Shown: piece after piece, positions 1-48,800 of the stretch | Position numbering within the stretch: position 1 is the first letter of the stretch | How the letters are laid out: every line of letters starts with the position of its first letter | Virus record (IMG/VR): IMGVR_UViG_3300045256_000127 | Source: a virus | Lineage: Duplodnaviria > Heunggongvirae > Uroviricota > Caudoviricetes | Reading direction: 5' to 3' (one strand) | Length of the DNA stretch: 48,800 nucleotides | Notes under the pieces: model-generated | The model's input: only the letters and a program-made list of their open reading frames with translations | The model's database searches: none | What the model was told of the DNA's origin: nothing | Made by a program: the position numbers and the translations under genes

Positions 1-1
1 G

Positions 2-1087
2 ACCGCCCCCAAGAGCGACCCGGAGAACCTGAGCGAAGCGATTGACGAAGTAACGACATGGTTGAAGAAGGCCCAAAAGCCGGTCATCATGGCCGGGGTG
101 GAAGTGGCCCGATACGGCCTGGGCGAGAAACTGGTGAAGTTCGCCGAGCGGCACAACCTGCCGATTGTTACGGAATACCTGAGTAAGTCGGTCGTCCCGG
201 AGACGCACCCGCTGTTCGCCGGACTGTACAGTGGCCCGGCCAGCGACGAGTTCACCCGGAAGCTGGTGGACGAGAGCGACTGCCTGCTGATGTTCGGCGT
301 GATGCTGACGGACATGACCCTCAACTTCATGCCCGCCAAGTTCCAGAAGCGGCAGGTGGTGAACGCCTCGGCCAACGGGCTGAAGGTGAAGAACCACGCC
401 TACACCAACGTCACGTTCATGGACTTCTGCAACACGTTGCTGAAGGCCGAACTCGGCCTGCGGGAAACTCCCGACCTGCCGGTGTACGAGGCCGTCAAGG
501 AGTTCGTCCCGGAGAAGGGCAAGAAGATCACCACCAGCCGCCTGTTCGAGATGGTGGAAACGATGTTGACCAAGAACACGGCAGTGGTGGCCGACATCGG
601 CGACTGCCTGTTTGGTGCCGCCGACATGACGATGCACAACAACAACCTGTTCCTCTCCCCGGCGTTCTACACGAGCATGGGTTTCGCAATCCCTGGGGCG
701 TTGGGTGTGATGACGGCGAAGCCGCACCTGCGGCCGGTCGTCCTGGTGGGCGACGGGGCGTTCCAGATGAGCTTCGGCGAACTGTCCACCCTGGTGAACC
801 GCAACCTGAACCCGATTGTGATTGTGTTAAACAACGGCGGGTACAGCACCGAGCGGGTCATGAAGGACGGCGGATACAACAATCTGCGGAACTGGAGCTA
901 TCATACGGTCGGCGACTTATTCTTCGGCGGCTCAGGTGCCGAGGTACGCACGGAAGACGAACTTGAGGCGGCTGTTAATAAAGCCCTTGACTCAAAGCAG
1001 CTTTTCGTGTTAAATGTCGTGTTAGGCCCGAAGGACATCTCCCGTGGTATGCGGCGGATGGCCGAAGCCTTAGCAAAGCGTGTTTAG
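2..1087 (+). CDS. TPP-dependent alpha-keto acid decarboxylase (pyruvate/indolepyruvate decarboxylase family), 5'-truncated by the window
   Basis: Frame is open from position 2. TPP-binding motif GDGAFQM...NN and ADIGDCLF / SMGFAIPGALG segments. Confidence 0.85.
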   Translation, partial: TAPKSDPENLSEAIDEVTTWLKKAQKPVIMAGVEVARYGLGEKLVKFAERHNLPIVTEYLSKSVVPETHPLFAGLYSGPASDEFTRKLVDESDCLLMFGVMLTDMTLNFMPAKFQKRQVVNASANGLKVKNHAYTNVTFMDFCNTLLKAELGLRETPDLPVYEAVKEFVPEKGKKITTSRLFEMVETMLTKNTAVVADIGDCLFGAADMTMHNNNLFLSPAFYTSMGFAIPGALGVMTAKPHLRPVVLVGDGAFQMSFGELSTLVNRNLNPIVIVLNNGGYSTERVMKDGGYNNLRNWSYHTVGDLFFGGSGAEVRTEDELEAAVNKALDSKQLFVLNVVLGPKDISRGMRRMAEALAKRV

Positions 1088-1094
1088 GAACTAC

Positions 1095-1337
1095 ATGGCC
1101 GTAGACGAACAAGATGTTCTTCCTCCTCAATGGAAGGCTTATCTCCAAGACGAGTGGCTGGTCAAAGACCGGCAGGGATTCATCGAGCATATTGATGACC
1201 TTGAGGAGAATGCCGATTGGGAGGAGAACTTCGCCCAGCAATGGCTGGACATGAACAACTACGAGCTTTACCTGAAGCACCGTGATCTAGCCGAAGAAAA
1301 ACGCATGGAAGCTGAGTACATGCGTAGTTTACTCTAA
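1095..1337 (+). CDS. hypothetical acidic protein
   Basis: ATG at 1095 after AGGAA; fills the gap between decarboxylase and infC. Confidence 0.6.
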   Translation: MAVDEQDVLPPQWKAYLQDEWLVKDRQGFIEHIDDLEENADWEENFAQQWLDMNNYELYLKHRDLAEEKRMEAEYMRSLL

Positions 1338-1395
1338 CAAAGAAGAGGTTTTGCCGCACATGGCACTGTTTTCAAACCCCAAGAAGGGGGCGTGA

Positions 1396-1920
1396 GTGTT
1401 CAATAAGAAATACGACCCGAAGCAGAAGAAGCAATTCACTCGGGTGAACGAGCAGATTCGCATCTCCCCTGTCCTCGTCGTCAAAGACGGGCAGAAGTTG
1501 GGCACCATGCCCAACTACGAGGCACTGCGGTTGGCTCGTGACGAAGGGCTTGATCTCGTCGAGATTTCGCCCAACTCCCGCCCTCCGGTCTGCTCGATCA
1601 TGGACTACGGGAAGTTCAAGTTCGACCAGTCCAAAAAGAAGAAGGACAAGGGTTCCGCCCAAAAGGAAAAGGAAGTGTCCTTCCGGTACGTCGTGGGCGA
1701 TCACGACCTGGAAACCAAAGTCAACCAGATCAAGGGCTGGCTGGAGTCCGGGGAACGGGTCAAGATCACGGTCAAGTTCAAAGGCCGGGAGAACGCCCAC
1801 AAAGACGAGGGGATGGTCGTCATCAACAAGTGCCTTGAGTTATTGAAGGACGTGGCAAACGTGGAGAAGAAGCCGTCCTTCGAGGGCAGCCAAATCATCG
1901 CACGCCTCACCAAGAAGTAA
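1396..1920 (+). CDS. infC: translation initiation factor IF-3
   Basis: RVNEQIR, ARDEGLDLVEISPNSRPPVCSIMDYGKFKF and VKITVKFKGRE are IF-3 signatures; GTG start. Confidence 0.95.
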   Translation: MFNKKYDPKQKKQFTRVNEQIRISPVLVVKDGQKLGTMPNYEALRLARDEGLDLVEISPNSRPPVCSIMDYGKFKFDQSKKKKDKGSAQKEKEVSFRYVVGDHDLETKVNQIKGWLESGERVKITVKFKGRENAHKDEGMVVINKCLELLKDVANVEKKPSFEGSQIIARLTKK

Positions 1921-1921
1921 G

Positions 1922-3097
1922 GTGGCTGTGGATAAGGAACAAATCATTAGGCAGCAGGGAACTGCGCTCGTGCGGGTGCTGGAAGAGAAATCCGCTCTCC
2001 CGGCACCCCCGGCGTGTTCACTATTGACACGTCTCAAGTCTTACACAACCGAAGAACTCCGAAACTGCTTCGGAATCTACGGCCTGAATTTCGCCGCCTT
2101 CGCCAACAACATCGACCTGGAACACCCCGACCTGAACGCCCTGTTCGGCGGGCAACTAACTGAGGACCGGCCGGGTTACTTCGGCCGGGACGCCTCGGAC
2201 CTGCTCAAGCTGGCCTCCTACGGCACGAACTTCAACCTGTCGCAATACGTCCTCTACAACCTCAAGCGGGTCATCACCCAGCACGAGATGTGGAACGAGA
2301 TCAGTAAGAAGCTCGACAACCCGAGTCGAAACCAACTCTACGTCCGGTTCGTGAAGAGTTGGTCGGAGCGACACAACATCCGCAAGTCCAAGAGGACGCA
2401 GCCGGTCGAACTCCGGGTGCTGTTCAAGAAGGGCAGCCGGATGTGGGACTCCCAGCCGGACGACTTCTCTCCGTTCATCCGGGACGAGATCAGATACAGC
2501 GTCCAACTCCAGAAGGCGATGGATCGGTTCAACCACTTCCAGAAACTCGGCCTCAGTTGCATGGCCGAGGAAGTGAAGAAGTCGGTGGACTTCATCGAGG
2601 CAAAGTCACGGTGCGATCTGTACCTGGGATACAACAAGATCACGCTCACCCAGGCGGCAATCGTCCTGGCACGCATGATCGGCTGTGAGTTCCACGAGGA
2701 CTTGGCGTCTACCGTCTGCATTAACACGGACAAGTTGTACGATTTCTCCACCGTGTCCCTGAGCCGGGGCTACTTCAAGTACACGCCCCAGGCGTACTGC
2801 CTGCACGACATGCCAGAGCCGCCCGAAGCGGTGCGACGTATTATGGAACACGTCGAGGCCATGCCCGAGTTGGGAAAACGCCCGGCATTCGACCATTATC
2901 GGGTGGTTGTCCCGAGTTTTAACTACCCGGACATCTACCTAACTTACAGGACGTTGAACGGCGAAACGGTGATTGCCGATACCTACGCCGACATGAGGAA
3001 GGGACTCGACCTTGAGCTACTGAAGGCCGGTATCACCACTGGCGTGTTACTCGGCGAACGAGACGGCGGTTGTTACTTCTTGGGGTATTGGGCGTGA
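1922..3097 (+). CDS. hypothetical protein (391 aa)
   Basis: Long ORF tightly coupled to infC; no motif recognised. Confidence 0.75.
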   Translation: MAVDKEQIIRQQGTALVRVLEEKSALPAPPACSLLTRLKSYTTEELRNCFGIYGLNFAAFANNIDLEHPDLNALFGGQLTEDRPGYFGRDASDLLKLASYGTNFNLSQYVLYNLKRVITQHEMWNEISKKLDNPSRNQLYVRFVKSWSERHNIRKSKRTQPVELRVLFKKGSRMWDSQPDDFSPFIRDEIRYSVQLQKAMDRFNHFQKLGLSCMAEEVKKSVDFIEAKSRCDLYLGYNKITLTQAAIVLARMIGCEFHEDLASTVCINTDKLYDFSTVSLSRGYFKYTPQAYCLHDMPEPPEAVRRIMEHVEAMPELGKRPAFDHYRVVVPSFNYPDIYLTYRTLNGETVIADTYADMRKGLDLELLKAGITTGVLLGERDGGCYFLGYWA

Positions 3098-3423
3098 GCG
3101 ACAGACAGATCAAAATCTCAGCGGCGTTGTTGCGAGAGATGCTGGTTGAGGCATATCAGAGTGGGTGGTACGGGGTTCAGGAGTTAGACGGCGACACGGC
3201 CGACAGTATCATCGAGAAACGTATTACCGAGGACATGGTGGTCAAACCCGCACCGCCCCCTGCCACTATGCCGTTCGTCGGCGTCGGCCAGCCGCTCATC
3301 GTCAGCGGCCTCGGCATGAACCTGAACATGAACGGCTGGGCCGCACAGCCGAACAACATCATCATCAGTGCCGACTCTATCAACCCGGTACAGGTCACAA
3401 GCAACCAGGATCACTCGATCTGA
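3094..3423 (+). CDS. hypothetical protein
   Basis: GTGA start/stop overlap with the upstream gene. Confidence 0.6.
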   Translation: MSDRQIKISAALLREMLVEAYQSGWYGVQELDGDTADSIIEKRITEDMVVKPAPPPATMPFVGVGQPLIVSGLGMNLNMNGWAAQPNNIIISADSINPVQVTSNQDHSI

Positions 3424-3437
3424 CACTATCTTAATCC

Positions 3438-4502
3438 ATGTTGCCTTTATTCAAGGTGTTCATGGCTCCCGAGGCCGGTGATGCGGTCAAGGAAACTCTC
3501 TACTCCGGTTTCATCGGCCAGGGGGCGAAAGTCGCCTCCTTCGAGGCCGAGTTACAGAGCTACTTCGGCTCGCCCTGGGTACTCACCACCAACTCCTGCA
3601 CGAGTGCCTTGCACTTGGCCTACCTCTTCGCCGAACCCGGTGAAGCGTTGTGCCCGCCGCTCACCTGCCTCGCCACGTCGGCCGCACTGAAGCAAGCCGG
3701 ACACACGGTCAAGTGGGTGGATATCGAACCCAACGGCAACATCAACCTCGTCGATCTCGCCACCAAGCTCACCCCGCAGACGAAGCTCGTGGTCGTCGTC
3801 CACTTCGCCGGGAACCCGGTCGATCTGGACAACCTCAACGCTATCCTCGACAAACACGCCGAGAAGCACGGCAACCGGCCGCTCGTTGTGGAAGACTGTG
3901 CCCACGCCATCGGCAGCCGCTATAACGGCCGCAAGGTGGGCACCACCTTCGGGCACATCTGCTGTTTCTCGTTTCAAGCAGTGAAGACCCTGACCACCGG
4001 CGACGGCGGGTGTATCAGCCTGAGCAGTCAGATCGAGTACGACATCACCAAGCGGCGGCGGTGGTTCGGCTTGAGTCGTGACTGTTCGATCTTTGAGCAG
4101 GACGTGACGGAGTTGGGCTATAAGTATCACATGAACGACATCAACGCCACCATCGGGTTGTGTAACATGTCGCACCTGGACGCCCTGGTGGCGAAGCAGC
4201 GTGGGAACTACCACTTCTACCGGGACGCCCTGCCTGGGATCAGCGTGGCTCAGTGCGGCGAGCCGAACGGCTGGCTGTACCCGGTGTGGGTGGATGACCG
4301 TGTGTCGTTCGAGAGGATGATGGCCGAGCGGGGCGTCCACTGCGGTCCGGCCCACTGCCGTAACGACGTGTACTCGTGTTACAGAAAAGCGGACTTGCCC
4401 ATCATGGAGTTGGCCGAGAAGCACCTGACCTGTATTCCGTGCGGATGGTGGATAGAAGAAGCCGACAGGCAGTACATAGTTGACTGTATCGTGAAAGGGT
4501 AA
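3438..4502 (+). CDS. DegT/DnrJ/EryC1/StrS family PLP-dependent sugar aminotransferase
   Basis: TNSCTSALHLA, VVEDCAHAIG, FSFQAVKTLTTGDGG (PLP lysine) and GYKYHMNDINA. Confidence 0.92.
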   Translation: MLPLFKVFMAPEAGDAVKETLYSGFIGQGAKVASFEAELQSYFGSPWVLTTNSCTSALHLAYLFAEPGEALCPPLTCLATSAALKQAGHTVKWVDIEPNGNINLVDLATKLTPQTKLVVVVHFAGNPVDLDNLNAILDKHAEKHGNRPLVVEDCAHAIGSRYNGRKVGTTFGHICCFSFQAVKTLTTGDGGCISLSSQIEYDITKRRRWFGLSRDCSIFEQDVTELGYKYHMNDINATIGLCNMSHLDALVAKQRGNYHFYRDALPGISVAQCGEPNGWLYPVWVDDRVSFERMMAERGVHCGPAHCRNDVYSCYRKADLPIMELAEKHLTCIPCGWWIEEADRQYIVDCIVKG

Positions 4503-4503
4503 C

Positions 4504-4842
4504 ATGCAATTCCGTGAGTTCGTAGTTCAGGAAGGCGATCTCCTGAAATCCATCGTGTTCGGCGTCAGGCAGGGCATCAAGAAGTTCAACGAGAAGCCAA
4601 CCCCGCCGCCCGAGAAAAAGGTGTCGGAAAAGAAGCAAATCCTCAATCAACTAATGTCGGCGACGAACGACAAAGACCTGTCGGCTGTCGTCGAAAAGAT
4701 GATTCAGAATAACTTGAGGCTTACCGCCAACGGCGAACTGAAGAAACCCAACAAGAACTGGTTGATGGAGAGACATGTACACGCACAAAAACGGAATCAC
4801 CTTCAGAAAGGTCGAGGAAGACGACCTGCGGTTACTGCTTGA
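4504..4842 (+). CDS. hypothetical protein with T4 internal-protein-like N-terminus (MQFREFVVQE)
   Basis: ORF track; TACATA at 4473-4478; 3' end overlaps the GNAT gene by 68 nt. Confidence 0.55.
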   Translation: MQFREFVVQEGDLLKSIVFGVRQGIKKFNEKPTPPPEKKVSEKKQILNQLMSATNDKDLSAVVEKMIQNNLRLTANGELKKPNKNWLMERHVHAQKRNHLQKGRGRRPAVTA

Positions 4843-5389
4843 CCTGAAGAACGAGAGTTGGTGGGGGACGCACAGTGTCCTCTTTGCCAACATGCGTGAC
4901 CAGAAGCGGTGGTTCGACAACCTCGGCGACAAGCTCGTCTTCTCCATCATCCGTGGCGAGTCCGTCATGGGCGTCTGCGTCGTCAGCGACATCGACTACA
5001 TTTCCCGGAAAGCCTCGATCAGCGGCTCGGTCATCAAAGACTTCAGAAACAACAACAACCCACGCCTGATCTTCGAGGCCGGTATCGACTTCGCCTTCGA
5101 GATGTTCAATTTCAACCGCCTGGAGGCGGAAGTGCTGGAATCCAACTATTCGGCTCAACTACTGGAAGTAAAAATGCTTGGATTCACGGTCGAGGGGAAA
5201 AAGAGGATGGCAGTTTACAAGGCGGGGCGGTATTATGACTCAATCGTACTCGGGCTACTCCGCTCCGAGTGGGAACAACAGGACCGTGTAAAAGAACTGC
5301 ACGGCGGCTGCAACACCAACTTCTGCCACGACAAGGCAGAGAAGTTCGTGCAGCGTTCACGGAAGAACATCCAGGGGGTTACGGAATGA
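4775..5389 (+). CDS. RimJ/RimL-type GNAT N-acetyltransferase (PseH-like)
   Basis: AFEMFNFNRLEAEVLESN...LGFTVEG...YYDSIVLGLLRSEW; adjacent to a sugar aminotransferase. Confidence 0.85.
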   Translation: MYTHKNGITFRKVEEDDLRLLLDLKNESWWGTHSVLFANMRDQKRWFDNLGDKLVFSIIRGESVMGVCVVSDIDYISRKASISGSVIKDFRNNNNPRLIFEAGIDFAFEMFNFNRLEAEVLESNYSAQLLEVKMLGFTVEGKKRMAVYKAGRYYDSIVLGLLRSEWEQQDRVKELHGGCNTNFCHDKAEKFVQRSRKNIQGVTE

Positions 5390-6255
5390 AATGTCTCGTC
5401 ACCGGCGGTGCCGGATTCATCGGAGCCAACCTCGTCCGCCGTCTACTGAACGACGGCCACGTTGTCGTGGTCTGGGACAACCTTTCGACCGGAAAGCGTG
5501 AAAACCTGCCGGGCAGTCCGCACGGCCACCTGAGCTTCTACGAGATCGACGTGGCCGACATCAGCCCGGAGAAGCACGTTGAGAAGCGGTTCGACATCAT
5601 CTACCACTTGGCGGCACACGCCCGCATCCAGCCCAGCTTCAAGTCGCCCGACGAGTCGTTCAAGGCCAACGTCGGCGGCACGCTGAAGATGCTCGAACTC
5701 GCCAAGAAGCATGACGTGCCGTTGATCTACGCCGGGTCGAGTTCGTTCTACCACGACAAGTACGCCAACCCCTACACCTTTACCAAGTGGCAGGGCGAAG
5801 AGTTGTGCGTCATGTACAACAAGGTCTACAAGGTGCCGACGGCCATCGCCCGGTTCTTCAACGTCTACGGCCCGTTCCAGATCGAAGACGGCCCGTTCGC
5901 AACCGTCATGGGCGTCTTCGAGAAGTGTAAGAGAGAGGGCAAGGCGTTCCCCATCACCGGCACCGGCGAGCAGCGACGGGACTTCACCCACGTTGACGAC
6001 GTGGTGGAAGGTCTGGTCAAGGTCGCCGAAAAGCGTTGGAACGCCGACATCTTCAACTTCGGCACCGGGGCCAACTACTCGGTGAAGGAGATCGCCCGGA
6101 TGTTCAAGCCGTCTGCGGCGAGCTATGTTCCGGGACGACCGGGCGAGGCACCGGAAACCCTGGCCGACATCAAAGCCACGAAGAAGGCGTTGGGCTGGAC
6201 GCCGAAGATCAAGGTCGATGAGTACATCAAGGAATTCGTGAGCAAATGCGGGTAA
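5386..6255 (+). CDS. NAD-dependent nucleotide-sugar epimerase/dehydratase (extended SDR)
   Basis: LVTGGAGFIG Rossmann motif, YxxxK (YTFTK), RFFNVYGP and RDFTHVDD; ATGA overlap at 5386. Confidence 0.92.
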   Translation: MKCLVTGGAGFIGANLVRRLLNDGHVVVVWDNLSTGKRENLPGSPHGHLSFYEIDVADISPEKHVEKRFDIIYHLAAHARIQPSFKSPDESFKANVGGTLKMLELAKKHDVPLIYAGSSSFYHDKYANPYTFTKWQGEELCVMYNKVYKVPTAIARFFNVYGPFQIEDGPFATVMGVFEKCKREGKAFPITGTGEQRRDFTHVDDVVEGLVKVAEKRWNADIFNFGTGANYSVKEIARMFKPSAASYVPGRPGEAPETLADIKATKKALGWTPKIKVDEYIKEFVSKCG

Positions 6256-6971
6256 TCGTCCTCGGCGTCTACTACAACCGTCCGCTCCTGTTCCGCAAGG
6301 CGTTGGAGAGTCTGAAGGTCACTGCCTCTACACATCCCGATTGGGAGATGGTGATCGGGGACGACAACAGCCCAAACCCGGCCGAACCCATCGTCCGGGA
6401 AGTTCTACCGGAATACGCCGACCGGGTGAAAGTTCTCAATTCGTACACCAGCAGGGAAGAAAAGGGGCAGGGCGTCGGCCGGGTCGGTGCCCTTGCCAAC
6501 CAAGCCATCCGGGAGTCGAGTGCCGACATCGGCATCTTCCTCTGTGATGATGACCTGCTGATGCCTAACTACTTTAAGACACTGAGCGAGTATTACAGCA
6601 GAACTCCTGCCATGTACGGGTATTGCGACATCGCAATCTACAACCCGTTGAAGCCGGGCGAAGCCAACTACTCAGTGAGCTACAACAAAGACGTGGACGA
6701 CCCGGTGAACCACCTGGACGCATCCCAGATTTCGTTCCGACTCGACGCCTTCCGTAAGCACGGTGTTTCCTTCCCCGAGAAGGCGAGCCTGATCGAGAAC
6801 CTGGACGCCGCCGTGCTGCGGCAGATGTACCAGAAGTTCGGCAAGCCGGACCGGATCAACTGCTACGGGCAGATCAAGGGCATCCACGACTACCAGATGA
6901 TGTGGAACAAGAAGAAAGATATCTTAACACATCTGCAACACATAGACAGTCTAGCCGGAAAAGTATTCTGA
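6246..6971 (+). CDS. glycosyltransferase family 2
   Basis: VIGDDNS and FLCDDD motifs of the GT-A fold. Confidence 0.8.
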
Positions 6972-8065
6972 TGAAGAACCTGTACGAAGTTCTCGGAGTC
7001 GAAAAGACGGCGACGAACGAAGAGATTCAAAAGGCGTACCGAAAGCTCGCCATGAAGTACCACCCGGACCGTAATCCGGGGGACGACGAGGCCACCGAGA
7101 AGTTTAAGGAAGCCGTAGCCGCCTACGAAGTGCTGTCCGACGATGACAAGCGGCGTCATTACGATATGGTCGGCGAAGCCCCACGCCGGACCGGCAACGC
7201 CCCGCCACCGCCGTCCTACGACGACTTCTTACGCAACTTCTTCAACGGCCAACAGACCAACCGCCAGAACGGCACGAACCTCATGACCGAGGTTGTGATC
7301 GACCTGGAGGACGTATTGACCGGCAAGGAAATCGAAATCCCGCACACCACCAAGAAAACCTGCCCCGACTGCGAAGGTGCAGGCGGCGATAAGATCGTCT
7401 GTCATGAGTGCGGCGGCTCAGGCTGGCGGCGGGCACAGCACTCGATGCGGGGCCAGAACATGTTCGTGCAGCAGTCGTGTAACACCTGCCAGGGGAAAGG
7501 CTACAAGATCGGTGCCCCGTGCGACAAGTGCAGCGGCCGGGGCATGACCGAAGAGGGCGAGAACATCCTGAAGCTGGTCATCCCGCCGGGCATCCCGGAC
7601 GGCGGGCAGATGATCTTCAAGGGCTGCGGCGGGCCGGGCAAGAACGGCGGCAGACCGGGCCACCTGATCGTCACCATCGCCGTTCGGGAACACAACCTGT
7701 ACAAGCGGCTGGACGACGGCAACCTGTTGATTAAGGTGCCCGTGTCGTTCACCCAACTGGTGCTGGGCGACGAGCTAGAGATTCCGACGTTGGACAAGAA
7801 GGTGGTTAACTTCCGCATCCCGCCGAAGTCCACGGCCGGGCGGAAGATGCGACTGGCCGGACAAGGACTGCCGAAGCACCACGAGTCGCCGGAGCGGGGC
7901 GACATCCTGGCCGAACTGATGCTGGAAGTTCCGCAGGGGGCGAACGAAGAGTTGGTCGCCCTGGTGGAGAAGATGGCAAAGTTCGACGAGGACGGATCGG
8001 TCTACCCCCGGAAAAAGCATCTCAAAGATGTGTGTGCGGGACTAAATAATAACCGGGAGGCATAA
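6971..8065 (+). CDS. dnaJ: DnaJ chaperone
   Basis: J-domain with HPD (YHPDRNPG), four CxxCxGxG-type repeats and C-terminal domain; TGATG overlap. Confidence 0.95.
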
Positions 8066-8066
8066 C

Positions 8067-8378
8067 ATGGAATGGGATACACTTAAGAAAAGCGTGCTGT
8101 TCTGGGTCGTGGTTGGTTTCACCGCCCTCAACGTCTCGGCTTTCCTCTTCTCGAAGTTCATCATTCACCAGACCACTCAGCGGGTGCTGGAGAAGCTTCA
8201 AAAGGAATACTCGCCGTCGCCTTACGGTCCTGGCTTCGACCCGGATCGGGTGAACATCGACGGCCTCAAGCAACAACCGGCACCGGGCGGTCCATTCCCT
8301 GTGGCCTTCACTGAAGGCAATGACGCAGAGTGGGAAGCGGGATGGGAAAAGGCCAGAGGCTTTAATCCAGAACGATAG
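8067..8378 (+). CDS. hypothetical membrane protein
   Basis: N-terminal hydrophobic helix; TAAATA and GGGAGG upstream. Confidence 0.65.
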   Translation: MEWDTLKKSVLFWVVVGFTALNVSAFLFSKFIIHQTTQRVLEKLQKEYSPSPYGPGFDPDRVNIDGLKQQPAPGGPFPVAFTEGNDAEWEAGWEKARGFNPER

Positions 8379-8778
8379 CCTTCGTAATGCGTGAGTGGTT
8401 CTTGGCGGCATCTTTGGGGTGCCGCTGGAACGAAATCATCATCGTCTTCCCCAACTTCGGCTCACCCTTAATCCGCTTGAACTCATCGTAAGTAAAGTTA
8501 GCCTCGGTCCCGTCCGACAGCCGGATGAAGATCGGGTTTCGTTTGGTCAAGAGAGTTGTGATTCTACCCTGTCGCTCGATCTGCGGGATTTGCAGGTCCG
8601 TGGACGGGAGCATGAGCGAGTGGCCCGGCGACACTTCCTGGGCCTCAGACCCGTTCACGTCGCTGCTGACGTAAGCCCCCGCCTGCTGCTGGAACCCCTT
8701 GACGCCGAACAGCCGGTCCATCTGGCCTGGGATGTTACCCAGGGCGATTTCCTCATTGATGAAGTCTTTGAAATTCAT
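8362..8778 (-). CDS. hypothetical protein with internal-protein-like N-terminus (MNFKDFINEE)
   Basis: ORF track; TATATA at 8805-8810. Confidence 0.65.
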   Translation of the reverse strand: MNFKDFINEEIALGNIPGQMDRLFGVKGFQQQAGAYVSSDVNGSEAQEVSPGHSLMLPSTDLQIPQIERQGRITTLLTKRNPIFIRLSDGTEANFTYDEFKRIKGEPKLGKTMMISFQRHPKDAAKNHSRITKAIVLD

Positions 8779-8809
8779 TTGCTCACACTCAGGTAGTCTG
8801 AAGGTATAT

Positions 8810-9172
8810 ATGGCAGAACAAAAACACTTCTCCTACGAAGGTCACGTTACGGTTAAGCAACCTGACTACGCCAACGCCGAAGTAACCGGCGTCGAGTTCT
8901 TAGTCCCCGTCCGGGTCAAGGTTAAGCACAAGAACGGGCAAGAAGAAACGATCAACGGGCAGGTCAATTGGGCCGAGCAGAAAGCGTACTTCTTTAACAA
9001 GCCCGAACTGGACGCCGCTCTCTCTGCTAACGTGTTCGCCTATGTCACCGGGAAGTTGGCCGTTCCGGCAGACCTGTACGCCGCATCGGAAGACATTCGT
9101 GAAGAAGCCGGGGAAGTACACAGCGAGTTCCAGAACCTTTACACCCAAAACGTAGGAGATTTAGATGAGTGA
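8810..9172 (+). CDS. hypothetical protein
   Basis: ATG at 8810 within ORF 8699..9172; coupled to the next gene. Confidence 0.65.
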   Translation: MAEQKHFSYEGHVTVKQPDYANAEVTGVEFLVPVRVKVKHKNGQEETINGQVNWAEQKAYFFNKPELDAALSANVFAYVTGKLAVPADLYAASEDIREEAGEVHSEFQNLYTQNVGDLDE

Positions 9173-9569
9173 ACCCAGCAGACTAGCCATTTCCGTAAGC
9201 ACGGATTCGGTACGCCGCCCGACCAACGTCGGGAAGATGTTAACTTTGGAGCGTATCGTAGACTACATTGAAAAACAAGGTCTGGACGAGTACACTACGA
9301 AGGGTCTGATTGAGGAAGCTTCGAAGTATCCTCACCAAGCTCTCGGCTCGTTCCGCCGGAACTTCAACCTCATGATTCAGCGGGTTCGTGCCCGCCGAAA
9401 GAAAGAACAGCAAGGGATTGAAAATGAAAAGCAAGAAGCTAAGCCAAAAATCGCCGCCCGCCAAGCCATCTCGCTCGACGAAGCCATCAACTTCAAGAGC
9501 AAAGAAGAAGTCTCTGAGTACGAGTGCCACGGAGCAGCCGGTCCCGAGTCCTTCGACCCAGCTAACTGA
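9165..9569 (+). CDS. hypothetical protein
   Basis: ORF track, operon context. Confidence 0.6.
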   Translation: MSEPSRLAISVSTDSVRRPTNVGKMLTLERIVDYIEKQGLDEYTTKGLIEEASKYPHQALGSFRRNFNLMIQRVRARRKKEQQGIENEKQEAKPKIAARQAISLDEAINFKSKEEVSEYECHGAAGPESFDPAN

Positions 9570-9600
9570 ACAAGACGGCTTCCTCTACCTCGAAGTGCCA

Positions 9601-10050
9601 ATGGTGCTGGACTCGCCCGAGTCCTTACCTCAGTACAAGTCCGACGAAGCTGCCTGTGCCGACCTGTACGCCCTGATCCCGCCCAACGTAGTCGGCGGGA
9701 TGAACATCGGCTCGAAGATCACGTTGCAGCACCGGGCCGGAGCGAAGGTTAAGACCGGCGTCAAGGTGGCCGTCCCCCGTGGCTACAAGCTCTGCGTGGC
9801 TGCCCGCTCTGGGCTGGCCGAACGTGGCCTGCTCGTGGCGAACGCACCGGGGCAAGTGGACAGCGACTACCGGGGCGAGATCATGCTGCTCCTGCGGAAC
9901 GTGGGGCAGGAGATCATCGAAGTCAAACACGGCGAACGCCTCGCCCAATGTTGGCTCGAACGAGTCATCCGCATCAAACCCAAGATTGTTACCGAACTTC
10001 CCAAGACCGAACGTGGCGAGGGCGGCTTCGGTTCGACAGGAGTCAAGTGA
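9601..10050 (+). CDS. dut: trimeric dUTPase
   Basis: AACADLYA, RSGLA, GQVDSDYRGEI, GERLAQ and RGEGGFGSTG motifs. Start is uncertain; in-frame ATG also at 9424. Confidence 0.93.
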   Translation: MVLDSPESLPQYKSDEAACADLYALIPPNVVGGMNIGSKITLQHRAGAKVKTGVKVAVPRGYKLCVAARSGLAERGLLVANAPGQVDSDYRGEIMLLLRNVGQEIIEVKHGERLAQCWLERVIRIKPKIVTELPKTERGEGGFGSTGVK

Positions 10051-10247
10051 AAGTTAACTTCGTAACGCTACTCGCCCGCCAAGTGGAGGGCGAGTATTTC
10101 AACCTGCGAATCCTCGGCGTCTTCGCCGACAAGCAGAAGATGCAGGAGTTCGTGAACGGACTGGATATCCCCAGAGGGCAGGTGATCGAGGGCATCCCCT
10201 GCCTACTGGAAATCGGCATCTACGAAGATGTCGAAGTGACCGAGTAA
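10047..10247 (+). CDS. hypothetical protein
   Basis: GTGA overlap with dut. Confidence 0.55.
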   Translation: MKVNFVTLLARQVEGEYFNLRILGVFADKQKMQEFVNGLDIPRGQVIEGIPCLLEIGIYEDVEVTE

Positions 10248-10263
10248 CGCCCCACGGAGGAAA

Positions 10264-10992
10264 ATGAAGACAGTTTGGAACCCGCTCGAATCGCCAGAGA
10301 AGCCGGAACTCACCATCGACCTGCAAGACGGCAGCACCGAACAGGTGTCGATCATCGTCCTGCACCACAACCGGCCCGAATTCTTGAACATGTGCTTGCA
10401 GTCGATCCACGTCATGTCGAACTGCAACAACTACGAAGTCGTCGTGGTTGACAACGCATCCACAGACCCGGACGCCCACGAATTCCTCGACGCCATCGAG
10501 AAGGAAGGCGTCAAGGTCGTCCGCAACAAGACCAACCTCTACTGGTCGGCCGGTGCCAACATCGGTGCCTCCGTGGCCGACAAGCTCTCCAAGTACCTCG
10601 TGTTCATGCACTGCGACACGGTTGTCCTCAACCAGTCGTGGCTCGACGTGATGATTAACGTCTCCGTCGCCAAGAACAGCGGCTTGGTCGGCAACCAGTT
10701 GTCCTCGTACTACGTCCACCGGCACAAGGCCGACTTCGTGCAGGAGTGGTGCATGCTGATGACCCGTGAGTGTTGGAACGACTGCGGCCCGTGGCCGGAG
10801 GAACTGCCGCTCATCGGCCACTCGTTCATCATGACCCTGAACGCACAAAACCGTGGGTACAAGCCCACGGCCTCGACGAACAACCTCGTCCACCACTACC
10901 GGGCGATCTCCTTCGACCCGAACGAGTTCGAGCGGATGAGTGAACAGGCTATGACGATCATTCCAAAGCTCATGCAGAAGGCACAAGCTTAA
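10264..10992 (+). CDS. glycosyltransferase family 2
   Basis: SIIVLHHN, EVVVVDNASTD and FMHCDT motifs. Confidence 0.85.
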   Translation: MKTVWNPLESPEKPELTIDLQDGSTEQVSIIVLHHNRPEFLNMCLQSIHVMSNCNNYEVVVVDNASTDPDAHEFLDAIEKEGVKVVRNKTNLYWSAGANIGASVADKLSKYLVFMHCDTVVLNQSWLDVMINVSVAKNSGLVGNQLSSYYVHRHKADFVQEWCMLMTRECWNDCGPWPEELPLIGHSFIMTLNAQNRGYKPTASTNNLVHHYRAISFDPNEFERMSEQAMTIIPKLMQKAQA

Positions 10993-11423
10993 GACGGCAA
11001 GTTCTCAATGAACTTGTTCCAGGCCGGGCAGTCGTGAACGACGACCCGATTCTTGACGTAGTAGTTGGCGTAGGCCATGCAAAACAGTTCCTCCGGGGAC
11101 TGTTTTTGTCGTTTAGGGTTCATCGGGACGACCTTAGCCCACGCCTTCTTGTAGTTGTCAGGCAGCCGTTCCCAAACCCGGTGGCCGATCTCGTGCAGGA
11201 TGGTGAACTCCCGGCCGTAGTTCCACGGGGCGGCGACGGCGATCTCCTTCCCCTTCTCGTCCATGTAGCCGACGTGTTCGTCATCCCCGTCCAGGGTGTT
11301 GCCGGGCTGGAACTTGAAGTCAAATCCCTTGACGAGCGCACGGTGCGACGGCGGCAGCTTCCCCAGCATTTGCTGGAGGTTCTTCGTCTCTTCGTTCTCT
11401 AGGAATGTGCGGAAGGTTAACAT
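10989..11423 (-). CDS. putative zinc metallopeptidase (HEIGH) with internal-protein-like N-terminus
   Basis: ILHEIGH plus downstream EELFCMAY; starts MLTFRTFLENEE; TAGATA 7 nt upstream. Confidence 0.6.
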   Translation of the reverse strand: MLTFRTFLENEETKNLQQMLGKLPPSHRALVKGFDFKFQPGNTLDGDDEHVGYMDEKGKEIAVAAPWNYGREFTILHEIGHRVWERLPDNYKKAWAKVVPMNPKRQKQSPEELFCMAYANYYVKNRVVVHDCPAWNKFIENLPS

Positions 11424-11469
11424 CTTCCAGTATCTATCTTTCAATAATCGAATTCCGGTAGTATAATAG

Positions 11470-11713
11470 GGCGTCCCCTCGCAAGAGGGGCACAAGTGGA
11501 TGTACCGTTATTGAACCAGATTGGAGGCGGGAAACTTTCCACACGAGGCGATCCGGTCGAACGTCACCGCCGGGTTGGTTCCCAGAACCCAAGCTTGGTA
11601 CTCGTGAGGACATTGTGGCGACCTGCGGAAATAAGTCGGTCTTGTCCCCGATGGGTGGTCGTCGGGAAGCAAAGTCGGCCGGATGTCGAATCTGCGGTAC
11701 ACCAAATCCACCT
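11470..11713 (+). ncRNA. candidate structured ncRNA or long 5' leader of phoH
   Basis: TATAAT at 11462-11467. Nested long-range helices 11496-11507/11695-11711, 11517-11522/11689-11694 and 11553-11560/11675-11682, plus internal hairpins. Confidence 0.55.
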
Positions 11714-11756
11714 GTTAATAGCTATAGATACGGGCATAACACCATCGAGGAGTTAC

Positions 11757-12545
11757 ATGCCAAAGAAGAAGACGGTAGCAAATCAACCTCCGAAGCAACA
11801 CGGTAAGGATTTCCACATCGAGTTGCTAAACGGTGCCCAGAAACTTGCCTGGGCGGCTTTCCAACAGCACGACGTTCTGTTCCTGATTGGCCCGGCCGGT
11901 TGCGGTAAGACTTTCCTGTCCTGTGCATTCGCAGTTAAGGAACTGCTCTCCAAGTCCAAGTCTAAGATCGTACTCACCCGCCCGATTGTCGAAGCCGGTG
12001 AATCCCTCGGTTATCTTCCGGGTGACTTCTACGAGAAGGTCAACCCCTACATGATGCCGATGTACGACTGCCTGGACAAGCTGGTGGGCCGGGAAGGCAC
12101 TCCCCTCCGGGAGAAGATCATGAACGACATCGAGATCGCTCCTCTAGCATTCATGCGTGGTAGAACGTTTGACGATGCCGTGTGCTTGCTGGACGAGGCT
12201 CAGAACTGCTCCATGCAACAACTCAAGCTGTTCATGACCCGGTTTGGCGAGAACTCCAAGATCATCATCACCGGCGACCCGAACCAGTCGGACCTTCGGG
12301 GCAACGTCGCCCTGATCCAAGCGGTGCGTAAACTCCGTGGCGTGAGCGGAATCGGCGTCGTGGAGTTCAAGAACAACTCCATCGTGCGTCACCCGCTGGT
12401 CGGATCGATCCTCGACGCCCTGGCCGAAGAAGGCGAAGTCAACCACTCCTACACCCCGGTACTGGAAGACACGGCTGAAGAGGCCGACGAGGACGACGGC
12501 GACGTGCCGAGCTACTACCCGAAGCGGCTGCGGGACATCGACTAA
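11757..12545 (+). CDS. phoH: PhoH family ATPase
   Basis: GPAGCGKT Walker A, LTRPIVEAGESLGYLPG, APLAFMRGRTF and LDEAQN; GAGGAG RBS. Confidence 0.95.
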   Translation: MPKKKTVANQPPKQHGKDFHIELLNGAQKLAWAAFQQHDVLFLIGPAGCGKTFLSCAFAVKELLSKSKSKIVLTRPIVEAGESLGYLPGDFYEKVNPYMMPMYDCLDKLVGREGTPLREKIMNDIEIAPLAFMRGRTFDDAVCLLDEAQNCSMQQLKLFMTRFGENSKIIITGDPNQSDLRGNVALIQAVRKLRGVSGIGVVEFKNNSIVRHPLVGSILDALAEEGEVNHSYTPVLEDTAEEADEDDGDVPSYYPKRLRDID

Positions 12546-12551
12546 ATGAAG

Positions 12552-12577
12552 AAGCCCAGGGGCAACCCTGGGCTTTT
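12552..12577. terminator. bidirectional intrinsic terminator
   Basis: AAGCCCAGGG-GCAA-CCCTGGGCTT-TT between convergent genes. Confidence 0.85.
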
Positions 12578-12578
12578 G

Positions 12579-13286
12579 TCATGACCAGTAGACGTAGATC
12601 ATGGGCCTGAGTTGTGTCCACACGCTCGGGTCCGTGAACGCATTCCCCCACTCACAGAGCAGCCGGACGCACTCCGGCACGATGGGGGCAATGTTCTCTT
12701 TTAGCTCTTTCCAGGTATCCGAGCCGTGGTGCCGGGCCACGATGTTCAGTTCCTCTTCGTCGAAGAACTTCTCACTGTACTTGTGTTCCATGATCTCCCA
12801 CGGAACCCGCTTGAACGTCCGTTGGTCCCAATACTGGTGGTTCCAGGGGTGGAAGCCCTCCGGGATCGGACGGACGTGGTTAATGCACTGGTAGTCCTTC
12901 TCCACCCGGCCCCGGTTCGACTCCTCGGCGTAGTCGATGGCGTCGTTGTACCGGAACCACTCGTTCTGATGCGAGAGCGGCACGACGACCAGAACGTTGT
13001 TCAACCCGTACTCGCCGTCGTAGACGAAACTGCGGCGGGGGTCGAGCCGAACCCTCATCTTCTTCAGGTCACGCAGGTGGGCGAACTCGAACGACGCCTC
13101 GAAGCCGTGTTCCTTATTCTTCCGCCGCCCCTGCCGCAAGAACTTCATGAAGTCCTCGACCTTGTACTCTCGCTCCTGCTCACAGAAAATACCCTCGGGG
13201 TTGATCCGAGGGTCGGCGATGTTGTACTTGTCGGACTTCACGTCTGTCAGGCCGTAGCCCATCAATTTGTGAACTCGAATGCCCAT
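12579..13286 (-). CDS. hypothetical protein
   Basis: 235 aa ORF in the minus-strand block. Confidence 0.7.
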   Translation of the reverse strand: MGIRVHKLMGYGLTDVKSDKYNIADPRINPEGIFCEQEREYKVEDFMKFLRQGRRKNKEHGFEASFEFAHLRDLKKMRVRLDPRRSFVYDGEYGLNNVLVVVPLSHQNEWFRYNDAIDYAEESNRGRVEKDYQCINHVRPIPEGFHPWNHQYWDQRTFKRVPWEIMEHKYSEKFFDEEELNIVARHHGSDTWKELKENIAPIVPECVRLLCEWGNAFTDPSVWTQLRPMIYVYWS

Positions 13287-13660
13287 TACTTCCTCGGGTC
13301 TGGAGTACCGAACGGTTCCTGAGAGAGCATGACGGTGTTGCCGGTCGGAAACACGACCGACACCTTGTACTGCTGGAATTCCTTGAGGTAGATTTCGGCC
13401 AGCTTCAGGGCGTGGTTGCCGATCACTTCCGGGGTGGACGGGAAACGAGGGTAGTTAATCAACCCAACCGCCACGCCCGACTCGTTTCCGCCATTGTATA
13501 CGAACGTCGTCGGCGTGAGCGTCACGCAGAGCTTGTGTTCGTCGCAATACTTCTGGGCGATCTGCTGGGCGTCTTCGAGCGTGTAGTAGTCCTCCGTGCC
13601 CCGCACTTCCAGCCCGACCCAAATGGTAGCGGTGAATGTCTGAACTTCCTTGACTTCCAT
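13286..13660 (-). CDS. conserved phage-type hypothetical protein (LCVTLTPT...GLINYPRFP)
   Basis: ATG at 13660 after GGAGGG. Confidence 0.7.
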   Translation of the reverse strand: MEVKEVQTFTATIWVGLEVRGTEDYYTLEDAQQIAQKYCDEHKLCVTLTPTTFVYNGGNESGVAVGLINYPRFPSTPEVIGNHALKLAEIYLKEFQQYKVSVVFPTGNTVMLSQEPFGTPDPRK

Positions 13661-13661
13661 G

Positions 13662-14057
13662 TCACCCTCCTGCGAGTTTAATGAGGGCAGCGGCACGCTT
13701 GCTCGGCTTGGTGTAGCCGTTCATGAAGCCTGCCTTCTTACCCAGGTGGTATGGAGGGGTTTCGTCGTACTGGTCGAACGTGGCGTCTAGGATCACGCCA
13801 GCGTCGTTGATGAGCCACCAGTGGGTTTCGTCGCCGTCCTTGAGGTAGACGGGCTTGAAGCCGCTCTTGAGGCCACCGATCATGTGGAACAACGCCTCGG
13901 TGGCGATGTAGCAGAATCCGGTGGATGGTGTAGACGAAGATTCGTTCTGCGCCCGCCAGTACGGAGTCAGCAGACCCCGTGCCTTGACGAACGCAGAACG
14001 AATGCGAACAACAGCAGAAATGGCATCCATGCCAAATTGCCCCTCCGTGGTAGACAT
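13662..14057 (-). CDS. hypothetical protein
   Basis: ORF track. Confidence 0.65.
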   Translation of the reverse strand: MSTTEGQFGMDAISAVVRIRSAFVKARGLLTPYWRAQNESSSTPSTGFCYIATEALFHMIGGLKSGFKPVYLKDGDETHWWLINDAGVILDATFDQYDETPPYHLGKKAGFMNGYTKPSKRAAALIKLAGG

Positions 14058-14075
14058 TTTCTACCACAACGAGGG

Positions 14076-15293
14076 TTATGTGTCAATGATGGCCTCGGTC
14101 CCCTCAAGGTCGTGGGCCGTCTGCTGGAGCATGTCCACGATCTCCTCGTAGATGTCGTGCGTCACCATCCCGCCCATCACGTTGTTGTGGACGGTGGTGC
14201 GGATGTTCTCGATGATCTGCTCCATGTGAGTCAGAAGGGCGTCCACAGAGGAAGTATCGGATTGAAGAAAGCAGTCGTCGTCACCGCACGTCGGCCTCAC
14301 CGCCTTCCTCGGCCCGTAGGGGCCGTAGTTCTCTTTCGGAACAAGACTCGTGACTTCGGGTTTCTTCTTCGGTTTCTGAACCTTCGGCTTTCTGATGGAA
14401 AGCGGGTTGTCGTTGGCGTCCATCGCCGTCACCACCGGAACTTTCACTTCGGCGGCGGGAATCTTCTCCGACACGCCCGACGGCAGCGGTTGGAACTCGT
14501 TGATCTTCACCCGGAATCGCTTGCACTGCTTCGGCGACATGCGGGGCTGTTCGGCCGTCGTTTCGAAGAACCAAATCTCCTGCACGGGAATCTCCGTGAG
14601 CTTCTGGCTCATGAGCATGTTGCGGTGCTTCGGCAAGTCCTTTACGGCGGCGTACCAAATCTCCGTGGACGAGAAGAAGAACATCTGCCCGAGCAGGTCC
14701 GTCAGGTCGGCCATCCACAACGGCCGCTTATCGTTCCGGGTCAGGTACAGCCTGCGGCCCTGCCCGACCCGTCGGCCCGTGGCGACGGCCATGTGGCCCC
14801 GTGCGACCACCGACCAGATGTTCTTCAAGCCTTCGATGATCTGGTCCCCGTCCACTTCCTTCGACGACTCGATGATCCTCAGTAAAACCTCCGAGTCCGT
14901 GTCCGACTTGATCTCGTAGCGGTTCTTTAGGAACTCGAACTCGTAGATGTTGCCGTTGTGGATCAGGCCGATCTCTTTGTCTTCGGTGACGAACGGGTGG
15001 TTGTTCTTGTTGACGGCGGCGTGACCGACGCCCGGAGACGTGGCACGGGCGTGCATCAAGAGCAGGTCCGGGTTGTACTTCTCGATGTTCTTCCAGAAGT
15101 CCGTTTCGATGAACTCGGACGACTTCCCCGGCTCTTTGTGGTAGAGGATAGAACCAGTCGAGCCTGATTCAACCCCCCAGACCCCGGCGGCATCAATGCC
15201 CCGTGTTTCCAGGTGGTTGAACAGGCTCGTGGCGAGGTTGTATGTTAGCTTTGGGTCTTTAGACAGACCGATAAATCCGCTGATTCCGCACAT
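14076..15293 (-). CDS. class II (Ntn) glutamine amidotransferase domain protein
   Basis: N-terminal MCGI, RGIDAAG, HARATS, NNHPF, HNGNI and TDSEVL. Confidence 0.9.
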   Translation of the reverse strand: MCGISGFIGLSKDPKLTYNLATSLFNHLETRGIDAAGVWGVESGSTGSILYHKEPGKSSEFIETDFWKNIEKYNPDLLLMHARATSPGVGHAAVNKNNHPFVTEDKEIGLIHNGNIYEFEFLKNRYEIKSDTDSEVLLRIIESSKEVDGDQIIEGLKNIWSVVARGHMAVATGRRVGQGRRLYLTRNDKRPLWMADLTDLLGQMFFFSSTEIWYAAVKDLPKHRNMLMSQKLTEIPVQEIWFFETTAEQPRMSPKQCKRFRVKINEFQPLPSGVSEKIPAAEVKVPVVTAMDANDNPLSIRKPKVQKPKKKPEVTSLVPKENYGPYGPRKAVRPTCGDDDCFLQSDTSSVDALLTHMEQIIENIRTTVHNNVMGGMVTHDIYEEIVDMLQQTAHDLEGTEAIIDT

Positions 15294-15328
15294 GTGTTAA
15301 TGATAGAGTAATCCGTCTTGGAGATCAA

Positions 15329-15814
15329 TCACATTTGCGGCGGTTGACCCGGCAGAGCGGCCGGTTGTTGACCCTGCGGCGGCGTCTGGCCCGGCGGCGG
15401 GGTCGGGGGTGGCGTCTCGGGCATTGCCGCCTGATCGACTTCCTGGCCTGCGTCCTGCGGGGCGGCGTTGAGGTTGTTCACCTTGCCGCCGATCTTACCG
15501 GCCAACTGTTCGAGCGACTGCACGAGGTTGGGGATGTCGTCCTTGAGGGTGTTCTTCTCCTCGACGGACTTCATCAGTGCAACCCCGATCTTCTGGAGTT
15601 CGATCAGGTGCCCACGCACCTTCGGCGACCACGAACTGTGAAGAATCTTGCGGATGGCGTCCACAATGTCTTCGGCCACTTTGGCGATGTGACGAAGCCC
15701 CATGCCGTCCATGTCGGTCTGAAGGTCTTGCATGGACGTAAGAACGTCACCGATCTGGTGGTTCAGATAGGCTTTGTCCTCGTTCAGTAAGAATTCCTTG
15801 AAGCTCAATGGCAT
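15329..15814 (-). CDS. hypothetical protein with internal-protein-like N-terminus (MPLSFKEFLLNED) and P/Q-rich tail
   Basis: ORF track; TATATA 5 nt upstream. Confidence 0.7.
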   Translation of the reverse strand: MPLSFKEFLLNEDKAYLNHQIGDVLTSMQDLQTDMDGMGLRHIAKVAEDIVDAIRKILHSSWSPKVRGHLIELQKIGVALMKSVEEKNTLKDDIPNLVQSLEQLAGKIGGKVNNLNAAPQDAGQEVDQAAMPETPPPTPPPGQTPPQGQQPAALPGQPPQM

Positions 15815-15844
15815 ACCAGTATATAAATGCCCGCCGCCAGTTTA

Positions 15845-17491
15845 TTAGGCAACGGGAGTCCCTTTACTTTCTCTGGCGTTTTTATACACCAGTGCCGCCT
15901 GGATCAGCCCGTCAAACAAAGGTGACGGTTCGCCCAGCCGACTCTTAAATTCCGGGTGTGCTTGAGTTCCGACGAAGAACGGGTGCTGTTTGCGATCCAG
16001 TTCCATCATTTCGACGAGCTTGCTTTCCGGGTTCCTGCCGCTGACCTTGAAGCCCCGAGCCTCAAAGTCCTTAACGTATTTATCATTCACTTCGTAGCGA
16101 TGGCGGTGCCTTTCGCTGATATTCTTCTTTTTGTACAACTGGTGAACGAGGGAGTCCTTCTCCAATTCGCACTCGTAAGCCCCGAGCCGCATCGTCCCCG
16201 CCTTCTTGGTGATATTCTCCTGCCCGGCGATGTAGTGAACGACCTTGTGTTCGGCGTCCTTGTTGAACTCCTCGCTGGTGGCGTTCGGGAGCTTCAGGAC
16301 GTTCCGGGCGAATTCGATGGTGGCGCACTGGAGTCCCAGGCAGATGCCGAGGAACGGGATTTTCTTCTCCCGGACGTAGTTGACCGCCTTCAGCTTCCCC
16401 TCGACGCCCCGCTTGTCGAAGCCGCCCGGCACGATCACGCCGTCGCAGTCGTCGAAGTACCGCCACAGGCCACGCCCGTCCTTCGCCTCTTCCATCTGCT
16501 CGGCCTTCATCCAGGCGATCTCGACCTTTGCGTTGTTGGCGATCCCGGCGTGCATCAAAGCCTCTTTCAGCGACATGTAAGCCTCGTCGCCGTTCTCGTA
16601 CTTGCCGACGACGCCGATCTTCACCTTCGGGAGATCGTGCCCGTTGGTGTACATCTCGACCAGTTCCTTGTACTTGTGGATGCGGCAGCCGTTCCGCCGC
16701 AGGTGGAACTTGTCGGCGATCACGTCGTCGATGTGCCGGTTCCAATACTCAATCGGAACCTCGTAGATCGTGCTGACGGTGGGTGCCTCGAACACACACG
16801 CCCGGTTCACGTTGGTCAACCGGGACACCTTGTCGAGTAGCTGCGGGGACACGGGGCGGCTGCACCGGCACAGAAGCATCTCCGGCTGGAGGCCGAAGCT
16901 CTGGAGGGTCTTCACTGAGTTTTGCAGCGGCTTGGTCTTGAGTTCCTTAACCGTGTCGTCCCAGATGATCGGGGCGACCATCAGGATCATGACTTGGTTC
17001 GGGTAGGTCTGCTTGAACTGGCGGATCGCCTCGAAGAAGCACATGGACTCGATGTCGCCGACGGTGCCGCCGATCTCGGCGATGACGATATCCGCCTCCT
17101 CGCCGAGCTTCAGCAGGCGTTGCTGAATCATGTCGGTGACGTGTGGGATGATCTGAACAGTCTGGCCCAGGTAGCTGCCCTGTTCCTCTTGCTCGATGAG
17201 TTCCTTGTAGAGCGTGCCGCTGGTGAAGATGTTGCGGCCCGACATCTCGATGCCGGTGATCCGCTCGTAGTGGCCCAGGTCGAGATCGGTTTCACTGCCG
17301 TCGTTGCAGAGGAACACTTCCCCGTGTTGGTTGGGATTCATCGTCCCAGCGTTGATGTTCAAGTAGGGATCGCACTTGATGAGTTGGACGCTCGCCCCTC
17401 GCATTTTGAGGAGCAGCCCGATGGATGCCGCCCCGATCCCTTTACCCGTTCCGCTGTAGACGCCGCCGACGACAATGATAAAGTTTCCCAC
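15845..17491 (-). CDS. pyrG: CTP synthase
   Basis: GGVYSGTGKG, DPYLNINAGTMNPNQHGEVF, GICLGLQ, RHRHRYEVN and QAHPEFKSR. Confidence 0.97.
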   Translation of the reverse strand: MGNFIIVVGGVYSGTGKGIGAASIGLLLKMRGASVQLIKCDPYLNINAGTMNPNQHGEVFLCNDGSETDLDLGHYERITGIEMSGRNIFTSGTLYKELIEQEEQGSYLGQTVQIIPHVTDMIQQRLLKLGEEADIVIAEIGGTVGDIESMCFFEAIRQFKQTYPNQVMILMVAPIIWDDTVKELKTKPLQNSVKTLQSFGLQPEMLLCRCSRPVSPQLLDKVSRLTNVNRACVFEAPTVSTIYEVPIEYWNRHIDDVIADKFHLRRNGCRIHKYKELVEMYTNGHDLPKVKIGVVGKYENGDEAYMSLKEALMHAGIANNAKVEIAWMKAEQMEEAKDGRGLWRYFDDCDGVIVPGGFDKRGVEGKLKAVNYVREKKIPFLGICLGLQCATIEFARNVLKLPNATSEEFNKDAEHKVVHYIAGQENITKKAGTMRLGAYECELEKDSLVHQLYKKKNISERHRHRYEVNDKYVKDFEARGFKVSGRNPESKLVEMMELDRKQHPFFVGTQAHPEFKSRLGEPSPLFDGLIQAALVYKNARESKGTPVA

Positions 17492-17516
17492 GCTTCACTT
17501 CCTTTCCTTTCTTTAT

Positions 17517-17849
17517 TTACTCTTCTTCTTCGTTGTTTCTCGGGGCAGTCGGGATTTGACCCCGCTGAACCACCCACACGCCCTGCTGGGGCTGGTTATT
17601 AGGCAGCTTCCGACCGGCCGGAACGGCAGTGCGGATCACGAAAATGATCCAGTACACCGCACACCACGACAGAAAGTCCAACGGGATGTTCAGGTTGAAC
17701 AGGTAGTTCAGGCTCTCGATGGTCAGGATCGGCGAGCCGATCAAAAGTAATAGAGCCAGGAAGGCCAGAAAGAAGAACCCCCTGGCCTCATCTTTTCGGC
17801 CGTCCTTCCACCAGTAGATGCCTTCTTGCAGGAATTCTAGGAACAGCAT
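17517..17849 (-). CDS. hypothetical membrane protein
   Basis: Two hydrophobic segments; AAGGAG RBS. Confidence 0.65.
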   Translation of the reverse strand: MLFLEFLQEGIYWWKDGRKDEARGFFFLAFLALLLLIGSPILTIESLNYLFNLNIPLDFLSWCAVYWIIFVIRTAVPAGRKLPNNQPQQGVWVVQRGQIPTAPRNNEEEE

Positions 17850-17933
17850 CGGTTCTCCTTGTTAGGCGACACGGTACTGTAACATAAAGAAAGAAGTCGG
17901 GCAATGCCCGACTTCTTCACGATTTTAGCACTT

Positions 17934-20174
17934 TTAGCGGAGTTCGCAGGCACCACCGTAGCACCCGCCCTCTTGCTGGAGGTTGGTGTTGTCTTCCTCT
18001 TCGATGAGGGTGGTGTAGTCCACGTCAACGTAGTCCCGCTTCAACTGGCACCACAGGTGCCACAGGTACACGTCCTTGACACAGTATCCCATCTTCCGCT
18101 CGTCGCCGCCGAAATACCGGACGGCGAACTGCTTGGCCCGGCGGACCCAATCCTGCTTCTCCAGGTAGTCGTTGTGGGCCAACTCGTAGTTCAGGTAGTC
18201 CTCACGGGGCGACCCATCAACCGGCATGGTCGGTTCCGTAAGTTTCTCACCCAAACCGGCAACCGTGTCGCAGGCTTTCCACAGGTTCTTGTCGAACGCA
18301 CGCAGGCCGTCCACGATCAGGCCCGAGGCGAACAACGCCCCGTCGCCGTACATGTTCACGATCTCCCGTGGGGTGTGAACGGCGGTGAACGGAGCCTGCG
18401 GGTAGTCCTTGTCGCCGGAGAACGGCAGCAGGGACACGCCAGCGAAATACTGCCGGTTGTCGTAGATGAAGGCGGCAACGGCGTCCCACTCGTCGTCCTT
18501 CACGGTGATCGTGTTGGAAACGTTGTGCGACAGGAAGTCCTTCACGCAGCGATCCTTCCGGCAACCAGCATCGACCCAATTCATCTGGGTCAGCTTGACG
18601 TGTTCCAGAAGGGTCACGGCGTCCATCTGGTTCTTCGTCTTTGCCCCGGCCGGGACTTCGACGCAGAACTTGATGACCTTATCCGTGCCGTTCGCACTCC
18701 ACACCGACTTCTCGACCGCACTCGGGTTGTACTTATTGAAGTGCTGCACCGGGGCTTCGAGGTAGTTCCCCTGCACGAGCCGGAAGTACCGGGTGGCGTG
18801 GTGCGGGTGGATGCCGGAAGCCGTGCCGAGGAAGCACGAAGTCGTACCGGCGGGCTTGATGCAGGTCGCCCGAGCCGTCGGGTTGATGCCGATCTTGGCG
18901 GCGCACTTCTCATTCACTGCGAGAATGAGTTCGGCCATCTCCCGCTGGATGTCCGGGTTGAACAGGATGTCCGGGTTGTCCATCATGCCTGTGATGGAAA
19001 CGCCCAGCAACGCCTCCCGCTCGATGATCCGCTTGGTGGCGGCGTCGAGGTAGTGGAAGTCCGTGTAGCCCGCCTGTGCGGTGCCGATGATCGCCGCTGC
19101 CGTGGCAGCGATCTTGAAGTCTTCAATCGTGCGAATCTTGCCGCCGTTGATCTCGCACAGGTTGCATACCTGCCAGCCGGTGATGCCGGTTTCTACGTCA
19201 ACCGGGTACAGGCCGATCTCACAGCACGGGTTGAAGACGATCTCGGTGCTGTCCGCCCACACGAAGCCCGGCTCGCCGAACTGGCGGACGAACGCCATCA
19301 GCGTGTTGAACTCCTCACGGGTCGTCTGACCACGGATGAGCAACGCCGAGTTGTTCGACCGGCCACGCTGCGGGTTCTCAGTGAACCAGTTGCCCGTCTT
19401 GGCGGCAGCCATCTCCAGGTCGTCCGGGCTGAATAGGCAGATCGTCGCACTGCGGCGAACGCCACCGCTCAGCACGGCGTCGGACGAGAACATCACGATG
19501 TCGTATGCGTCAATCGGCCGCAGCTTCTTCTGGCCGTTGGCAACGCAGCGGTTCAGTAACTTACGGATCGCTTCCATCGCATTACGCAACGGAATCGGAC
19601 CCGGAGCCTTGCCCGAGGACGACGACAGCGGTGCGCCTTCCAGGCGAATCTCCGTGTAGTCGAACTGAACGTCGTAGCCTGCGTACTCCGGGAAGTCGCC
19701 CCCGCCGAAGTAGCTGCTCATCAGGACGCCGAGTGCGTCCGCCCAGCCCTCGATGGTATCGGGGATGACGTACTTCTTCTTCTCGCCCTTGCGAGCCACG
19801 AACTCCGGCAGTTGTGCAACGTGGTGCTTCTGCACAGAGAAGCCGGTGCCGCAGCCGCACAACAAGAGCCAGAAGCACTCTTGGAAGAAGCGGAGGCGGT
19901 TGCAGTGGGACGCCGTGCAGTTGTACAACCGGGCGTGCTTACGCAACACCGGCTCGCCGCCGAATTGCAGTGCCCGCTGGCTGCCTAATACCCGCTTCGC
20001 CCGTACTTGCTCGAACGCCCAGGTCAGTTCTTCCTTCAGTTGCGGGTAGCGGGAAAGGTGCATGTCCCGGACCCGATCTACCGCCTCATCCCATGTTTCC
20101 CGCCGCTTCTTATCCTTCAAGTATCTCGCATACTTCGAGACGAACGTGTACTCCTGTAACGCTTTCAAAGACAT
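17934..20174 (-). CDS. nrdJ: class II (adenosylcobalamin-dependent) ribonucleotide reductase, monomeric type
   Basis: SGGVRRSA, NPCCEI, CNLCEIN, TCIKPAGTTS and C-terminal CxxxxC (CYGGAC); no radical-subunit gene adjacent. Confidence 0.9.
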   Translation of the reverse strand: MSLKALQEYTFVSKYARYLKDKKRRETWDEAVDRVRDMHLSRYPQLKEELTWAFEQVRAKRVLGSQRALQFGGEPVLRKHARLYNCTASHCNRLRFFQECFWLLLCGCGTGFSVQKHHVAQLPEFVARKGEKKKYVIPDTIEGWADALGVLMSSYFGGGDFPEYAGYDVQFDYTEIRLEGAPLSSSSGKAPGPIPLRNAMEAIRKLLNRCVANGQKKLRPIDAYDIVMFSSDAVLSGGVRRSATICLFSPDDLEMAAAKTGNWFTENPQRGRSNNSALLIRGQTTREEFNTLMAFVRQFGEPGFVWADSTEIVFNPCCEIGLYPVDVETGITGWQVCNLCEINGGKIRTIEDFKIAATAAAIIGTAQAGYTDFHYLDAATKRIIEREALLGVSITGMMDNPDILFNPDIQREMAELILAVNEKCAAKIGINPTARATCIKPAGTTSCFLGTASGIHPHHATRYFRLVQGNYLEAPVQHFNKYNPSAVEKSVWSANGTDKVIKFCVEVPAGAKTKNQMDAVTLLEHVKLTQMNWVDAGCRKDRCVKDFLSHNVSNTITVKDDEWDAVAAFIYDNRQYFAGVSLLPFSGDKDYPQAPFTAVHTPREIVNMYGDGALFASGLIVDGLRAFDKNLWKACDTVAGLGEKLTEPTMPVDGSPREDYLNYELAHNDYLEKQDWVRRAKQFAVRYFGGDERKMGYCVKDVYLWHLWCQLKRDYVDVDYTTLIEEEDNTNLQQEGGCYGGACELR

Positions 20175-20277
20175 ATCTCATACTCCATCTGATTTTTTAG
20201 GTTCCGTATCTAACGCTATGAAGACGATTTCGCCAGCTTCTTTTCAGAAGCGACGGAAACCCTGTCTCCACAAGCAG

Positions 20278-22269
20278 TTAGGCCGACAGTTTTGTAATAT
20301 CGTCCTTCTTAACAAGCTTGATGGCATCACAGCCAGACAGCATGTCGAGGAGGATTTGGTTGTGCGTGGTGACGAAGACCTGCCGCTCTTTGGCGAGTTC
20401 GAAAATGAGGTTGTACACCCCGGTCACGCCCGCCCGGTCGATGCCGCCGCCCGTGATCTCGTCGAGAAAGACGATGGACGGGCAGGCACCCGAGTTGAGG
20501 GTCATGACGTAGGCGAACGCCTGCGACACGGCGAGGTTAATACGCCGCTTCTCGCCGTTGCTCATTGCGTAATAGTAAGCCTCGTTACCGTTTCTCTTGA
20601 TCGTCTCGTTCAACTCGCTGTCGAAGTTCACTTCGATCTTCGAGTCGATGAGGTACTGCATGCAGTAGGCGATGCGGCTGTTCAGCGACGGGATGATCCC
20701 ATCGACGACGTAACGCCGGATGCCCTTGTCGCCGAACGCCTCGTACCAGTATTCCAGGTACGGGATTTCGTCTTCGGCCGCTTTCAGTTCCACGCCCTTC
20801 TGCTTGCTGATCTCTTCCTGGTTGCGGATGTCGTCCCCGTACCGAGCGATGATCTCGGCATACGGCGACCCGCCACTCAATTCATCTTGCTTCGCTTTCA
20901 GTTGGTTCTTCAACCCGCTGATCTCTGCCTCCAGCCGGGCACTGGCCGCACCCGTGTCGGGCCGGACCATGCCGTTGATCTGGCCGATCTTCCGACGCAG
21001 CTTTTCCAACTCGACGGTCACGCCGTTGAGCCGCTGTTCGGCTTCACTGATGCCAGCCGTGATCTTCTGAACCTGGGCCACCTTCTCGTCGAACTGCTTC
21101 TTCAGGTCGGCCAGCACTGCCCGGTTCTTGGCGATCTTCGCCTCGGCCCCGGACACGCAGTTCCGCTCGTGCGTTAGCACGCTGCCGTAGTTCTCGACGG
21201 AGATCAGCCCGTGACAGACCCCGCACCGCTCGCCGGTTTCCAAACCTTCGAGCTTGATGATTTTACCCTTGCTGTTGTTCAACTCGACTTCGAACGCCTT
21301 GTTCTCGGCGACGAGCTTGCTCATCTCCGCTTGCAGGTCGTCTCGGCCGTTCCGGGCCGTGTCCAGCGACGGGCGTGCCTTCTCCAAGAGAGCAACGAGC
21401 TTCGTCTTGGCAACCTCGAACTTCTCGACGTTGGTTTCGAGTTCGGGCAGCTTGGCTTGTTCCGCTTCGTAGGTGACGAGGGCCGCACCGCCGTCGGCCA
21501 TCGCTTCGAGTTGCTTCTGCTTCTCGGCGATCTGCTTCGTCAGCGTGGAGATTTCGTAGTCCTTCGTCTTCTTCCAGGTGACTTCCTGGTCTTCCACCTT
21601 CTTGATCCGGGCGGTGATGGCGTCGATCTCGTTCTGGGAAGTTTCGTAGTCCTTAGTCAACTCCTTGACCTTCGCCTTCGCATCCTTCAGTTCGTCCTTC
21701 GTGTTCTCCAGGTACTCCCGGTAGCGGTCCAGCCCCAACAGGTTCTCGACGACCGTCCGCTTGCCCTCGGTGGTGAGTTCGAGGAACGAGTAAGCGTTGC
21801 TGTCGTCGAATACGACGACGTTACAGAATGCGGTGTGGCTCAGGCCGATGATCCGCTCGATTTCCTTCTGCGTCTCGGCCATCGTGCCTTTGGTGATCTC
21901 GCTGTTCTCGTCCCAGATGCGGTCCTTCGAGTGCCACAGTTTCAGCTTGTTCGGGTCACGCCCCCGCAGCACCCGGTAGTCGTCGAACTGAACTTCGACT
22001 TCGAGCCTACCCCGGTTCACGGTGTTGATGACGGTGGAGTTGTCCTGCTTCTTCTTGACGCACTTGCCGTAGAGGCAGTACGAGATGATGTCTTGCAGTG
22101 AAGACTTGCCCGCCCCGTTCGACGCCGGGACGGTATCCGTACCAGTGTCCAGGTTCACGCCGATGACTTCGACCACGCTGCCGTAGTCGTTGAAGTGTAA
22201 CTCAATCCCTTCGGGGCCGAAGCACAGGAAGTTCTTGGCTCGGGCGTAGTGGAACTTAAGGTTTCGCAT
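20278..22269 (-). CDS. SbcC/Rad50/gp46-like recombination ATPase
   Basis: NGAGKSS Walker A, coiled coil with CxxC hook (CGVC), MSNGEKRR signature and FLDE Walker B. Confidence 0.92.
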   Translation of the reverse strand: MRNLKFHYARAKNFLCFGPEGIELHFNDYGSVVEVIGVNLDTGTDTVPASNGAGKSSLQDIISYCLYGKCVKKKQDNSTVINTVNRGRLEVEVQFDDYRVLRGRDPNKLKLWHSKDRIWDENSEITKGTMAETQKEIERIIGLSHTAFCNVVVFDDSNAYSFLELTTEGKRTVVENLLGLDRYREYLENTKDELKDAKAKVKELTKDYETSQNEIDAITARIKKVEDQEVTWKKTKDYEISTLTKQIAEKQKQLEAMADGGAALVTYEAEQAKLPELETNVEKFEVAKTKLVALLEKARPSLDTARNGRDDLQAEMSKLVAENKAFEVELNNSKGKIIKLEGLETGERCGVCHGLISVENYGSVLTHERNCVSGAEAKIAKNRAVLADLKKQFDEKVAQVQKITAGISEAEQRLNGVTVELEKLRRKIGQINGMVRPDTGAASARLEAEISGLKNQLKAKQDELSGGSPYAEIIARYGDDIRNQEEISKQKGVELKAAEDEIPYLEYWYEAFGDKGIRRYVVDGIIPSLNSRIAYCMQYLIDSKIEVNFDSELNETIKRNGNEAYYYAMSNGEKRRINLAVSQAFAYVMTLNSGACPSIVFLDEITGGGIDRAGVTGVYNLIFELAKERQVFVTTHNQILLDMLSGCDAIKLVKKDDITKLSA

Positions 22270-23098
22270 TTGCTCCCTCCGTGGAGTCTTGTAGTGTATC
22301 AGAAATCCCGTGGTGTTTCAGCAGCGCATCTGCAAATTCCAACCGATCCCATTGATGAACAACGCAGTACGGACCTTCCCGGCGTTGCACTATACCATCC
22401 TTAAACTCCACGTCCAGCGGCACATGCAACTCCCGCCGTACTTTAACACCCTCCCCGGTCAGGCAGATGCCGCTGTTGTACGGGTCGATCATCCGGTAGC
22501 GGGTATCTTCCTTAATCCATTGCCAGAGGTAATTTAAGGAAGCCTGATCCGTACAGCGGCCGATGGTTTTGACACCCAAAAGCCAGATGTTAAGGAACAA
22601 GTCAGCAAGGTGCTTGGCGTTTCCAAACATCGTGCCCCCGTTCAGTACCGGCCGGTCGCCCATGTCGATCTTGAACTCGGCGACGTTCCGCTGGAACTCG
22701 AACTGCTCGATGGTGTTGAATCCGCTGGCGGCGTGCTTGAACCCCTCGCAAACGACGTAGGCCAGATCGTCCCGCAGGAATTCGAGCGGGTCTTCTTGGA
22801 ACAGCACGTCACGAGAGTCGGTGACTACCGCATGCGTGTAGAGGTAGTCCATCCTCTTGATCCACTGGCAGTAGTGCAGGTGACGATCCCGCATCACGAA
22901 ATGAACGTCTTTGCAGCGGACGACGTGGAAGCCCTCGGCCTTGATCCACCGCTCCGTCAACTCCGACATGTCATGAGTGAAAACGAACCTGTCGTATCCC
23001 GACAGGTTCTTGGCCGTCTTCATGTAAAGACGAAAGCCAGCGGAGGAGCAGAACTCGTCCCCGCTGGCCCAGGTGAGCATTACTTTTTTGTTACGCAT
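22256..23098 (-). CDS. putative GT-A fold glycosyltransferase-like protein
   Basis: VTDSRDVLFQEDP, LNGG and DQASLN motifs. Confidence 0.5.
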   Translation of the reverse strand: MRNKKVMLTWASGDEFCSSAGFRLYMKTAKNLSGYDRFVFTHDMSELTERWIKAEGFHVVRCKDVHFVMRDRHLHYCQWIKRMDYLYTHAVVTDSRDVLFQEDPLEFLRDDLAYVVCEGFKHAASGFNTIEQFEFQRNVAEFKIDMGDRPVLNGGTMFGNAKHLADLFLNIWLLGVKTIGRCTDQASLNYLWQWIKEDTRYRMIDPYNSGICLTGEGVKVRRELHVPLDVEFKDGIVQRREGPYCVVHQWDRLEFADALLKHHGISDTLQDSTEGANAKP

Positions 23099-24150
23099 AG
23101 TCGCAATCCCATTGCCTTCAGCCGAGCAGCATCCATGCCCGCTGGAACGCCCTTGTGCTTCATGTAGTTTTCAATCGTCTCTTCTTCGTTGAGGAGCATC
23201 GCCTTCGCCCCCTCGACGATGGTGCGGTCCTCTTCGACCTTCTTGTCCTTCTGCTTGAAGTCCAGCGAGCCGAGTTGGAAATCGGCCGACAGCTTCCGCT
23301 TCAGGTCGGTCAGGTCTTTCTTGCCCATGTCGTCCACGACGATGCGGACGAAGTTTTTGTTCAGGTCGTAGGCGGCGACATCATCCGGGCTGAGGATCAA
23401 GTGCTTCGGCGAGAAGTCGTTCTTGATGTACTCCGTCTCCAGCGTGTCGAGATCGAGGATGGCGATGTGCTTCTCCTCGAAGCTCTCGCCGAAGTTCAGT
23501 TGCAGCGGGCTGCCCAGGTATTCGACCCGCTCGTCAACGTGCTGGGCACCGTGGTAGTGACCGAGGATGACCCGCTCCCACGGCTTGAACTGATCGACAC
23601 TGACGGGCACCATGTCGTTGTCATATTCCACAATCACGTCGGACTTCGTTCCGTAAAGCTTGTTCAGCTTCGCCCCGTGGACGGCCATGTGCCCGAGCAA
23701 CAGCCGACCGGGCTTGTCCCGCAGCTTGCCGAGTTCCTTCATCGGGTTCTCGGCGTGCGGGCAGAAGTCTACGGCGAGGCCGTCGATGACTTCGTGAACG
23801 GGGCTGTCGATGATCCTGATCTTGGGAATGGCAGTGAGGGGCTTCACTGAGTTAATGTCCCACTTCTCCTTGTGGTACATGTCGTGGTTGCCGATCAGTA
23901 GCACCACGTCGAACTCCGGCTTACGGAGCAGCATGTACTCCATGAAGACTTCGAAGGTGAGCAGGTAGTTCCGCACGTCGATCTTGGCCCGCTCGTGGAA
24001 CAAGTCCCCGAGGAACCAGACGTGCTGGATTTTCCGCTCGTAGGCCGTGTCAAAAACCCAGCGGAGCGCCGTCAGGCAGTCCTGAAGACGCTCCACAGTG
24101 TCCTTGTGCGAATGAATATGCAAATCGGAAAAAAGCAACGCCTTAGACAT
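23080..24150 (-). CDS. SbcD/Mre11/gp47-like metallophosphoesterase nuclease
   Basis: SDLH, GDLFH, GNHD and GHYH motifs; paired with the SbcC-like gene. Confidence 0.92.
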   Translation of the reverse strand: MSKALLFSDLHIHSHKDTVERLQDCLTALRWVFDTAYERKIQHVWFLGDLFHERAKIDVRNYLLTFEVFMEYMLLRKPEFDVVLLIGNHDMYHKEKWDINSVKPLTAIPKIRIIDSPVHEVIDGLAVDFCPHAENPMKELGKLRDKPGRLLLGHMAVHGAKLNKLYGTKSDVIVEYDNDMVPVSVDQFKPWERVILGHYHGAQHVDERVEYLGSPLQLNFGESFEEKHIAILDLDTLETEYIKNDFSPKHLILSPDDVAAYDLNKNFVRIVVDDMGKKDLTDLKRKLSADFQLGSLDFKQKDKKVEEDRTIVEGAKAMLLNEEETIENYMKHKGVPAGMDAARLKAMGLRLCVTKK

Positions 24151-24709
24151 CCTTGTCTCCCCAGATTATTTTGAACGGAAGCTTCCCATGCTTCAGTTCT
24201 AGGTAGTGTATCGAGTTACACGGCTTACACAAGAGTTCAAGATCATCTACGGGTCGTTCGCCATCCATGATCTTCTTGTAAAGCTTCATGTTGCTATTCC
24301 CGTTTCGCTTGTACTCTTGGGCACCGCCTCCGTTTATGTGGTTGATTTCTAAACACTCAGCCATGTCGCAACCACAACGAACACAGACAAGAGGTTTACC
24401 ATTCGCAACCTTCTCAAGCAACTTGAGACGTTGCTTTTTATTGGTTGCCTTCCAGATTTCCTTATATCTTTCTGGATTGCGTGTGATCCAGTTCTTTTGT
24501 AGTTGCTTGTCTCGTTCAGGGTTTTTCTTACGCCACTCAAGTCGCTTCTGGATCAGGACTTCTTTGTTCTCTTCGTAATACTGCCGTTGTCGTTTCTGTT
24601 GGCACTCTCGGCACACTGCCTGCTTACCGTGTTTCCCTTTGGCGGCGTTATTGAATGCGTCGAGAGGCAGTTCCTCTTTGCAATCAGTACACTCTTTTGA
24701 GATATTCAT
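24143..24709 (-). CDS. HNH endonuclease (probable homing type)
   Basis: N-terminal CxxC...CxxC, then CVRCG...INHINGG...LLCKPCN; visibly AT-richer than neighbours. Confidence 0.75.
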   Translation of the reverse strand: MNISKECTDCKEELPLDAFNNAAKGKHGKQAVCRECQQKRQRQYYEENKEVLIQKRLEWRKKNPERDKQLQKNWITRNPERYKEIWKATNKKQRLKLLEKVANGKPLVCVRCGCDMAECLEINHINGGGAQEYKRNGNSNMKLYKKIMDGERPVDDLELLCKPCNSIHYLELKHGKLPFKIIWGDKDV

Positions 24710-24757
24710 GCGTTCTCCTAAATGTCGCAGAATATCTAAGTAGCTCGTCCGACCTTT

Positions 24758-25054
24758 TCAGGAACATTCTGTAAATTTCATGTCGCCGGGCTGTGGTGGT
24801 TCAATAACAAGTGGTCCGTAGACGCCGTTTACCCACGCCAGGGCGAGGCGAACTTCTCCCCAGATGTTCTGCACAGCAAAGGCGTCAGGGTGGAGAGAGC
24901 GGATCGGGTTATCTTGCTCAACTCTGACTAGACCACGACCTTCCATCTTACCGTTTCCGGCGTAAGTCCAGTTGAGGATTTGTGGGTTCACTAAACAAGG
25001 GCGTGTCTTGTTGTCGATCTGGGCGTATGGAATTGAGTTGCGTTCGTTGCTCAT
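24758..25054 (-). CDS. hypothetical protein
   Basis: ORF track. Confidence 0.55.
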   Translation of the reverse strand: MSNERNSIPYAQIDNKTRPCLVNPQILNWTYAGNGKMEGRGLVRVEQDNPIRSLHPDAFAVQNIWGEVRLALAWVNGVYGPLVIEPPQPGDMKFTECS

Positions 25055-25087
25055 CCTTGAGCTTCCTTTCGTTCCTAAAGAACGTTG

Positions 25088-25438
25088 TTATTGCATCAGG
25101 TGTTTCTGCCCGGCAGGTTGTTTTACTACGTCCCCGCCCTTTTTGCCACCCTTTTTGCCGCCGCCCTCAAGGACTTCAGCAATGGCATCCCAGGCCGAGA
25201 CGGATTTCATCTTGGTCAACTGGCTTTGAGTAATGGGACCACCGCCGCCACCACCCATACCGCCGCCCATCCCGCCCATCGGATCGCCACCGGGGCCACC
25301 CATCGGAGGCGCACCGCCCATAGGCGGGGCACCGCCCGGCCCTCCCATCGGAGGCGGCGGACCACCGGGACCAGCACCGCCCGGAGGCATGCCGCCCATC
25401 ATGTCATCTTCTTTAAGTAACCACTCTCTGAATCGCAT
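25088..25438 (-). CDS. Gly/Pro/Met-rich low-complexity protein with internal-protein-like N-terminus (MRFREWLLKED)
   Basis: Repeated PMGG units; TATATA 4 nt upstream. Confidence 0.65.
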   Translation of the reverse strand: MRFREWLLKEDDMMGGMPPGGAGPGGPPPPMGGPGGAPPMGGAPPMGGPGGDPMGGMGGGMGGGGGGPITQSQLTKMKSVSAWDAIAEVLEGGGKKGGKKGGDVVKQPAGQKHLMQ

Positions 25439-25477
25439 GCCATATATACCGCAGGAACTTCTTCTTTCAAGGTGGCT

Positions 25478-26248
25478 ATGCCCTATTCCGATGAAGAAAT
25501 GACGAGGTACGATGCCTACGTCGTTAGCTTAGAGGAGGCCACGGAGTCGGCAAAAGGGAAGATCAGGTCATTGGGTAAGATAGAGTCGGGACTGGAAATC
25601 TTCCGCATCGACGTGAACCCGGACGCCGAGGCGACCATGTGCGTCGGGGCGACGATCCACGGCAACGAGCCGTCCGGGGCGTTGGGCGTAGTGGAATACC
25701 TGAAGCTGGGTGTCGTCCCGGCCGACATCCACCTGATTGTCCTGCCGTTAATGAACCCCCACGGGTTCCTGAAGGACAACCGCTACACTGAGGGCAGGTT
25801 CGACCTGAACCGCTCTTTCAGGGCCAAAACGCCGCCGCCCGAGACGAAGATGATTCGGGAAACCCTGTCCGAGCAGAAGATCGACTTCCTGCTGAGCATG
25901 CACGAGGACAGCGAGTCGGCCGACTTTTACCTCTACGTCCCGGACTGCGTGACACCGACTGCTACCCGCCCTCTGCTCAAGCTGGCCGGGAAACACTTCC
26001 CGGTGAAGCCGGACGGCCTGTTCCGAGACGAGACGGTCAAGAGCGGGATGATCTCGTTTTCGGACCTGAACACCGCCACCCACAACATGAAGAGTTTCGA
26101 GTTCTGGGTGCGAAAGACCCACAAGTGTCCGTACATCTGCACGGAAATCCCGACCAAGTTTGAGCTTGCGAAGCGGGTGGCCTGTGCAAAAGGGCTAGTC
26201 CACTGGTGCGTCGGGAAGCACTTCCCGAAAATCTGCAAAAAGAAGTGA
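25478..26248 (+). CDS. M14 zinc carboxypeptidase / succinylglutamate desuccinylase family protein
   Basis: IHGNE (HxxE), NPHG...DLNRSF, LSMHED and a distal catalytic Glu region (CTEIP). Confidence 0.85.
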   Translation: MPYSDEEMTRYDAYVVSLEEATESAKGKIRSLGKIESGLEIFRIDVNPDAEATMCVGATIHGNEPSGALGVVEYLKLGVVPADIHLIVLPLMNPHGFLKDNRYTEGRFDLNRSFRAKTPPPETKMIRETLSEQKIDFLLSMHEDSESADFYLYVPDCVTPTATRPLLKLAGKHFPVKPDGLFRDETVKSGMISFSDLNTATHNMKSFEFWVRKTHKCPYICTEIPTKFELAKRVACAKGLVHWCVGKHFPKICKKK

Positions 26249-26384
26249 ACCTCGGGCCGTGCCCCGTGTCTATGGTGGTGAGCGGGCCGCTCGTGCGGCA
26301 GTCACGGCAGCAGTTTTTGAGGGCTTACGACGATGCGGCTGATCCTCTGTGTTTCGGTTCCGAACTCCAACACACAGAGGGTCT

Positions 26385-26516
26385 ATGGGAAAAGCCAAAA
26401 CGTCGAAGCGAACTTGGTCGCAAGACCGTAAGAACCGATCCGCCAAGCGTCCCTGGAAGCGGAAGACGTGGTGGACGATCAACGGGCGATACCGCCGGGT
26501 TCGCTCGGTCCAGTAG
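26385..26516 (+). CDS. small basic protein (43 aa)
   Basis: MGKAKTSKRTWSQDRKNRSAKRPWKRKTWWTINGRYRRVRSVQ; GAGGGT RBS; too short for the ORF track. Confidence 0.5.
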   Translation: MGKAKTSKRTWSQDRKNRSAKRPWKRKTWWTINGRYRRVRSVQ

Positions 26517-26552
26517 GGCGAGCGGAATTTCGGAAAAAATCTGAAAAGCCGC

Positions 26553-26581
26553 TTGCAAAAAAAATGTGTGGGGTCTATATT
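26553..26581 (+). promoter_or_regulatory. sigma70-type promoter
   Basis: TTGCAA-17 nt-TATATT with an upstream A-tract. Confidence 0.75.
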
Positions 26582-26611
26582 ACCTTACACAACAACCGGA
26601 GCGTGTTCGTC

Positions 26612-26686
26612 ATGCGTGCTTATTCGTTTAGTCTGTCATACTTGTCCTCGCTGCTTGCCAGCGGGCATAGGACTTTTACAGACTAA
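26612..26686 (+). CDS. attenuator leader peptide MRAYSFSLSYLSSLLASGHRTFTD
   Basis: GGAG RBS at 26598-26601; 12 consecutive Tyr/Ser/Phe/Leu codons. Confidence 0.8.
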   Translation: MRAYSFSLSYLSSLLASGHRTFTD

Positions 26687-26760
26687 GCGGAGCTAGAAGC
26701 CGCAGTAGGGTGCAGAAAGCCCTGCGAGTCTGTAAAAGGACTCGCAGGGCTTTTTCTTTT
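26623..26760 (+). promoter_or_regulatory. ribosome-mediated transcription attenuator (1:2, 2:3 antiterminator, 3:4 terminator)
   Basis: 1:2 = 26623-26636/26678-26691; 2:3 = 26673-26684/26727-26738 (12 perfect bp); 3:4 = 26716-26730/26739-26753 followed by a U-tract. Confidence 0.85.
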
Positions 26761-26768
26761 GGTACTCT

Positions 26769-27092
26769 ATGGGCAACTGGCAGATAGGACGACGGCGTAC
26801 CGGGATCGTGTACGACTACAATTGGGACGGACAGTTTGCGAAGGAAAGATGGAACGCCTTCGACAAGCGATACTGGAACAGGTGGCGGCGACGGGGTTGG
26901 AAAGAGGAGTTGAAAAACCTTGTTGACACCGCCTGGGAGGATGTGGTAGAAGTTGAAGATCAACATCGGCAGGAGAGCCGTGATGTTAACGATCTTCAAG
27001 ACGACCACGGGCAAGGAAGTGGACATCGACAGGCTCAAGGCGAGCGATCTGTCGAAAAAGCCGAACCTGGGATCAAGGAAATTGCTCTTTGA
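26769..27092 (+). CDS. hypothetical Trp/Arg-rich protein
   Basis: First ORF after the attenuator; C-terminal third overlaps the next gene. Confidence 0.5.
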   Translation: MGNWQIGRRRTGIVYDYNWDGQFAKERWNAFDKRYWNRWRRRGWKEELKNLVDTAWEDVVEVEDQHRQESRDVNDLQDDHGQGSGHRQAQGERSVEKAEPGIKEIAL

Positions 27093-27213
27093 TGACGGGT
27101 CGGAGATGTACCTGAGCGAGAGCGAGTTCGAAGAAGTCGCCGCCCAAGTGCATCGCTACTACCTTGCACGACGGATGAAGCAGAGGGTCTTTGACAACAC
27201 GGTGTTTCCGTAA
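26983..27213 (+). CDS. hypothetical protein
   Basis: AGGAG RBS, ATG at 26983. Confidence 0.65.
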   Translation: MLTIFKTTTGKEVDIDRLKASDLSKKPNLGSRKLLFDDGSEMYLSESEFEEVAAQVHRYYLARRMKQRVFDNTVFP

Positions 27214-27249
27214 TAAAGTCCCGACCGGCATTAGGTCGAGTCGGGCAAC

Positions 27250-27335
27250 GGGTGCTGATCCACACGCCTGTCTGTAAAACAGGTGCCATTACTCTGTGTG
27301 GTGGTCGGCGAGAGGTTCAATTCCTCCAGTACCCA
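27250..27335 (+). tRNA. non-canonical tRNA-Tyr(GTA)-like gene, 8/4 fold, no D-arm
   Basis: Acceptor GGGTGCTG/CAGTACCC, anticodon arm CCTGT-CTGTAAA-ACAGG, T-arm GAGG-TTCAATT-CCTC; only 9 nt in the D region. Confidence 0.6.
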
Positions 27336-27432
27336 CTGACGATCCGGGAATTCACGGTCGTCTATAGCTGATCTACCATGTTGTAGAAACAGTACCCCTT
27401 GCCGTTAGTGAAGAACTGGCGGCAGGAGCTTT

Positions 27433-27513
27433 GAGCGTACTTCTTAGTGGGATAAGACCCAGGCTGTAACCCTGGTGCCATTTGGCTAAGCGGTTCGATT
27501 CCGTATACGCTCA
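27433..27513 (+). tRNA. tRNA-Tyr(GTA)
   Basis: Acceptor GAGCGTA/TACGCTC, CCAGG-CTGTAAC-CCTGG, long variable arm, TTCGATT loop. Confidence 0.8.
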
Positions 27514-27516
27514 CTC

Positions 27517-27664
27517 GGTTTGGTGACGGAAGGGCAGACGTGCCAGTAGCCGCAAGGCTGTTGTTTCGGCAAAACCTCGTCTCCGCAAGGAGAATGCCGT
27601 TCGGAACTACATGTAAAACTGGTGTGCCGAAAGGTGCGTGTTGGTTCGAATCCAACCCAAGCCG
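27517..27664 (+). tRNA. tRNA-Tyr(GTA)-like gene with 63-nt structured insert in the anticodon arm
   Basis: Intact acceptor, D, variable and T arms; CCAGT-[insert 27548-27610]-ATGTAAA-ACTGG. Confidence 0.7.
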
Positions 27665-27669
27665 GAAAT

Positions 27670-27798
27670 GTGGCGGTAGCTCAATTGGTAGAGCGCTAAA
27701 AGCGTCTATACACCTACTGGTCTTCGCAAGAAGAATGCTCCGTATGGATTACATCCATGAAAAGGAAGAGGTTGCAGGTTCGAGTCCTGCCCGCCACA
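27670..27798 (+). tRNA. tRNA-Phe(GAA)-like gene with 56-nt insert in the anticodon stem
   Basis: Canonical acceptor, D and T arms; removing 27698-27753 gives CTTCC-ATGAAAA-GGAAG. Confidence 0.7.
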
Positions 27799-27818
27799 CT
27801 TGATTAAGAAGGGTAGAG

Positions 27819-28031
27819 ATGGTAAACTTCTACGTCTATATGGTTCGGGATAAGAACTCCGGCAGGTGGCACAATTGGGGTGGCCTGACCGAGTGGTATC
27901 CCGACACCGCCCAGGGCGGGACGTGGTGGTACAAGAAGGAAGAGGCCGAGAAGTTTGCGGCCGAATACCCAAAGGAAACAGGCATTGATGCGGAAGTGGT
28001 CACGGTCCACGTCTGCGAGATGCCTAAGTGA
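27819..28031 (+). CDS. hypothetical protein
   Basis: ORF between tRNA genes, with RBS. Confidence 0.65.
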   Translation: MVNFYVYMVRDKNSGRWHNWGGLTEWYPDTAQGGTWWYKKEEAEKFAAEYPKETGIDAEVVTVHVCEMPK

Positions 28032-28034
28032 CAC

Positions 28035-28121
28035 GGAGACTTGGCAGAGTGGCTTAATGCACCTGTCTTGAAAACAGGCGACCCCGCAAGGGGTCCGGGG
28101 GTTCGAATCCCTCAGTCTCCG
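28035..28121 (+). tRNA. tRNA-Ser(TGA)
   Basis: Canonical class II cloverleaf, CCTGT-CTTGAAA-ACAGG, G73. Confidence 0.95.
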
Positions 28122-28126
28122 CTCTT

Positions 28127-28216
28127 GGAAGATGAACCGGGCAGGCGTACCGGCACCGTTTCGAAAACGGTTGGCACCCTTGAATGTGGTGTGGGGATCG
28201 ATACCTCCGTCTTCCG
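28127..28216 (+). tRNA. tRNA-Ser(CGA), 8/4 type
   Basis: GGAAGATG/CGTCTTCC acceptor, 4-bp T stem, loop TTCGAAA, long variable arm, G73. Confidence 0.8.
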
Positions 28217-28222
28217 CTTTAC

Positions 28223-28312
28223 GGAAGGTAAAACAGACAGGCGCACTGTCATCGTTTGCTAAACGATTGGCACCCTTTAATGTGGTGTGAGGTTCGAGTC
28301 CTCTGCCTTCCG
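28223..28312 (+). tRNA. tRNA-Ser(GCT), 8/4 type
   Basis: GGAAGGTA/TGCCTTCC acceptor, GAGG/CCTC T stem, loop TTGCTAA. Confidence 0.82.
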
Positions 28313-28358
28313 CTCAAGAAAAACGGCGAGCTTTTTCTCGACCCTACTATGTTAGGGA

Positions 28359-28436
28359 ATGAAAGAGCAAATCGTTAAACTGCGTAGCCAGGGCTTAGGC
28401 TACAAAGCAATAGCTAAGATAGTTGGTGAGCCATAG
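28359..28436 (+). pseudogene. HTH-like fragment, possible homing-endonuclease remnant
   Basis: MKEQIVKLRSQGLGYKAIAKIVGEP*, AT-rich, between tRNA genes. Confidence 0.35.
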
Positions 28437-28496
28437 TGAATTCCTCGACCTGTGTAAAAAGGTCTTGATACACAATGGCTACTCTGTTCAAAAGTT

Positions 28497-28583
28497 GGAA
28501 GGTTAACCAGACAGGCGTGCTGGCTTCGCTTGGAAAGCGAATGGTGCCTTTACCGGCATGGAGATCGAGACTTCAGCCTTCCG
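28497..28583 (+). tRNA. tRNA-Ser(GGA), 8/4 type
   Basis: GGAAGGTT/AGCCTTCC acceptor, TTCGC-TTGGAAA-GCGAA, 4-bp T stem. Confidence 0.8.
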
Positions 28584-28591
28584 CTCCACTA

Positions 28592-28823
28592 GCGGTGTTG
28601 CAACACCGTGATGTGGCAAGAGGTTAACTGACGGGTTGTTACGACTCGTTGGTGACAGCAGAAACGTCCCGTTGGGCCGCAAGGTCGCCTCGGGCAACGT
28701 ACAGAAATGCGAGTTAGGGGCTACTTCTCCACTAAGCCTAAACCAATGGAGAACTGGTGTACTGGCGCACACCCGGCCGTAAACCGGGAGGAGTGGGTTC
28801 GATTCCCATGCAAACGCCTCTGC
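28592..28823 (+). ncRNA. structured RNA ending in tRNA-like D, anticodon (GTA) and T arms without a local acceptor stem
   Basis: CCCGG-CCGTAAA-CCGGG at 28772-28788, GTGGG-TTCGATT-CCCAT, and several upstream hairpins. Confidence 0.45.
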
Positions 28824-28853
28824 TTACTACGTCTGTGCTGTTAGCCTCTTAAT

Positions 28854-28925
28854 GGTGCTTAGGTGTAACGGTTGCATTTGTGGTTGAAACCCACGAGGCA
28901 GCGGGTTCGACTCCCGCAGGCACCA
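28854..28925 (+). tRNA. tRNA-Phe(GAA)
   Basis: GGTGCTT/AGGCACC acceptor, TGTGG-TTGAAAC-CCACG, canonical T arm. Confidence 0.85.
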
Positions 28926-28926
28926 C

Positions 28927-29053
28927 TCGGTAGAATGCAGTTAGGATTACATGGTTGAAGTCTGGACCCCAAAAGGGTCTTTGATTAGGCTGTTCGAATC
29001 AGCCTCTCCTCGAAAGAGGGGTATAAGAAATCTTAGCGACCCTGGTCTACCGA
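28927..29053 (+). ncRNA. candidate multibranch RNA with a T-loop hairpin
   Basis: Closing helix TCGGTAGA/TCTACCGA; AGGCTG-TTCGAAT-CAGCCT; two further hairpins. Confidence 0.5.
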
Positions 29054-29058
29054 AACAT

Positions 29059-29152
29059 TGGCGAGTGGCGGAATAGTAGACGCAGCCCCGTTTTGTGGGG
29101 CCGATGGGCTGATCTCCCATCATGCAGGTATCGAATCCTGCCTCGCCAACCA
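29059..29152 (+). tRNA. Leu-type class II tRNA body with TTT anticodon and encoded CCA
   Basis: TGGCGAG/CTCGCCA acceptor, D-loop GAATAGTAGA, GCCCC-GTTTTGT-GGGGC, long variable arm, 8-nt T loop, A73-CCA. Confidence 0.65.
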
Positions 29153-29153
29153 T

Positions 29154-29226
29154 GCCAGCCAAGCTAACTTAGTAGAAGCGCATCGCTGAAAACGATGAGG
29201 ACTCGGAGCGTAACCGAGGGCTGGCA
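29154..29226 (+). tRNA. tRNA-Phe(GAA) with atypical T loop (AGCGTAA)
   Basis: GCCAGCC/GGCTGGC acceptor, CATCG-CTGAAAA-CGATG. Confidence 0.8.
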
Positions 29227-29250
29227 CTTACCCTAACTCAAGGATGAGTT

Positions 29251-29814
29251 ATGACGATTTGCGAAGACTTCGGAGGAATCGAAGTCACCACGAAAAACGC
29301 CTTCGGCATCGGCTACATTAACCGAAAGGTGTTGTTGAAGATCACCTGGGTGAGCTACGGAGCTTACACGATCACCGTGCAGAAGGCCGCTGAGTTGCCG
29401 ATGTCTGCCAACAAGTACACCGAGCCGAAGACTGATTACTCAATCAGCATCACGCCGGAACAGGTGGACAAGGTGGCCGAGTTGTTCGAGGCCGCAGAAA
29501 CGCCCGAACGGATGCAGTGTTACAAGCCGTTCTACGAGGACTACGACCCGGACCGGAGCATGTTTGACATGGAACACGACACGTTGTTCCAGGCGTTCAA
29601 GCAGAAGGATCGGGTCATCCTGACGAACATCAACTTCGTGTGCGGCGTGCCGTCGAGCATGGATTCGCTGAACATGACGTTCGAGGACTACCTGAAGTTC
29701 AAGGCGTACCTCGACAGCAAGAGGGATCAGGTCTTCTACTCGGGAGTAAAGTTCGGTCCAGCAGGGGTGGAGGCAGTGTGGTGCGGCGAGAAGAAGCCGG
29801 ACCATGTAAAGTAA
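29251..29814 (+). CDS. hypothetical protein
   Basis: 187 aa ORF with RBS. Confidence 0.7.
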   Translation: MTICEDFGGIEVTTKNAFGIGYINRKVLLKITWVSYGAYTITVQKAAELPMSANKYTEPKTDYSISITPEQVDKVAELFEAAETPERMQCYKPFYEDYDPDRSMFDMEHDTLFQAFKQKDRVILTNINFVCGVPSSMDSLNMTFEDYLKFKAYLDSKRDQVFYSGVKFGPAGVEAVWCGEKKPDHVK

Positions 29815-29953
29815 GTCGGTATGGTGTAATGGCAGCACGCCGCCCGGAGAGGGCAGGCTACCGGGGATCGTTCCCCTGGCGTTGCTTTACCAAAGGCAGC
29901 GGGATGGTATCCTAGTCTCTAGGGAAGTTGGGGTTCGAATCCCTATACCGGCT
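29815..29953 (+). ncRNA. tRNA-like RNA with anticodon arm replaced by a ~80-nt multi-hairpin domain
   Basis: GTCGGTA/TACCGGC acceptor, GTGT-AATGGCA-GCAC D arm, TGGGG-TTCGAAT-CCCTA T arm; no assignable anticodon. Confidence 0.65.
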
Positions 29954-29967
29954 CTTGGAGACACAAA

Positions 29968-30471
29968 ATGCCTCTGCTCGTGGTCGTGGACAGCATCCAC
30001 TACTCGCCGAAGGACAGCGAGACGGCGACGAAGGAACTGCTGATCGTCCGTGACCTGGATCAAGCCCTGGGGTACATCGACCAGGAACACCTGCTCGGGT
30101 ACTTCAAGGACGGCGACGACCAGGACGAGGACAGCGGCTACTACTCGCCGAGCGACGAGTGGTGGGAGCAGAACCCGACCAAGCGGGCCGAGGCGGAAGC
30201 CCTGGGTCTTGAGATCAGTGAATACGGCTCGGTTAGCGGGACTGGCGAGAACCTGACCCGGTGGTTGTCCTCGAACGACTGGAAGGATGCGGACGACGCC
30301 TACTACGGCGTGACGCACTACGACTGGTCGAAGCGGCAAGAGATCAGCGACGACGACGTTGCCACACTACTTCGCCTCGGACTGGCGAAGGACATTAGGG
30401 AATGGAAGCCCGATGAAGACGTACAGGGTAGTGATTCCGCCGCCGAAGGCGAAGCGGATGATGAGTCTTGA
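29968..30471 (+). CDS. hypothetical acidic protein
   Basis: ORF track, GGAG RBS. Confidence 0.7.
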   Translation: MPLLVVVDSIHYSPKDSETATKELLIVRDLDQALGYIDQEHLLGYFKDGDDQDEDSGYYSPSDEWWEQNPTKRAEAEALGLEISEYGSVSGTGENLTRWLSSNDWKDADDAYYGVTHYDWSKRQEISDDDVATLLRLGLAKDIREWKPDEDVQGSDSAAEGEADDES

Positions 30472-30700
30472 GAAGACGCTGCATGTCACCTTCGGGGACG
30501 GCTGGGGGCACGGCGGGGTCCACAAGTACACAATCCCCGCCGACAAGTTCTCCGCTGAGTTCTCGTTGAATGACGACGCCGAGTACAAGTACAACACGAG
30601 CATGATCGACGGCTTGACGTTCGACGTGTTCGTGGAGTACAAGAACGAGAGCGGCAGTCGAACGGAACGAAAGCACCTTGTACCGGAGTTGGTGACATGA
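30458..30700 (+). CDS. hypothetical protein
   Basis: ATG at 30458 overlapping the upstream stop region. Confidence 0.55.
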   Translation: MMSLEKTLHVTFGDGWGHGGVHKYTIPADKFSAEFSLNDDAEYKYNTSMIDGLTFDVFVEYKNESGSRTERKHLVPELVT

Positions 30701-30873
30701 AGGAACACAACTGGTCGGGGGACCGCTGTGTGGACTGCAACCGGCCCAGGGACGACGCCGGGGTGGAATGTCCGGGCGAGCCGGACAAGGACGCTGTGAT
30801 GCGATCCCCGCACGTCATTCATGGCGTGACCCTTCAGCCAGAGATGCTGCCAGGGTGCTTCCCAGAGAACTGA
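30697..30873 (+). CDS. small Cys-containing hypothetical protein (58 aa)
   Basis: ATGA overlap; MKEHNWSGDRCVDCNRPR... Confidence 0.45.
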   Translation: MKEHNWSGDRCVDCNRPRDDAGVECPGEPDKDAVMRSPHVIHGVTLQPEMLPGCFPEN

Positions 30874-30874
30874 G

Positions 30875-31060
30875 ATGAAGCGAACGATACACTACATCGA
30901 CACGGCGGGCCTGTCCCAGCGGCAGGCACTAGCCCTGATCGAGCGTCTGAAAGACTGCATCCGCACGGGCAAGAAGTTGCCGACGATGTACGTCGTCAGG
31001 ACGGAAGAAGTAGAAGTGTCTAATGTCCATATGGGGGAACAGGCAGACCCGCCAGTTTGA
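30875..31060 (+). CDS. hypothetical protein, reads into tRNA-Leu
   Basis: ORF track. Confidence 0.5.
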   Translation: MKRTIHYIDTAGLSQRQALALIERLKDCIRTGKKLPTMYVVRTEEVEVSNVHMGEQADPPV

Positions 31061-31106
31061 GGGACTGGTGCCGCAAGGCGTGCAGGTTCGACTCCTGCTA
31101 TGGACA
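31025..31106 (+). tRNA. tRNA-Leu(GAG), long variable arm
   Basis: GTCCATA/TATGGAC acceptor, CCAGT-TTGAGGG-ACTGG, A73. Confidence 0.9.
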
Positions 31107-31157
31107 CTTTACAAAAGCCGAGAAGGCCATAGACTGCGATCTCCAACGGAGGACGAC

Positions 31158-31508
31158 ATGATCGCAGTCATGTGTACGCAAGGGACACTCAAGTTCCAAG
31201 AGATTCGGGACGAGTGTCCCACGAACAAGTGGTTCCCCATCCTGACCTACGTCATCAACGGGGAGCAAGTGCTACTTTTGTTTTCGGACCAAAAGGTAGC
31301 CAAGCAGTTCATCAAGCGGAACCTTCCGAAAGACTGGCTGCACGGGGCCATCGAACTGACCGACGACGACGAGAAGATGCTGCGAGAGCGGTTCAAGGTG
31401 CGGGAGATGAACTACCCGAACCTGATGAAAGACCTGCCCGGCATCGAGTGGAAGGAAGAAGTGCTGGAACTCGACGAGCGGCCCAACTTCCATGTAAGTA
31501 GACTGTAG
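31158..31508 (+). CDS. hypothetical protein
   Basis: GGAGGA RBS, ATG at 31158. Confidence 0.7.
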   Translation: MIAVMCTQGTLKFQEIRDECPTNKWFPILTYVINGEQVLLLFSDQKVAKQFIKRNLPKDWLHGAIELTDDDEKMLRERFKVREMNYPNLMKDLPGIEWKEEVLELDERPNFHVSRL

Positions 31509-31577
31509 ACACGGCGAACTTTCCGGTGTAAATTCTGAGAAGTCGCCCGCCTCTCTACTCGCAACGGAGTTCGCAAG

Positions 31578-32018
31578 ATGACCGTGAAGACCGTGGACAT
31601 CCGCCCCTCCCAGGCCATCATGGGGATCGCCCTGTTCGCCGCCATCGGCTTGAGCGGGTGGCAGTTCTGGAAGAACGAGGACACGAAGGTCAAGACGGAG
31701 TTGAAGACGAACCTGACCGAGCAGGAGATTCGCCTGCTCCAACAGGAACTCGCCACCGCCCGGCACGAACTGCTGGAGGAGAAGACCAAGCCGAGCTACG
31801 ACGACGGCTACCGGGCCTGCATCCTGAGCATGGGTGGGGCGCAGCAGAACGGGTCGTACAAGGACGGGTGGGACGCCGCCGTGAAGATGCTGAACAACCG
31901 GAGCTACGCCGACGGCTACCACAACGCCATCGAGCAGTTCGGCTACCAGACGCAGGGCAAGCAGATCGTCCCGAAGAACGAGCCGGAAAGTTCGGCGAAG
32001 ACCGAACCGAAGAAGTGA
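31578..32018 (+). CDS. hypothetical membrane-anchored coiled-coil protein
   Basis: N-terminal TM segment; repeated YxDG[YW] motif. Confidence 0.7.
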   Translation: MTVKTVDIRPSQAIMGIALFAAIGLSGWQFWKNEDTKVKTELKTNLTEQEIRLLQQELATARHELLEEKTKPSYDDGYRACILSMGGAQQNGSYKDGWDAAVKMLNNRSYADGYHNAIEQFGYQTQGKQIVPKNEPESSAKTEPKK

Positions 32019-32047
32019 TCGAAGTGTCCGTCTAACAGGCGGACCAC

Positions 32048-32122
32048 GCCATCGTAGACCAACTGGCAGGAGTCACCAGACTGAGATGCTGGGCAGTGTG
32101 GGTTCGAATCCCACCGATGGCA
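32048..32122 (+). tRNA. tRNA-Leu(GAG), short variable loop
   Basis: GCCATCG/CGATGGC acceptor, loop CTGAGAT, one anticodon-stem mismatch. Confidence 0.75.
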
Positions 32123-32146
32123 CTGAATTCGTTAGTGAAGGAGTTT

Positions 32147-32425
32147 ATGTCTAGGAAGACCTTTTACCGCCAATGCCGTCTGGTCCGCAAGACCGAGACG
32201 GGCACGATGAACCAAGTAAGCTGGATTCCCGAGCCTTACTGTGTGAAGGACAAGGTGCTGAAGCTGAAGAAGGACGACGGCACCTGGGAGAACGGCTGGG
32301 TGGTAGAAGGTGCCGGTGACAACCGGCTGGCCCAAGACCAACTCCCGGACTACCACACGATGATTAAGGGGCACCGGAAGAACACCGGCGACTCCGAGCC
32401 GAAGCAGAAGAAGGTGACTGCGTGA
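32147..32425 (+). CDS. hypothetical protein
   Basis: AAGGAG RBS. Confidence 0.7.
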   Translation: MSRKTFYRQCRLVRKTETGTMNQVSWIPEPYCVKDKVLKLKKDDGTWENGWVVEGAGDNRLAQDQLPDYHTMIKGHRKNTGDSEPKQKKVTA

Positions 32426-32868
32426 CGGATGAGCCGAAGATGGTGACGTTCTGTTTCCAAACAGTCGATACCGAAGGCAGAGGGAAAAACCTGATGACAC
32501 CGGATGAGGCGAAGGAGAAGGTTGTCGAGGCGATCAAGGCGGGGCGAGTCAGCTTCGCACCCAGAGCCGAGGAGTCTTTGGCGAATATGTCTCTCGACAA
32601 CCCGGACTTCACCGTCACGAAGGTCACGATGAACGAAGGCAACCTGCGGAACAACGCAGGTCGCTGGATCGGGTTCGAGTGGGAAACCGTCTCGGCAGGA
32701 TTCGGTGAAACCGTGTTCTGCCTCTACAACGACGGGCGGGTGGAGATCGACAACGAAGCAATGAGCCGGGACTTCATCAAGAACGTCCTGGCGAAGTGCG
32801 AGAACGAGGAGGTTCGAGAGCGGCTTCTGAGGCTGCTACCGACAGCGAAGCTGTACGACGAAAAGTAA
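32422..32868 (+). CDS. hypothetical protein
   Basis: GTGA overlap. Confidence 0.65.
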   Translation: MTDEPKMVTFCFQTVDTEGRGKNLMTPDEAKEKVVEAIKAGRVSFAPRAEESLANMSLDNPDFTVTKVTMNEGNLRNNAGRWIGFEWETVSAGFGETVFCLYNDGRVEIDNEAMSRDFIKNVLAKCENEEVRERLLRLLPTAKLYDEK

Positions 32869-32874
32869 CGACAT

Positions 32875-32949
32875 GCCGTCGTAGACCAACTGGCAGGAGT
32901 CGCCATGCTCAGAACGTGGACAGTGTGGGTTCGAATCCCACCGACGGCA
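32875..32949 (+). tRNA. tRNA-Leu(CAG), short variable loop
   Basis: GCCGTCG/CGACGGC acceptor, CCATG-CTCAGAA-CGTGG. Confidence 0.85.
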
Positions 32950-32952
32950 CTA

Positions 32953-33075
32953 GGGGTAGCTGTTCCCTCCTTCAACGGGAATAGCGGCGAGATGGGTGTG
33001 GGTAATCGCCTTAAAACAACATACCACTGTACCGTAAGGTAACATGGGGAGCAACGGCTGACCACAAGCCGCCCC
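32953..33075 (+). ncRNA. candidate structured spacer RNA between two tRNA-Leu genes
   Basis: GCTGTTCCC/GGGAATAGC and GGCGA/TCGCC hairpins; GGGG/CCCC ends. Confidence 0.4.
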
Positions 33076-33080
33076 GATAT

Positions 33081-33156
33081 CGCACCGTAGACCAATTTGG
33101 CAGGAGTCGCCTCGCTTAGAACGAGGACAGTGTGGGTTCGAATCCCTCCGGTGCGA
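33081..33156 (+). tRNA. tRNA-Leu(TAG), short variable loop
   Basis: CGCACCG/CGGTGCG acceptor, CCTCG-CTTAGAA-CGAGG. Confidence 0.85.
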
Positions 33157-33181
33157 CTCATATTACACTAAGGGCAACGAG

Positions 33182-33940
33182 ATGTCCCGGACCTTCGCTC
33201 CGATCAGCATCGACGACCTGCGTGCCAAGATCGACGCCATCTGCGGCGACGAGGGCGTGAGGCCACTGATCGACAAGCTGGGCAAGGACATCAAGGTCGA
33301 GTTCGACCTGGAGAACGTCGCATACGACGCCGACGACTTCGGGCCGAAGTCGGTGCTGGGCTACCACACCGAGAACGGGTTGACGTGGTGCGGCTTCGCC
33401 GCTGGTGGGGATTGGGAACACCCCGTCTTCTTCATGGTGTATTGGGACGGGAAGAAGCTGCGGGGCTATGTGCCGACCGACGGCAACCCCTGGAACAGCA
33501 TCACCAAGCAAGCCTACGGCAACGACGACGAGAAAGACCTACAAGACGCCAAGAAGCGGTGGCCCGAAACCTACGCCGACGTAGAAGAAGTGGAAGGCCA
33601 CGACTTCGAGTTCGACGAGAAGGCGATCAAGGCCGACTTCATGGCTCGGATCGCCCCGGCCGGTGGCGCAGCCGCACCCACCAAGAAAACAAAGAAGACC
33701 AAGCAGACCATCGAGGAGCGGATCGTCGCCCTGAAATTCTACGGGACCGGCGACGAAGCCTACGAGTTGTTCCAGCAGACCTGCGGCCTGTGTTACTCGA
33801 TGAACGCCCTGGGCACGCCCGAGCAAGCCGAGACGCTGTGCAAGTGGGCCGAGGAGATGGCCGCTCAGAGCTACGAGGACGCCGTGCAGAACGACGGCGA
33901 CCTGAACGACGTAGCACAAGGCTGGTGGGGACGCCAGTAA
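33182..33940 (+). CDS. hypothetical acidic two-domain protein
   Basis: 252 aa ORF. Confidence 0.75.
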   Translation: MSRTFAPISIDDLRAKIDAICGDEGVRPLIDKLGKDIKVEFDLENVAYDADDFGPKSVLGYHTENGLTWCGFAAGGDWEHPVFFMVYWDGKKLRGYVPTDGNPWNSITKQAYGNDDEKDLQDAKKRWPETYADVEEVEGHDFEFDEKAIKADFMARIAPAGGAAAPTKKTKKTKQTIEERIVALKFYGTGDEAYELFQQTCGLCYSMNALGTPEQAETLCKWAEEMAAQSYEDAVQNDGDLNDVAQGWWGRQ

Positions 33941-33964
33941 ACTATACTAAGGCAAAGGAATGCC

Positions 33965-34588
33965 ATGTCAAAAGAAACTGAAGACCTGATCGCCAAGTGG
34001 GAAGCCGAGCCGAACGACCGGATTTACATTCGGCACGGCGAGAGTCGGTACAACAAGAAAGAAACGACCGATCTCGACAGCGAACTCACTGACGAAGGCG
34101 TTCTCCAAATCCGCCGTGTCGCTCGCTGGCTCAAAGACAACGTTCCGAAGCTCCTGTACTCCGGGTACTTCGGCGTGACGACGCCGTACCTGCGAGCGTT
34201 GCAGTCGGCCCGGATCATCCGGGAGATCACCGGCCTTCCGTTCCACGTTCACTCCGGCCCTCGGGAAGTGATGACGTGTTACGATTCCGTCGAGATCAAG
34301 AACCGAAGCTGGGAGTTCAAAGACCTGGACTGGTCGCTGTGCCTGACCGAGCCGTGGAAGTTTCGGCGTGAAACCGACGACGACTTCTGCAAGCGAGTCC
34401 GCCAGTACCATGAGGACTGCTCTCGCATCAAACGGATGGTGACGGTTTCGCACGGCACGCCCATCGTGGCCTTGCACGAGTTGGATCAGGGAATCAAGAA
34501 CCCGCCGAACGTTGTGCAATATCCGAGAAATGGGAGCGTAACTCGGGTTGTCGGCGGGAAGCTGGTTTGTTATGATCTTGTGGTATGA
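33965..34588 (+). CDS. histidine phosphatase (phosphoglycerate mutase-like) family protein
   Basis: IRHGES, PYLRALQSA and VSHG motifs. Confidence 0.88.
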   Translation: MSKETEDLIAKWEAEPNDRIYIRHGESRYNKKETTDLDSELTDEGVLQIRRVARWLKDNVPKLLYSGYFGVTTPYLRALQSARIIREITGLPFHVHSGPREVMTCYDSVEIKNRSWEFKDLDWSLCLTEPWKFRRETDDDFCKRVRQYHEDCSRIKRMVTVSHGTPIVALHELDQGIKNPPNVVQYPRNGSVTRVVGGKLVCYDLVV

Positions 34589-34908
34589 GCGAAGCAAAAG
34601 AAAAGATGGTTATCGAGATCGATAACCTGACCCCGGCCCAGAAGCTTGCAATCGAAGACATGCTGGCGACGTGGGTTTCCCTCGGACAGATGGGAAGCTC
34701 ACGCTGGACAGCGTTCTTCGCCGACGGCGACGGCAACTTCCACCCGAAGGTGACGGTAGACGGGGAAGACGCCCAGCCGTGCAAGCTGACGGACCGGGAG
34801 AAGCGTTGGCGTGACGCCGCTTTCGCCACCCTCGACGGCGGCTCGATCTCGACCGACATGTACATGATCGACTTCGACGAGATCGCATGGGCGTTGCGAA
34901 AGGACTAA
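34585..34908 (+). CDS. hypothetical protein
   Basis: ATGA overlap. Confidence 0.65.
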   Translation: MSEAKEKMVIEIDNLTPAQKLAIEDMLATWVSLGQMGSSRWTAFFADGDGNFHPKVTVDGEDAQPCKLTDREKRWRDAAFATLDGGSISTDMYMIDFDEIAWALRKD

Positions 34909-34915
34909 AGTAGAT

Positions 34916-34997
34916 GGCCTCGTGGGGGAACTGGCAGACCCGCATGACTCAAAATCTTGTGCCGCAAGGCGTGTCGGTTCGAGTCCGACCGAGGCTA
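34916..34997 (+). tRNA. tRNA-Leu(CAA), long variable arm
   Basis: GGCCTCG/CGAGGCT acceptor, loop CTCAAAA, A73. Confidence 0.88.
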
Positions 34998-35028
34998 CTT
35001 TAACTCTCCCCGCTTCAAGGATGAAGTG

Positions 35029-35448
35029 ATGAAAAAGGTCGTTGGCAAAGTCGGCGAGGAACTTCGCCTTCACTACGGCAAGACTCCAGAGGAGTACCGG
35101 GCGTTCGCCGCAGGCTTCGCAGCGGGTCAGGCCGAAAAGGTGTACCTGGGTGCCTGTCAGGCAGCTATGTTCCGCCCGAGTAATGACCACTTCGAGTGGT
35201 ATTACCAGGAAGTGAAGCGAATCGCTGATGCCTACGGCCTAGAAACTCGTGTGCTGTCTTCCTTCCAAATGGAGACATCCCACGAGATTTGGATTTACAG
35301 GGAGAAGACGGTCGTCGGGATGTGGATGATGCAGGACATCAACTCCCCGGAGTGGCACCAACTGCGTGCCCAACTCTGCGGCATCCCGGCCGACGAGGTT
35401 GATGTGAACTACCACCTGCGGAGCGGGTACGGAGAGAAGTGTGATTGA
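35029..35448 (+). CDS. hypothetical protein
   Basis: ATG at 35029 in ORF 34957..35448. Confidence 0.65.
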   Translation: MKKVVGKVGEELRLHYGKTPEEYRAFAAGFAAGQAEKVYLGACQAAMFRPSNDHFEWYYQEVKRIADAYGLETRVLSSFQMETSHEIWIYREKTVVGMWMMQDINSPEWHQLRAQLCGIPADEVDVNYHLRSGYGEKCD

Positions 35449-35740
35449 GAACGCAGAAGTCCGGCTGGCCGACAGGACGATCAAGACCCGGCTGCACGAG
35501 CATGGCGAGGATCGGTTCGACGGGAAGTCTGTGAACACCGGCTACTTCGACGGGAAGTTGGCTGAGATGCAGGCGATCCTCGACGCCAAGTTGACGACGG
35601 TCGAGATTTATGTTGACGGTAAGCTCGACACGACACTCACCGGGGCACACGCTTGGAAGCTTCATGATTGGAGCTACAAGGATTACGATCACGCCGTCCT
35701 GCATGTGCATTGGGATTACGAGGAAGACGAAGACTATTGA
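35441..35740 (+). CDS. hypothetical protein
   Basis: ORF track, coupled to neighbours. Confidence 0.6.
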   Translation: MIENAEVRLADRTIKTRLHEHGEDRFDGKSVNTGYFDGKLAEMQAILDAKLTTVEIYVDGKLDTTLTGAHAWKLHDWSYKDYDHAVLHVHWDYEEDEDY

Positions 35741-35928
35741 TGAAGAGGATCACAAATATCGACGATGTGGTTCGCTCGGTTCTTGTGTATGGCGAGCAGG
35801 GTATCTTTTGGATGCCGAAAGCACCTAGAGAATACTGGCCTCACCTATACGAAGCCTTACTTCCGCATCGAGACAATCAATACGCAGGAGCAATCCTGTC
35901 GGCTATTGAAAAACTGACGGCACCATAG
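35740..35928 (+). CDS. hypothetical protein
   Basis: TGATG overlap; stop codon lies inside the tRNA gene. Confidence 0.55.
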   Translation: MKRITNIDDVVRSVLVYGEQGIFWMPKAPREYWPHLYEALLPHRDNQYAGAILSAIEKLTAP

Positions 35929-35993
35929 ACCAACTGGCAGGAGTCGCCTCGCTCAAAACGAGGACAGTGTGGGTTCGAATCCCTCTGGTGCTA
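35919..35993 (+). tRNA. tRNA-Leu(CAA), short variable loop
   Basis: GGCACCA/TGGTGCT acceptor, CCTCG-CTCAAAA-CGAGG. Confidence 0.85.
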
Positions 35994-36012
35994 CTGAACT
36001 TTAACTTGGAGG

Positions 36013-36552
36013 TTGTCATATGCCACAGCTAAACGCCATTACCTCAACAAACGGAGTCTGAGGAAAAAGCGGGACGAGTACGAAGAACTGTACATGTACT
36101 TCGAACAGAACGAGGTACAGCCGACCGAGATCGGCAGCGAACAGTTCTATCGCTACGAGTCCTTCGGCGAGAAGCCCGAAGTCCCTGACCCATACTACCT
36201 GCGGCTTTGCCAGGGTAAGAAGTGGTTCAGCGTCCAGCAGGAGATGATACGAAACTCCTGGCTCACCTGGGAATGGTGGGGTTGGTATCAATACTGGATC
36301 GACTGGAAGGGCAATCGCTGGATGCTGCGGTATCTGATGGACTGGCACCCAGGCCCGCCGGAGTGGTTGTTCATGGAAGACGATGACCACGTTGAGAAAG
36401 TCCTCAACGACCCCGAGCCAAAGTTGTTCTACCCTGAGCCAACGCCCGAGGAAGTGAACGGCCCGCCGAAGTGTACTTGGTGCAACGACACGAAGGTGAT
36501 CTACGGCGAGTCGCCGAACAAGCCGCAGGGTGAAACCTGCCCGATGTGTTGA
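36013..36552 (+). CDS. hypothetical Trp-rich protein
   Basis: GGAGG RBS, TTG start, C-terminal CxxC pairs. Confidence 0.65.
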   Translation: MSYATAKRHYLNKRSLRKKRDEYEELYMYFEQNEVQPTEIGSEQFYRYESFGEKPEVPDPYYLRLCQGKKWFSVQQEMIRNSWLTWEWWGWYQYWIDWKGNRWMLRYLMDWHPGPPEWLFMEDDDHVEKVLNDPEPKLFYPEPTPEEVNGPPKCTWCNDTKVIYGESPNKPQGETCPMC

Positions 36553-36562
36553 AAGGAAAGTC

Positions 36563-36637
36563 ATGGACGACAACGACGACGGCACGATGTTCTTCGCCAT
36601 CATGGTCATCATTATCATGCTGATCTTGCTTTGGTGA
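36563..36637 (+). CDS. 24-aa single-pass membrane peptide
   Basis: MDDNDDGTMFFAIMVIIIMLILLW; AAAGGA RBS. Confidence 0.5.
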   Translation: MDDNDDGTMFFAIMVIIIMLILLW

Positions 36638-36646
36638 GTTAATCCT

Positions 36647-44770: not shown

Positions 44771-44801
44771 AGAAGGCGGGCCACTGGCCCGCCTTCTTTT
44801 T
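44771..44801. terminator. intrinsic terminator between convergent genes
   Basis: AGAAGGCGGGCC-ACT-GGCCCGCCTTCT-TTTT. Confidence 0.85.
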
Positions 44802-44802
44802 G

Positions 44803-44976
44803 TTAGCTGTTGGTTTCGTCTTTGGCGAGGATCACCCAGAAGGCGTGAATCACGCCGGGAATCCAACCGAAGAAGGTTAACACTAAGTTAATCCAGAAGT
44901 GTGCGGCCAAGCCTTCCTTCAGTGCAACACCGAGGGGCGGCAGGAAAAAGGCACACACGAGACGCAGTAAGTCCAT
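44803..44976 (-). CDS. YqaE/Pmp3 (UPF0057) small membrane protein
   Basis: 57 aa; FFLPPLGV...FWINLVLTFFGWIPGVIHAFWV; too short for the ORF track. Confidence 0.9.
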   Translation of the reverse strand: MDLLRLVCAFFLPPLGVALKEGLAAHFWINLVLTFFGWIPGVIHAFWVILAKDETNS

Positions 44977-45015
44977 AGTTCCTCCTTACAGACGGCTACT
45001 AAGCCAGGAGTATGT

Positions 45016-45351
45016 ATGCCTAATAAACACTATCACTCGGGGTACGACTACTTTACCCCGGAACCCGGTACTCAGATCGACATGTTCTGCAAAGCCTGCC
45101 GGGACAAGATGGACGTGGAGCGGAACGTGAACGGCCCGACCAGTTGGGCCGAGTCGATGGGCAAGGGTAAGCACTTGCACGACAAGTTCATCTGCCCGAA
45201 CTCGGGCGAGGACTGGCACGACCAATTGATCGCCCTCGACAAAGAGATGAGGAAGACGAGCAGTTCCCAGGTGGCCGCTCTGATCGAATCAGAAATTGAA
45301 GAAGTGCGAAGGACTCGGGTATGCACCCGGAAAGCGAACATGTGGTGCTAA
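45016..45351 (+). CDS. hypothetical zinc-ribbon-like protein
   Basis: CKAC...HxxFICP; AGGAG RBS. Confidence 0.65.
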   Translation: MPNKHYHSGYDYFTPEPGTQIDMFCKACRDKMDVERNVNGPTSWAESMGKGKHLHDKFICPNSGEDWHDQLIALDKEMRKTSSSQVAALIESEIEEVRRTRVCTRKANMWC

Positions 45352-45358
45352 ATACCAC

Positions 45359-45607
45359 ATGCTCACTTTCAAGCAGTTCATGGCTGAGTCTTTCCGCACG
45401 GGTGCGAAGCTCGGCCTGTACGCTCCGATTGACGACGCCCTGGGCCAGTACCCGCCGCTTTACGGGACGCCCAGGGCTTCCGATCTCATCACCTACATCG
45501 ACATCGCCTACAAGGGCGGTGAGCCGACCGGGAAGAACGGGATCATCCGCTACCACGACAAAGACCCTCGGGTGAGCAACACCCACGTCAAAAAGAGACG
45601 AAAATGA
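45359..45607 (+). CDS. hypothetical protein with internal-protein-like N-terminus (MLTFKQFMAES)
   Basis: TAAATA 4 nt upstream. Confidence 0.65.
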   Translation: MLTFKQFMAESFRTGAKLGLYAPIDDALGQYPPLYGTPRASDLITYIDIAYKGGEPTGKNGIIRYHDKDPRVSNTHVKKRRK

Positions 45608-45879
45608 GATGGCTTATGAGAATGCTGACTAAATTGAAGAGAGAGAAAGTGGAAGAAAAACCAATCGTTCCGGTCGTCCCACGGCCGACCCCAGATGTCC
45701 GCTCACGTCTGACCGCCCAGGGTTACAGAATTCTCGAACTCCCGATCCGCTCACGAGAGACGATCCGGGGTTACAAAATCGTCGTCTCAGGCAAAGGCAA
45801 GACGCTCAGCGTCGAGGCCAAGACCGCCGACGAAGGAGTGAACACGCTGGGCAAGATGCTCGGCTTAATCGCAAGGTAA
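45604..45879 (+). CDS. hypothetical protein
   Basis: ATGA overlap. Confidence 0.6.
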   Translation: MRWLMRMLTKLKREKVEEKPIVPVVPRPTPDVRSRLTAQGYRILELPIRSRETIRGYKIVVSGKGKTLSVEAKTADEGVNTLGKMLGLIAR

Positions 45880-45882
45880 GCT

Positions 45883-46800
45883 ATGTTGAAAAACATTGGG
45901 TTGGACATGATCCGGGTCACTGAGGGAGCAGCCATCGCTGCGAGCCAGTGGGTCGGCAGTGGTAACAAAGAAGCCGCCGATAAGGCGGCTTCCGACGCTA
46001 TGAGGGAACGCTTCGCCGAGATCGACTTCCTCGGCCGGGTTGCCATTGGTGAAGGAGTTAAAGACAAGAGCTACGGACTCTTCCAGGGCGAGATGGTCGG
46101 GGGTGCCGCCAGGACTCCAGAGACATGTTTCGATCTCGCCATCGACCCCATCGAAGGCACAACCCCGACCGTCACGTCCGGGCCGGAGGCCATCAGCACC
46201 ATCGCCTTCTCCAACGAGAACACGATGTACCAGACGCCCGCCTTCTACATGAACAAGCTGGCTTACGGCAAGGAGATCGCCTCGAAGGGCCGGTTCAGCA
46301 TCAACATGCACATCACGCAGATCGTGAAGCACATGTCGTCGCAGATCGGCAAGCCGCTCGACAAGATGATGGTCTGCATCCTGAACCGCCCCCGCCACGA
46401 GGAATGGATCAAGGGTCTTCGGGAACTCGGCGTTCGGATCAAGCTCATTCAGGACTGCGACGTGTCCGGTGCGATTGCGGCCTGCCTGCCGAACAGCGGC
46501 GTGGACTTGCTCTACGGCATCGGCGGCGCACCGGAGGCGGTGATCTCCGCAGCGGCGATCAAGTGCATGGGCGGGGACTTCCAGGTCTACGAGGTAGACA
46601 AAGAGATGAAGCAGTCCTCTCCAATCCTGGGGATGGAAGACTTAGTTAAAGGCGAGTGTGCCTTCGTGGCGACGGGCATCACCCGTGGCAGCATTCTGGA
46701 CGGCGTGCGGGTGGTCAACGGCCGACCCGTCACCAACAGCGTGTTCATGCGAAGCACGAGTAACACTATTCGATGGATGACTACCGAACATGGGAACTAA
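45883..46800 (+). CDS. glpX: class II fructose-1,6-bisphosphatase
   Basis: AIGEGVKD, DLAIDPIEGT, LNRPRH, IQDCDVSG, GIGGAPEAV and FVATGIT. Confidence 0.93.
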   Translation: MLKNIGLDMIRVTEGAAIAASQWVGSGNKEAADKAASDAMRERFAEIDFLGRVAIGEGVKDKSYGLFQGEMVGGAARTPETCFDLAIDPIEGTTPTVTSGPEAISTIAFSNENTMYQTPAFYMNKLAYGKEIASKGRFSINMHITQIVKHMSSQIGKPLDKMMVCILNRPRHEEWIKGLRELGVRIKLIQDCDVSGAIAACLPNSGVDLLYGIGGAPEAVISAAAIKCMGGDFQVYEVDKEMKQSSPILGMEDLVKGECAFVATGITRGSILDGVRVVNGRPVTNSVFMRSTSNTIRWMTTEHGN

Positions 46801-47170
46801 GCAAATGGAACTCCGCTCGATCATCATCTCCCTGCTCCGGCAGGGGATGGGGTTCGGCGTCGAGTTGTTCGACGTGTTGTCGATTGACGAACTGGAAGAC
46901 GGCACCTTCCGAGTCCTCGACCAGCGGAATTGGGAAGAGGAAATCTGCAAAGGCGAGGAACACATCTTCAAGGACGTGAAGGAAGCCGTAGACAAGTTCT
47001 TGGCATTGCGTGAAGAACGGCAGTTGGGGTATGATTTTGAAACCGGCAAGGCACCGCCAACAGCAGCGGAGATGGATTTAGTGAATCAATTGCGGAGTGC
47101 AAGGATTAGCCCGCAGGAAGTGATGAAATGGCTCTCCTCCCAGCAGAACAAGACGAACACGACACCGTAG
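46790..47170 (+). CDS. hypothetical protein
   Basis: ORF track, overlaps the glpX stop. Confidence 0.65.
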   Translation: MGTKQMELRSIIISLLRQGMGFGVELFDVLSIDELEDGTFRVLDQRNWEEEICKGEEHIFKDVKEAVDKFLALREERQLGYDFETGKAPPTAAEMDLVNQLRSARISPQEVMKWLSSQQNKTNTTP

Positions 47171-47200
47171 ACTACACAGATTCCGACCCTCCCGGACGAA

Positions 47201-47400
47201 ATGGCCGAGTGCGTTTGGGAGGCGTTGAACCTGGGTCGTCGGATGGGCCGTTACACCGAACCGCCGTACTATCTAAGCGATTGCCCCTTCCAACCAGGGA
47301 GTGAACTTGCGTTCGCCTGGAGGAAGGGGTTTCTCAATCCCAACTCTAAAAACCCTCGCCCCGTGTTCCCCGAACGGGTGAACTGGCGGCGTGACGGGTT

Positions 47401-47404
<4 letters not shown>
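47201..47404 (+). CDS. small protein with Rmf-like CPF...AWxxG motif
   Basis: [17 protein letters not shown]. Confidence 0.45.
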
Positions 47405-48448
<1,044 letters not shown>

Positions 48449-48800
48449 GTGAAACCCTTCCCAGAAACCTACGGAAATCTGGGTTTGACGAAACCAACCC
48501 AACCTACTGCCGTTATACGCAGCGAGTCTTCAACGGGTTGATCCGTACTGGCCTTGCGGCAAGGCTCTTATCCAGTCGTCCGAGAAACTCAGAGTTCTGG
48601 ATTACTTTTCTGCCGATGTTGCAACTCCCGTTCACATCGGCATTCACTACACGACCGTCAGCAGAACGATACAAGCCACGCTTGACACGGCGACCACTGA
48701 ACTCATGACTCACGCCACGCTCGTACTTGGGAAGGGGATCACGGTCAAGGAAGCTGGCTTGACTGGTATACGCTTCCTCCGTGAACACAACCTCAAGTCC
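48449..48800 (-). mobile_element. IS200/IS605-family element right end (partial)
   Basis: tnpB 3' end, subterminal hairpin 48460-48483, inferred end TTCAC at 48453-48449. Confidence 0.7.
48513..48800 (-). CDS. tnpB: TnpB RNA-guided endonuclease, C-terminal fragment
   Basis: EEAYTSQASFLD and NADVNGSCNI (RuvC-II Glu and RuvC-III Asp). Confidence 0.88.
   Translation of the reverse strand, partial: GLEVVFTEEAYTSQASFLDRDPLPKYERGVSHEFSGRRVKRGLYRSADGRVVNADVNGSCNIGRKVIQNSEFLGRLDKSLAARPVRINPLKTRCV

Follow-up and report, generated by a model that had tools for sequence, protein, structure and literature searches.

Leader-peptide attenuation is textbook knowledge for bacterial amino-acid biosynthesis operons and for a few synthetase genes. 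In multivalent attenuators the leader carries regulatory codons for more than one amino acid, as in the thr leader, which contains Thr and Ile codons, and the ilvGMEDA and ilvBN leaders, which contain Ile, Leu and Val codons. The general mechanism is well described (PMC1183508), ilvBNC provides an example of a three-hairpin attenuator (PMC11857589), and the pheM leader of pheST and the pheL leader of pheA illustrate control by phenylalanine (PMC3082878). Phage tRNAs act in counter-defence, as with PARIS and the tRNA-Lys of T5 (PMC11464382), and have also been described in connection with retron effectors (PMC11555353). The literature searched contained no report of leader-peptide attenuation for phages or for tRNA genes.

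The locus described here lies within a 48.8 kb stretch of DNA (hereafter the window) that comes from the genome of a very large, uncultivated member of the Caudoviricetes. A block of minus-strand genes extends to ~25.4 kb and codes for a class II ribonucleotide reductase, SbcC/SbcD-like nucleases, CTP synthase and an amidotransferase. It is followed from ~25.47 kb by a plus-strand block whose first gene (25472-26248) encodes an M14/AstE-type peptidase, and the leader is situated ~300 nt 3' of this gene. From its codons, predicted folds and neighboring genes, we consider it reasonably likely that the leader is a multivalent leader-peptide attenuator, which would pass transcription into two small genes (A and B) and a tRNA region when decoding of Tyr, Ser, Leu and (Phe) codons is slow. 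The coordinates of all features are listed in Table 1.

Table 1. Features of the leader region and the genes behind it, in window coordinates.
Feature	Position	Strand	Remarks
A-rich stretch, putatively UP-element-like	26526..26552	+	GAAAAAA-type stretch retained in relatives
Promoter P1, TTGCAA-17-TATATT	26553..26581	+	Promoter scan match; sigma70-type
5' UTR with GGAG Shine-Dalgarno (26598-26601)	26587..26611	+	Invariant in 7 lineages
Leader ORF MRAYSFSLSYLSSLLASGHRTFTD	26612..26686	+	ATG 26612, 24 codons, TAA 26684-86
Regulatory run, 12 consecutive Tyr/Ser/Phe/Leu codons	26621..26656	+	Codons 4-15
Segment 1, 5' strand of anti-antiterminator helix 1:2	26623..26636	+	99% of cells paired
ORF hairpin CUCGCUG/CAGCGGG	26647..26665	+	Possible pause hairpin; conserved
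Segment 2, partner of segment 1 (26678-91) or segment 3 (26673-84)	26673..26691	+	Holds leader stop codon
GCGG/CCGC hairpin of antiterminated fold	26687..26703	+	Stem invariant, loop highly variable (7 lineages)
Hairpin GUAGGGU/GCCCUGC (26705-11/26719-25) of antiterminated fold	26705..26725	+	100% of cells paired
Intrinsic terminator, 18-bp stem, 6-nt loop, T tract	26714..26762	+	Stem 26714-26755
Segment 3, top of terminator 5' arm plus loop	26727..26738	+	Pairs with segment 2
Gene A, Trp/Arg-rich small protein	26769..27092	+	Tail overlaps gene B
Gene B, 75-aa protein	26986..27213	+	AGGAG Shine-Dalgarno 5' of gene
Promoter-like site P2, TTGACA-17-TAAAGT	27191..27219	+	Directly 5' of first tRNA-like gene
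Hairpin CCCGAC/GUCGGG between gene B and first tRNA-like gene	27220..27245	+	Conserved
tRNA region that read-through would reach	27221..35994	+	Tyr, Ser, Phe and Leu genes among small ORFs

Homologous leaders were recovered from metagenomes by protein look-ups with the flanking genes. Searches of INPHARED by megablast, blastn and tblastn gave tRNA matches only, and neither protein and DNA pattern searches of IMG/VR nor exact-pattern scans of JGI metagenome contigs revealed a relative. Seven metagenome leaders were obtained besides that of the window, giving eight leaders from at least five lineages. Contigs L002, L003, L008, L010, L011 and L012 contain a complete leader, L013 contains only its 3' end, and the eighth leader variant comes from a wastewater RNA library, in the 199-nt contig X7. 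Contig X7 spans only 26571-26760, its end coinciding with the T tract, which is a weak hint in favor of an attenuator; it starts ~20 nt upstream of the predicted transcript start and may be DNA carry-over. Two further contigs, X23 from soil and X19 from aquaculture, span the terminator and continue into gene A. Three other candidate relatives (L001, L004 and L005) were rejected as chance matches.

The initial annotation had described a promoter TTGCAA-17-TATATT, a GGAG ribosome binding site and a 24-codon reading frame, and all three are found where it placed them, the promoter also being detected by a promoter scan. The P1 boxes lie at 26553-58 (TTGCAA) and 26576-81 (TATATT), and across seven lineages the hexamers are conserved and the spacer is variable, with TTGAAA in L012 and TATTAT in L008 and L012 as the variants. 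Transcript positions 1-30, including the Shine-Dalgarno sequence and the AUG, are invariant in the seven lineages; GGAG-type Shine-Dalgarno sequences at like spacing are common among the genes of the same phage. The reading frame is open and in frame in 8/8 leaders, the sole length difference being a 3-nt indel that gives 23 codons in L003, L008, L011 and L012, and the TAA is located inside segment 2 in all eight. The leader element is short and self-contained, with sigma70-type signals.

Codons 4-15 of the leader are TAT TCG TTT AGT CTG TCA TAC TTG TCC TCG CTG CTT, twelve Tyr, Ser, Phe or Leu codons of ten kinds, exactly as claimed. The run reads YSFSLSYLSSLL in the window and L002, YSFSLSSLYSLL in X7, YLFSLYSSSSLL in L003 and L008, and YLFSLYSSSSLLSS in L010, L011 and L012. 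It is specific to this frame, the other two encoding unrelated residues or a stop. The chance probability of ~1e-7 originally given for the run is too small: in local-composition shuffles a run of at least 12 codons occurs anywhere in the window with P = 0.003, and the chance is ~1e-5 if only these 36 nt and this frame are considered. The earlier figure was too optimistic because a run of 11 codons arises by chance at 17499, antisense of the CTP synthase gene.

Loss of the run in homologues, which had been proposed as a check, was not seen in any of the eight leaders, and its length varies only from 12 to 14 codons. We counted 14 replacements within it, none of which leaves the four-amino-acid set (S>L, S>Y, Y>S, L>S, A>S). 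Random placement of substitutions keeps this set with p = 8e-4 for the nine differences to L003 and p = 0.017 for the five differences to X7. The conservation of the set is partly due to RNA pairing, which partly sets some of the codons: every leader has YYG at codon 5, opposite GCGG, and TCC>TAT in X7 is one half of a compensatory pair. The single Phe codon of the run, TTT, also falls within helix 1:2. The Tyr and Ser codons trade positions, these swaps fall in unpaired positions, and codons 18-22 vary freely. Such retention of composition without retention of position is what a codon sampler, and not a structured peptide, predicts.

Three RNA elements compete for the same nucleotides. Helix 1:2 (26623-36/26678-91) has 14 bp, two of them G-U, and in helix 2:3 (26673-84/26727-38) the two 12-mer strands are perfectly complementary; inverted repeats of this kind within 130 nt number only eight in the whole 48.8 kb, and two of the eight lie in the leader. 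The terminator with its T tract is present as annotated, but its stem comprises 18 pairs including G-U rather than the 15 originally reported. The unconstrained minimum free energy (MFE) fold consists of helix 1:2, the ORF hairpin and the terminator, with z = -6.1 relative to shuffles. The coordinates and the folding both bear out the view that helices 1:2, 2:3 and the terminator are mutually exclusive.

Constraint folding, in which a ribosome footprint was masked and the transcript was folded as far as segment 3 extends, yields the three states of a trp-type switch that the initial annotation had anticipated. Without a ribosome helix 1:2 forms and 2:3 is absent; when a ribosome stands at the stop codon in segment 2, helix 2:3 cannot form; and when it stands at codons 4-15, the antiterminator being obtained for stalling at codons 6-14, the MFE prediction is a three-way junction in which 2:3 encloses two hairpins. 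The same three-state folding was obtained in 5/5 leaders tested, namely the window and four relatives. The proposal that a stalled ribosome would produce an antiterminated fold is thus reproduced, although the effective antiterminator is 2:3 together with the two hairpins that it encloses. The junction covers 26719-26738, most of the terminator 5' arm plus the loop, and the hairpin at 26705-26725 sequesters the middle of that arm.

The three domains are near-isoenergetic (-31.2, -29.7 and -32.1 kcal/mol), and both alternatives are far stabler than shuffles (z ~ -4, 0/1000). This energy z-score replaced a control that counted paired terminator-arm nucleotides before segment 4, which was rejected as non-discriminating, 23% of shuffles reaching 12. 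At full-length equilibrium the terminator fold wins by ~10-15 kcal/mol, and the choice made by the switch must therefore be kinetic. The trp terminator is likewise stabler than the trp antiterminator.

In an alignment of seven sequences, 98.1% of cells are paired in the terminated fold and 93.5% in the antiterminated fold, and the 10-bp core of helix 2:3 is paired in every lineage. The covariation check suggested earlier gave a mixed result. Compensatory pairs are present in helix 2:3 (one, G-C to U-A, window versus all others), in the terminator (one, G-C to A-U, in L010) and in the ORF hairpin (C-G to U-A at 26647/26665, in X7), and pairing is kept in 9/9 one-sided changes in helix 1:2. Formal tests of covariation do not reach significance, however, the observed score being reached by 45/500 and 80/500 shuffles, because variation among the leaders, which are 89% identical, is too low. 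Variable columns are enriched where nucleotides are unpaired in both folds (29/47 vs 20/100; Fisher p = 1.4e-6).

The order behind the terminator is gene A, gene B, and then P2 and the tRNA genes. Gene A begins 13 nt past the terminator without a promoter of its own and encodes a basic product; substitution phase indicates that it is constrained to ~26985, and that from 26986 the constraint moves to the frame of gene B. Neither gene has a Pfam or PHROG family, a protein atlas gave no lead for gene A, and AlphaFold models of the two products have pLDDT values of 53 and 65, a confidence too low for them to be used in structure searches. P2 overlaps the end of gene B, where synonymous sites of the gene are nearly invariant; the TTGACA is the same in all seven lineages and the second hexamer is TAnAnn across lineages. 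Since P2 stands just before the array, the array could be transcribed without read-through, and it may have a transcription input of its own at this promoter-like site. In L008 and L010 a compensatory C-G to U-A change is seen in the hairpin at 27220-27245. No transcript started at P2 would include the 5' arm of this hairpin, and there must therefore be RNA that starts further upstream.

The tRNA genes of the window are spread over 27.2-43.3 kb and, apart from one odd UUU gene, correspond to Tyr, Ser, Phe and Leu. No strong plus-strand terminator was found between 26755 and 38609, the next being at 38609-38629. A second leader-like cassette was sought before the later tRNAs (39.2 kb and 41.4 kb) and not found; a 9-codon run at 25051 was rejected as a second cassette, as it is antisense to a minus-strand gene. 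Every leader codon had been said to have a matching anticodon downstream, and for seven of the nine anticodons needed (GTA, GAA, GCT, TGA, CAG, CAA and GAG) this is confirmed by ARAGORN, but CGA and GGA can be read only in non-canonical Ser-like genes (28127-28218 and 28497-28585) that neither ARAGORN nor Rfam calls. The downstream tRNAs are for Tyr, Ser, Phe and Leu only in all the contigs with leaders that reach the array (L002, L003, L008, L010, L011 and L012), and a 10-kb downstream stretch in L011 contains the same four amino acids only. This equality of the four-amino-acid sets across lineages is the strongest argument that the leader is tied to the array. The architecture and the four-amino-acid match agree with the idea of a leader gating a tRNA array, but two protein genes come first and a conserved P2 precedes the array. 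Because genes A and B intervene and P2 directly precedes the array, both the gating of the array and the wording that tRNAs are transcribed only when host tRNAs fail are too strong.

One lineage, represented by L007 and L009, has no leader, and it also lacks most of gene A and P2, which is counted in favor of an attenuator. Gene B of L007 carries a TTGACA promoter of its own, and a separate hairpin comes after it; no tRNA was found after gene B within the 200 nt of sequence present in L007/L009.

The constraint folds, the conservation of frame and run, and the tRNA sets support the trp/his/pheM-type architecture recognized in the initial annotation, and a sequence of events can be proposed for it. 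Transcription would begin at P1 (~26588), and a ribosome would load at the GGAG/AUG and read the 24-codon leader. When decoding is fast, the ribosome would either be at the UAA inside segment 2, or have left and allowed helix 1:2 to form; with segment 2 occupied in either way, the 18-bp terminator would form and transcription would stop at ~26760. When charged cognate tRNAs are scarce, decoding would slow and a stalled ribosome would cover segment 1, freeing segment 2 to pair with segment 3 and, with the two enclosed hairpins, to lock the terminator 5' arm. RNA polymerase would then transcribe genes A and B and go on through the tRNA region with its Tyr, Ser, Phe and Leu genes. In this way a decoding module would be kept in homeostasis by the speed at which its own codons are read. 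The parts, the three folds, the conservation and the match between codons and tRNAs are all seen in silico; we infer leader translation, stalling, conditional read-through and a physiological trigger. Candidate triggers, which we infer only, would be a mismatch between the host tRNA pool and codon usage, loss of host tRNAs in infection, host shut-off, or a tRNA-cleaving defence.

A broader proposal, which we put forward tentatively and think may well not hold, is that of a self-tuning module of giant phages, whose multivalent leader would gauge in real time the decoding of Tyr, Ser and Leu codons (those of class II tRNAs) and of Phe codons, and would release two effector genes and structurally unusual replacement tRNAs when tRNAs fail, for example because a tRNA-targeting host defence cleaves them or the phage itself shuts off the tRNAs of the host. 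If true, it would be the first tRNA-supply sensor placed over tRNA genes and could point to a general logic in large phages.

Other explanations of the leader have to be weighed against attenuation. It could be an independent short unit that yields a stable ~170-nt small RNA or a 24-residue peptide, with the alternative pairings incidental or serving RNA stability. There is precedent in Sinorhizobium, in which attenuator-derived small RNAs and leader peptides act in trans (PMC7968998, PMC7298713), and the very high nucleotide conservation, a 30-nt invariant 5' UTR that is superfluous for an attenuator, a terminator fold that is always favored at equilibrium and an RNA-library contig that spans the leader only would all be in keeping with it. 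Yet a short unit does not call for a rare 10-12 bp perfect complement between segment 2 and the terminator loop and arm, conserved with compensatory change, or for a stop codon that is exactly in segment 2 in all leaders. A peptide that keeps its composition and not its positions, as the Y/S swaps indicate, is also unlike a folded or membrane peptide, and the run mirrors the four amino acids of the downstream tRNA genes. We regard a short unit as unlikely; it and attenuation are not mutually exclusive. The frame itself bears on a different possibility, that the terminator and antiterminator are switched by a protein, possibly the gene A product, or by an RNA, acting at the 5' UTR or segment 2, with the reading frame being incidental. 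The frame survives a 3-nt indel, the Shine-Dalgarno sequence and AUG are invariant, and the frame-specific run has undergone 14 replacements all within its set; moreover, no repeated protein-binding motif was seen in the leader, and no Rfam family, T-box included, matches it. Protein-operated attenuators such as TRAP and L10(L12)4 are nonetheless well established (PMC3064811, PMC4538822), a gene for a basic, Trp/Arg-rich protein stands directly behind the terminator, and the invariance of the 5' UTR is otherwise unaccounted for. Operation by such a factor seems to us quite improbable.

The locus could also be nothing other than the 3' end of the upstream peptidase operon with a chance reading frame after it, the terminator closing the upstream transcript and the genes downstream having promoters of their own. 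The stretch from the upstream plus-strand genes to 26714 is terminator-free, so that the operon has no other terminator before this one, and both P2 before the array and the TTGACA promoter of gene B in L007 are of the kind expected. P1 is nevertheless conserved like a true promoter (hexamers kept, spacer variable, A-rich upstream), gene A follows 13 nt past the terminator without its own promoter, and helices 1:2 and 2:3 and the conserved run would be left unexplained; such an operon end is in our estimation very improbable. The invariant 30-nt 5' UTR as a whole is accounted for neither by the attenuator model nor by any rival as set out here. A multivalent leader-peptide attenuator remains the reading that we prefer.

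If the element works as proposed, it would indicate how expression of tRNAs in large phages is matched to need and would suggest that the signal is how fast specific codons are decoded, and genes A and B would be likely parts of a tRNA-related response. Its relation to described regulators can be considered on the same footing. T-box riboswitches are similar in being sensors of tRNA charging that switch between terminator and antiterminator before translation-related genes, but they bind the tRNA through a specifier loop and T-box bulge and involve no translation, whereas the phage leader has a conserved translatable ORF, and the T-box Rfam model does not match it. The Rfam leader families (Trp, His, Leu, Thr and Phe) gave no match either, at gathering score or at E up to 10, the Rfam matches in the leader being terminator-like chance ones only. 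The PARIS/T5 and retron cases offer a reason for a phage to have its own tRNAs when those of the host are destroyed; the papers describe the tRNAs and not a sensor controlling them, and a tRNA-targeting defence is not documented for the host of this phage.

The closest parallels are the thr and ilv leaders. The phage element shares with them a short, Shine-Dalgarno-led ORF with regulatory codons for several amino acids, the set of helices 1:2 (pause/anti-antiterminator), 2:3 (antiterminator) and 3:4 (terminator), and a stop codon placed such that a terminating ribosome blocks segment 2. It differs in being a phage element without sequence homology to them that would sense Tyr, Ser, Phe and Leu, in having two small genes and a block of tRNAs for the same amino acids downstream in place of a biosynthetic operon, and in using a three-way junction rather than a single-helix antiterminator. 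The pheM leader is alike in subjecting decoding machinery to attenuation, a synthetase gene being under the control of its own charged-tRNA supply, but it responds to one amino acid and precedes a synthetase, while the phage element has four amino acids and tRNAs downstream. The initial annotation knew of no attenuator controlling a tRNA array through a multi-amino-acid codon sampler; multivalency as such is familiar from thr and ilv, but tRNA genes as the target did not come up in the literature searched. What is new in this element is its putative target, and not its multivalency.

The initial 30 nt of the predicted leader transcript (window 26587-26616, ACACAACAACCGGAGCGTGTTCGTCATGCG) show no variation in seven lineages, among which the protein genes flanking the leader share only 65-90% identity. 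This invariance is left unexplained by the attenuator model; possible roles of the segment are as a binding site or as an enhancer of translation. Another conserved element is the hairpin that precedes the first tRNA-like gene (see table). In the related contigs L008 and L010 one of its C-G pairs is replaced by T-A, a compensatory change, and the hairpin may act in processing or in stabilising a 3' end.

For the statistics of the 12-codon Tyr/Ser/Phe/Leu run in the leader ORF, a useful control is provided by an 11-codon run of the same kind that lies antisense to the CTP synthase gene (window 17499-17531), which is a chance product of composition.

A 199 nt contig from a wastewater metatranscriptome library (run X7) matches the leader alone (window 26571-26760) and ends in the T tract of the leader terminator, unlike DNA contigs from other runs, which extend into gene A, the first of two small genes without family that follow the terminator. 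The contig thus hints weakly at accumulation of the terminated leader as an RNA, but its own 5' end lies upstream of the predicted transcription start.

Gene A and its neighbour gene B overlap in different frames (window 26769-27213). Comparison with relatives places substitutions at the third positions of frame A as far as ~26985 and at those of frame B from 26986 onwards, and because of this change of phase the ~35 final codons of the 107-aa gene A ORF probably represent unconstrained overprinting. In one related lineage (L007:8500-8800 and L009:560-1269) the leader is missing, as are most of gene A and P2, the promoter-like site before the first tRNA-like gene. Gene B of this lineage has its own promoter (TTGACA-17-TAAAAA), which arose from what is coding sequence in the window, and a 16-bp hairpin takes the place of a tRNA on the 3' side of the gene.

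Features of the leader-tRNA region and its relatives
Feature	Location	Remarks
Hairpin CCCGAC/GTCGGG	window 27220-27245	conserved; between gene B and first tRNA-like gene
tRNA gene	window 27249-27335	Rfam tRNA-Sec model score above general tRNA model
tRNA gene	window 27432-27513	as above
tRNA gene	window 28222-28312	as above
tRNA, 129 nt	window 27670-27798	Rfam call; model positions 1-71 complete
Histidine-phosphatase-family gene	window 33965-34588	in tRNA region
DUF1653 gene	window 38172-38450	in tRNA region
GlpX-type fructose-1,6-bisphosphatase gene	window 45883-46800	in tRNA region
IS200/IS605-type gene(s)	window 47401-48432	
IS200/IS605-type gene(s)	L003:7978-9117	
IS200/IS605-type gene(s)	L007:5640-7321	including Y1 transposase

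The tRNA-Sec model scores of the three tRNA genes so marked are 25-37 bits, under the model threshold; their preference for this model would agree with an acceptor/T-arm geometry of the 8/4 type. The 129 nt tRNA gene contains an insert of ~56 nt and is not reported by ARAGORN. The IS200/IS605-type genes encode TnpB, joined in L007 by the transposase, and since their positions in and near the leader-tRNA region vary from relative to relative, this region is a hot spot for such elements.

What the first reader, a model, noticed from the sequence alone, without database searches (positions are those of the whole stretch)
27517..27798. Two adjacent tRNA genes carry related 56-63 nt inserts in the anticodon arm
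Seen: deleting 27548-27610 restores tRNA-Tyr(GTA), and deleting 27698-27753 restores tRNA-Phe(GAA) with a perfect 5-bp stem. The inserts share ACCT..GTCTYC-GCAA-GRAGA-ATG..CCGT..GGA..TACA|T. The GCAA hairpin shows a compensatory C-G to T-A change (27580-27593 vs 27721-27734). The inserts sit at different positions (31/32 vs 28/29). They are far too short for group I/II introns and I see no bulge-helix-bulge. Inference: either a new minimal intron or processing element that makes tRNA maturation conditional, or a protective/decoy domain.
Basis: partly seen in the sequence, partly recalled or inferred. Interest (0 to 1): 0.85.

Follow-up and report, generated by a model that had tools for sequence, protein, structure and literature searches.

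The report
Y-RNA stems grafted into phage tRNAs
Two tRNA genes of a huge phage carry, in the anticodon arm, a loop-capped copy of the stem by which bacterial Y RNAs bind the Ro60/Rsr protein, so they look like tRNA-Y RNA hybrids and not like a new kind of intron.

Summary
Deleting 27548-27610 gives a canonical tRNA-Tyr(GUA), and deleting 27698-27753 gives a canonical tRNA-Phe(GAA). The two inserts are homologous and structured.

The inserts are not an unknown element. Each is a hairpin-capped copy of the Rsr/Ro60-binding stem of YrlA-type bacterial Y RNAs, of the kind found next to TROVE (Ro60) genes in Planctomycetota, the likely host phylum.
- Sequence profiles built only from host YrlAs pick the inserts as the top hits in the window.
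- A covariance model built only from the inserts finds only Y RNA loci in 151 Planctomycetota genomes.
- A third copy, in the usual ends-in-the-stem topology, forms the base of a 127-nt RNA at 28927-29053.
- A related phage keeps the tRNA-Tyr insert, with compensatory changes.

Most likely these genes give stable tRNA-Y RNA chimeras that bind Rsr and take part in the conflict over tRNA damage. Splicing is not excluded. No Ro60 gene lies in the window, and all phage copies read GNAGAAUG where host YrlAs read GNCGAAUG.

I rate this a new variant of a known kind: an un-permuted YrlA with free acceptor ends and anticodon-loop sequence. Earlier notes of this scan, on other DNA, describe phage Y-like RNAs built on tRNA bodies.

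The parts
27517..27664 (+). tRNA-Tyr(GUA) body carrying the Y-stem insert (tRNA-Y RNA chimera 'Tyr-i'). Acceptor 27517-23 pairs with 27657-63. D arm 27526-41. Anticodon stem CCAGU 27543-47 pairs with ACUGG 27618-22. Loop AUGUAAA 27611-17. Long variable arm 27623-39. T arm 27640-56.
   Evidence: ARAGORN -i. The deletion construct is called tRNA-Tyr(gta). The orthologue with the insert is at L062:1019-1164.
27548..27610 (+). 63-nt Tyr insert (equally 27549-27611). It contains, in order: a 5' GNRA hairpin AGCC-GCAA-GGCU (27548-59); P2 strand GUUUCGG (27563-69); loop strand CAAAACCUCG (27570-79); P1 UCUCC (27580-84); cap GCAA (27585-88); P1 GGAGA (27589-93); loop strand AUGCC (27594-98); P2 strand UCGGAAC (27601-07); and YUAY = CUAC (27607-10).
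   Evidence: Hand pairing on alignments A2, A5 and A6. In L062 the pair G27568-C27602 becomes A-U, and the 5' hairpin is kept as GCC-GAAA-GGC. With profiles built from host YrlAs, nhmmer gives E 4e-4 for strand A and E 0.034 for strand B; each is the top hit of its profile.
27670..27798 (+). tRNA-Phe(GAA) body carrying the Y-stem insert ('Phe-i'). Acceptor 27670-76 pairs with 27791-97. D arm 27679-94. C27 and U28 at 27696-97. The rest of the anticodon arm, UCC-AUGAAAA-GGAAG, is at 27754-68. T arm 27774-90.
   Evidence: Rfam tRNA model, 50.5 bits across the insert. The deletion construct is called tRNA-Phe(gaa). This gene is absent from the related phage, where a Methyltransf_24 gene takes its place.
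27698..27753 (+). 56-nt Phe insert. It contains, in order: linker AAAAGC (27698-703); P2 strand GUCUAUAC (27704-11); loop strand ACCUACUGG (27712-20); P1 UCUUC (27721-25); cap GCAA (27726-29); P1 GAAGA (27730-34); loop strand AUGCUCC (27735-41); P2 strand GUAUGGAU (27742-49); and UACA (27750-53; YUAY = UUAC at 27749-52).
   Evidence: MFE fold. Model R1 scores 62.7 bits. nhmmer with the host strand-A profile gives only E 1.2, rank 6, so this copy is the more diverged one.
28927..29053 (+). 127-nt Y RNA in the usual (permuted) topology. P1 is UCGGUAGA (28927-34) paired with UCUACCGA (29046-53). Loop strands are AUGCA (28935-39) and GACCCUGG (29038-45). P2 is GUUAGGAUU (28940-48) paired with AAUCUUAGC (29029-37). 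YUAY = UUAC (28947-50), then AU. Inside are a variable-arm-like hairpin, a T arm AGGCUG-UUCGAAU-CAGCCU, and an acceptor-like hairpin CUCCUC-GAAA-GAGGGG. There is no D arm.
   Evidence: Third copy of the motif. MFE -48 kcal/mol, z -4.35, 0 of 200 shuffles fold as well. Conserved in L059, with compensatory changes in P1 and all three hairpins. nhmmer with the host strand-A profile gives E 5e-3, the second-best hit in the window.
27433..27514 (+). Uninterrupted tRNA-Tyr(GUA) just upstream. It makes the insert-bearing copy redundant for decoding.
   Evidence: ARAGORN. Only about 60% identical to the Tyr-i exons.
28854..28926 (+). Uninterrupted tRNA-Phe(GAA). A second one lies at 29154-29227.
   Evidence: ARAGORN and Rfam. 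About 63-68% identical to the Phe-i exons.
41499..41876 (+). Small 2H phosphoesterase inside the tRNA array, with two HxT motifs (HMTI, HITV). It is context only: a possible enzyme for healing RNA ends.
   Evidence: Pfam PF08302 (Trl1 CPD domain), E 1.6e-4, 21.7 bits, just under the cut-off of 23. Motifs read from the translation.

Best explanation
The two inserts are hairpin-capped copies of the Rsr/Ro60-binding module of YrlA-type bacterial Y RNAs. The module has helix P1, an asymmetric internal loop (AUGCn opposite an A-rich strand ending YUSG), helix P2, and then YUAY. In both genes it branches from the anticodon arm of an otherwise complete, normally ordered tRNA body, one Tyr and one Phe.

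I infer the following mechanism. The array transcript is cut by RNase P and RNase Z at the tRNA ends. This yields stable RNAs of about 130-150 nt with a real acceptor end and a Y stem where the anticodon arm should continue. These chimeras bind the host's Rsr, or a phage Ro60-like protein encoded elsewhere, through the stem. They present a tRNA-Tyr or tRNA-Phe body as the effector module. In that role they could act as a decoy or competitor for tRNA-targeting nucleases, or tether Rsr with its partners (PNPase, RNA repair enzymes) to tRNA-binding factors during infection.

Shown here: the identity and structure of the module, its conservation, and its three topologies. Inferred: Rsr binding, stability without splicing, and the role in tRNA-damage conflict.
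For: 1. Host YrlAs carry the same module. Planctomycetota genomes, reached through homologues of the window's DUF1559 gene, carry TROVE genes. YrlA RNAs lie just upstream on the same strand, and 20 of 151 sampled genomes of the phylum have YrlA. Their strands read GYGGCGAAUGCC-nnnn-GGAACUACAUG and GUUUCnCC-AAnCCUYG-UCGCCRC. Tyr-i reads GGAGAAUGCC-GUUC-GGAACUACAUG and GUUUCGG-CAAAACCUCG-UCUCC.

2. The match holds in a blind search. Profiles were built only from host YrlAs and run over the whole window on both strands. The strand-A profile's two best hits are the Tyr insert (E 4e-4) and the 127-nt RNA (E 5e-3). The strand-B profile's best hit is the Tyr insert (E 0.034).

3. The match holds in reverse. 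Model R1, built only from the three insert sequences, finds two hits in 151 Planctomycetota genomes. Both are junctions of tandem Y RNA genes within YrlA arrays, where strand B is followed by strand A.

4. The published YrlA features are present. These are a GNCGAAN0-1G-like motif on the 5' strand and a YUAY after the second helix (Chen 2014, PMC4201824). The stem leaves the tRNA-like domain at the anticodon stem, as in the YrlA crystal structure (Wang 2018, 10.1101/312249).

5. The module occurs in places that are not introns. It forms the base of the 127-nt RNA. It also stands alone between tRNA-Gly and a tRNA-like gene at L212:9398-9445.

6. The structure is under purifying selection. The orthologue in L062 keeps the Tyr insert at about the same identity as the exons while the flanks diverge. 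It has a G-C to A-U change in P2 and keeps the 5' GNRA hairpin. The 127-nt RNA covaries in L059.

7. Uninterrupted tRNA-Tyr and tRNA-Phe genes lie alongside, so decoding does not need the interrupted copies.
Against: 1. No TROVE/Ro60 gene was found among the window ORFs I scanned. I could not read the rest of the phage genome.

2. All five phage copies read GNAGAAUG where host YrlAs mostly read GNCGAAUG. The partner base changes too, so the pair is kept. This position lies in the motif thought to contact Rsr.

3. P1 is only 5 bp and is capped. No Y RNA with the cap on this side has been tested for Rsr binding.

4. Exact deletion restores a perfect 5-bp stem and a 7-nt loop with U33, the right anticodon and a purine at 37, in both genes and at two different positions. 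A pure Y RNA role does not require this. It fits splicing, or recognition by a synthetase or a nuclease.

5. Rfam's YrlA model gives only 28.3 bits, and on a register that runs across the two genes. Adjacent ordinary tRNAs in phage Bxz1 give about 20-22 bits. The same model finds nothing on the 127-nt RNA alone.

6. As a blind scan with the Rfam consensus strands, simple alignment scores are within chance. Only the targeted test (P about 7e-4 and 2e-3) and the host-derived profiles are significant.
Confidence: 0.62

Rival explanations
1. The Y stem is a true intervening sequence. It is cut out at both junctions, and the exons are joined by an RtcB-type or a phage heal-and-seal ligase. This would give working tRNA-Tyr and tRNA-Phe plus a free mini Y RNA hairpin of 56-63 nt. 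tRNA maturation would then depend on the Rsr and RNA-repair machinery.
For: - Deletion restores canonical anticodon arms in both genes, and in the orthologue.
- The 3' junction sits at a fixed distance from P2 (UACA|U) in both genes.
- A 2H phosphoesterase and a histidine phosphatase lie in the array.
- In many bacteria rsr and yrlA sit in one operon with the tRNA-splicing-type ligase RtcB. Wang 2018 raised the possibility that some YrlAs are processed to resemble canonical tRNAs.
- A free-standing capped stem exists at L212.
Against: - No endonuclease or ligase gene was found in the window.
- There is no bulge-helix-bulge motif, and no Rfam ribozyme or intron family matches.
- The 5' junction lies at different distances from the module, 6 versus 14-15 nt, and shares no sequence.
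- In L062 the junctions that give A32 fall at UAC|A and not UACA|U, so one common cleavage rule does not fit all copies.
- The same module works in contexts where nothing can be spliced.
- Uninterrupted isoacceptors are present.
Confidence: 0.17
2. The two genes are decaying by-products of recombination between Y RNA genes and tRNA genes in a repeat-rich array. They have no function of their own.
For: - The array holds many aberrant tRNA-like genes.
- Tandem host Y RNA genes naturally place strand B before strand A, so unequal recombination could make such hairpins.
- Phe-i is missing from the related phage.
Against: - Tyr-i is kept in a phage that is only about 79% identical. All its helices are intact, with compensatory changes, while the flanks diverge.
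- Both tRNA bodies and both Y stems fold without a mismatch.
- The sequence is identical in independent samples.
Confidence: 0.1
3. The inserts are a small mobile DNA element (MITE- or IS200/IS605-like) that targets tRNA genes. Alternatively, they are a new self-cleaving ribozyme or intron class unrelated to Y RNAs.
For: - Homologous inserts sit at two different positions in two tRNA genes.
- The ends of the 127-nt RNA look like imperfect inverted repeats.
- Earlier notes record IS200/IS605 and TnpB elements in this genome (not checked here).
Against: - The inserts are 'inside-out' relative to the 127-nt RNA: the outer helix of one is the capped inner helix of the other. This fits an RNA module and not transposon ends.
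- The 5' flanks share no target sequence.
- Covariation keeps RNA pairing intact.
- The homology to host YrlA stems explains the conserved bases.
- No Rfam ribozyme matches.
Confidence: 0.04

Closest known systems
YrlA-type bacterial Y RNAs with Rsr/Ro60 (Chen et al. 2014, PMC4201824; Wang et al. 2018, 10.1101/312249; Rfam RF02553)
   Same: - The same two-helix stem with an asymmetric internal loop.
- The same conserved letters: (C/A)GAAUGC on one strand, an A-rich strand ending YUSG before UC on the other, and YUAY after the second helix.
- The stem leaves a tRNA-shaped domain at the anticodon stem.
- The genes lie among tRNA genes, and phage-encoded examples are known.
- The 127-nt RNA has the usual ends-in-the-stem topology.
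   Different: - In the two chimeras the topology is reversed. The RNA ends are at a normal 7-bp acceptor stem, the Ro-binding stem is closed by a GCAA loop, and the anticodon-loop sequence is kept. Published YrlAs have a closed acceptor stem, no free CCA end and no anticodon loop.
- The phage copies read GNAGAAUG, not GNCGAAUG.
- No rsr gene lies within 4 kb or anywhere in the window.
- The Rfam gathering score is not reached.
[quoted passage not shown] 2014)
   Same: A Y RNA whose tRNA-like domain ends in a free acceptor stem like that of a tRNA.
   Different: That RNA ends up in two pieces, because the Ro-binding stem also carries the transcript's ends. Here the RNA is one piece with a capped stem, and it carries a Tyr or Phe anticodon sequence.
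'Enigmatic' short introns in Lak megaphage tRNAs (Devoto et al. 2019, PMC6784885) and the tRNA-shaped inserts noted earlier in this scan
   Same: Short, conserved inserts in phage tRNA genes that are neither group I nor group II. Deleting them restores a tRNA.
   Different: One Lak insert may itself encode a tRNA, and the inserts in this scan's earlier notes are tRNA-shaped. These inserts are not tRNA-shaped: ARAGORN makes no tRNA call inside them. They match a known protein-binding module.
Archaeal and eukaryal protein-spliced tRNA introns (bulge-helix-bulge motif, EndA/TSEN, RtcB) and permuted tRNA genes
   Same: The inserts sit in the anticodon arm, at a non-canonical position as well. The permuted and normal topologies side by side recall the permuted tRNA genes of Cyanidioschyzon.
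   Different: No bulge-helix-bulge motif can be drawn at the junctions. No splicing endonuclease is known in bacteria or found here.

Membership tests
YrlA-type Y RNA (Rfam RF02553; Chen 2014) | Rsr/Ro60-binding stem with a conserved 5'-strand motif GNCGAAN0-1G | tested here: inconclusive
   All five phage copies read GNAGAAUG. One letter differs, and the pairing partner changes too. Profiles built from host YrlAs still rank the sites first. Whether Rsr tolerates the A is unknown.
YrlA-type Y RNA (Rfam RF02553; Chen 2014) | Stem architecture P1 - 5-nt/8-nt internal loop - 7-bp P2 - YUAY, homologous to bona fide YrlAs | tested here: met
   The strands match Planctomycetota YrlAs next to TROVE genes. 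nhmmer gives E 4e-4, 5e-3 and 0.034. Model R1, built from the inserts, retrieves only Y RNA loci in 151 genomes. CUAC or UUAC is present in every copy.
YrlA-type Y RNA (Rfam RF02553; Chen 2014) | tRNA-like effector domain with T and D arms | tested here: met
   The chimeras hold complete tRNA bodies. The 127-nt RNA has a T arm and an acceptor-like hairpin but no D arm.
YrlA-type Y RNA (Rfam RF02553; Chen 2014) | Circularly permuted order: RNA ends in the Ro-binding stem, acceptor stem closed by a loop, no anticodon loop | tested here: not met
   Tyr-i and Phe-i have the opposite topology and keep the anticodon-loop sequence. The feature is met only by the 127-nt RNA.
YrlA-type Y RNA (Rfam RF02553; Chen 2014) | Encoded within about 4 kb of an rsr (TROVE) gene, on the same strand | tested here: not met
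   No TROVE hit among the window ORFs scanned. The two large ORFs without a Pfam hit are a glucoamylase-like protein and one with no usable match. The rest of the phage genome could not be read.
YrlA-type Y RNA (Rfam RF02553; Chen 2014) | Rfam gathering score (69 bits) | tested here: not met
   28.3 bits, on a register that spans both genes, and no hit on the 127-nt RNA. However, true YrlAs of phage Bxz1 (32.5 bits) and most Planctomycetota YrlAs (41-68 bits) also fall below the score.
YrlA-type Y RNA (Rfam RF02553; Chen 2014) | Binds Rsr/Ro60 | not testable with these tools
   Needs EMSA or co-immunoprecipitation.
Group I / group II self-splicing introns in tRNA genes | Catalytic core (P3-P9 and a terminal G, or domains I-VI); more than about 200 nt | tested here: not met
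   The inserts are 56 and 63 nt. No Rfam intron family matches, even at E up to 1.
Archaeal/eukaryal tRNA introns | Bulge-helix-bulge motif that places both splice sites in 3-nt bulges 4 bp apart | tested here: not met
   Inspection of both junctions in the sequence and in the predicted folds shows no such motif.
tRNA-shaped mini-introns of phage tRNAs (Lak phages; earlier notes of this scan) | The insert itself folds like a (mini) tRNA, with ends that fit RNase P and RNase Z | tested here: not met
   The insert has a GNRA-capped 5-bp hairpin, not a T arm. There are 5-7 nt between that hairpin and the closing helix. ARAGORN makes no tRNA call inside the inserts.

The most novel reading that the evidence does not exclude
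The Y stem is a removable intervening sequence. Rsr binding to the stem, together with an RtcB-type or phage heal-and-seal ligase, would control cutting and rejoining of these pre-tRNAs. The phage would then release working tRNA-Tyr and tRNA-Phe, and a mini Y RNA, only when the host's RNA-repair response is switched on. This would be the first protein-dependent tRNA splicing in the bacterial world, and it would give Y RNAs a function.

A second, milder reading is independent of splicing. These chimeras may be surviving examples of the tRNA-with-Y-stem intermediate from which permuted YrlAs arose by tandem duplication. Both topologies sit side by side here and share GGAUUACAU and a GAA loop.
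Probability: 0.13. Interest if true: 0.9.

Novelty: new variant of a known kind. Interest (0 to 1): 0.62.

Why it matters
What the tRNA-like half of bacterial Y RNAs does is unknown, and so is how it arose from tRNA. The current model derives YrlA from a two-tRNA transcript.

This phage carries the Ro60-binding stem on complete, normally ordered tRNA-Tyr and tRNA-Phe bodies with their anticodon sequences. Next to them lies a permuted Y RNA built on the same stem. That gives three things:
- A natural intermediate for the origin question.
- Defined RNAs for asking whether synthetases, anticodon nucleases or repair ligases read the tRNA half.
- A lead on how a huge phage of Planctomycetes might use or block the host's Rsr system. 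Its tRNA array is limited to Tyr, Ser, Phe and Leu.

It also carries a warning. Some 'short introns' reported in phage tRNA genes may be protein-binding modules and not introns.

Tried and rejected
Searches for more copies of the insert:
- The exact 19-mer in viral contigs gave 0 hits.
- A degenerate insert pattern in viral contigs gave 42 hits. None has a complementary hairpin; they look like coding-sequence noise.
- A degenerate pattern in metagenome contigs gave 14 hits, all noise.
- GAGAATGC..GGAWYTACAT in viral contigs gave 37 hits. Only L212 (free-standing capped stem) and L245 (hairpin Y RNA) are real.

Searches for relatives of the phage:
- Neighbouring proteins found no close relatives in viral contigs.
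- megablast and blastn against cultured phages found only generic tRNA matches.
- I could not fetch the window's own 131-kb contig to look for a TROVE gene. Only short Logan contigs were returned.

Readings I considered and dropped:
- Rfam's YrlA hit at 27609-27724 reads across the Tyr-i/Phe-i junction. I rejected that register: strand A of Tyr-i and strand B of Phe-i cannot form P2, and the two acceptor strands do not pair. Ordinary adjacent tRNAs in Bxz1 score about 20-22 bits in the same way.
- A hammerhead, hairpin, twister or pistol ribozyme: no Rfam match.
- The 11-nt tetraloop receptor (CCUA/UAUGG, seen in Phe only): absent from Tyr.
- A sigma-70 promoter reading of GAATGC..TACAT: the spacing of 9-11 nt is too short.
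- An IS200/IS605 mini-element: there is no shared target sequence at the 5' flanks.
- UACAU as a MazF (EndoA-type) cleavage site. The specificity is from my memory only. The cut would fall 2-3 nt from the junction, and UACAU is explained as the conserved YUAY-AU of YrlAs.
- The payload of the 127-nt RNA as a permuted functional tRNA: no anticodon stem can be formed, and L059 deletes a stem base.
Full report
**The observation**

The window is part of a huge uncultivated phage. Earlier notes of this scan say so, and the gene content fits: class II RNR, SbcCD, CTP synthase, DnaJ and PhoH.

Default ARAGORN misses the two genes. In intron mode it calls tRNA-Tyr(gta) at 27516-27665 with a 63-nt insert. 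The Rfam tRNA model spans 27670-27798 at 50.5 bits while skipping 69 nt.

I deleted 27548-27610 (or 27549-27611; the A is ambiguous) and 27698-27753, then re-ran ARAGORN. It returned a canonical class II tRNA-Tyr(gta) and a tRNA-Phe(gaa) with a perfect 5-bp anticodon stem.

The shared 19-mer GTCTYCGCAAGRAGAATGC occurs twice, against 0.07 expected by chance. An independent Logan contig from another sample is identical over 27260-32936.

**Anatomy of the insert**

Aligning the two inserts and folding them gives one architecture:
- an outer helix P2 of 7-8 bp;
- an asymmetric internal loop;
- an inner 5-bp helix P1 capped by GCAA;
- the letters UAC(A) just after P2, at the 3' junction.

P2 differs in sequence between the two genes but pairs in both. 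Tyr has an extra GNRA hairpin at its 5' end.

**A third copy changes the picture**

A scan for the 3' half of the motif found a third copy at 28933-28952, outside any tRNA. It lies at the 5' end of a 127-nt RNA, 28927-29053, that folds far better than shuffles: -48 kcal/mol, z -4.35.

The 3' end of this RNA, GACCCUGGUCUACC, matches the 5' half of the insert core (ACCUACUGGUCUUC). So the same two strands occur in both places but in opposite order:
- In the inserts, strand B comes first, then the GCAA cap, then strand A. P2 opens towards the tRNA.
- In the 127-nt RNA, strand A comes first, then three hairpins, then strand B. P1 carries the free ends.

This inside-out relation fits an RNA structural module. 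It does not fit transposon ends.

**Relatives of the phage**

Two small ORFs of the array led to Logan contigs of a phage about 79% identical in DNA.
- L059 keeps the 127-nt RNA. It has compensatory changes in P1 (U-A to C-G) and in all three inner hairpins, and the 30 nt GAATGCAGTTAGGATTACATGGTTGAAGTC are unchanged.
- L062 keeps the tRNA-Tyr with a 60-nt insert. The insert is about as conserved as the exons, while the flanks diverge. One P2 pair changes from G-C to A-U. The 5' hairpin is kept as GCC-GAAA-GGC. The ACCU of the loop strand is not kept.
- The insert-bearing tRNA-Phe is absent. A Methyltransf_24 gene takes its place.

**Identification of the module**

Rfam's YrlA model gave a weak hit, 28.3 bits, running from the Tyr insert across both tRNA halves into the Phe insert. 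That register is largely an artefact. Adjacent ordinary tRNAs of mycobacteriophage Bxz1 score about 20-22 bits in the same way. In this window the two strands involved cannot pair.

The model's consensus did, however, draw attention to its stem: cggCga-AUGCu-uggGgaa-CUAc on one strand and uucCcca-aAaAcUuG-ucGccg on the other. This reads like the Tyr insert: GGAGA-AUGCC-GUUCGGAAC-UAC and GUUUCGG-CAAAACCUCG-UCUCC.

As a blind scan with those consensus strands, the resemblance is within chance. As a targeted test at the two predefined sites, P is about 7e-4 and 2e-3. I therefore looked for independent data from the likely host phylum.
- The window's DUF1559 gene has its relatives in Planctomycetota.
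- Three of five such genomes carry TROVE (Ro60/Rsr) genes. YrlA RNAs lie just upstream on the same strand, at 41-59 bits.
- In a sample of 151 Planctomycetota genomes, 20 have YrlA.
- Their 5' strands read GYGGCGAAUGCC-nnnn-GGAACUACAUG, and their 3' strands read GUUUCnCC-AAnCCUYG-UCGCCRC. These are almost letter for letter the two strands of the Tyr insert.

Two formal tests agree.
- HMM profiles built only from these host YrlAs were run blind over the whole window. Strand A ranks the Tyr insert first (E 4e-4) and the 127-nt RNA second (E 5e-3). The more diverged Phe insert is sixth (E 1.2). Strand B ranks the Tyr insert first (E 0.034).
- In reverse, a covariance model built only from the three insert sequences finds just two hits in the same 151 genomes. 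Both are junctions between tandem Y RNA genes within YrlA arrays, where strand B of one gene is followed by strand A of the next.

**Comparison with the literature**

Chen et al. 2014 (PMC4201824) define YrlAs by three features: a GNCGAAN0-1G motif near the 5' end, a conserved YUAY before the variable loop, and a tRNA-like domain. Wang et al. 2018 (10.1101/312249) show that the Ro-binding module extends from the stem that corresponds to the anticodon stem. They also state that YrlA has a closed acceptor stem, no free CCA end and no anticodon loop. In effect it is a circularly permuted tRNA.

The 127-nt RNA fits that topology, though it lacks a D arm, as is reported for Deinococcus Yrn1.

The two chimeras have the opposite topology. 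They have a normal acceptor stem with free ends, normal arm order, and the Y stem capped and branching from the anticodon arm, with the anticodon-loop letters kept. I found no description of such a form. [quoted passage not shown]

The published origin model derives YrlA from a dimeric tRNA transcript. Tandem duplication of a chimera like these would give the permuted form directly. The Phe chimera and the 127-nt RNA share GGAUUACAU followed by a GAA-containing loop. This origin idea is inference.

**Function**

What is shown is the identity, structure, conservation and three topologies of the module. The third topology is a free-standing capped stem of 48 nt, lying exactly between tRNA-Gly and a tRNA-like gene in an unrelated IMG/VR contig (L212:9398-9445). 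A hairpin Y RNA with the same GAGAAUGCC variant occurs in L245.

What is inferred is that the chimeras are cut out by RNase P and RNase Z as stable RNAs, bind Rsr, and present a tRNA body.

The setting fits a conflict over tRNA damage:
- The array encodes only Tyr, Ser, Phe and Leu tRNAs (note).
- It contains a small 2H phosphoesterase with two HxT motifs and a histidine phosphatase.
- In Salmonella the rsr-yrlBA-rtcBA operon is switched on by cleaved tRNAs. [quoted passage not shown]

**What speaks against the best reading**

- No TROVE gene was found among the window ORFs I scanned. I could not reach the rest of the contig.
- All phage copies have A where host YrlAs have C in the presumed Rsr-contact motif.
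- A stem capped on this side is untested for binding.
- The exact restoration of canonical anticodon arms remains unexplained unless the RNAs are spliced or read by a synthetase or nuclease.

I therefore keep splicing as a live rival at about 0.17. The case against it is as follows. No endonuclease, ligase, bulge-helix-bulge motif or ribozyme was found. The 5' junctions share neither distance nor sequence. In L062 the junctions that give A32 fall one base away from the UACA|U rule of the Phe gene. Uninterrupted isoacceptors sit alongside.

**Verdict**

The finding is real, but it is not a new class of minimal intron. It is a new topological variant of a known family: YrlA-type Y RNA modules grafted onto un-permuted tRNA bodies in a phage tRNA array.

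Earlier notes of this scan describe phage Ro60-like genes with small RNAs 'built on tRNA bodies' that share a handle. I did not check those notes. They suggest the theme is wider than this phage.

Noticed in passing
window 28592-28823: An odd tRNA-Tyr-like RNA. It has D, anticodon (CCGUAAA) and T arms at 28755-28809, with about 130 nt of extra structure upstream. At 28700-28730 it contains a diverged look-alike of strand A (CAGAAAUGCGAGUUAGGGGCUAC). Neither the nhmmer profiles nor model R1 detected it. The region is largely conserved in L059.
   Followed up: partly
L212:9398-9445 (IMGVR_UViG_3300028563_000236): A free-standing 48-nt capped Y stem (GUUUCAUC-ACCCCUUG-UCUC-GUAU-GAGA-AUGCC-GGUGGAAC-UACAU). 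It fills the whole spacer between tRNA-Gly(ccc) and an aberrant tRNA-like gene, on a 10-kb contig with 19 tRNA genes. Model R1 scores 31.2 bits. No TROVE gene is on the fragment.
   Followed up: partly
L245, minus strand, around base 5857 of the reversed locus (IMGVR_UViG_3300005983_000002): A hairpin-type Y RNA (GCUAGAGA-AUGCC-GGUGGAAC-UACAU...GUUUCAUC-AAACCUAG-UCUCUAGC). It has the same GAGAAUGCC variant as the phage copies here, and a second similar unit follows. This suggests a phage-specific subtype of the Ro-binding motif.
   Followed up: partly
L159, L160, L164, L165, L168, L176-L202 (Planctomycetota genomes): Planctomycetota carry tandem arrays of two or three YrlA/YrlB-like RNAs upstream of TROVE genes. 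Only 5 of 151 sampled genomes have a match that reaches Rfam's gathering score of 69 bits; the other clear YrlAs score 41-68. The Rfam model therefore under-calls this phylum, and also phage Bxz1 (32.5 bits).
   Followed up: partly
L062:1164-1763 (relative phage): In the related phage a 199-aa Methyltransf_24 gene on the opposite strand sits exactly where this window has the insert-bearing tRNA-Phe.
   Followed up: no
window 41499-41876, 33965-34588, 39483-39857: A small 2H phosphoesterase (two HxT motifs; PF08302 at 21.7 bits), a histidine phosphatase (PF00300, E 5e-17) and an ASCH-domain protein lie among the tRNA genes. They could be enzymes that heal or modify RNA ends.
   Followed up: partly
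window 38510-39583 (-): A 357-aa ORF with no Pfam hit is a glucoamylase-like (alpha/alpha)6 protein according to the ESM Atlas (TM 0.9). It lies on the opposite strand inside the tRNA array.
   Followed up: partly
window 31025-43253: tRNA-Leu genes come in pairs with the same anticodon about 0.8-1 kb apart (gag, caa, taa). In each pair one gene has a long variable arm and the other a short one, with small ORFs between them.
   Followed up: no
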